Assembly: GCF_000002075.1 (NCBI RefSeq)
Contig: NW_004797290.1
Coordinates: forward strand, 2,145,398-2,209,397
From: Aplysia californica
Lineage: Eukaryota
Direction of reading: 5' to 3'
DNA: 64,000 bases
Positions within the stretch are counted from its first letter, which is position 1. Each line of letters starts with the position of its first letter. The position numbers and the translations under genes were made by a program. Positions 1 to 64,000 of this stretch are shown here, in pieces. Under the pieces are notes generated by a model, which did no database searches, was not told the origin of the DNA, and was given only the letters and a program-made list of their open reading frames with translations.

Positions 1-14832: not shown

Positions 14833-15120
14833 AAATCATAAACAATAAAGTATATAAATCAATCCGTCATTCACCATCATTGTGATTGTCATGTCATAGA
14901 TCTCTATAATTTATAATATAATTACAGTTTATTATCAATATCATGTCCGTGATTATCAAGGTGTTTTAAACTAGATCTAGACGATAAGATATCGCGAAGA
15001 TTACTAGATCTAGATCTAAACGTATTAATTCACAGAACACGCTTACCCCTTCCAAGCTGTGGTCTACTTTCGATTTCAACGTTATTCAGGGTACTAACTA
15101 GTGTACAGCGGAGAAAGGAT

Positions 15121-15420
15121 TTGTCCAATAATAAAAGTGAAACCGGATGTGGGTGTAGACCCCCTTTAACTTCCGGTTTCAATCAATTTGTTTCTATGAC
15201 AAAATCTGAATGTCATTATTTTAGCTTTTTCGCTTTTACAGTAAATCGTTCACTGGATTCTGATCAGTATAAAAAATTTTTATGGGCTTTGAATATTATT
15301 GGTACTTGCATGGAACGGAGAGAAAAATGCTTCATTAGCAACGACATGCACAGTCTGTCCAATCAGCACTTGTTATTTTCACGAATGCTCCAATCAACTT
15401 GTCCCCGGTGCCTTTCGAAC
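15121..15420 (+). promoter_or_regulatory. Cyclin B G2/M-type promoter (CCAAT boxes, CHR-like TTCGAA, ETS-like sites), probably bidirectional
   Basis: CCAAT at about 15125, ATTGG 15298, CCAAT 15359 and 15390; TTCGAA 15414-15419; ACTTCCGGT about 15169. Confidence 0.6.
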
Positions 15421-15530
15421 AATCCCGCAGTTTCATGTTCAGGCAAATGCTCTCCGAATAGAAAAACGAGTCCTTGCTTGCATTGTTTTGATGGTGGCTA
15501 GCGGAATAGTTTCTGCTGAAATCCTTCGGT

Positions 15531-15551
15531 ATGGCAGGCCACCAGTTAATG
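15531..15551 (+). CDS. CCNB: Cyclin B, coding exon 1 (MAGHQLM)
   Basis: ATG at 15531 followed by ATG|GTAAGA donor. Phase 0 matches the exon 2 acceptor at 27041. Lies directly downstream of a CCAAT/CHR promoter. Confidence 0.7.
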
Positions 15552-15646
15552 GTAAGATTCTTTGGAGATATATTTTAGAGCGATGATGTGATCGGTTTGA
15601 AAGTTTACATATCAGCCTGGCATTCTCTTCTGCCTAAAAGATCCTG

Positions 15647-16135
15647 CTAGATCTAGATCTTGAGGCAGGGCCAAGCTGCTTCTTTTTTGGCTTTGGCCCT
15701 CCTCTTCTACTTCTAGCCAGTCTAGATTCTAGATTAGTCTGCTCCTTCGTTCTTGTGGTCTGCCTAGAATCCTAGAATCTAGACTAAATAATCTAGATCT
15801 AGAGTAGACACACAGTCTGTCTGCTAGATCTAGATCTAGAATATCTAGATGTAGATCTAGATCTAGATTTCTAGATCTAGAATCTAGAATCTAAAATCTA
15901 GATTTCTAAGAGTCTAAGGCGCTCTTTGGAAATTGCCTTCCCATTCCCTTGACAGCCCTTTTGAAACTGATAATTTGCATCTGGTAGGCCTAGAATCTAG
16001 ATCTAGATTCTTGATCTAGAAAATCTAGAATGTAGATCTATGTTAGTAGCCTAAACGTGAAGATTGTGTGGTTTTTTTCCCTGAACCCCCCACTACTAGA
16101 TTCTAGATCTAGATCTAGACTTCTAGATCTAGATT
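15647..16135. repeat. Degenerate (TAGATC)n array
   Basis: Direct inspection. Confidence 0.9.
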
Positions 16136-16225
16136 AATCCTGTAGGGCCTACTGACAGGGGGGCCCCTCCTCAAACCCCCAACATCAAGGGGGGGGGGGC
16201 CTGAAACCCCCTACTGTTATGGCTA

Positions 16226-19200
16226 GGGTAGAGGGTATATATATTTGACACCGTTTCCGGGAGGTCTGAGACTGCTGCTGTGTTCATTGGTCTGTGTAGT
16301 GTAGTCAGATAAAATCAAGGAAGGTGCCTATTTGCAACTCCGCGTTGCGATTTAGCGCCAGTGCTAAATAAAATGCAATGTCGCCGTGTGTAAAATATCA
16401 AGCTTAATCTGCAAATCGTTATCGGAAGTTCTGATGGTCGAAGTGACAGCGCGTCTTCGCTTAAAGTCAAACCATTTTTTTGTGTGGGTTCGATCCCACA
16501 CCTGGACTTTTTTTTTTTTTTCTTTTGTTTGTTTTTTTGTTGTTGTTCTCTTCTCGACTGACCAACAAATTGTTCCCATAATTAGAGTGGTGTCGCCGGT
16601 TCGCGTGCACTTTGCGATCGTTGAACCTATTTTCCGCCATTTCCGGCTTTGTACTTTCGTTTTTAGCTATTCCATTGAAGAAACTATTATTGACCTATAA
16701 AATGGTCTTGCTCATATATAGTCGCCAGATTTCTTAAATGTTGTGTGCCCAACAGTTTTTCCAACCTAGGGTGTTGTCTTCTCAGTGCGTGCATGGGATT
16801 CTTGGCTAGATTGTACTTTACCGGACCACCCGTCTCGGCCCGTGATTACTACGCACGCCTAGCCTAACTACGCACTCATAGTACTCTGCGTGCGGACAAA
16901 AGGTAGTTCCGCAGGCGACTTCGCGCACGCACAGCGAAGTCAGCGGCGACTGGCAAGGCGAGGTGAGCGAGAGGTGGTGGTGGTTGAGAGTGGGCAGGGG
17001 ATTTAACTTTGGTGGACCACCGTGTATCATACCAACAGTGGGGTGGGGGGGGGGTTCAGGGGGGCTTGCCCCCCCTGGAAACTATAATAAAGAAAACACA
17101 CAAAAATGCGAAACAATAACATGAGCGGACAGTCGTGTTTACATTATATCAATGGGGGGGGGGGGGTTCAGGGGGGCTAGCCCCCTGGCAACAATAATTT
17201 AAGGCCACCTCTATTCTCACCCGGGATGAGAATAGTGCAGGCGAGTCTTTTGGCTATTCTCACCCGGTGCGCGTTCACCGTTATAGCCTAGATCTAGATC
17301 TAGATCTAGGCCAACAAATTTTGCGTTCACCCTAAACCACAGAATTCTACACTGTGATAACAGAAAAATTGTAGAATTCTGTGCCGTGAACAAACGTTCC
17401 ATTACAACTGTAGCCTACTAAAACGTACAATTTTGTCTGTGGGCAGTGGAGAGAGAAAGAGGAGTAGCGCGAGAATTTCCGGGCAAAACAAAATGGCGAC
17501 TCGCGTAGTTCGGCTCGACTTGAAAAGTTAAATAGCCGTAGCATCTTTGTAGACAACCAAATTAATTTACTTTTGTGTTTTAACATCATTTTTTAACTTT
17601 GTTTTGGTCAATTTGATCGTCCACACCGATAGACAGTATTCAGAGAGAGAGAGAGAAGAGGGGAGGAGTTGATCTTGCGAGAACTTCCGGGCGGGTGAGA
17701 ATAGCCACTTTCCTCTGGTTTTGTCCCCAAGAGGAGCTCTGTAACAAAGTAGGCCTTAGTCTATACTTTTCCTTTTCGAAGTGACAATTCGGACTCGAGT
17801 CCGAATATGAAAAAATGATATTCGGACTCTGATTCTTGTCCAGCATGACATCACTTCCGACTTCCTGTGACTCGTGACTCAGGCTTCCTGTCCTGCCTCA
17901 CTCGTGACTCACCTCAGGCTTGTGGTAGAGACCGGGATCACTTCGGGCCAAATTGGCGTTAAATTGTGCCGGAGCCGAGTTTTTATCTTATGATGAATTT
18001 AAGGCCGGCCTGAAAAGTTAGAGTGCTTCTAATAAATGTTTATTTGGCAAGAGGTCATCAGAAGCAATTAAAGATTGCTCGTTAGCGTGTGTCGGGGTCG
18101 GATGGGCAGCCTGCACACGTGTGGCTGTGTGTGCGGGTCGAGGAGGGGGGGGGGGCGCTATCGGTCCGGGCGTAGAACGTCGCATAGGCGTCAGTCCCCC
18201 CCCCCCCCCCCCCCCCGATAATAAGCTAGTCTTGACGTAGATCTACGTAATGAATTGTGCGCTGGTCTATGGAATCAAAAGTTGCCGTAATAAATATATA
18301 TGCTCGGCTCTACACAGCAACACAATTTTTTCTTGGTAAACAATCGAGATGACACAGGCTTGTGTGTATTTGAACGAATCGGTCTTTTTTTTTTACACAG
18401 CTCATAATATGCAGGTGCCAGGAGATCTGCTAATCTTCAATTTTACCTTTTTCTACAACAAAGAAAGTGGGAAACAAGGGGGGGGGGGCATATCATCAAT
18501 GAGGCGGCGGGCATTGGATCGACAGACAAGGTGTGGGGGAAACTAAAAAATGGCGGAAAATTGGAAGCACTGAACGTTAGATCTATAGAACGAAGACACT
18601 TCCTTTTTTCCGGACCCGTGTCTGAATAACACTTTTTCTTATTCGAAGTCCGAATATGAAATTTTTTTATTCGGACTCGATGACGGCCTTTCCTTTTACC
18701 AATTTAGGCCTGGTTAAAGTTCAGTAGTGGCTTTCCTTGGAGAAGGACCGGGATTCAATGCCACGCTTGGAAGCACTGAACATTAGACTTAGAGAACGTA
18801 GACAGTAGACAGCTTGTACACGTTCTCTAGGCCTAACTTGAAGTTCAAGTTGCACCGTCTTGTTATTGTTATCCAAGCATCTTTCGACTTGTGCAAACTC
18901 TAACTCAGATGATTATGATTATGATAGATGAACAAGACGTCTACTTTTGTGCAAACAATGTCAGAAACAATTGTTAGATCTAATCTAGATAGATCTAGAT
19001 ATCTAGATTTTTCTAGATCTGGGTCTACCCAATGTTGATCGGAATAAGACAACGTCATAAAAAAAGGAGTCCAATCCAGTTTAAATTAAAAAAACTGAGA
19101 AAGCTTCCACAATTCAGGCAGTACTACAATATTATCATGTAGAAACGATGGCTACTACGTCTAGATATAGATCCATATATATATAGCCGCTGGCTTCTTC

Positions 19201-20451
19201 TCTAGGCCAGTGGTTTTTAACAGCTTTTCCAGGTCGTCAAAGTACCTGGACACGGTTAACGGATTGAGCATCGTGATCCGTCCCGACTCACTTCCCTCTG
19301 GGGTCCTGATGGAGAGCTCTGGATACCGTCCTTTCAATCCCCTCCAGTATTCATCTCCAGGGACGCCGTTCTTGAACAGTGTGCAAAGACCTGTTGATCT
19401 GACAAGATGCCCCACCTTGCTCTAGAGCATCATCTTTGTGCAGGGAAATCCTCTCTCTGCTGCACTCAACGTCTTTTTAACAATTTCTTCCTCTATGGCT
19501 TTAGGGATAGCTGAGGGTTTCCCTGCCTTCTTCCCCAGCTCCTTCCTTCCTGGGGCATGGTCAATCAAGGTTGTCCTTGGGATGTTGAAGGTTTTGCTAG
19601 CTTTCTTTTTAATATTATATGCCATTTTTTATGGCGTCCAGAGCCTTCTTCAGATCTTCATCTTCATACTTTTGTTTGTATATTATATACATATATGTGT
19701 GTTTAGATTTTCGTGCTATCTGGGAATGATATTTTAAGGTAGGCTGGGTTAGGTAGAGCATAATTACAACCAAAATAGTGCTGCTGCCACTGCTTACTAC
19801 CCCCAATACTACTACAGCAGTTGGTGGTGCTGCTGCTGCTACCACTACCATTGCTGCTGTTGCTAATACTAAGTATTACAACTAGGCTGAACCTAGGCAT
19901 ACTGCCGATACTAGGCTAGGTCTAGGCCTAATAGGCTACGCTAGGGTAGGCCTAGCCTACGTAAGTGTCAGAATAACCCACAGAGGGTGTCGACATTACC
20001 ACCAGGGGTGTCGAAATAGCAAAATGGTGGTGTCGTAATTCGGAGTGGCACTTTTTGATGTGGGGAAATTCAACACCTTTTGAGCACATATTTAACCAGT
20101 TTAAAGGAATACAGCAATTTCAATCACCTAATATTCATTTAGTACATTCATTTATCACATACAGCCTTTTAGACAAGAAATAGAACTTGTTTACTCACCT
20201 TGTGATATTGCTGCTTTAGAAACACGGAGCTTGAAAACGTTCAAAATTGGACGCGCGAAAGAGCGATGTCACTTCCTGTGGGTTTATGGGGAAAATATTA
20301 CAGCTATATTTAGAAATGACACACATCGTTAAAAAAAGATAGTTCGGCTGCCAGTTAAAAATAAACCCGCGCTCATAAGTTGTATTTCCGCACCGTTCGT
20401 TGTTTTTGGAGTGCACCTCACGAGGGGTGTCGGAATATGCACCCTCTACCC
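16226..20451 (-). mobile_element. Decayed pogo/Tigger-like DNA transposon with TIRs and TA target duplication, carrying nested insertions
   Basis: TA|GGGTAGAGGGT...GACACC at 16226 and its inverse GGTGTC...ACCCTCTACCC|TA at 20451; internal psq/CENP-B HTH transposase remnant. Confidence 0.7.
19180..19680 (-). pseudogene. Transposase N-terminus (psq HTH + CENP-B-type HTH), frameshifted, no DDE domain
   Basis: YEDEDLKKALDAIKNG / KASKTFNIPRTTLIDH / FKNGVPGDEYWRGLKGRYPELSIRTPE spread over different frames with a stop. Confidence 0.85.
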
Positions 20452-21692
20452 TAGTGCGCCTTAACTCTTGTCCTGGGTCTGTGCTGAGATGCGAATCTTG
20501 TCAACAACCGATTACGACAAATTACATCAGACGGTACGGGCAGACAGTGTGTACTGTTGGTGTACAGCGTGCCAGGAAACGTGTGTTTTCGCCATGAATA
20601 CTGTGGGAGTGTGTTAATCGATGATGAAAATAACGCTCTATCTTTCATAGCTTTCTATGTATAAAGTGTTAACAAACACATGAATAACCCCCCTCTCAGA
20701 AGCTGTATAAGACATTACGAGTAGTTACGCCCATTCGAATAACGTAAATCTTGTTTCCGGACTAGATCTACCTTTTCGAGCTCCTCATGTCTAAGTGGAT
20801 CAATTTCTTCTATAATTATAATATCATTGGACAAACATCTAGTGCTACCAACTTGCTTGGCGTGTTTTGAATGAGACGTATGCCTCGATTACGCAGGCGG
20901 TTCTAGAAGAAGGCCACAAACTCAAGCAGACTGACGCACACACACTTGGCCTGTTGGGGATCCGACACTGATCAATCTGCGCGTTGATCAAGTAAAGTGA
21001 GTTGCGATCGTAGATAGAAAATTACTGTCAGAAAGAAACTTTTTTTTGCAAATTTGTCTAGATCTAGAGAAATTATCAATGCGAAGATTCTACGGCAGGG
21101 GAACGCGATAAGGGCCGCGATGAAAGAAACATGCTGATATGAGGTGCCCACTACGGATGGGATCGGCCGATCGCCCAACTCAGTCGCCTCAAAAACAAAC
21201 GTGTTTGTTTTGTTTCAGGCGATCGGCCCGATCCAGCCGTAGGTAAAATCAAGAATAATTCAAAGTGGTGTTCCAAGGTTGTGACGGGCGACATTCAGAC
21301 GTGAAAATTAAGGGAAAATTAGGGGCAACTGTATTGTGAAGGTACATGATATCTATTCATTATTCCCAGGTTTGCCTGCTATCAATGGTGCAATGACAAA
21401 GTAATTGAATGAAAATGAAAGGGGAACCTGCTTTTTAACATTGCCAGCAATGGAAAGATATATTGGTGAAGAAACCAAACAAGACAAAATATTGGTGAAA
21501 AAAATAAATGTTATGGGTTGTAGGCAATCTTCTTCAAACAGGCTCCCAAATGCCATTTTTAACCCTCTAAAAGCACTACATTTCAATTTCTTCACCGGGA
21601 TGCTGTCCCTGGACCCTGATGGGGGCCTGTGCGGACCCCAGACCCCCGGCAGAATTTTCCGTACTTTTCAGCTTCAGCTGGTGGAAGCACTG

Positions 21693-22474
21693 CTCTTGGC
21701 TCAGGGTAGACTTAAGTTCTTCTAGCTCTATGGCCTAGCGTGGGTTTAGATCTAGACCCCCCCCATGTGTAGCTATTCTCACCCAGGGTGAGAATAACCC
21801 ATGCCTCGCTATTCTCCCCCCCTGGTGAGAATAGCTCCCACCCCGGTGTGGGCATGAGGCGAGGACTCCCCCCTGACCTCTCGCAGACCAATAAACTCAC
21901 CAAGGCCCTTGGTGGCTTACCACATGTGGTTGGGAACGATTAATAATAATGTAAAAACATTTTTCGCCTCTCCAGTAAAATAAAAGGCTCTCTACCGACA
22001 CTGAGCAGGGTGTGGGAGGCCGGACCATTCGACTTCGTTGTTTACACACTTAACGCCGGCTGGCCTCTCTGCACACAATACATTATGGTTCAAGGAACAG
22101 AGAGCGTGTACGAATGTAACGAGACACGAGCACGAGACCATGCTCTTGCACGACGGTTGAAGGGTTATGTAAATTGTTCGGACCAAATGGACGAGGGCGT
22201 TAAATCGTGTTAACTAATTTAATAATTTTAAGCAATCCAGGCTCTTTTCTTTACTTTAATTTTTTTATTTCTTACCTCTTCTGTCCCCTTCTTCAACATT
22301 TGGAGTTTGGAACCAAAGAAGAGCCAGAGGGTCAAATGAAATTCTCTGGGCCAGACACGATCCAAAAGAGGCGAATTTCTGGGATTTGGCTCCAATTTGA
22401 CAGCCCTGACTGTGACTAAATCTGTGTATGTCTATTCAGACACCAACACGATCCTGTGGAGCTTTAGCCCCGGT
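21693..22474 (+). repeat. Dispersed repeat, inverted copy at 52526-53568
   Basis: Colinear reverse-complement match including the ATTCTCACC.GGG.TGAGAATA palindromes. Confidence 0.9.
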
Positions 22475-23399
22475 AACCTCAGCCCTGATCCCACTTTGGT
22501 AATTTCTGGTAAAACAAGGGAGGGGGTTCAGAGAATAGCAAGACATAGGATTCTCACCACTTCCTTCGAGACTAGCCAAGATCGAGATCTATCTAGATCT
22601 CGATCTAAATGAAGTTTGCGGATGTCTTTTCAATGAACGATCATTTTTCCTCTGTTTTGGAGTTGGAGGAATCGCAATTTGAAGAAAAGAACAAGGTCAT
22701 AATTTCAATCGAGCAGTCACCCTCTCTAGATTCTATTTCTCTGCCTCTCTCTCTAGAGCTGTCTCCTCTGTGTATCGCTCGCCTTCTCTTTTTCTTTGTT
22801 TGTTTCTGTCTTTCTTTCTCCCCACCTATTTCCCACTCTATCTTTCTCTCGTTCCCTCCTGCAAACTGGNNNNNNNNNNNNNNNNNNNNNNNNNNNNNNN
22901 NNNNNNNNNNNNNNNNNNNNNNNNNNNNNNNNNNNNNNNNNNNNNNNNNNNNNNNNNNNNNNNNNNNNNNNNNNNNNNNNNNNNNNNNNNNNNNNNNNNN
23001 NNNNNNNNNNNNNNNNNNNNNNNNNNNNNNNNNNNNNNNNNNNNNNNNNNNNNNNNNNNCAGTAAACTGACTCAAACAATGTAGTGCATTTCTCTCCCAC
23101 TTTCTCTTTCTTTCTCACTCTCTTTCCTACATGCTTAATACTTTCAATATCCACCTGTGACATGGACAGTAAATTTATATTTTTTACACAGGTGAAATTA
23201 AATAGTACCATGCTAGGCACATTTCACACTGTATCCGTCTATTTCTCTCTCCTCCCCCCCCCCGACTCATTACTACACACCGGACACACTCCCACCATGT
23301 GCCATGGACATTTCAATTTCATTTCCTAGACTGTCATCTGACAAATGTCATCTCTAAGTCGTCATACAAAATCAGTTCAATGTCTTCATCATCGGATGT

Positions 23400-25170
23400 T
23401 TCAGAGTTATACTTCTGGCTCTTTCTTTTTTTCTGCTTGCAAAATAGCCCTTAAAACTGTTTGTTCTCGCGCTTCTTCTTCTCTGCCATCTCTTTCTTTT
23501 CTTTTTCTGCTCCTTCTGTTTGTCTCTCTAGTTGTTGCTTCTTTTTTTCTTCTTCTCATTGCTTTTTCTTTTCTTCATTTTGCCTCTTCTTTTCCTCATT
23601 CTGTTGTTTACTTTCTTCAGCCTCTTTCTTCTTTCTCTCCAATTCCACTTTCCGCTCTGCCTTCTTCCTTGTTTCATCAGCCTTTACTGTTCCTTTTCTT
23701 TCAGTAATTTGATCATTTCCTCCCCACTCATGAATTGGGGTATTTTTAGCACTTTTCTTTTCCTCTCTGACCTCTTTCTGGTCTTTGGAATCGGGGCTCT
23801 GAGGGGGTCTTGTGGGGGTTGTAAAACTGGTTCAGCTGGCCTGGGGGGGTGGTTAGTTCAGTAGGCAGTAAACCTTCCACAGGTCGAATAGAGGATCACC
23901 TGGGCTGCCATCCTCAAGCCTTTTGAAGTATCCCTGAAGGGTCGTGGCATCTACCTGATTACATATCATGGCGAATTTTTGAAGGGTGTTTCCAAGGGCA
24001 GATGTAGGGGATTCTGATGAAGCTGAGGCTGGGGCTGCTGAGGGGACACACGCTGAGGCTGCTGGGGTGACACAAGCTGAGACTGAGGCTGCTGGGATGA
24101 CACATGCTGAGGCTGCTGGGATGACACATTCTGAGGCTGCTGGAATGACACACGCTGAGACTGCTGGGATGACACACGCTGAGGCTGCTGGTGAAGCAGC
24201 GGTGAGGGGTGGTGGTGATGGTGTGTAACCGGCAGGGGTTGCAGGTAGAGGGGATCTCACCACTAGCTTTCCTAAGTCCACGCTGTGGAAGTCCAGTGGG
24301 GCAGAGGGGCTTTTCCATTGTCTTCATGTATGCTTTCTCAAAGACGGCAGCGAAGTTTCTTTTTGTCACCACTTCTCCTTTAAAATTTTGCAGTCTTCAA
24401 TTCCACCTTCATTGTCTTGAAGACGCCGACATCAAGTGGTTGCATGATGTGGCTTCCGTGTGCGAGAAGACAATACAAGACTATACCGTTCTCCTGGAAG
24501 GGCTGAGAGGCCCTAAGTGACTGGTGGCTCACATGGCCATCCAGAAGCAGCAACACAGGCTTCTTCAAAGCTGCTGTATCCGGAATGAACACATTCTCCT
24601 ACCAATCACCAAAGACCTTGATTTATCCATCTGTTGGATGAGCGGGCGACAAAGAACTGCTGGAAGATGTCTTGGGGACGGAAATCACGGAACTGTGTGC
24701 CGGGGAAGATGAGCATTGGCTTAGTGTAGTGGCCCACGACGTTTGCACACACCGAGGCAGTGATCGTTGTGTGGGTCACACTGCCAACTTCGTATATGTA
24801 CTTGTTATTCATGTCCCTGAGGACTCTCCCAGAAGTCACATCCACAGCGAAGCCCGACTCATCTACGTTAAAAATCCTGCCCGCTTCCAGTAGGATGGTG
24901 GGGTCAATGGATATGATTGTGTCACTGAAGCGAGCGAACCACCCCTCAACAGGTTCAGCTGTTAGGCTCGCCCGCAGAAAGCCAAGCTTCTGTGGCTTCT
25001 TAAATGTGATGGTTGGGTGCCGCTGGCGGAACAACCGAAACCACTTATCACTTGGCTTGTTGTCTGGCCAAGGTGTTTCCCTGCCTCGAACGTCGAGGAA
25101 CCCTTTCACAGTTAGAAGCAGCTCCTCCTTGGTGTGGCCGAACCAGCGTTGGCCATTCGGAAGCACGACC
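23400..25170 (-). pseudogene. pogo/Tigger-family DDE_1 transposase pseudogene
   Basis: KWFRLFRQRHP, IFNVDESGF, LLLLDGHVSH and HIMQPLDVGVFK motifs split by frameshifts; K/E-rich C-terminal tail. Confidence 0.9.
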
Positions 25171-25583
25171 TGTCAGGTGCTAGACAAAGAAAAGTTATGA
25201 TTACATTTCTTTAAAATCTGGAGAGATCTGTACAGGAAAAGGTAAATTTATGGAACGAGAATTGCTGAGATTGTAATATAAAAGATAGAATAAATTAATA
25301 CCAAAAATTTTTAAAATAAAATATGAGATCTTCTAGATCTAGTCAACTGTTACTGGCAAGGGAAACCCTAGAGTATTGGGGGAAACCCCTGAGGACAACA
25401 AAAATAGATGGCGGAAATACATCGTCAATATTTGGGCCAATCACAGAGGTATGCTAGGTGCTCGCTACAGCTTCATGTGTTTAGCCCCCCCCAATACTAC
25501 AGTGCATCTGCGTGCGGGTCTGGAAGTAAATATTTGACAAAGCAGGCCAGCTCTATTCAGACTCCAGTTCGATTAGACTTCAG

Positions 25584-26466
25584 AAAACCCAGCACACAAC
25601 TGCATTTTCAAAACAAACCCAGACACCATAAACAAAAATTTCAAAACATCGAAAAACTCATCAAACCCTTGGGTCTCAGAGTCCTTGGGGACCTCAAAAA
25701 CAAAAAATACACGCCTTGACTGAAACCGGGAAAAGTATCGTGTTCGCATGGCTACCTCTAGCCATGTGGGCATCCGAGGAAACGAGCAGGTAGATCGCCT
25801 GGCGAAGGAATCCCTCTGTTGGGATCAACAACGAACACTCTCCCACAGACTGACTTTAAAAATAAAATGTAAAAAACTACACCTCCAGTCTGTGGGAGAC
25901 TCATTGGAAAAAACAAACAATAAACTTTACAACATTAAGCCCAAACTGGGACCACGAAATCTTTCGGGCCTCTCCAGAAGAGACGAAGTCATTTTTACTC
26001 GATTACGCATCGGACACACAGCCCTAACACATAAATATCTCCATTAGGGAGATTAGAAGCCGTTCTGTGTCGGATGCCACACAGATTTTACCATTAGACA
26101 CATTTTAACCGAATGTCTATACTTCGGAGAGATCCGAAGGAAATATTTTAGATGCAAAAAATTGCTAGATGTATTCGGTCGTTGATCCCAACAGAATTCT
26201 GGATTCTGGATTTTATGAAGTCCGTTGGCCTTTATGGGAAGTTGTGAATAAAATGCTATTAAAAAATGTTTATATGTTATTTAAACGATATTTCTAAACA
26301 AAGAACTTATTTACCTCTAATATTTTTAACAATTTTTAAATCTGGTTGTTGAGCTGAGCCTAGTCGTGCAGTGAATTGTTGTGAATGCAACAAACTTGTG
26401 TTTCACGCTCTCATATGTCCTTTTATGCAGTTGCGAGCTCCGGAAAACTCATACAAAAACTAAAAA
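25584..26466 (+). mobile_element. 5'-truncated I-group (RNase H-bearing) non-LTR retrotransposon
   Basis: SHVGIRGNEQVDRLAK RNase H motif, RRDEVIFTRLRIGH, CxxC..H....C knuckle, A-rich tail; TSD AGACTTCAG at 25575 and 26467. Confidence 0.88.
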
Positions 26467-27040
26467 AGACTTCAGTACTGGTACCGATACCAGGAATTTA
26501 ATGATGTAACGCCAAGAAGCTCTGATTGTCTAGTGTAGTGTCTGGCCTTTTGTATCTCTCTTTCATCAGTTCATGGCAGGTTTTATGGGCTGTTTGATGG
26601 TAGAGTATAGTGACAGCAGCTATCATCAATGTTGGACAGGACATATAGAAAAAACTTTTGGGAACATGTGACTGTTTGTACAGGATGATTGTATCATGTA
26701 CACAGTGTAGGTGGCTTCTGCATAAGGTTCAACTGTATCTTGGTTTAAGTAATGAAAAGTACTATTTTCTGGTCTCAAAAGAAAATATTATTCTAGTTCT
26801 TGTAAAGTAGAATTTGATATTTGAAAAGTCAAATCATGTTGTTGACATTAATTCTGACTCTGAGAACAGTTTTAATATAATAAAAATTGATATTATAGCA
26901 AGTTTGACATTAAATTAACTGCACTGAGTTCTTTGTAATTTAATCCATAATTGTTCCAAGACTGTTTTAGTTTACTATTATAAAATAGTTTAGTCTATGT
27001 GCTTAATTTTTATTATTATGTTTTTTACTTTTGTTTACAG

Positions 27041-27373
27041 GACACGAATTTCAACGCCATGCCATCAGAAATGGATTATAATCAAGAATTAAACTTCAGA
27101 AAAGCAAAAATGACAACGGAACAGGGTCTATCGAGGTTGACACTGGGTGAAATTGGGAATAGGGTGTCCGCAATCACAATCGACACATCAAAAGGAGGTG
27201 CAATAAAGAAGGAAATTCTGCAACCAACAGACAGCATTCTCACACGTGCAAGGAGTGCCAAACTTCGTGTCTCATCGTCTGTCTCTTCAACTGCATCGTC
27301 AAAAGAAGTGCCACCCAGCAAGCATGAATTTGGTGGACCAGCATTTATGAAACAGAAGACATTTGCTGGTGAT
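27041..27373 (+). CDS. CCNB: Cyclin B exon 2, contains destruction box RLTLGEIGN
   Basis: ttgtttacag acceptor, GAT|gtgagt donor, 111 codons, RxxLxxIxN D-box. Confidence 0.9.
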
Positions 27374-28023
27374 GTGAGTAATAAAAAATTTTCCTCGATT
27401 ATTTCCTTTGCGAGTCAAAATATGTTTATTTTCCACTTTTACCTGAGATTTTTGTACTCGCAGGATGCCTTTTCTGTACTGTCAGTCTATGTAAAAGTAG
27501 GTCTATTGTTCCTTTGCAAAAGAAGTTTCAATTGAATTGGTATTAGAGTTTAAAATTCTTTTTAACATTTAAATGTAAGGTCCTTAAGCATTGTCAGTCA
27601 AATTGTCACACTTATAAGTTCACTCTATTGTACAGGAAAAACCTTTCTTAGCTGTCCAAGATCAGTAAAACAAATAAATAGGCCCTGTCTTTTCCCTGGT
27701 TTGCATCATCATATTTTGAAAGAAAGCTTTTTCGGGGCCTTTTCTTTGAACCATTACTGACGACAGGGATTATTCATGCCTGCAAATTTTATGTGAATGG
27801 ACATCTGTGCAAATTAGTTACTACCTATCAGCATTAATTGCAGATTGGAGTTCCAACATTTTGGTCTTCTTACATTTAACATTTGCTTCGTCCTCATCAT
27901 TTCTTATTGTGTAAGGCTATTTTCTTATATGTTGTAAGGTTATCGGGGATGACACTCATAGATCCTTCTCCTCCATGCTGTTTCTATCTTTCCTGATTTT
28001 TCGCTTTCTGTAAATTATCAGTC

Positions 28024-28210
28024 AATGGGTGGGTGGTTGGCGGGTGCTCTGGTGTGGTTTGCTCCTTCTTTCCTCTTAAACATCTATCGTCCTTATCTCT
28101 CCTCCTTCTTTTTTACGTTTGTTGTTACTCTCTTGTAACACCTCTAATCTTTGGAACTTATATGACCTTATTGTGTTGCAAGTGCCGTAAAACTCTTTAC
28201 TAAACTAAAC
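28024..28210 (+). mobile_element. Representative copy of an abundant 190-bp retroposed repeat (about 18 copies in window)
   Basis: GGGTGGTTGGCGGGTGCTCTGGTGTGGTTTGCTCC...GTGTTGCAAGTGCCGTAAAAC..(CTAAA)n; TSD TAAATTATCAGTC. Other copies near 2162, 2300, 3205, 5030 (-) and 7068, 8523, 9005, 29790, 30705, 33832, 35740, 36337, 36483, 36886, 37320, 38450, 44712, 62696 (+). Confidence 0.9.
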
Positions 28211-28299
28211 TAAATTATCAGTCCTGTATGCTTCTCTTTACCCGCTATCAAATGTTAATATTGGTCACATATCACAGCCTTTTTGTCTCTGCTTTTCAG

Positions 28300-28560
28300 G
28301 AAGGGGGGCCTGTCAAAGTGGAATGGATGCCAGGGCACAATCTCCTTCCGAGTGCGTCACGAATTGCAGAGGGCGATGTCGCTCTGTTTGATGCTATGAG
28401 CCAGGCAGCCCCCATGGATGTCAGTGATGATGGTTCTGATGCATTTTCCAAAGCAATTTTCAAAGAGCACATAGAAGACATTGATGCAGAAGATGCAGGA
28501 AATCCTCAGCTTGTCAGCCTCTACGTCAACCCCATTTATTCTTACATGAGGCAACTTGAG
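28300..28560 (+). CDS. CCNB: Cyclin B exon 3 (CRS region, AFS...[30 protein letters not shown])
   Basis: ttttcag acceptor, GAG|gtaaca donor; typical cyclin B DID..D..NP.L...Y...IY.Y motif. Confidence 0.93.
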
Positions 28561-29485
28561 GTAACACCTATTAAAGTGTAAGAATGAAAACTGCTAGGGA
28601 AACTGTTTTGAACCTGTGTAAATCTTCAGGTCTGATATTCTTTGAGATTTTTTATGACGCTGTGCATTTTGTAAGAGAACAGAGGTAAATTCTTGTGTAA
28701 TATAGATTAGAAGATTGCTGTATGTATTGGATAAGAGTAGTTTGTTGTATGTTCTGAGCTCTTTTTTTTTTCTTTTTTTGCTGTTGCAAGGAGGGGAACT
28801 CATCCGTATTGGTCTTGTCAGGGTTTGGCTTAAAGTATCTTGTCATATAATCATATGGAGAATTGTGGTTGCCACCTTGCTTTATAATTTTATGGTTATA
28901 TATCCGTGAGCATAGATAGACATCTGGCATTAAGCAAATGTGAGGTGTGCTGACAAAATGAGTTACTTCTCGGATTCGAGCCCTATTCAAGTAGGTACAT
29001 CACGCTTATAGGTGAAGATTTTATAATTTGTGAATATGAAATAATAAAAGGAATGTTATACTTGAAGAATGTGGCATTAATAGTAATAGAAAATCTACAA
29101 ATTTGACCCAAGTGTCGATATTTGGCCAATATCTCCAATTGTGGATTACGAGAAGTAACCAATTTTGCCAGCACACCTCACAAATCAACATTTATGTCTT
29201 AATGTGCGGGTTGGAAGAGTATATGTCTGTCAGTGGCTGGAAAGTCAATTTGTATGTCAGTTTGTGGAACAAACGCTGTAGAGGTTTTGTGTCCTTGTTT
29301 GTTTATGAAAGTAAAACTGGATTCTTCTGCTTTGTCAAGTGAGGGTATGGTGCCCCAGTTGTTCCCAAATGTTGTTCAACTCTGTTTAGGGTTTAGATAA
29401 TTTTTTATTTGATATATTTGTGTAGTAGTCCCTCCTTTGAAATTGAGTGTGAATGAAAGTATGTCTATTAATTTGTTTTCCCCAG

Positions 29486-29644
29486 AGGAAATACTGTATA
29501 CGGGTGAAATTTCTCGAAGGATCTGAGCTGACGGGAAAGATGCGAGCCATATTGATTGACTGGTTATGTCAAGTACACAACAGATTTCACTTGTTGCAAG
29601 AAACTCTCTACCTCACTGTTGCTATAATTGACAGATATCTCCAG
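29486..29644 (+). CDS. CCNB: Cyclin B exon 4 (cyclin box MRAILIDWL...[18 protein letters not shown])
   Basis: MRAIL motif; cccag acceptor, CAG|gtaatt donor. Confidence 0.97.
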
Positions 29645-30026
29645 GTAATTTGAGGTGCCTTGTTTCAGGCCTGGTTTGTTGGTGACAGTCTTATAATATC
29701 CTATTTCTCAGCTATTTATGTTTGTTGTCTCTCTTGTGCTCTGCTCTTTCTGACAAGAACAGGAAAAAGTAAAACCCCTAAAATGCAGTCTGCAAACTTC
29801 TTTCCTATCAATCATCTCTCATCCTTCTCCCTCCTCCTTTTTTATGTTTGTTGCTCTCTTGTACCAGCTCTAATCTTCGGCATAAATTTTATATGACCAA
29901 GTTGTGTTATAATTGCCGTAAAACTCCCACATAAACAAAAATGACCTTTAACTTGTATTTAATTTAGTCGCGGTCTGTTCTTTTGTTTCCACCCTGCACT
30001 CACGTGTGGCTGCTTTGTCTCGTCAG

Positions 30027-30263
30027 GTAAAACCATGTTCGAAGAACCGCCTTCAACTGGTTGGAGTAACAGCAATGTTGATTGCCAGCAAATACGAGGA
30101 GATGTATGCTCCTGAAGTGGCAGATTTTGTGTACATAACAGACAATGCCTATACAAAACATGATGTACGAGACATGGAGCAAGACATATTGCGAACGCTG
30201 GATTTCAGTTTTGGCAGGCCCCTGTGTCTTCATTTCTTGAGGAGAAACTCAAAAGCTGGCCAG
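30027..30263 (+). CDS. CCNB: Cyclin B exon 5 ([19 protein letters not shown]...[10 protein letters not shown])
   Basis: Diagnostic B-type KYEEMY and FLRRxSK motifs; ends at non-canonical CAG|GCAAGT donor. Confidence 0.96.
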
Positions 30264-31152
30264 GCAAGTACTTTTCTCGTTAATATTTTGTCGGGGAGCT
30301 GTTCAAATGTAATAAGCCCAGAAAGCAAATTTAGCTCATGTGTCTGTCTTGCCTTTTTCAACTCTCAGAAGTTGAAGTAAGACAATATTTTCTTGAGCAC
30401 ATGCGACTTATGCCACTGACTGCAAATTTGAAGAAATTAAACATTTGGGGCTTCATCAGAACAGCTGCTAACTGAACTGAAACTGAAAGAAACAGGACAT
30501 GCTTGATCAGGAGTTGTCTCTTATGTGTGTTTGAGGTTGCTTAATGTCATTATCATATATTATAGAGAATAGAGAGAGTTTAATTTCCACTTTGCCAATA
30601 ACACTTGTCTATGCTAAAAACTGAAAACACAATACATGTACTACTATTATCCTGCGTTGTTTCTGTCTTTCCATCTTCCCTTTTTTAAATGAATTAAAGG
30701 AATTGGTTGGGGAGTGCTGTGCTGTGGTTTACTCCTTCTTTCCAATCAATCATCTGTCGTTGTTATCCCTTCTCTTTCTTTTCTTTGTATGCTACTATCT
30801 TCAACACCTCTGATCTTTGGCACTTAAGAGACCTAATAATTGTGTTGCAAGTGCTGTTCATCTCTAGCTAAACTAAACTGCATAAAATAACCATTATTGA
30901 GTTAATGTCATCTCTTTTCTCCTAACTTTTTTTTTACTGAGCAAACTGGGTTCACTGTTTTAAAAAAAGTAAATCGAACAATTTAGCTTTTTGAAAGTAC
31001 TAGCTGGAACAGATTCTCAGCTCTTGTACTACCATTGCCTTGAATTTGGTTTGGAGCGGCAGGAAATTTTGAGCTTCAGCCCAGTTATAATTTGCTTCTG
31101 CATTACAGCTGAGATATCTCTATGAAATGACTATTGTTTTTACTTGAAACAG

Positions 31153-31293
31153 GTTGATGCAACAAAACACACTCTTGCAAAATATCTCATGGAGCTGTCG
31201 ATGATTGAGTATGACATGGCCCACCTCAAACCCTCTCACATCGCTGGTGCCTCATTGTACTTGGCTATGGCTGTGTTAGATGGATCCCGATGG
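31153..31293 (+). CDS. CCNB: Cyclin B exon 6 (VDATKHTLAKYLMEL...PSHIAGASLYLA...W)
   Basis: Cyclin C-terminal domain motif HTLAKYLMEL; aacag acceptor, TGG|gtaagt donor. Confidence 0.96.
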
Positions 31294-31967
31294 GTAAGTG
31301 TTTATCCATTTAGTAATAGTATGACCAATAATATTAGAGATCCTACACAGATGAGATTTGTTGAGTGAGCTTATTCTAGATATTGATAGTGGAGGATAAG
31401 CTATTGAAAGTAAGATTGAGATTCCCATTCGGATGATAGGGACCAGGATGAAAATTAAGAATTTGCTCAGCCAAGTACTTCTACAAAGACAAATTGTACG
31501 GGAGAGCTCTTTACCTGTGAGAGGGTGGGGTAGTAGTTTACAGGGAACTGGTGCGCAAGTGGTCGGTGAAAATGGTTCCGAGGGAAAAACTGATCTGCTG
31601 TAGACTGAGAGGAATTTCACAGTGATCGAATAAGTGCCACTTTCCTCTTTTATGCCCCAGCATACAAATTATAGCTTGTAAGTTCCAGAATGTACTTGGG
31701 TAGGGAAACATGACTTATTGGCAAATGTTCTTGCTAAGAAAAGGGCTACAATAGTTTTGTGTTGTTTTTTTTAATGGTCTTTGAGTCCACAGCATGGCAA
31801 ACAGCTGATTTGACTTCAAAGCGAAAAGTTTTCAGTCTCTTTTTTAAAAAAATAAGTACAAGGTGCTAGCTTCATGTGTGGAAAAAAAATGTGCTGTTGC
31901 TAAATTTGTTGTTTTTACATGTCGCAGTCTGATGTTAAATTGACAATCATTTTCTGTTCTTCTCAAG

Positions 31968-32072
31968 ACGGAGACTCTTCGCTACTACAGTGCCTATTCG
32001 GAAGAAGAGTTGGTGCCATTGGCGAGGAAGCTGGCACAGCTTGTGGTGAAGGCAGAGTCACACAAACTTGTG
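31968..32072 (+). CDS. CCNB: Cyclin B exon 7 (TETLRYYSAYSEEELVPLARKLAQLVVKAESHKLV)
   Basis: tctcaag acceptor, GTG|gtaagt donor, 35 codons in phase; continues the W..TL.YYS.Y motif. Confidence 0.92.
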
Positions 32073-33128
32073 GTAAGTTGCTTGGTGTGTTGGGTACAAG
32101 CTCAAACCCATGTGTGATTTTTTTTTTTGGGGGGGGGGGGGGGGTATAGACTATTTAGTGGCTTTTAACTTCTTCATTTTTTAAGTGGTTTTTGATGGAG
32201 TTTTTAAAAAATAAATTACATTCTTCAAATCCTAGATCTATCTGTAATTGTATGGTCTGAAATATATATTTTGCTGTATAATTTTAAATTAGAGAGGTTG
32301 ACGGGTTTTTGGGGGTGAGGGATCTTTGTTTACCTGTCCCCGTCGTTTTATGCAAGAAAAATTCTGCAAACTGAGCCCAAAAATGTGAAATTATGCGATT
32401 CTCTTAATTCTAACCAAAAATGATAAAAGGAAAATAATCAGAAATTATTTTTTAAATGATCAAATTGTGCGGGGTGCATAAAACCACGGGACAGTTTTAC
32501 TCTGGTCCTGGACATGCAGATGTTCATATTATTATACGGTTTGATTTGGGTTTTTTTGCTTATGGTGAGTTAATGGCTAAATGGTGTAGTAGGGATTCTC
32601 TCAGATTTCCTAAAGCGCTCTCTTTTGCTGAAATGTGTACGGAATTGAAGGCTTCTGTGGCTGTGAATAGAACTTTATTTTGTTGCTGTCCTTATTGATA
32701 CAGCAGTTGTGCGATGTTGCTACTTTTAGCTATCTGCCAAGTGGTGTTCCCTAGTGCAGGGCATATGAAACGCTGTCTTCATCCGTTTGCAAGGGCAAGA
32801 ATTCGAGCTCCTTCATCCCTGGTGGGCGAGGTGGGGAAACAAATCAGGTTGTGCAGTCTGCTCCAGGTGTCTAAACATGTGGCATCTTCATTGTAGTTTT
32901 TCTGTCAACTGCATTTTAACTTGGTCTTTCTACATCTACTATGTGGGTTGGAAGGCACTACTGGTAGCTCCTTTTTCTTTACTTTCCCACTGTTGCTTCT
33001 CTATCGTCTGTTTAATTTTTTCCCAGCTTGAAATGGCTATTATTGTGTTGATGTGCTTCTATTTACTCAAACGTTTCTCCATTTTCCCATTGTTTTGATA
33101 CTATTTTTTTTTCTGCTTTCTTTTACAG

Positions 33129-33239
33129 GCTGTTAGAACAAAGTACTCCAGTTCAAAATTCATGAAGATCGCAGTCATTCCGCAGCTGAAGTCGAAGACC
33201 CTCCTTGAGTTTGCCAACAGTGGGGACAGAGATTCCTAG
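33129..33239 (+). CDS. CCNB: Cyclin B terminal coding exon (AVRTKYSSSKFMKIAVIPQLKS...DS*)
   Basis: ttttacag acceptor; conserved cyclin B AVxxKY C-terminus; TAG at 33237-33239. Confidence 0.93.
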   Translation, partial: AVRTKYSSSKFMKIAVIPQLKSKTLLEFANSGDRDS

Positions 33240-35665
33240 TCAATATGTCAAGACCTGTTTGTTTGTGAGACTGTGATGAATGAAGGATCCTCTGCAAGGG
33301 CTACTGATTATCACTGGAAGCCTTTTGCACCTGGTTGATGGGATCTTTTTTAGTATTTTTATGTGTAGTAGTTGCCAGTTTTGGTAGTTGTGTCATGTTA
33401 GAGGTGAGCTCTTGAAAAAGAGGCCAGGCTTTTTTTTTTATGACAAGTTTGCCTGGCTTTGTTCCGGTCCAGAGTATCTCCAGATGATTTGAATAACATG
33501 ATGTGCCTTTTCAACCATCTGTAAAATAAATAACTTTTAAATGGGAAATTTCTCCTATGAATTTTTGTTAAAGCCCCCCCATTTTTGACATGTTTTACAA
33601 GATTCGTTACTATCACATTATAAAATTTAAGAATATGTTGAAGCATGTGATCTGGTAAAAGTGTACCTATGTATATAGAATTGTGAGTGTCGAATGAAAT
33701 GTATTTTATTGTAAAAGTTAATTTATTATTTTTTTCGCTCTCAGCCAGTCTTCCTGGTTCTAAGCCAACTTTTGTACCTGGTTTATTACTGGATTTTTTT
33801 CTTCTCAAAAACATACAATTAGAAATATCAAGTGGGTAGTTGGTGGGTGCTCTGGTATGGCCTGTTCCTTCTTTCTTTTCACACATCTATCGTCCTTATC
33901 TCTCCTCCTTCTTTTCTTTGTGTGTTTGTCTCTGGAAACCAGAATTGGGTAGATAGTGCCGTAAAACACCTACTCAATCAATCAACACCTCTTATCTTTG
34001 ACATTTGTGAGACGTATTTGTGTTGCAAGTGCCATAAAGACTCTTGAACTAAAATAATTATTTAGTACCAAGACTTCACTTTCAGGATAATGATCTGTGT
34101 TATAGAAGTGGTAGTGGTAGGCCTCTGAGAGGAGAGGTTATGCCTGGTACCAGTTTGTCCTTTACAATCAGCCACCATCATTTCATGGGTTCGTCCCCCC
34201 TCTGTGTAGGACATAGGGTTCATACACTTCTTTGGCGGGTCACTCCTGGAAGGAGAGTTTTGTTCCAAGCCATACTCATCTTTGTCTTCTGTCAGTCAGT
34301 CTTGCAGATTTCAGGCTTTTTGATTACCTCGTTTCCGGTAGTTAAGGACTCTGGGCAGTTTTTATGGTAGGGCACATTTTTCATTGCTGGTTCCAGGGAG
34401 TTGCTGATGGGTTCCTTTTCTTTCGTCTGTCCTTCTGTCGCTTTTCTTTCTGTCCTGCCTTGACGCTGTTGGTTTTGTCAATGTGTCTCTTTTAACTTTT
34501 AGAAGCTATTAATACCTATTTACTATTCTGTATCAGTCTTAACTTGATTTTTACGTATTATACAGAAGTATTATCTTGTCTGTCTTGTAGAATTATAGCA
34601 TCTTCGTATTTATAAATGAGTAGCTCTCATCTTTTAGTTGTTGTTCCCAAAAGTTATATAACTTATGCTTTTTACAAAGTATGAGGTAACATTCTTTTCT
34701 TTCTGTCTGTCATGTGAGTGTAATCTTTGTATGGGTACCTCGGGGTTTACAAAGGTTATGGAAAAACTTTCCTGTCTGTGCTTCATCATCTTTCTGACTT
34801 CTCTCCAACTCCATGACAGTGACAGTATTGTTCTGTGCTTGCGTTCCCTCTCCTGGATGCAGAAGATTATTTTTTGCTGAATATTTAGCCTGTAGGATGA
34901 ATCGGCATTCATCATAGTAGTCATAAGCATGTAGTTCTCTTTGAGAGGCGACTGCTCCGTTGAAGTGGGCTCGATTCATACTTCTGCTCTCCATATAATG
35001 AATGATAGGCAACAGTTCAAAATGAGAAATGAGTCGGCCTGGCTGTAGTCCAGAAGATTAGTCATGGATGTTGTTAAAATCAAAATGTATGACTTCAGAA
35101 GTGTAGGCTACTTGGATGACATAAATTTGAAGTTTCATTAATAATTTAAGCATTTGAAATAATGACTTCAGAAGTGTATTTTTTAACTTATAATTAAAGT
35201 TTCGTTTATATTTTTGGATTTTGATCGAAGTTAAAGGTAAAAAAATTCTTTTTTTTTTTTTTTTTTTTTTGTTCGAGTTGATCTCCTTTTTGTCATCAGG
35301 GAGTAGGCCTATTTTTGGCTACATGGGGCTTACGTAGGTTTTACCTTTTTCTTTTTTTTAATAAGTAGGCTATTATTAGAGAACTCTTTTTTTTTCAAGT
35401 AACAGAAGTGGACCCTTAATAATCATAGTTTTCCACTTGCATCTCATTTTGAAGTGCTGCTTGAGCTGTGTGTTTGTGGTGTTGATGAAGCAGTTCAGGT
35501 TATTTGATTTGTCTTTGCTCATGAAAACTTACTTTTCACATATGTTGTTATAAATGCATGGATTTTGAGGTTGAGGTAAAGAACTGGTGATTTTTGTACA
35601 GAGCTTTTGTATGTTTCAAGACACTATTTTAATGTTGCAGCCCATTTTAAATAAGCCAAAATAAA
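33240..35665 (+). promoter_or_regulatory. Cyclin B 3'UTR with CPE-like motifs, PBE and two AATAAA signals
   Basis: TTTTTAT 33356 and 33435, AATAAA 33525, TGTATATA 33670; distal TTTTAAT 35627 plus AATAAA 35660 followed by a T-rich tract. Confidence 0.45.
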
Positions 35666-38600
35666 TATACACAATATGAACTGGCGTTTTCCTCTTCTTT
35701 TTTTTCTTCTATTTTTGCTTTTAAGTTCAGTCCTTTTGTTGTGGTTTGCTCCTTCTTGACTTCTTGCCTATCACCAAACAACTATCATCCTTATCTCCCT
35801 TCCTTTTTTATGTTTGTTACTCTCTTGTAGCACCTCTAATCTTCGGCACTTATATGACCTTGTTGTGTTGCAAGCGCCGTAATACGTCTACTAAAACCAA
35901 AACCAAAATCAGTCCTTATTTGCTATGTATTTCATGTCTTGCCTCCAACCGCTACTTCATAGAGCCTACTTCATATTCATAGTCCAAGTTTAGATTTCCT
36001 AAGCTAGTCGTGATGAAGAAAAAGAAAGTAGTTTGTACTGCACCTTCATTTGAGCATGCTGTATACTTGAATATTTCAAGAAGTTCTGAATGTAGAAGTA
36101 GAAGATAAATTCCATGATATAGAGAATCTTTCATTCCCAATATTCCCTGCTCAACTTGACTTCAGTACGTAGCACATGGAAACAAACCGTCAATACGTCA
36201 ATTCTAGAACCTGCAGTGAACGGTGTGCTCTTCACCCATCTTTGAACTTGGAAGATGAAGACAGGGTGTCATTCAACCTTTACTGCTTTGGCAAGGTTTC
36301 CCATAAATTGCTCCCAAGTGCTATTTGTCTTGTGAGTGGTTGGCGGATGCTTTTGTGTGGTTAGCTCCTTTCTTATCAAACACCTCCTTTTTTGTGCGTT
36401 TGTTACTCTATTGTTATTTGTAATGTCTGTAACATTCGGCACTTATGTGACCTAATCATGTCGCAAGTGCCGTAAAACCAGAAGTGGTTGGTACTGGATG
36501 CTCTGGTGTGGTTTGCTTCTTCTTTCATAATCCTATCAAACTTCTTTCGTTCTTATATTACCTCTACTACTTTTTTGTGTTACTCTCTTCGTCGGCACTT
36601 ATATGACCTAATTGTGTTGCAAGTGCCATGAAACCCTTACTCAAAAAAAGCTCCCCAAAAAATAACCTTTTTGCTATTTCCAAACAAAAATGTCCTTGTC
36701 TAGACTACCTTTTTTAAAGGCTCCCAGTCAGAAGAGGACACCATTGGCAGGTCCTGTCTCTACTTTCTCAACTCTCTGTTGCATCTACTTGGGTGTCCGT
36801 GCTGCTAATGTTCCCAAATTGAAGGAGGGGAAGGGGTTGCCTGGTGTCATTAGTGAGAAAATGGCCACCAAAATTTGGTGACCTTGTGGATAGTTGGCGG
36901 GTGCTCTGGTGTGGTTTGCTCCTTTCCTATCAAAACACCTATTGTCCTTATCTCTCCTCCTTTTTTCTGTTTGTTACTCTCTTGTAACACCTCTAATCTT
37001 CGGCACTTATATAACCTTATTGTGTTGCAAGTGCCGTAAAACTTTTACTCATACTAAAACTTGGTGACCCCCGAAGCTTGAGAGTCCTTGGGAATTGCAA
37101 ATTTACATTTCTTGTGCCTTTAGTCATTTTGCAGTAAAATCCACACACATGTTTTTTAAATGGCCTCTTATCAAACATCTGATCTTCCTTATCTCACTCC
37201 TTTTTTGTGTTTTTTACAAGGGAGTTTAGTGAATGCGTTTGCCGCAGGGCAAATCCGCCAATTACTTTATACGCTCCAAAGACTTTGTGACCAGCAATGA
37301 CTCCTCATTTTTGGGCGGGTCTAACGTTACTCTCTTGTAACATCTATAATCTGCGCCACTACTTGATTGTGTTGCAAGTGCCATAAAAGCTCTTACTGAA
37401 ACAAAATGAAAATGAGCCATAAAGCAAAGAGGCAATGGGATTTCTGGGAGTTCCATTTGCTACATGGAGAGTGTGCCTAAGCGAGCTCACTTCTCATCTG
37501 GCTCAGCCAGTGAGGAACACATGATACAGTATTACACGGAAAGCTCGAATTCGTCCGGACCGACCTGGGGGAAGTTCGAGGATACATGAACAGTGTTGTG
37601 GCATTGGCTGTGTCCGACAGAGAATCAAGGGAAGCAACAAAGATTGCTACTTTTGGGGCAAAACAAGGATACGCAATGCTTTTGAGTTCAATCTGTAATG
37701 AGCCTCCTGGTACCCAAGGCAGTTTAATTGCACGGGTCAGTGTGAGCGGTCTTTAGTCTGCACCATTCAAACAATGCCTTTTCAAATTTTTCAAAATATA
37801 AACAATTTGATAGGATAAGCATATATCGTAACGGTAATCAACAACGTGATGACCAAACAATGCAGCCCTACCCCGCCTCCCCTCACCAAGCTCGCAGTTC
37901 TTTGCGAAGAATGGTGAGGCAGCCAATCGTGTGATGCACAACCCTTCCTCTTGCCCGCTCCACACAAGCCTAGCTAGGCCTAGGGCCTGGGCACGCATAT
38001 CAAACAGCACGCCAAACACAGCACAGCTAGCTGCTTCTGTGGAGGGGGGAAAGAAGCATTTTACCTACTGGCGACCTTGCTTGTTCTGGAGGGGGGGGGG
38101 GGGTTATTGTTAAAATATATTTTTTTGTCCCAAGTGCGCCTCAAAGGACATTGACTTTACTCAAATTTAGATGTATATGATGACATAATTCGTTCAACTA
38201 TTTCGAGTTTTTGTTTGAGCTTCACATAATTTTTTTACAAAGATAAAGAAGGAAAAAAATGGGACCGCAGGCACAGTTCGACGGAGGCTTGATTTTGAGT
38301 CTTCTGTGTTCGACCTATCCATGGTATATTCTTGGTTAAAATGTAGCATGGAATGAGGCAGAAGGAGGTGTCGTGCCTGTGAAGGATGAAAGTACTGTAT
38401 TCATACTTCCCACCATGTACAGGGTGAAGTTCGCTTAAACCAAACACATTGGTGGTCGGCAGATGCTTTTGTGTGGTTCGCTCCTTCTTTCCTATCAAAC
38501 ATCTATTGTCCTGATCTCTCCTCCTTTTTTGTGTTTGCTACTCTCTTGTAACACCTCTAATCTTCAGCACTTATATGACCTTATTATGTTGAAAGTGCCG

Positions 38601-39389
38601 TACCAAAACCTACAATCAAACACAGTTAATCCAAAAACAGCGATACACCGCAAGAAAAGAAAATCCCCAATTTTGTTTTACTATTCGAACTTTTTAAACA
38701 CGAAATCCCTACTTAACTGAAGACAATCTGGCGATCCTGCAGATTTCACTTTAAACGGACTCTTTTATAGAATATTTTTTGGTTCAACACCTTTTATTTT
38801 AATGTCCGTATAAAAACACATTTGCATGGGAATGTTACTGAAAAGCGATTAAAGACACAAAACATATTATAATTATAACTTTTCAGTTTTCTAGGATTCT
38901 CTAGCTATTGAAGTTACTGAACTTTGGCAGCCATTTTCTCGCTAATTTTACCACTGAAACCAGGAGACCCCACCCTCTTCAATCACAAGTATTTCAACTT
39001 CTATTCAAGATAGATCTAGATGGGGGTTTTTATTTCATTAAAAGCAAGGAAAATGAATAAGCTTTTAGATTTTACCAATAACTCAAAATGCCCAAAAACT
39101 GACGAGCGCCTGATTCCACTGCGTTGTGACACATATTCATTTATAATGAAGATGGATGCCAACCAAACTACAGTTGATCCGGGAAATTGAAAAGGGATAT
39201 AACACAGCTGAATATTTGTTAAAAATACAGATTTGCAACCCAAAATATTTAGGATAAATTTCCCAGGGCTTTCATTATCAATTTACAATAGTCATGTTGG
39301 TTAGACACTGTTTTGCTGAAACCTCAGTTTCCACAGAAATTGAAGTACAAACCACAGAAACTCACTAGAAATGTAGTTCATTGAACACA

Positions 39390-39573
39390 TACAGTCGGAC
39401 ACAGATAGCAAAAACACAAAAAAAAACTTGTGATAACTCGGATAACTCATACAATTTGTCATTCCTCAACTAATATCTCTCAAATTTTTTGCTTGTTTAC
39501 CCGAATTATGGATGTGTCGAACACATAAATTTGTCAATCCCTGATGTGTTTGAGTTATTGAGGCCCGACTGTA
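39390..39573. mobile_element. Tigger-like MITE remnant
   Basis: TA|CAGTCGG ... CCGACTG|TA termini. Confidence 0.5.
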
Positions 39574-39716
39574 CTATGGATAAATTTGAAGAGAAAAGAC
39601 CAAAATTCAAAATGCATATATTCAGAGTGCATATAATTTTGTATTCTGAGAAAAGGTACAAAAACATCAGCTGCCAGCCTTCTGTATGAGTGAAGACAGC
39701 ATGAACAACATGTCAG

Positions 39717-39834
39717 TTACACTTGGGCACTGGCCCATATGCTAGAGCTTGGCCCTTCAGGCATGACCCAAGAGCCTGGAATCGAAGATCCTCCAGATGA
39801 ATTTTCCGGTACCAAAAACAAATCCCATTCATAT
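39717..39834 (-). CDS. PDCD7: PDCD7 terminal coding exon (YEWDLFLVPENSSGGSSIPGSWVMPEGPSSSIWASAQV*)
   Basis: Matches the PDCD7 C-terminal WD.YLVP...P.GWV.P..PS..IWA motif; TAA at 39719-39717. Confidence 0.93.
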
Positions 39835-39985
39835 CTGTAAAGAAAAAGGGGAAAAAAACAGTGTCAGATGAAAAAAGAAAAGAAAAAAAAGTACAGCATT
39901 GTATAAAAATAGAACAGAGAGCTTTATTTTTAAAATCTCTGCAAAGAGGTTCTCATTCATGCTGACCTTAAAATTTGCTCTGCAT

Positions 39986-40337
39986 TAATAATAATAATAA
40001 TAATAGATAGCATTTGTATAGCGCATATCCCCGCTCAGCAGCAGGCTCTATGCACTTTACACTATATTATTACCCCAGCAGACCATAGAACACTCAGAAA
40101 CATTCTCAGCTTCCCGGGAAGCATACAGTGCGAGCAGCCGATTAAGCACTCAAACACTAACAAACTGACAAGATCTTTCGCTGTCTATAGCCGGGTACCC
40201 ATTCCCACCTGGGTGAAGTGAGGAAAATTCGTGTAAAGTGCCTTTCCCAAGGACACAACGTCGGACCCTTGACGGGATTCGAACCCACGACCGTACGGTT
40301 GCGAGTCCGAGAGCCTAACCACTAGGCCACCGACGCC
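39986..40337 (-). mobile_element. tRNA-derived CORE-type SINE with L2-like (ATT)n tail
   Basis: Pol III A/B boxes; GTGTCCTTGGGAAAGGCACTT core; GCGCTATACAAATG..(ATT)n end. Confidence 0.85.
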
Positions 40338-40387
40338 ACGCACGTTGTGGATTTAAAATAAAATGCAAGGGGTCTTCAAGGGAATGT

Positions 40388-40755
40388 CAGGGCTGCCAAC
40401 CCATCCCTATGGTTTTTAGTAATGGCCGTGAAGAAAATTAGTCATTTCCCCCAAAAATTAGTAATAGTGCTCTCATTTTCAAATTACTGTATTATATTAC
40501 AATGAACAAAAATATGTCTTAATAACAGAAAATACGGCTTATCGAAAATTAAATAAATGTGAAGGCCAAAGTTCTGCTTTAACACGTCTGCACTTAGTCT
40601 TGTAAAATAAAAAAAGAGCCAAAAATATACTTTTTTTATAGCCAAAAATCTGCTGACTGTAAAAATCGTAATAAGTCGCCTTACGATAGGAATTTCCTAG
40701 TGAGGCTAAAAAATCGTAATGATTGCGCAAAAATCGGATTTGGTTGGCAGCCCTG
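40388..40755. mobile_element. MITE with CAGGGCTGCCAACC TIRs
   Basis: Perfect 14-bp terminal inverted repeats; no clear TSD. Confidence 0.7.
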
Positions 40756-40914
40756 GAATAACATTAGCCTAATCTCACACAACTGCTGACAGTGACGGAC
40801 AAGGACTAGTACTATAAGTGCTACCTAAAGGTATCCCAAAACTATGAAAACGTGTCCTGTTCCATAACTCTCTTTGTCTTTTTGCTTCAAGGGAGAACCC
40901 AGTGACCGAGTGGG

Positions 40915-41220
40915 CAATGAACACAGCTAGACTGACACTGGGGTGTACGAGACAGCTGGGCTGCTACTGTTATTGGGGAGTGCAAATCAACTGGGCTGTC
41001 ATTGGGGTGTACAAAACAGCAGGGTTGTTACTGTTAGTTATTGGGGTGTACAAGCCAGCTGGGTGGTTATTGAGAAGTACAAAACAGCAGTGCTGTAATT
41101 GAGGTGCAGGCTTCAAGACAGCTGAGCGATTATTACTACTAGGGTGTACAAGACAGCTGGGCTGTCATTGAGGAGTACAAGCACAGGACATCTGGGCAGT
41201 TATTGGGGCACATGCTAGGG
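40915..41220 (+). repeat. Degenerate minisatellite, unit about 30-40 bp
   Basis: Recurring ATTGGGGTGTACAAGACAGCTGGGCTGT. Confidence 0.8.
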
Positions 41221-41702
41221 CAAGACATTTTATTAACAGCCCTTGATTAACTAAGAATAAGAGCCTTCAGCCAGCACCGGCACACTTCTACTAGATCTTG
41301 ACAAAATGTTGTATAATAATTATTGTTTTGCTAGCCGCAGTAAGAAAAAATAACTCTAGAGACATCAAAGTATTCAAAGAGGTTGTTCTACACGACCATT
41401 TGACACCAGACACACACAATCACATCACAGCCTCTTACTCTCCGGCTAGCCAAATACTATTTCCATTGTAAGAAAACACAAGCTTCTGTGGCATTTTGCC
41501 ATTTGTGGGTCCCTTGAGTTATGATAGTTTGCTCAATTCAGTAGGCCTAAATATAACATGTAACCAAAGACGAGGAGAAAAATAGCAGGCACTTCCAATT
41601 GTCTCTCATTATAGCGCATTATTAGACACTGAATGACATATTTCCCGAACTCCCCTACAAGATCTCAATCTCAGGGAATATCGACTGTGGGCTTTTCGGC
41701 AT

Positions 41703-41958
41703 GGCGTCGGTGGCCTAGTGGTTAGGCTCTTGGACTCGTAACCGTAAGGTTGTGGGTTCGAATCCCATCAGGGGCCCGACGTAGTGTCCTTGGGAAAGGC
41801 ACTTTGCACTGTATGCTTCCGCGGAAGCCGAGAATGTTTCTGAGTGTTCTCAGAGGGTCTGCTGGGGTAATATAATAGTTGTAAAGCGCATAGAGCATGC
41901 TCTTGAGCATGGATATGTGCTATATAAATGCAATTATTATTATTACATTATTATTATT
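41703..41958 (+). mobile_element. Second copy of the CORE-type SINE, internally deleted
   Basis: Same head GGCGTCGGTGGCCTAGTGGTTAGG and same tail as 39986-40337. Confidence 0.85.
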
Positions 41959-42381
41959 TTCAACAAATGATTCAACAGACTCATAAATCAAGCCATTTTC
42001 CCAACCAGCCCTGCAGGCCTGAACTGAGAAGTGACCAAAAATTTGAACATGAGAGGAAAGCACTTTACCTCAACTCTTTGAATCCGGCTTGTCACTGAAG
42101 TGTTGTTTTAAGGGGTTTCGCCATCCCCAAGATCTACACCTGATCCCCTGCTACTGCTACATTTACCGTCCTTTCTACAAATGGTTTGAGTGCTCACAGG
42201 AACAAATCCACCAATATTTTAATGAATATAGCGTAAACTTGTTGAATCCCTAGTGTATCAAAAGAATTAAGACTAATGAGTATCCTGCACACAGAAATTG
42301 AAACAATAGAGCAAACAAAATTGTTTCGTGACTTTAAAGAGAGTGTTATTAACTGTTAATCTAAAAGTATACAAAACTAAC

Positions 42382-42469
42382 CTTATCTGCAGAAATGCTT
42401 GTAAACTATGTTCAGCTTGTTTGTAAAACTGAACAAATGGATACAGCGGGTCTGCTTCCGGAGTGTCAC
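42382..42469 (-). CDS. PDCD7: PDCD7 coding exon 8 (DPLYPFVQFYKQAEHSLQAFLQIR)
   Basis: Matches the PDCD7 PF..YY.QAEHSL.ALIQIR motif; phase 1 to 2. Confidence 0.93.
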
Positions 42470-43129
42470 CTGTTTTCACCAAAAGGAAAAAACAAAATCT
42501 TAACCTGAGGCAAGTTCATAATGCATGTGTGTATTAAGAGGAATAAAATGATGTAGTTTATTTCTAATTCATTTCAAACAGCCAGTTCCAAACACTTTTC
42601 CTCTAATAACTAAGTTGAAACATTATTGAAAAAAGACATATATTCTACAGGTTTAGTATTACCAACTCACCAGAGACACAGACACTAAAGCTCTTGGACA
42701 TCTCCAAAGAGCTAAAAAAAACAAAAAAACACCCTTTTAGAAATCCAAAATTAGTTACTTCTTTCTCCATTCTTCATTTGTAGAATTTCCTATGATGTAA
42801 TTCAAGAAAATAGAAAACAAAAACTTAAGAATCAGCACACACAAACAAGAGCGCAAAAAACCCACAAAAATTGTTGCCTCTGTAACAGATATTAATCTAA
42901 AAGAATTAAAATTTGAGAACCCAATATCTCGAAATATATGCTGTAAATTTAGCCTTGTTGCTCCAAATTCCATTCTTTGACAAACCAACTCCAGTCAAAA
43001 TGCAATGCAGCCAAACAAAAATTGTGTTAATTCCAGTGAGACCAAACACATTGCATATCATCAAAACAGACCAAAGAATTACAAGGTCACAACACATCTC
43101 AACATGATATGTGAGATATTTTTCATTAC

Positions 43130-43253
43130 CTTGGGGTCCAAATAACAATGATTCCAGCTCAGAATCTTCAGCGCTCTGCTTCAACCTCTCAACCTCTTTT
43201 TCAATTTCTTCTCGCTTCCTGTCACTCTCCTCAGCCTCAGACTTTATAATGCT
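43130..43253 (-). CDS. PDCD7: PDCD7 coding exon 7 (SIIKSEAEESDRKREE...ESLLFGPQ)
   Basis: atgcag acceptor, CAAG|gtaatg donor; LFG motif. Confidence 0.9.
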
Positions 43254-44156
43254 CTGCATAAAACAAAAAAGAGAAGAAGCAACATGCAGTAACAATAAGC
43301 ATAAGCAAAGAGACAATGCCTGCATCATAGTATAGAACTCCAAGGCTTGATCAATTAAAGCAGAACTTCCCCTCCAACCCCAAGCTCTTTCCGCACTACA
43401 ACTACAACAAAACTTTAAAACAATCTGAGATTTAATAAAACCTTTAGACCAATGGATTATTTTGTACTGGTACACCCAACTTCATATTTTGCCTGTGAGT
43501 AAAAATTTAACTGCTACTGGTACTACGACAGCTAAAGAATGGGATGAGTCATTTTGCCAATTTTCCCTGATTCATGAACAAAGAAGGAATACAGCAGGGA
43601 CGAAGGGAAGGGAAGCACATGCACTGTGCTTCGTATCTGATACCAAAATCAGATCCCATTCAAGTTTACAACCCCCCTCCAAAGATTACAGCGAATCACT
43701 ACAAAAGTTCAATAAGATACCTGTATGTTGATTTATGAGAGGAGCCGAAACAGGACTAGGAGCTTCCAAACATAAACTCTAGTACTATGTAGTCTTGTTT
43801 GTTTCGGGGGGGGGGGGGGGGGGGTTCTTGAGAGTAATAGGAGTCAAGTAATATAAAATATAACTACCAGAATTCGTTTCACGAGGCTACATCCAACTGC
43901 TTGTTTTACACGAGATATGAGAGAAAGACGGACAGAAGTAGAGATGAAAAGATGAGCAGCAAATAAACATGCCTGATCCCAGCTATGGGCTGTCAGCTTT
44001 AAAAAGAAAACACGATTTCAATTATTAGATATAAATGCAAAGATGTTCTTAACACATCAATATGAAATTCATTACACCATCTAGCCAGTAGACGCGCCAA
44101 CTTCTCTGAGTTAACAAAAGGGGCTTGACATATATTTCATAATCTATCAAACTTAC

Positions 44157-44269
44157 CTTCAGTCTTGATTCTTCTTCTTTGTAATGCTCTAACTGAGCTT
44201 TCACAAGCCGTGTCATATCTGTGATCTTCTGCTCAAAACTTTGCCTAGATTCTCCGAGATCAGTATCAC
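44157..44269 (-). CDS. PDCD7: PDCD7 coding exon 6 (DTDLGESRQSFEQKI...HYKEEESRLK)
   Basis: ctgcag acceptor, AAG|gtaagt donor, phase 1 to 0. Confidence 0.88.
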
Positions 44270-45143
44270 CTGCAGAGAAAAGTCACAGGTGAATATGAAT
44301 TTCAGTGTCAATACAAATACAACTTTTTACAGATAACCCAGTTACTGGGTAGACATTACCAGAAAAACTCTACATTCTAAAGTGAAGACAACAGTTGCAC
44401 AAATGCCCAATACAGCACTCATCTATGACTATGACTCTGGAGATAGCAGCAATCATGTGTACGTAAATGGCTCTGATGGGTAAATGGTTGAAGGTGGAGC
44501 CTCAGATTTATTGTCCATCTCCCATAGGACAGAGATAAGTGGGTGAAGAGCCGTGAAAACTCACTACAACCAAGTTCAAAAGAATATCAGTAGGGACATA
44601 AATCACTATATTTTTGCATGACAGCAACTGAGCTAATGGCGGGCCCTAAGCTACCAAACCCTTACAACACAGAGCCAAGCAACATTTAACATGCCATGCA
44701 GTCGGTACAAGTGGGAGGTTGGTGGGTGTTCTGAAGTTGGTAACTCCTTCTTTCCTATAAAACATCTGTTGTCCTTATTAAATCTCTCCTCTTTCTTTAA
44801 TATGTATCTTATTATCTTTAATCTTCGGCACTTGTATCATGTCCTAATTGTGTTGCAAGTGCCGTAAAACTTTTACTAAAACTAAATCGTCGCCTGAGCA
44901 CAACAACCCTGTAACCCACACTATGTAAAAAAAACACTTTTTTTTTGCTTTTTCCACTAAATGTAATGTTGCGGATTTTGTGTCAAATTTTTACACATGT
45001 AGTTAAATAAACATTGCCTGTGCAACATTCAGACTTTAATTTTTAGTAAACATTGTTAGATGAATTGACAAAGTTTTTCCCTTTCGTAAAATTTTGTTTT
45101 TGTGGGATACAGGGTTGTTGTACTCAGGCGACGAAATAGTCAC

Positions 45144-45282
45144 CTCTTTTCACAGCAGCATCTCGTCGAATGAGTCGGAGTTTCTGCAGTGCTGTCATTG
45201 TCTCCACAAGTCTGTTGGCATCCTGGATCTCCTTGGTCACCTTACTGAGGGTCTGGTCAGCAGCCGCTTTCCTTTTTTCTTT
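45144..45282 (-). CDS. PDCD7: PDCD7 coding exon 5 (KEKRKAAADQTLSKV...LQKLRLIRRDAAVKRG)
   Basis: Resembles the recalled PDCD7 motif KAAAD.VLSEV...LEKLRKLRKEAA.RKG; splice phases are consistent. Confidence 0.92.
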
Positions 45283-46153
45283 CTTTGAAAATGAGAGACA
45301 AACAAAATATGAGACCATTTTCCTACTGGCCAAAGTATGATGCGTTTGGCTTTTCATATCTGTCTAGCTTATGTGTACCAAAACACCTTGTCTATTACAA
45401 CAATAAATCACATTCCCCCTTCTAAATGAAGATGAGAGCCTCTGCTTTCTATGACAAAGCAGCACATAAACAGAAAGTACACCGGTAACCAGCCACCAAT
45501 AAATGGAGCCTCCTGCTTTGCCTTTGATGGAAGAAGTATGATATCCGCATGATATCAAATTGTATGGCAAACCCTAAAAGGAACTGGATATGGACTGATG
45601 CTCCCAGGAAAGAAGCAATTTTTCTTTTCAAAGAAGAAAACATGCTTCTATACAATTTATTAATCAAATAAGTCACTCGTCCTTCCCTGAAGACATTGTG
45701 ACAAGAGAAATTTTAAAAAGAAAACAAACTGAGTGAGCTCACAATATAGGTGGCAAGCAAGCACATCAGAGAGGTTTTCTCTTACTTCTTTTCTATCCAT
45801 TCGACTATTGTCTTGGTCTGAGTCTGCTTCAGATTCAAAATGCTTATATGGTCTAAAAAGATTAAACAGCACTGATTATCTTAAACTTAATTTCGACATC
45901 TAACATTAAAAAAAAGGAAAATCCTTTGCAGGTCACATTAGGAAAAAAAAAAAGTAAATGTTCACTCACTGCATACAGTATTGTCTAATATTAGAAAACA
46001 GGGGAGGAAAAAGTATAATAAACCCTGAATTCATTGATTTGCCACAAAACCCCAAGTGTATTTTTTAAAAATAATTTTGGGGGGTATCGCGACTTTAAAT
46101 TACTACTTTGCAAACAAAAATGAATGAAAGACAATCCTTCAACAGATACATAC

Positions 46154-46285
46154 CATGCTCTTGTCCTTTATCTGCTTCATTACTTTTTCCTGCCATTGAT
46201 CAATCTTTGTGCTCTTTGTTTCCCATTCCTCTCTCTGCCTCTGCAGCTGCTCACTTTTCATCCTTCTTGCCTCTCTCAGCCTTGC
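46154..46285 (-). CDS. PDCD7: PDCD7 coding exon 4 (ARLREARR...KIDQWQEKVMKQIKDKSM)
   Basis: ctccag acceptor, ATG|gtatgt donor; IDxW motif of the PDCD7 coiled coil. Confidence 0.88.
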
Positions 46286-46957
46286 CTGGAGATATGATTA
46301 AACAAGATCTGTGCTGAACATGAGCAAATATTTTCTCATAGCTAAAATATATGGGCGCAAACATATTTGGGGAAAATAATTAAGTAGCACATTACATTTT
46401 GTATCACACTACATTTTTTTTGGTAATACAGCATTTAAGCATAATAACAAATAGTGAAAGATATCAGTAAAATTTCAAGTAATAGCTCATGCCTGCCTCT
46501 GAGGGGGAAATACGTGCGGGGGGTACCACAATGAAGCCAGGTTCCAGCCACAGTCTCTTGTAAGCCTCATGGCCAACATTTTCAGCTTGTACAGTCAAAA
46601 ACATGAGGGTGAGCACAAAACTTTAGTAAGTTATATAGAATCAAACTAGTTTCCCTCAAGTGTCAACCCATGTTTCATCTAAAAGTTGAGAGACACATTA
46701 ATGAAATAAGAGTGTACTCATAATTTCAAAAGGTATGAGATATGAAGCACTCATGACAGTATTGTTTAAAAAATGAAAAAGCAAACAATCACTTTTGATC
46801 AGCATGGCGATAATGGAGTGCATTACAAATTAAGTTTCCTATAAAAGACAAACCTTTTAGAGTATTTTCGTACATAAGCATTTGTCTTCTAAATGAGATA
46901 CACATTTTTATAATAATAAAAGCATACACAGGTCATAATCAGAAAACGTCATACATT

Positions 46958-47101
46958 AAAGGATACATGAGACATCATGTGAAGACCATCAGAAGAAAAA
47001 AATTAGAAGCAAAGGATATGCCTTGGTGCACTTCAGCAAGACATAGTGGTCATTCATATAAAATCGTGAAATCTAGTCAAATCCATAGCCCAGTCAAATA
47101 A
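46958..47101 (-). promoter_or_regulatory. Candidate poison exon plus paired U12-type 5' splice-site motifs (USSE-like)
   Basis: Acceptor ttttcattcattctctttcag at 47102; in-frame TGA 47056-47054; ATATCCTTT 47019-47011 and GTATCCTTT 46966-46958. Confidence 0.45.
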
Positions 47102-47529
47102 CTGAAAGAGAATGAATGAAAATGTCATAAAATAATCTCATTAAGTTAATAAAATATGTTAACAAGAGTTCTAACACAAGCACATGTACATGTCGTTTGT
47201 TCCTATTCATTTGATGAAGACTATGACTAAACGATGCAACTGTTTGGAAAAACAAGTCTTTTTTTATCACTAAATTCCAAAACACTGTACATCAAGATGA
47301 ACAAATTTGCTTTAAAAAGTTTTCAGGAATAGAAGAAAAAAAATGGCTTTATTTCTCAATTTCAAAGATAAAAAAGAAAAACAAAAAAGAGCTTTTCTCA
47401 CAGTTACATAATAGGAATTTTTAATTTAATCATAACAAAATGTGTTTATCTTTTAACTTTCTAAACAAGACATTTAAATAATCATGAATCAAGGTTCACT
47501 CGCAGCTGACTTGACTCATAAACACTTAC

Positions 47530-47616
47530 CCTTTTCAGTCTCATTCCCTTTAAACGCTCCATCATATCACACGCCAACGGCTTCTCCAGATATAACTGCA
47601 AGTCTTTCAATTTTTC
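47530..47616 (-). CDS. PDCD7: PDCD7 coding exon 3 (EKLKDLQLYLEKP...GMRLKR)
   Basis: tttcag acceptor, AGG|gtaagt donor, 29 codons. Confidence 0.85.
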
Positions 47617-48457
47617 CTGAAATATATAATGTTACATCAAATAAGCAATACACATTATATAGATTTTATAGGAATTGGATCACAAGTTTACATGGGCCAC
47701 TTGAGTGCATGTAAGGGGGCAGTGATTTTAGTTGGGTTGGGATTGTTTTTTTTACAGTGACACCTCTTAACAAAGAAACTTTCAACAAAGCCTCAAATGC
47801 AGAAATCATGAAATATGGAAACTCAGTAAAAATAATGAAGCCTATTGTATAATGATGATAGTGCAACACTTCAGTGTTAATACAATTGTCAAGAAACTTA
47901 ACTCTATCCTGTTCATGTTCTTCACCAACAATGGCAGCCCATTTGTTCAGCTTCCCCCGCACATAGCAGCCTTCGAGTGTTCACATTTTTATATCGATAA
48001 TGGGAATAGATGAAGAAGACTAATAGTTGTAAAGTCCATAGAGAATACTGTAGAATGTGGATATAATGCACTTTATAAATATGCAAATATTTTTATTATT
48101 ATTACTAAGACTACTGACCTCGGCTCTGACAAACTTTCATCACTAAAAATCAAAACAAGGCCACATCATAAATCCATTTTTATCACAGCCAGGCTTACCG
48201 TTGAGGAAACCCCATTGGAAAAAAACAAGTAGCTTGCCCAGCCATTTTCAACCAGTTTGAACTCTAGGGCTGCATTTTTTTCTGTCAGTTTTGGCCAGAT
48301 CAAACAGGAAAGTATTCAGCCAAATAAATCCATTTCACTTTCGATCAACCTTAAAACAATGCAAATCCTAAATATTTTGTTATTTTGCCCTGCAACCCTG
48401 AAACCTTCTGTGTATCTTTTCACTTATAGGAATACAAAAGTTTATTCCCTAGCATAC

Positions 48458-48601
48458 CTTTTCAGCTTCTATTTTGCCTGAAGCTTCTTCCCAAGTCCTG
48501 CTGTCTGCCTCGCACACAACCTGCTCCATTCCACTGATGTGCTCAGACATGCTCGATAACACTCTCCTCAGTTCTGCCAAATGTTGAACATGCTCCCAAA
48601 C
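48458..48601 (-). CDS. PDCD7: PDCD7 coding exon 2 (VWEHVQHLAEL...WEEASGKIEAEK)
   Basis: ttttag acceptor, AAG|gtatgc donor, 48 open codons. Confidence 0.85.
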
Positions 48602-48945
48602 CTAAAAGTACAGGCATTTATAACAAGAATGTAAAAAAGAATCAAACATTAAGCATCTGCAACATCATGTCAAGAGTTGAGCACTTCTCTTATTACCAAA
48701 CATGATCTCTAGACTCTGGTTGATTATAGGAAGAAAACATTTAGTTTAGTTATAATCCATTCCAAAACAAAACTCGCAAAAATAAGAACACATTCATATT
48801 ACATTCCGTACTCTAGAAGATTCAGTGTCATTCAGCAACAAGCACATTTGAATATAACGAAACAAATTATCAAAACAAGGTATCGATTAAGACATTTTTA
48901 AAAAGACACAACAAGAAACTTAGGGTTACTCAATTACTGTCCTAC

Positions 48946-49692
48946 CTTCATAGAATTCTCTCCTTTCAAGGATACTGACTTCTTCTGTATCTTTCTGCTT
49001 TTTGAAGACTGCTTGACCCATTCTTCCAACATTCTGGCCCCTACTTCTTTTCTAGAAAGAGGTCGGCTGACAGATTTTCCCTGACTTAACGATGAATTCG
49101 AGGGCACTCTGGGGGCTTGAAATGACAGAGATGTCCCAGAGTTTTGTATGCTTGAATTTCGATTTGCAGCTGCCTGACTGTAAGGTGGTGGAGGCCTCGT
49201 TAAGTTTGACTGCATCTGTGGGGCTCCACCAAGTGGTGAGGGAAATGGGGTAGGGGGAGGGACGCTTAGATTGTTAGTTGGCATCACAAAGTCTGGTGGA
49301 TTCCCAGGAGGTGGTTGATTCATGGCTGGTTGAGGTGGAGGTGGAGGATGGTTTAACGGGTACATCCCTTGAGTATTGAAAGGAGCAACAACGTTACTCG
49401 AGTGTGGTTGGTTGTAAAAAGGAGGCCTGAAAGGCACTCCTGCCTGTGGTCCTGGCGGTGGTTGAGAAAAATTAAAACTATTGTTCATTGGAGGAGGGTG
49501 ATGGCCACCGGGTAATGGCGGTGGTGGCATAGAAAAAATCTGTCCACTACTGGGGTGTCCAGGAGGGGGAACAGTCATTCTTGGATTTGGTGGAGCGTAC
49601 TGATGGTAATTACCAACAGCCCCGTGTTCTTGATATGGTGCATAGCTGTAGTGATGTCCATCTTGTGGACTTGCAGCATGCTGGTGAGACAT
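48946..49692 (-). CDS. PDCD7: PDCD7 / U11-59K first coding exon, Pro-rich N-terminus
   Basis: 249-codon Pro/Gln-rich ORF ending AAG|gtagga; a Pro-rich N-terminus is typical of PDCD7; in phase with downstream exons. Confidence 0.88.
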
Positions 49693-49940
49693 GTCTCAAA
49701 CTTGAGCTTGAAAGACAGGTTCCTGTCAAAGCAAATCTGAAAAAAAAAATCAAACACAAAAGGGATTTAAATACAGCTGGGTACATAAAATGAACAAGGA
49801 AAACTTGAAATCACGGACAGCTCGTACAATAGCCATTCTCCAACTGATATCTCTTTAATTGTTCATTGACAGAATACCCGAATTATGCCAAATGCATAAT
49901 TAGTCAATCCTCAGTGTGTTTTAAGTTATCCAAGCCTGAC

Positions 49941-50878
49941 TGTACAGTGGTTCCTAACTATAACAGGACCGCCAGGACCCACAAGACTATATCCCTGTTA
50001 TGACAGAATCCTGTTTTATAGACAAAGATCAATTTTACATACACTGTTGCTAATGATTAACGAATAGAATCATATTTTTATTACATACTGACTTAGATTA
50101 CTTACTACCAGTTATTAGTCTTTTAATGCCTCCCTGTCTTTTCCAGAGGTATTTTTTCTCTCCTCATCTTGTTTTCCTTTTTTTTTACCAATAGGCAAAT
50201 TCTTTTATTCTGAGTCTCATGGAAGTTGACAAAACACAATTTCAGATGCTTGGGTAACAAAAAAAATTACATTTATTGTAGCGATATCCAAGCATGGTAA
50301 GACTCCAGCATGCTCTGAGCACTTCACAAAAATTTCTAATTCAGTTGAATTGTTACCAGTTTTGGAAAAGGAACACACATACATGCAGTAGATCAAATGC
50401 CAATGCCTTCTCTTCATTCAATAATATCATTCCCGTTACAAGTCTGATCATCCCATCGTGAGACAATATAATGATGTGGTGCCAGACCAAGTCCACACTA
50501 AGTGACTGGCTTTCCATCAGCACCAAGGTGCATCCAGCTTTCACACACGATATGACACATCATAAAATGTGTACAAAATCAACTTCTAAGGCCCATATAG
50601 GTTCTGCGAGTGCAATTCACTATGTTGGGCGTTATTTTGCTACTTCATTCCCTTTTTTGCTGCTGTTTGTCTTTAATAGGACTTTGTCAAAGGTTGGACC
50701 ACTGTTATAGCCGCATTATTATAGCTAAACATGCCTCTATCTCTACTAAATACCTCCTAAAATAACAACCTTTTTATTTTTACAACACATTACATAGATC
50801 GGACTCTGTGATTTATTATAAGTCCGCTATAGCCAGAATACCTTCATAACCAACTGTTATAAGTGAGGCTCACGGTAT
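49941..50878. mobile_element. Tigger-like non-autonomous element remnant(s)
   Basis: TACAGTGGTTCCTAACTATAAC start and GTTATAAGTGAGGCTCACGGTA end, with repeated internal TATAAC/TATAGC motifs. Confidence 0.4.
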
Positions 50879-52525
50879 ATTCATTGAACACACCACTGAA
50901 ATGAAAAATGCTATCACCTCTCACTTCAAAGAGGCAGGTAACTGATTGTCCACACACATTATGTTGTTATTCGTCTAAAAATATCATCATTTAGCACTTA
51001 GTAAGTTAGAGTGCTAAATCAAGATTTAATATCAAAATAAGGTACATAGTTCTGCTTTGAATATTAAGAGTCTGAGAGAAATAAAACTCGTGCAAATCAA
51101 AATTGAAACATTTTTTAACAAAACTAACGCCAGGGCAACTTCCATCTCAAACTAAAAAATTATAGATTTCAAATCAGCAGGACTTATAATCCTGTTCCAG
51201 CTTTGACTAACTAATAGGCGGTGCCCATTAGAGGATCAGTTCGGTTACATTACATTACATTACGTTTCTGGCGGCTTCAGTGCACACTATAAATGGAATC
51301 TAGACCCCCTCAAACCGATCGTCCGACTCGTGGCCTTGAAAACAAAAACATCATGTTTGTTCTTGAAGGTCATCGTCAGTTTCTTGAGTCACGATGGTAG
51401 CTTTTCCCACTAGATGGCATGGAGGAAAATCTGACTAGCCCCGATGACCAAACTGAACGGAACCAATCTCGACAATTGGCACCAGGTATAAGTAACCAGT
51501 AAAGGAGATCTAGCAAGCATCAATTAAACATGACGGAACTGCATGTTACGTAAAATACCAAAGCTCAGGAAGGCAAATCCTCAGGCGCAAAGAGAATAGG
51601 TTCTCGATTTGAGAATAGCACCTAAGAAGTACTAGAATCAATTGCTCTAAACCACAGTCTGGTCTAATCATAGATCTAGCTTTACAATCATATATTTCGA
51701 AGAGACTCAAAATTATATTCGGACTCTGAATTGAATCCAGCATGACATCCGTTCCGACTTCCAACCCTTGTTTTTAAATATTTCCAGCATTTACAAACAA
51801 AAATTTTTATTATAATGATAACAATCGAGACGTGAGCTTCAATATCCAGTCACTAGATCTATCGGAACTGGCCCTCCCTGCATCGTTAGTATGAACAAAA
51901 CAACCAAGTTGACTTGATCTTGCCAGGGGCAAAGTTAATTATGTCGACCTGTGAGATTGCCCGCAGCAGTCTCACACTCTCGGCTTGCTGGGGGGAGGAG
52001 TTGGGAAGAGGCCACGCAACGGCAGTTGATTTTATGTGATGTGATTTTTTTAAATATTAATTTTACAGAAAAACTATAACACACAACAAAATGAAATTAA
52101 TCACGTGGAAAGACAATTGATGGTGGAAGTAATGATGATGCTGTAGGCTAGTGGTGGTGGAAAGACCTTGGCCTTGAGTTGTCGGTTACCGTGTACGTAG
52201 ACCATTGGGCAATGAGAGTGCAGTCTTTTGACTTTTGACACAATTACAGTCCTAGTAGGAGGTAACTTTCTTTCTAATTCTGGTTTTACGTAAAATCCCC
52301 AGACGACAGTTACATTATCATGTAACCTCCTTACAACCACAAACTCACTTAGAAGCAGAGTCCGAAAAAATAAAACATTTTTTTCGGACCCGAGTCCGAA
52401 TAGGCCTAGATAAAACCCATGTTCCGACTCGAGTCCGAAATACATAAAAAATCAAATCAGACTCGCTTCCAAATAGAGCTGGCCATCATATTTCAGGCTG
52501 ACTATCACTCCAACCAATTATTCTC

Positions 52526-53568
52526 ACCGGGGCTGAAGCTCCGTGGACAGGATCATGTTGGTGTCCGAAGTCCAAATAGACATGATAGATCTAGTCACAG
52601 TCAGGGTTGTCAGATTGGAGCTAAATCCCAGAAATTTGGCTCTTTTGGATTGCGTCTGGCCCGGAGAATTTCATTTGGCTCTCTGTCTCTTTTTTGGCTC
52701 CAAACTACAAATGTTCAAGAAGAAGAGGACAGAAAAGGCAATGAAGAATAGAAGAAAAAAAAAAAGAAAATGAAGGAAAGAGCTCGGGTTGCTTAATAAT
52801 AAAATTAAACTAGTTAACACAACTTAACGCCCTTGCCCATTTGGTCTGAATAATTTACAATCCTTCTACCATCGTGCAAAAGCAATTTTTTTTATTGTCT
52901 CGTGCTTGTGTCTTGTTACGTTTGTACACACTCTCTGTTCCGTGAACCATAATTAATTTATTTCTGCAGGCAGAAAGTGAGAGGCCTGCCATCGTTAATT
53001 AAGTCAGTGTTTAGATCTAAACAACGAATAGTCCAGTCGGTGGCCGGTCCCACATCTCGCTCAGTAGCGTCGGTAGTGAGCCTTTCTTTTAACTGGAGAG
53101 GCGAAAAAGGTTTTTACATTATTATTATTCGTTCCCAACCAAGCCATCAAGGGCCTAGGTGATTTTATCGGCTTTTGAGAGGTCAGGGGGGAGTCCTCGC
53201 CTCATGCCCACACCGGGGTGGGAGCTATTCTCACCAGGGGGGGGATGAGAATAGCGAGACATGGGTTATTCTCACCGGGGTGAGAATAAAAGTGGGTGGT
53301 GGCAGGCGGTGAGTAATGGTTGATCACATTATTACTTCAAAAGTAACAATACGATCACCTTCAGGTAACCATTATAAAAGTCTTGTAGGATTCTAGATCT
53401 AGCCTTCACTGCCTTCAGTTACAGCCTACCAGTAGAAGATCTAGATCTAGATCTAGATCTAGGTTTCTAGATCAAAATCTAGATCTTTTTCTACATCGGA
53501 TCTAGATTTAGATTCTAGATTTAGGATATCTAGAAGTAGAAAAACCTAGCTCTACCCTGAGCCAAGAG
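52526..53568 (-). repeat. Dispersed repeat, inverted copy of 21693-22474
   Basis: Reverse-complement match, e.g. GAGTCCTCGCCTCATGCCCACACCGGGGTGGGAGCTATTCTCACC. Confidence 0.9.
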
Positions 53569-53907
53569 GGCGCTGAAAGTTTCCGAAATCACAAAGAGAG
53601 TTCCCCTACCGGGTCTGTATACCTTGTGACTTTGTTCCTGGTTACCGGGTCTGTATACACGCCCTTTTGAAAACTCAAAAACGCAGTGGCTACGTTCACG
53701 GCAACTTCACGGCGCCGTAAAGTAGTCTGCAGGCTACGTCCGCGGCGCTGTGAACGTAACTTTGGCAGGCTATGTTCACGGCGCCCTGGATTGCCTGAAT
53801 GCAGTTTGCAATTGCAGACGTTGTTGAGGCTACGTTCACAGCACTCCAAAAATCAAGCTTCGTTTAGACGGAGCGTCCACTGCCGGTTTAAGTAAGCCTG
53901 CCAACTA

Positions 53908-54210
53908 ATCTAAATCTAGATATAGATCTAGATCTAGAAATCTAGATCTAGATCTAGATCTAGATCTAGTTCTAGATTCTAGAATCTAAGTCTAGATCTA
54001 GATCTAGATAGATCTAATCTACAATCTAGATTCTAGATCTAGATATAGATATAGATATAGATATAGATCTAGATCTAGATCTAGATCTAGATCTAGATCT
54101 AGATCTACGTTGCGTTTGAAAAACAGAGTTGTCATTGACATTGCAGTACATCTAGAATCTAGATCTAGATCTAGATCTAGATATAGATCTAGATCTAAAT
54201 CTAGATCTAA
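53908..54210. repeat. (TAGATC)n array
   Basis: Direct inspection; a second patch lies at 53392-53535. Confidence 0.95.
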
Positions 54211-54219
54211 CCTACTTAC

Positions 54220-54330
54220 CTTGTAGTGTCGGCCTCTTACTCTTACGTCAATAATAGGATTTACTCAATAATAATGTAGATCTCTACCCTTTCACTACTC
54301 ACAGTCGACAATGTGACAATCTTGGAAATA
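54220..54330 (-). other. PDCD7: Probable non-coding first exon of PDCD7
   Basis: Strong minus-strand donor CAAG|GTAAGT at 54220/54219; the coding exon has an acceptor (ttttttttcag, 49737) 44 nt upstream of its ATG. The 5' end is approximate. Confidence 0.5.
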
Positions 54331-56255
54331 AGTCACCAGGTCAAAGAAATAAAACCAATAGTAATAGCAGTAGTAGCAGTAAAAAAACAAACAAAAATGA
54401 GTCACTGGCTTTCATTCAATCAGCAATCTCCCCGCTGCAAAAACAAGCGGGCATTGAAGGGAAATGAATAAATGCGAAAACTTTGTAACACGAATGTATG
54501 ATATTTAATAGGGATTCGTATATATTGTCTTCAAAGCACAGAATTCTGTGCTTCAAAGAGATTGCGATGCTTAGCCTAATTTAGAATTATGTTTGTGTAT
54601 TTTTATTACCTCCCAAAACACGTGCTTACGCTCAGGCGTAAGACGTTAATTCTAGGCACTAGATCTACTTCCCTGACAGCAATGGAGAGCATGTAATCTA
54701 TTTTTTTATCCCCCGTTCCCTTTTTAAAAATGAGACTCGCACGTTTTTGGCACCTTGGTTGAAAAGGCTCATAGGGCATTTAATTTTTAATTTAATCTTT
54801 TGTTGTTTTTTGTTGNNNNNNNNNNNNNNNNNNNNNNNNNNNNNNNNNNNNNNNNNNNNNNNNNNNNNNNNNNNNNNNNNNNNNNNNNNNNNNNNNNNNN
54901 NNNNNNNNNNNNNNNGAAAGGAGGGTGTGTTTTGTTGCCTCTCCCATGAAGAACAAGGGCGAATATGCTTCTGACTTCTGACTTCTGACTTTCAGCTTAC
55001 CGCAACCAGGTTCAATAGATAGATCTATACTGCTAAGCTAATCGGCATTTAACGGTCCGTGTTAAACAGAAAAACTGCATTTTGGTCTATCATAAAAGAG
55101 GATCAACAGCCTCTTGTCCATATTCTAACTTGTCCAGGGCCATACATCCTACCCGCCTTTGTATGATCTAGAACTAATAACAGTTTAACATAATTATCAT
55201 CTTTCATCAACAAATTTTAATAGATAGAGAAAAGTAGAGAGGCTTCGGGCAGTTTTCAGCTACACGGCTCAATAACAATTTAATTAAGCCACAGAAAAAG
55301 ATTTCAGCATTATTGCAAACCATTGGGGTTTCACCACTGGCGGTATCAGTTGTGCACTTCATCACGTTTTACCATCAGAGAATCATTACTATAGTGCGGT
55401 CAAAAATTCTTGGCGCAACTTATCCTCAAATATCTTTTTAACTAGTTAATCTAGATATCTATCTCTCCCATACTTTGTACCGCAGTTTGTATCAATTTGT
55501 CTTAACTTAATCATATTTTTCCAAAACAATTGAGGCTAGATTAACAAACTTTTCTTCATAAATTTATATAAAATACTACAAATTCCCTTCTCGCAGAAAA
55601 TGGAATTGTTCACAGCACTCCCCGCTGCTCAACCACATTTTGCATACGCATATATGGCCTACGGCACAGCTCACAGATGACAATTTTTAGTGGCAAAACT
55701 AGTTACAAGAAATTAATTTTATAGTGAACACTTTATTGCACTCAAAAAATGTTTTTCAACAAAAAAAAATTGTCCTCTTGTTGAATTGTTGTCGTTGTTT
55801 GTTGTTTGTGTTTGCTGTTGTTTTTACAGTTGTTGTTGTTGTTGATGTTGACGAGAAGGATGTTGCGATGCTACCGCTGTTGCTGTTGTTGTGGCTGCTG
55901 CTGATAGGTTTCGGCTGCTGCTGATAGGTTTCGGCTGCCTCATACTTTGTAACAGAAATAGATCTATAAATGTGCTTGTCGTCGTCTTCATCCACACTAT
56001 TGGTGGATACCGCTAGGCCTACATCTAATCACGTTTTACAGTATAGCTTTCCATCAGTACGGGGCTACAAATACAATGCGGTAGTAGTAGCATCAACGTC
56101 ATCGAGGGCCCCCGGCCCCGCGGCTCATGGACAGCCTAGGGCCCCGCACTTATTAGTTAACGCGGCCCTGATTGAGAGTTAACATTGAAAAAATTGTTAT
56201 CAAATTTATTAGTTTTCTTCAGAGCAGGCCATAACCTAGTTGTACAAAGTAAAGT

Positions 56256-56304
<49 letters not shown>

Positions 56305-56494
56305 ACATTATGCTAAGCATTTCTATATGCACGAAACGACAGACACGATAAATAAAGCATGATAGTAAATGTATATAGGCCTAATTATAATCATGTTAAA
56401 TGGAAAACAAAAAAGATAGATTATGCAATTGTTAAGCACTGTCTGTGCCTCGGAACACTAATCAGAATAAGTTTCTCACTCATGCACACGAAAC

Positions 56495-56864
56495 TGTTGT
56501 TGTTTTTGTTATCGATCCAGTAACAGGTGGGCCTTCGCACTTCTGTCCAATGGCATGTAATGATAAGTGCAGGTTTGCTGCAGATGCAGTAATGATCCAT
56601 AGAATAGTATGTTGTCAATGTTAGGTCTTGGGGGGGAAATGGTACGTAGCTCTGATGCCATAGGGCTGTGCAGTGGAGAGGGTGATGAGCCACAGTTTCA
56701 TAAGCATAGTCACACAAGGGACACATTTGGGGAGGTTCTGATTTTATTCTGTTCAAGCGGGAATTGAGTTGTAATGTTCAGTTTGCAGGCGTAAGTTTGT
56801 GGTTTGTTCCTTTCTCTGTAGGTAGTTGACATTATTATTGTCTTGTCGTTTTGTTGTTGTAGCC

Positions 56865-56908
<44 letters not shown>

Positions 56909-57440
56909 GTATATGTTTGAAAACTGCCCTGCCTGCCTTTCCCAAGGCCAGTATGTTCATCCAATCTTTTTTGTTGTGTTTAATGATTTGTTTTGCTGTG
57001 TTGAATGAACTTCGAATGTTGGGCTGCTCCTTCAGTCTAGATCCCCATTGGGCAAGCATGTATGCTTTGTCATTTCCAGGTGTGTCTGAATGTCCGGGAA
57101 TGCGCTGCATCACCAGGTTGACGCCATAGGATGTACCAGATGGTAGAAACCAAACAGCGTATTTGTCAAATCTTGGTTTAGATTATGGTCATTTTCTACT
57201 GCTTACATGACTTATACTGAGTCGGCGAAAATCACAAAACTATGTGTTTTGTCAGGATGAGTCTCAAAAACTGTGAGGAGAAGATACAGGGTTGTTTCAA
57301 TTGCCATCATTTCTCCACATAGTAGCTGCATAGGCTGAAGAGATCTCATTGGAACTTTTATCTGGATATTGCATAAGTATCCCATACCCGGCTTTGGTTG
57401 TGCCTTTGAAAGCTGTGCCGTAGGCCTAACTGGTGTAGAC
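56495..57440 (-). mobile_element. Degraded I-group LINE 3' part (RNase H + Cys/His knuckle)
   Basis: IPGHSDTPGNDKA RNase H motif; CPLCDYAYETVAHH...C; (AAC)n tail. Confidence 0.8.
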
Positions 57441-58495
57441 GTGTAGGCCTATCCAGTCATCTGAAAGAGGTCGATTGTTTGATGTGATGCAAGCGTCAGC
57501 GTAACGGGGTGCGGCGATTCTGTGCTTTTGATTCTCACACTACTCACAGACGTTGTAATGGTTGTTTTGTTTGTTTGTTGCTTTTTAAAAATAAAGACAG
57601 GTGGGGAGGAATGTTGTGGTTGATTCTTTTGGTTTCTTTTCTGTTTTGTGGCATATGGTAACATTTCATTGTCATTATTTCTGTGATGTGATGCATCATG
57701 ATTGCTTTTTTTTTTTAAAGTCGTTTATTTGGTTTCCGTGCTCCTACTAATTTCCTGTGTGGGTGGTTGGAGCACATTCTTTTGGTTATTTCAAGGAGCT
57801 CCAAAACTAAATCCTCATTATCTAAGCGGATTCCTATAATAGGTTCCACATTTGAAAAACATTTCTCCAACTTCAGTAGGCGTGAATCTCATGCCACCGT
57901 TTTTTAAACGTTGGATTGTTTTGGACCTTGTCAAAGGTGTTGCAAATGTTTGCACTGCTTACACTATAGTAAGTAGACTATCGTTGTATTCCAGGGTAGA
58001 TCGAACGTAACCGTCTGATCCCCGCATGGACAGCTTGCAAATTTCTTTAAAAGTGTCGCTCCCTTCCCTAAAGTCTGTTTGGCGGGAATTCAAGCTGTTG
58101 TTAGTGTTCTCCAGGTACCAAGAGGATCTGTTGTTTAGTCAGCATGCTTAGCAGATGCATGATGATAGTGAAGAAACAGGAACTACTTCTCCGTGTGGTT
58201 TCCCAATTTTCGGGAGTGATTGTAATCCACATGGTATTTATTTTGCAAAGGAGAACTTATTTCCTTAGCAAAGCTTGTAGCCTACATTTTATTGTGTATT
58301 TTATCTGGTTCTGGGGCTTTCTTTTATTTTATTAACTTCTTAAGTCATGCTGAAATCTTTATGAAACAGTGAATTGTTTACCGTAGGATTTTTTTCTATG
58401 AGCTCTGCGTTGTTTATGAGAAATCTGTCAGCCTCAAATAGTGCACACTAAATTAAAAAGTGCCATCAGTCCACGGGGGAGGGTACACTCCCCCC

Positions 58496-58570
<75 letters not shown>

Positions 58571-59150
58571 GTAGATAGAACATTATGCTAAGCATTTCTA
58601 TATGCACGAAACGACAGACACGATAAATAAAGCATGATAGTAAATGTATATAGGCCTAATTATAATCATGTTAAATGGAAAACAAAAAAGATAGATTATG
58701 CAATTGTTAAGCACTGTCTGTGCCTCGGAACACTAATCAGAATAAGTTTCTCACTCATGCACACGAAACTGTTGTTGTTTTTTTGTTATCGATCCAGTAA
58801 CAGGTGGGCCTTCGCACTTCTGTCCAATGGCATGTAATGATAAGTGCAGGTTTGCTGCAGATGCAGTAATGATCCATAGAGTAGTATGTTGTCAATGTTA
58901 GGTCTTGGGGGGAAAATGGTACGTAGCTCTGATGCCATAGGGCTGTGCAGTGGAGAGGGTGATGAGCCACAGTTTCATAAGCATAGTCACACAAGGGACA
59001 CATTTGGGGAGGTTCTGATTTTATTCTGTTCAAGCGGGAATTGAGTTGTAATGTTCAGTTTGCAGGCGTAAGTTTGTGGTTTGTTCCTTTCTCTGTAGGT
59101 AGTTGACATTATTATTGTCTTGTCGTTTTGTTGTTGTAGCCTACATATAT
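58496..59150 (+). repeat. Near-identical direct duplicate of 56257-56870
   Basis: Only a few differences over about 570 bp beyond the (GATA)n tract. Confidence 0.95.
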
Positions 59151-59324
59151 TTTAAGTGTCATGAAAAAATAAATAATTCCACTCCACCAAAAGGTGACTT
59201 GGTGCTTTCCGTAGGAGAACGTTANNNNNNNNNNNNNNNNNNNNNNNNNNNNNNNNNNNNNNNNNNNNNNNNNNNNNNNNNNNNNNNNNNNNNNNNNNNN
59301 NNNNNNNNNNNNNNNNNNNNNNNN

Positions 59325-59377
<53 letters not shown>

Positions 59378-59796
59378 TCAGCTGTTCAAATCAATGCGAA
59401 TTCCTGACGTTCCGAAGGGATTGAGAAAAAAGGGGAAATCTTTTATGCATAAAATTAGAATTAATCTGCGCAACTAGGCCTATCGGATGAGAACCGTGAG
59501 TCTTCTTTTCTGTTGTTGTTTATTGTTTACTGACTCAACTGACTGCCTGTGGTCAGGAGCTGACGTTGTTCAAGTAAGCCCTAGACTACTAAGATAGAGA
59601 GTCTAATATAAAACATTCCCCATATTTCTTGAGTAAGTTACTGTTACTGCCTTCTTTCCAGAGCGTTTAAGTGCCCACTGTTCACTCCACACCACAGAGC
59701 CAGCGTGAGTACTAAATTAAGATTCTATTGTTGTCTATAAAACCTTGTTTGAAATTTATGTTTGAATTGTTTGTTGTGCGCAACCATCAATCCCAA

Positions 59797-59995
59797 CTAG
59801 ATTCTAGATCTAGATCTAGATCTAGATTCTAGATATCTGGACTCTAGATATAGATCTCGAAATCTACTCTTCTCAAGATCTAATCTAGAATATAGATCTA
59901 GATTTTCTAGTCTCTAGTCTTCTTAGTCTTCTAAATCTATTTATAGAATCTAGATCTAGATATAGAATTTAGATCTAGATCTAGATTCTAGATAG
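59797..59995. repeat. (TAGATC)n array
   Basis: Direct inspection. Confidence 0.9.
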
Positions 59996-60469
59996 TTCTT
60001 GTCTTGTCCCTGTTCAAACTGTTACGTTGTATTTATAACAATAACATGATGATGAATTTGGTCTCTTTGTCATCCGCTATGTTTTGTTTGTTTTCTCTTT
60101 TCACAATGACTTCTCTGTCTTTTTTTCTATGTTCTATTCTACTCTATTATAGCATAGAGTGAGTGCCAAAGCAGCAAGGCTTATTTTTTTCGAGCATCTC
60201 TAATTGTAGTGTCGGTGGGTGTTGTTGCTTTTTGTTGTCCTAGCAGCCTAGTGTCTAGTCTTGTCATGAAAGAGTCTTCCTAGGACCTAGATAAAGATCT
60301 GAAGAAAGCAAGACTTTGGCTGGATCATTATGGAATGATAAGGACAAGGAAGGATGATCATCTTGATCGCTCTTAGCTCAGTGTCCCTTCTAAGACAAGT
60401 GCGGTTCTTTCCCTGGACAAGACCGGTGGTTGTGGTCACTTTTGTTCTCTGTATAGAGTGGACAAGAGA

Positions 60470-61130
60470 TGATCATCATCCGGTGCCTTGTCGACTGGCA
60501 TTGGCGATCATGGACCTCCACTTCACATTGTCTCTTGCGTTAGAAGCAATGGTGTCTGTTGTTCTTGCTGCTCCCTGCTATGTTGTCAACTTGTCCAGTA
60601 TCTTTTCCCTCTGTCTGCCTCTCTTTCTATCAAACTTGCCTGTTGTTGCAATATTCTCCTATATATATATATGCTTGTCTTTCCAAATTGTGTGTCCAAA
60701 GAAATGTGCCTGTCGCTTTCATGTATATATTTGTCATTATAAGCTGTCGTCTGCAATTTGCTTCAACCAAGACTTCTTCATTTGTTTTTCTAGAGCTGTC
60801 CATGGGATACGCTGCATGCATGCGTCTTATGAACCACAACTCTGTCGCCTCCATTGTTTTTTCCAGCTGTTTATTGATTGTCCATGCTTCGCACCCGTAT
60901 TATGATAGGATTGGCTCGATGTAACTTCAATACTCTTTTTATTGTTTCCAGTTACAGATTGATGTTTGTGAGTATCTGTTTCATTTTGTGGAAGGTTGCT
61001 TTTGCTTGGCTAATGCGACTTTTCATTTCGATGTGACATCTCCCATCTGATGATATAATGGTCCCCAAATATTTAAAATGTTGTACTGGACAAGAGATAG
61101 ATTGCTGAAAACACTCTTCATTCAGTTTCA
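60470..61130 (-). mobile_element. RTE-clade LINE 3' fragment
   Basis: VQHFKYLGTIISSDGRCHIEMKSRISQAKATFHKMK; EATELWFIRRM; GATGATGAT tail. Confidence 0.88.
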
Positions 61131-62988
61131 AGTAAATCCAAACCAGATATAATTTATCAACTCTCAAAAAAGCATTTTTGCCTACTTTGAAGGTGCTCAA
61201 AAAGACAAACTGGTCAATAGAATAGGGGTTCGCTGTTGTTTTGTTGCAATACAGACTAGTACCTTCACCTTTGTTTACCACGCTGGCTCGCATCTCACAA
61301 TGTGGAGCTTATCCACCCGAGGCCATACACCAAACAATGTGGGCACAGTGGTGACATCAGCCTTGCCAGCCAATTCAGTCTTTGCCCTCAGCGTTTAAAG
61401 ACAGCTTCCAATTGCCAACTGGCCTCTCTTTCTTACAAAGGAAGGACAACTGTTCAGTACAAATTACATAATTTAAAAAAAATTATATCAGTACCATTAT
61501 CATGCAACCTATTACTTTCAGTACATCTATTGTCAGAATGGCTCTAGACTTAGAATCTTTATTGCCAATATAAATGTTAAGCCTGCTTTGATTCTGGTGT
61601 TCTAATCCCCACCTACTTCTCTGAGTTACTTTTACTTTTATCTGGCCCTGACCCCAGGCCAGCTTTGACAAGGACCACCCAGTCAGAGAACAAGGAATTT
61701 TAATGAGGAGAGATGTACCTTGTTCGGCTGTCTGGGCCTAAAACAATACCACGACTTTCCCCCTTTTCCCCTTCTCCCCTTTTCCATCCTCATCCCGGCC
61801 AGTCTCTTAATTTCCTGTTGTAGCATTTGACACAGTTCCCCACGTAGAACAGTCTTATGAAAACGGAGAAGTGCAATCATGAAGAAAGAATAAAACCCTT
61901 GAACACATATATATGATTTGTTCAATGTGTGTGTGGGTGTGTGTTTAGTACAGTGTACAGTATCTAATTCTGGACTTGATCTGCATGGGACAGTATAATT
62001 GGTAAGGTATCAAATGACAAAATTTTGTCATCACACAGGTTTCGTTTTTACAAGGCCAGTGCACATCGAAACTTTGTGTAAGTAAGTCTTTGGGTGAAGT
62101 ATAGGGGCCAGGTCCAAGAGGTAGTTAGTTACATCTCACTTTCAGTTTGTTTTCTAGTAAAGTAGAAAGTCTTGTTTCATGTCAGTCAAGTCTATTTCTA
62201 TGCATTTCAGTGGCTTCAGTCAATGTCTAAAAACTAATTCTTGTTACAATGAGTTTGAAACTGCATGGATTTCCTTCTACAAACCCTTTTTNNNNNNNNN
62301 NNNNNNNNNNNNNNNNNNNNNNNNNNNNNNNNNNNNNNNNNNNNNNNNNNNNNNNNNNNNNNNNNNNNNNNNNNNNNNNNNNNNNNNNNNNNNNNNNNNN
62401 NNNNNNNNNNNNNNNNNNNNNNNNNNNNNNNNNNNNNNNNNNNNNNNNNNNNNNNNNNNNNNNNNNNNNNNNNNNNNNNNNNNNNNNNNNNNNNNNNNNN
62501 NNNNNTACCGTATAAAATAAATAGTATCTGTTTGTCTATCTGTNNNNNNNNNNNNNNNNNNNNNNNNNNNNNNNNNNNNNNNNNNNNNNNNNNNNNNNNN
62601 NNNNNNNNNNNNNNNNNNNNNNNNNNNNNNNNNNNNNNNNNNNNNNNNNNNNNNNNNNNNNNNNNNNNNNNNNNNNNNNNNNNNNNNNNNNNNNNGTGGT
62701 TGGCGGGTGCTCTGGTGTGATTTGCTCCTTCCTTCCTACCAAACATCTATCGTCCTGATCTTCTTTTTTGTGTTTGTTACTCTCTTGTAACACCTTTAAT
62801 CTTCCGCACTTATATCGCTTTATTGTGTTGCAAGTGCCTTAAAACACTTACTAAAACTCTGTTTCTCTGTCTCTCTCTCTCTTTTAAAATCTCCCTCTCT
62901 TTCCCCCTCTCTCTCCCTCCATCCCTCTCTCCCCCTCCCTCTCTCCCCCTCCCTCTTTCCCCCTATCTCTCCCTACTCTCTCTCTCTC

Positions 62989-63037
<49 letters not shown>

Positions 63038-64000
63038 GTGTTGTAGGTGGTTTGGTTTTTGGAGGGGGAGATGTATTGATATGAATTACAATTTGTCAGT
63101 TCAACACATCAGGAACCACGCCTGACCAGCTATGTGCCATTCTCCCTTCTTTCTCTTCTTGTTCCCCTTTGGTGCAATTGATTTGCATCTATGTAACTAT
63201 TTNNNNNNNNNNNNNNNNNNNNNNNNNNNNNNNNNNNNNNNNNNNNNNNNNNNNNNNNNNNNNNNNNNNNNNNNNNNNNNNNNNNNNNNNNNNNNNNNNN
63301 NNNNNNNNNNNNNNNNNNNNNNNNNNNNNNNNNNNTTTTTTATTAGTCATGTGAATCTGCGAGAAAAGGAAAGAAGTTACAATACATGTATAATGAGAGC
63401 AAAGACGCTCAGCTACCCTTTTAGTATTATAGAGTGAAGATATTTTTTCAGAGCTGAAATGTTTCTCCTCTCTGCTACATGCAAATGGACGAAGAATAAA
63501 GTAGGACAATAAAATTGCAGAGCTCAACAATCAGCCTTACATACATGGTCCTAATTAACATGATAGTAATGGGTGGAAAGCACTCAGTCGTCAGGAATCA
63601 TTTATTTTGCACACACACATTGGCGAATCAAAAGGGAAATGAAGCGTTCCCATGAAAAGGGTAAAAGTCTAAACACTAAAAAGTCGGGTTTTTTTCGTCG
63701 GTGGTGAAAAAGAAAGAGCTCTTCATGCTTGCTTTTCACTCTCTCTCACACAGTGATTTACATATTTTAATGTTTTTCTCTTTCGCGTTGAAATTTGAAG
63801 AGACCACAGCAAACTTATTGTCATTCCTTCAAACACGTCTCATATTTTTTTTCTTCCGTTTATTATCTCAGATGTTTGCCGTTTCATTCAACTTCAAGCC
63901 TCCCAAAATCGACTACTACCCCCCCCCCCCCACTCACACACACATACACACACCAAAAACAACCCTCACACAACCAAAAAAAACCCCAAACAAACAAAAC

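What the first reader, a model, noticed from the sequence alone, without database searches (positions are those of the whole stretch)
46958..47125. USSE-like U11 feedback module with a poison exon inside the U11-59K (PDCD7) gene
Seen in sequence: in the U2-type intron between coding exons 3 and 4 (minus strand) there is an unused strong acceptor, ttttcattcattctctttcag (47102). Spliced to exon 3 in phase 0 it reads LFDWAMDLTRFHDFI*, a premature stop at 47056-47054. About 82 nt downstream lie two perfect minor-spliceosome donors, ATATCCTTT (47019-47011) and GTATCCTTT (46966-46958), 44 nt apart. Established: tandem U12-type 5'ss motifs (USSE) bind U11 and activate an upstream U2 acceptor, making unproductive isoforms of U11-48K (SNRNP48) and U11/U12-65K (RNPC3). 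Inference: the 59K subunit gene may carry an analogous autoregulatory sensor, which I do not know to be described. Caveat: known USSE spacers are much shorter than 44 nt.
Basis: partly seen in the sequence, partly recalled or inferred. Interest (0 to 1): 0.85.

Follow-up and report, generated by a model that had tools for sequence, protein, structure and literature searches.

The report
U11-sensor poison splice site in PDCD7
The sea hare gene for the U11/U12-59K protein (PDCD7) carries, inside one intron, a hidden splice acceptor followed by two perfect minor-spliceosome donor motifs; the layout is kept in six other sea slugs and snails and the acceptor is used in RNA, so it looks like a third, undescribed feedback sensor for minor-spliceosome levels.

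Summary

- **Gene:** the minus-strand gene is PDCD7 (U11/U12-59K) of Aplysia californica.
- **Module:** intron 3 holds a strong U2-type acceptor (exon would start at 47101). Then come 82 nt, ATATCCTTT (47019-47011), a 44-nt gap and GTATCCTTT (46966-46958).
- **RNA evidence:** one public RNA run has a contig joining exon 3 (47530) to 47101 with GT..AG ends. A second, 1229-nt contig runs unspliced from 47102 through both motifs and exon 4, then splices on normally.
- **Conservation:** the same module sits in the orthologous intron of five other heterobranch gastropods, with 54-80 nt from acceptor to motif 1 and motifs 30-39 nt apart. Physella keeps the acceptor and the second motif only. In all six relatives the new exon starts with TAA.
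- **Specificity:** ATATCCTTT is the only 9-mer shared by five of these introns. The ordered motif pair occurs twice in the 927-Mb genome, and the other copy is a satellite.
- **Not a real U12 intron:** no U12 branch site follows the motifs.
- **Contrast:** Aplysia SNRNP48 shows no tandem donors.
- **Literature:** reviews name only SNRNP48 and RNPC3 as hosts of this kind of element (the USSE).

U11 dependence, NMD and nuclear retention are inferred, not tested.

The parts
47530..47616 (-). PDCD7 coding exon 3 (EKLKDLQLYLEKPLACDMMERLKGMRLKR). It ends in phase 0, and its donor GTAAGT starts at 47529.
   Evidence: RNA joints 47615/6->48457 and 47530->47101; translation; annotated protein P0001.
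47102..47122 (-). Alternative U2-type 3' splice site: pyrimidine tract ttttcattcattctctttc followed by AG (47103-47102).
   Evidence: Sequence. Used in RNA run X4, joint 47101<->47530 with GT..AG ends. The acceptor yTTTCAG|T is conserved in six other gastropods.
47020..47101 (-). 82-nt stretch from the alternative acceptor to motif 1. In phase 0 it reads LFDWAMDLTRFHDFI and stops at TGA 47056-47054.
   Evidence: In the six relatives the equivalent stretch is 54-80 nt and begins with TAA.
47011..47019 (-). U12-type 5' splice-site motif 1, ATATCCTTT. Proposed U11 binding site.
   Evidence: Identical 9-mer at the same relative place in five other species, and the only 9-mer shared by five orthologous introns.
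46958..46966 (-). U12-type 5' splice-site motif 2, GTATCCTTT. Proposed second U11 binding site.
   Evidence: GTATCCTT is conserved in all six relatives, Physella included.
46286..46957 (-). Rest of intron 3. It stays unspliced in the alternative isoform, so the new exon runs on into exon 4. It has no U12 branch-site consensus.
   Evidence: The 1229-nt X4 contig covers 47102-46154 without a break (table 8); branch-site scan.
46154..46285 (-). PDCD7 coding exon 4 (ARLREARRMKSEQLQRQREEWETKSTKIDQWQEKVMKQIKDKSM), with a normal U2-type acceptor.
   Evidence: Joint 46154->45282; P0001 joins ...RLKR|ARLREA...; sequence.

Best explanation

Proposed mechanism: when U11 (or the U11/U12 di-snRNP) is plentiful, it base-pairs with the two U12-type donor motifs in intron 3. 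The motifs are not spliced. Through exon-definition contacts they instead strengthen the U2-type acceptor 54-82 nt upstream. Exon 3 is then joined to that acceptor. The reading frame stops at once (TAA in the relatives) or after 15 codons (Aplysia). The transcript keeps the U11 sites and the rest of the intron, so it is unproductive, either degraded by NMD or held in the nucleus. Less 59K protein, which bridges U11-48K and U12-bound 65K, would then lower di-snRNP assembly and close a negative feedback loop.

Shown here: the module, its use as an acceptor in RNA, the unspliced motifs in that isoform, the premature stop, and deep conservation within heterobranch gastropods.

Inferred: U11 binding, U11 dependence, the fate of the isoform, and the feedback itself.
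For: 1. RNA: run X4 has a contig joining 47530 to 47101 with GT..AG ends. A 1229-nt contig covers 47102-46154 unbroken and then splices to exons 5 and 6, so the molecule is processed RNA.
2. Conservation: CAG|TAA acceptor, ATATCCTTT and GTATCCTT in the same order in the orthologous intron. Distances are acceptor to motif 1, then motif 1 to motif 2 start to start:
   - Plakobranchus 80/32
   - Elysia chlorotica 76/39
   - Candidula 74/30
   - Lymnaea 74/37
   - Biomphalaria 54/33
   - Physella keeps the acceptor and motif 2 only
.
3. The only non-low-complexity 8- and 9-mers shared by five of these introns are the two motifs. Shuffled introns share 0.7 8-mers on average.
4. Genome-wide, ATATCCTTT-N15-45-GTATCCTT has two hits in 927 Mb, and the other is a satellite. 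The module is single-copy.
5. No U12 branch-site consensus lies between the motifs and exon 4 in any species, and the exon-4 acceptors have ordinary pyrimidine tracts.
6. The genome has a U11 snRNA gene with the conserved 5' AAAAGGGC that pairs with TCCTTT.
7. The host gene is a U11/U12-specific subunit. The same logic is established for SNRNP48 and RNPC3 (PMC5473595, PMC8329584).
Against: - The RNA junction rests on assembled contigs of one run, whose library type is only guessed. The tool marks the joint 'between: not known', with 29 nt on the short side.
- Three raw poly(A) RNA runs gave no read between 46522 and 47297, although the gene is thinly covered there (exon-3 bin depth 1-3).
- The normal 47530->46285 junction was not among the joints shown, so isoform ratios are unknown.
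- The motifs are 30-53 nt apart. From memory the described USSEs are much tighter; I could not check this, because Niemela 2015 and Verbeeren 2010 are not held.
- Physella has lost motif 1.
- The element was not seen in a sea cucumber or a bird, so it is lineage-restricted as far as sampled.
- No binding or perturbation data exist.
Confidence: 0.75

Rival explanations
1. The motifs are genuine U12-type splice donors. The acceptor and motif 1 (or 2) bound a small cassette poison exon, and a real minor intron is removed from the motif to exon 4. Minor-spliceosome activity would then control the gene by catalysis, not by enhancer binding.
For: Both motifs match the U12 donor consensus perfectly. 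An 82-nt exon (47101-47020) would be a normal cassette size. Assembled contigs drop rare forms, so a spliced variant could be hidden.
Against: No U12 branch-site consensus lies anywhere between the motifs and exon 4 in five species. The exon-4 acceptors have plain U2-type pyrimidine tracts, and in Aplysia the nearest look-alike, TTGTTTAAT, matches 6 of 9 positions and is not conserved. The only RNA form seen runs through both motifs unspliced. Two donors in tandem are not needed for a simple intron.
Confidence: 0.12
2. It is a conserved poison 3' splice site of PDCD7 controlled by something other than U11, for example an SR or hnRNP protein, or the 59K protein itself. The TATCCTT words would serve as that factor's binding site or as part of an RNA structure.
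For: Many splicing factors autoregulate through conserved poison exons (papers listed). U11 binding was not tested here.
Against: What is conserved is exactly the 8-9-nt U12 donor consensus, including the A/G first base, twice, in a gene of the very particle that reads this sequence. The sequence between and around the motifs is poorly conserved. PDCD7 is not known to bind RNA (own knowledge).
Confidence: 0.08
3. Chance: two donor-like words and a cryptic acceptor with no function, the RNA contig being splicing noise or an assembly artefact.
For: The motif count in the window alone is not significant. Unordered pairs are no more frequent than the reversed control genome-wide. RNA support comes from one run.
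Against: The same ordered module sits at the same intron position in seven species whose introns otherwise share no words. It is unique in the genome. The junction ends fall exactly on the annotated exon-3 donor and the predicted AG.
Confidence: 0.03

Closest known systems
USSE of SNRNP48 (U11-48K)
   Same: Tandem U12-type 5' splice-site motifs in an intron of a U11/U12-specific protein gene. They lie downstream of an alternative U2-type acceptor and are not themselves spliced. Acceptor use gives a transcript with a premature stop, and one form keeps the USSE inside a long retained exon held in the nucleus (PMC5473595; PMC3584512).
   Different: The host gene differs (59K, not 48K). The motifs are 30-53 nt apart start to start rather than close together (the tight spacing is from memory and was not checked). 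No short cassette with its own U2 donor was seen. In the relatives the stop codon is the first codon after the acceptor. So far it is found only in heterobranch gastropods. Aplysia's own SNRNP48 shows no tandem donors in the 20 kb searched.
USSE of RNPC3 (U11/U12-65K)
   Same: U11 binding to a tandem donor repeat activates an upstream 3' splice site. The isoform retains the USSE and is unproductive (nuclear retention). It is a cross-regulatory loop, because the regulated protein is not the one that reads the 5' splice site (PMC5473595, PMC8329584). That would also be true of 59K.
   Different: In RNPC3 the element lies in the 3' UTR region and changes UTR length. Here it lies in a coding-region intron and truncates the reading frame. 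The RNPC3 element is conserved in vertebrates. I could not locate Aplysia RNPC3 to compare.
Ordinary autoregulatory poison exons of splicing factors (SR proteins, SMNDC1, RBM39)
   Same: A conserved unproductive splice choice with an early stop in the factor's own gene (papers).
   Different: In those cases the protein binds its own pre-mRNA. Here the conserved words are the recognition sequence of an snRNA (U11), so the assembled particle, not the free protein, would be sensed.

Membership tests
USSE (U11 snRNP-binding splicing enhancer) | Two (tandem) copies of the U12-type 5' splice-site consensus on the sense strand | tested here: met
   ATATCCTTT and GTATCCTTT. Both are conserved in five other species and one in a sixth.
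USSE (U11 snRNP-binding splicing enhancer) | An alternative U2-type 3' splice site a short, constrained distance upstream that is used in RNA | tested here: met
   The acceptor lies 82 nt upstream and is used in run X4. The distance is 54-80 nt in five relatives, with a conserved CAG. The distance range of the described USSEs could not be checked.
USSE (U11 snRNP-binding splicing enhancer) | The donor motifs are not used for splicing | tested here: inconclusive
   The one assembled isoform runs through both motifs, and no U12 branch site follows them. Contigs cannot exclude rare spliced forms.
USSE (U11 snRNP-binding splicing enhancer) | Close spacing of the two motifs, allowing cooperative binding | tested here: inconclusive
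Spacing here is 30-53 nt start to start. The primary papers are not held, so the criterion itself is unverified.
USSE (U11 snRNP-binding splicing enhancer) | Host gene encodes a U11/U12 di-snRNP-specific protein, and the alternative isoform is unproductive | tested here: met
   The host is PDCD7/59K. A premature stop follows 15 codons after the acceptor, or immediately (TAA) in the relatives. Actual decay or retention was not tested.
USSE (U11 snRNP-binding splicing enhancer) | U11 snRNA base-pairs with the motifs, and acceptor activation depends on U11 | not testable with these tools
   Only indirect: the genome has a U11 gene with the conserved 5' AAAAGGGC.
U12-type (minor) intron | Donor consensus paired with a U12 branch-site consensus (TCCTTRAY) 10-20 nt before the 3' splice site | tested here: not met
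   No such branch site lies before exon 4, or conserved elsewhere downstream of the motifs, in five species.

The most novel reading that the evidence does not exclude
In heterobranch gastropods the U11 feedback sensor sits in the 59K (PDCD7) gene instead of, or as well as, the 48K gene. It works with two widely spaced U11 sites (21-44-nt gaps). That would show that the USSE principle is portable between subunit genes, has been re-invented or moved during animal evolution, and does not need tightly abutting donor repeats. Aplysia SNRNP48 lacking tandem donors fits a relocation.
Probability: 0.45. Interest if true: 0.8.

Novelty: new member of a known kind. Interest (0 to 1): 0.74.

Why it matters
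Only two genes, SNRNP48 and RNPC3, are known to be controlled by U11 binding to non-spliced donor repeats. A 2021 review states they are the only known cases of regulatory cooperation between the two spliceosomes (PMC8329584).

A third host gene would matter in three ways:

- It encodes the subunit that bridges those two proteins, so all three members of the U11-U12 bridge could be feedback targets.
- It gives a natural variant with wide motif spacing and variable acceptor distance (54-82 nt) for testing the rules of cross-spliceosome exon definition.
- It suggests that such sensors turn over between genes in evolution.

It is also directly testable with a minigene and a compensatory U11 mutant.

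Tried and rejected
1. A protein search with the exon-1 peptide, meant to catch truncated isoform proteins, found nothing.
2. Profile and single-sequence protein searches to reach PDCD7 of non-heterobranch molluscs or annelids returned only heterobranchs, one bird and one sea cucumber. The phylogenetic limits of the element are therefore unknown.
3. Looking for a canonical USSE in Aplysia:
   - SNRNP48 was located and confirmed, but it has no tandem donors.
   - RNPC3 could not be located. A triple-motif site on C443 lies about 28 kb from an ALKBH8-like RRM gene and is a local repeat.
   - A tight AT/GT pair on C147 lies among simple repeats.
   - The only other ordered pair, on C6, is a satellite.
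4. A GTATCCTTG inside exon 1 (48975) was considered as a third sensor or a U12 donor. RNA uses the GTAGGA donor at 48945, and the word is not conserved.
5. Contig depths of run X4 were examined to estimate isoform ratios. They are contig-wide means and mutually inconsistent, so no ratio is claimed.
Exons were searched one by one by reference.
7. The primary USSE papers (Verbeeren 2010, Niemela 2015) are not in the held library.

Full report
**What is in the sequence.**
On the minus strand of the window, ATATCCTTT lies at 47019-47011 and GTATCCTTT at 46966-46958. Upstream, the tract ttttcattcattctctttcag ends at 47102, so an exon starting at 47101 would lie 82 nt before the first motif. Exon 3 of the host gene ends in phase 0 at 47530. 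Joined to 47101 the frame reads LFDWAMDLTRFHDFI and stops at TGA 47056-47054.

**The host gene.**
- Exon 5 (45282-45140) hits Pfam PDCD7 (PF16021, E 2.9e-7).
- A whole-library HMMER search with that exon returned a 537-aa protein identical over the exon (P0001). Its sequence contains the window's exons 1-7. One source names it 'programmed cell death protein 7 isoform X2 [Aplysia californica]'.
- The genome has 927,310,431 bases in 4332 contigs.
- P0001 joins ...MERLKGMRLKR directly to ARLREARRMK..., the productive exon 3-exon 4 junction.

**RNA evidence.**
Four runs were laid on 44000-49800. The joints confirm these exons:
- exon 1 ends at 48946
- exon 2 is 48599-48457
- exon 3 is 47616-47530
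- exon 4 ends at 46154
- exon 5 is 45282-45140
- exon 6 starts at 44265

In run X4 (assembled contigs, and RNA because the contigs are spliced) one contig joins 47530 to 47101. A 1229-nt contig starts at 47102 and runs without a break through both motifs, the rest of the intron and exon 4 to 46154. It then splices to exons 5 and 6. A separate low-depth contig (47073-47372) is the unspliced intron.

So there is an isoform in which the hidden acceptor is used, the donor-like motifs are not spliced, and everything down to exon 4 becomes one long exon.

Limits of this evidence:
- It is one run.
- The tool marks the joint 'between: not known'.
- Contig depths are contig-wide means and do not give ratios.
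- The productive junction was not among the 15 joints shown.
- Three raw poly(A) runs (X21-X23) cover the gene thinly (exon-3 bin depth 1-3) and have no read between 46522 and 47297.
- Those runs do have 5-7 reads each reaching a few tens of bases into the intron just upstream of exon 4. This is unexplained.

**Conservation.**
Genomic PDCD7 loci of other species were fetched through their annotated proteins and the exons mapped by tblastn. In the intron before the exon-4 equivalent, on the gene strand, the module looks like this:

| Species (locus) | Motif 1 | Motif 2 | Acceptor to motif 1 (nt) | Motif 1 to motif 2, start to start (nt) |
|---|---|---|---|---|
| Aplysia californica (window) | ATATCCTTT 47019 | GTATCCTTT 46966 | 82 | 53 |
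| Plakobranchus ocellatus (L012) | ATATCCTTT 9379 | GTATCCTTC 9411 | 80 | 32 |
| Elysia chlorotica (L023) | ATATCCTTT 3452 | GTATCCTTG 3491 | 76 | 39 |
| Candidula unifasciata (L013) | ATATCCTTT 15454 | GTATCCTTA 15484 | 74 | 30 |
| Lymnaea stagnalis (L014) | ATATCCTTT 4682 | GTATCCTTA 4719 | 74 | 37 |
| Biomphalaria pfeifferi (L017) | ATATCCTTT 4073 | GTATCCTTT 4106 | 54 | 33 |
| Physella acuta (L024) | decayed | GTATCCTTA 2541 | – (95 to motif 2) | – |

- Each species has a pyrimidine tract plus CAG upstream of the motifs.
- In all six relatives the sequence after the acceptor begins TAA. Where the phase can be read from the tblastn coordinates (Biomphalaria, Physella, Candidula), exon 3 ends in phase 0, so TAA is an immediate in-frame stop.
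- The introns are 0.8-7.4 kb long and otherwise unalignable. Across five of them the only shared 9-mer is ATATCCTTT.
- The only shared 8-mers that are not A/T runs are ATATCCTT, TATCCTTT and GTATCCTT. Shuffled introns share 0.7 8-mers on average.
- A sea cucumber (L015) and a bird (L025) have no RTATCCYY on the gene strand. The bird lacks this intron.

**Chance and repeats.**
- RTATCCTTT pairs with a 20-50-nt gap number 76 in the genome, mostly satellites, against 203 for the reversed-pattern control. Pairs as such are not enriched.
- The ordered pair ATATCCTTT-N15-45-GTATCCTT has two hits in the whole genome. The other hit (C6:2878288) sits in a degenerate ~17-nt tandem repeat.
- The 201-nt module is single-copy, so it is not a transposon.

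**Enhancer or real minor intron?**
I scanned from motif 2 to exon 4 for the U12 branch-site core CCTTRAY. Single mismatches were allowed only in TTA-containing matches preceded by pyrimidines. Nothing lies at a usable distance from exon 4 and nothing is conserved. The exon-4 acceptors carry ordinary pyrimidine tracts. Together with the unspliced contig, this favours non-spliced U11 binding sites over true donors.

The genome encodes U11 snRNA (Rfam RF00548, 106 bits, C799). Its 5' end reads AUAAAAGGGCC, carrying the AAAAGGG that pairs with the TCCTTT part of the donor. The pairing rule itself is established knowledge.

**Comparison with what is known.**
- The USSE is described as a tandem repeat of U12-type 5' splice sites. 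It binds U11, is not spliced, and activates an upstream U2-type 3' splice site.
- In SNRNP48 this gives an NMD substrate, and also a long retained exon held in the nucleus. In RNPC3 it gives a nuclear-retained long-3'UTR isoform (PMC5473595, PMC3584512).
- A 2021 review states that these two genes are the only known cases (PMC8329584).
- Full-text searches for PDCD7/59K together with USSE, poison exon or autoregulation found no description of such an element in PDCD7.
- The present module meets the sequence, position, host-gene and unproductive-isoform criteria.
- It differs in host gene and in motif spacing (21-44-nt gaps). The tight spacing of known USSEs is from memory, because the primary papers are not held.

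**Aplysia SNRNP48.**
The gene was located at C404:~693.4-702.6 kb on the plus strand. Its CHHC zinc-finger exon and a second exon match PDB 8r7n chain F, residues 56-89 and 196-240 (E 7.9e-5 and 1.4e-11). It has no pair of RTATCC[TC] words in 20 kb of gene strand. RNPC3 could not be located.

**Mechanism proposed.**
U11, or the di-snRNP, binds the two motifs. Exon-definition contacts strengthen the acceptor 54-82 nt upstream. Exon 3 is spliced to that acceptor. No usable 5' splice site follows, so the remainder of the intron stays in. The message carries an early stop and bound U11, and is degraded or kept in the nucleus. 59K output falls.

Shown: the architecture, acceptor use, the unspliced motifs, the stop codon and the conservation. 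Inferred: U11 binding and dependence, the fate of the isoform, and the feedback.

**Verdict.**
This is a new member of the USSE kind, in a third subunit gene, so far restricted to heterobranch gastropods, with unusually wide motif spacing. I put 0.75 on the USSE-like reading. The main rival (0.12) is that the motifs are true U12 donors of a cassette exon.

Noticed in passing
window 48967-48975 (-): A third U12-like donor word, GTATCCTTG, lies inside coding exon 1, in phase 0 and 30 nt before the real donor. RNA uses the GTAGGA donor at 48945, and the word is not conserved in relatives.
   Followed up: partly
window 44744-44886, and about 48087-48267: A short repeat in the exon 5-6 intron attracts very large RNA depth: hundreds of reads in the raw runs and summed contig depth above one million in X4. 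Reads join it to a second copy near 48087 with GACG between. It is probably an expressed high-copy element, not part of PDCD7.
   Followed up: no
window 42662-42736 (-) and 42386-42475 (-): The annotated 'isoform X2' protein (P0001) ends ...LFGPQALWRCPRALVSVSLVTLRKQTRCIHLFSFTNKLNIVYKHFCR. An extra exon near 42.7 kb shifts the frame and removes the conserved C-terminal domain (GDTPEADPLYPFVQFYKQAEHSLQAFLQIR / WDLFLVP...). This is a second, apparently unproductive splice form of the same gene.
   Followed up: no
window 46286-46421 (-): In three poly(A) RNA runs, 5-7 reads each extend from exon 4 a few tens of bases into the intron, but none reach beyond 46522. A possible extra acceptor tatattttag|CTATGAG near 46343 would also give an early stop (CTA TGA).
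   Followed up: no
window 41704-41776 (+): A borderline tRNA match (Rfam RF00005, 30.1 bits against a gathering score of 29) inside a PDCD7 intron. A similar peptide, '...SNPxPxxYESxSLTTRPP', recurs in six-frame translations of other loci of this genome, so it is probably a tRNA-derived SINE.
   Followed up: no
window 37665-37672 and 37578-37585 (-): Two more donor-like words (GTATCCTTG and GTATCCTCG), 87 nt apart on the gene strand, about 2 kb downstream of the PDCD7 stop codon. No acceptor or conservation was checked.
   Followed up: no
G000:C404:693000-702999 (L007): The Aplysia SNRNP48 (U11-48K) gene lacks any tandem U12-type donor words on its strand, so the classical 48K USSE seems absent in this species.
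   Followed up: partly
G000:C6:2878256-2878347 (L028/L029): A degenerate ~17-nt tandem repeat (GAGAGGTATCYCTTTGT-like) that by chance contains three perfect U12-donor words. It is not in a recognisable gene.
   Followed up: yes
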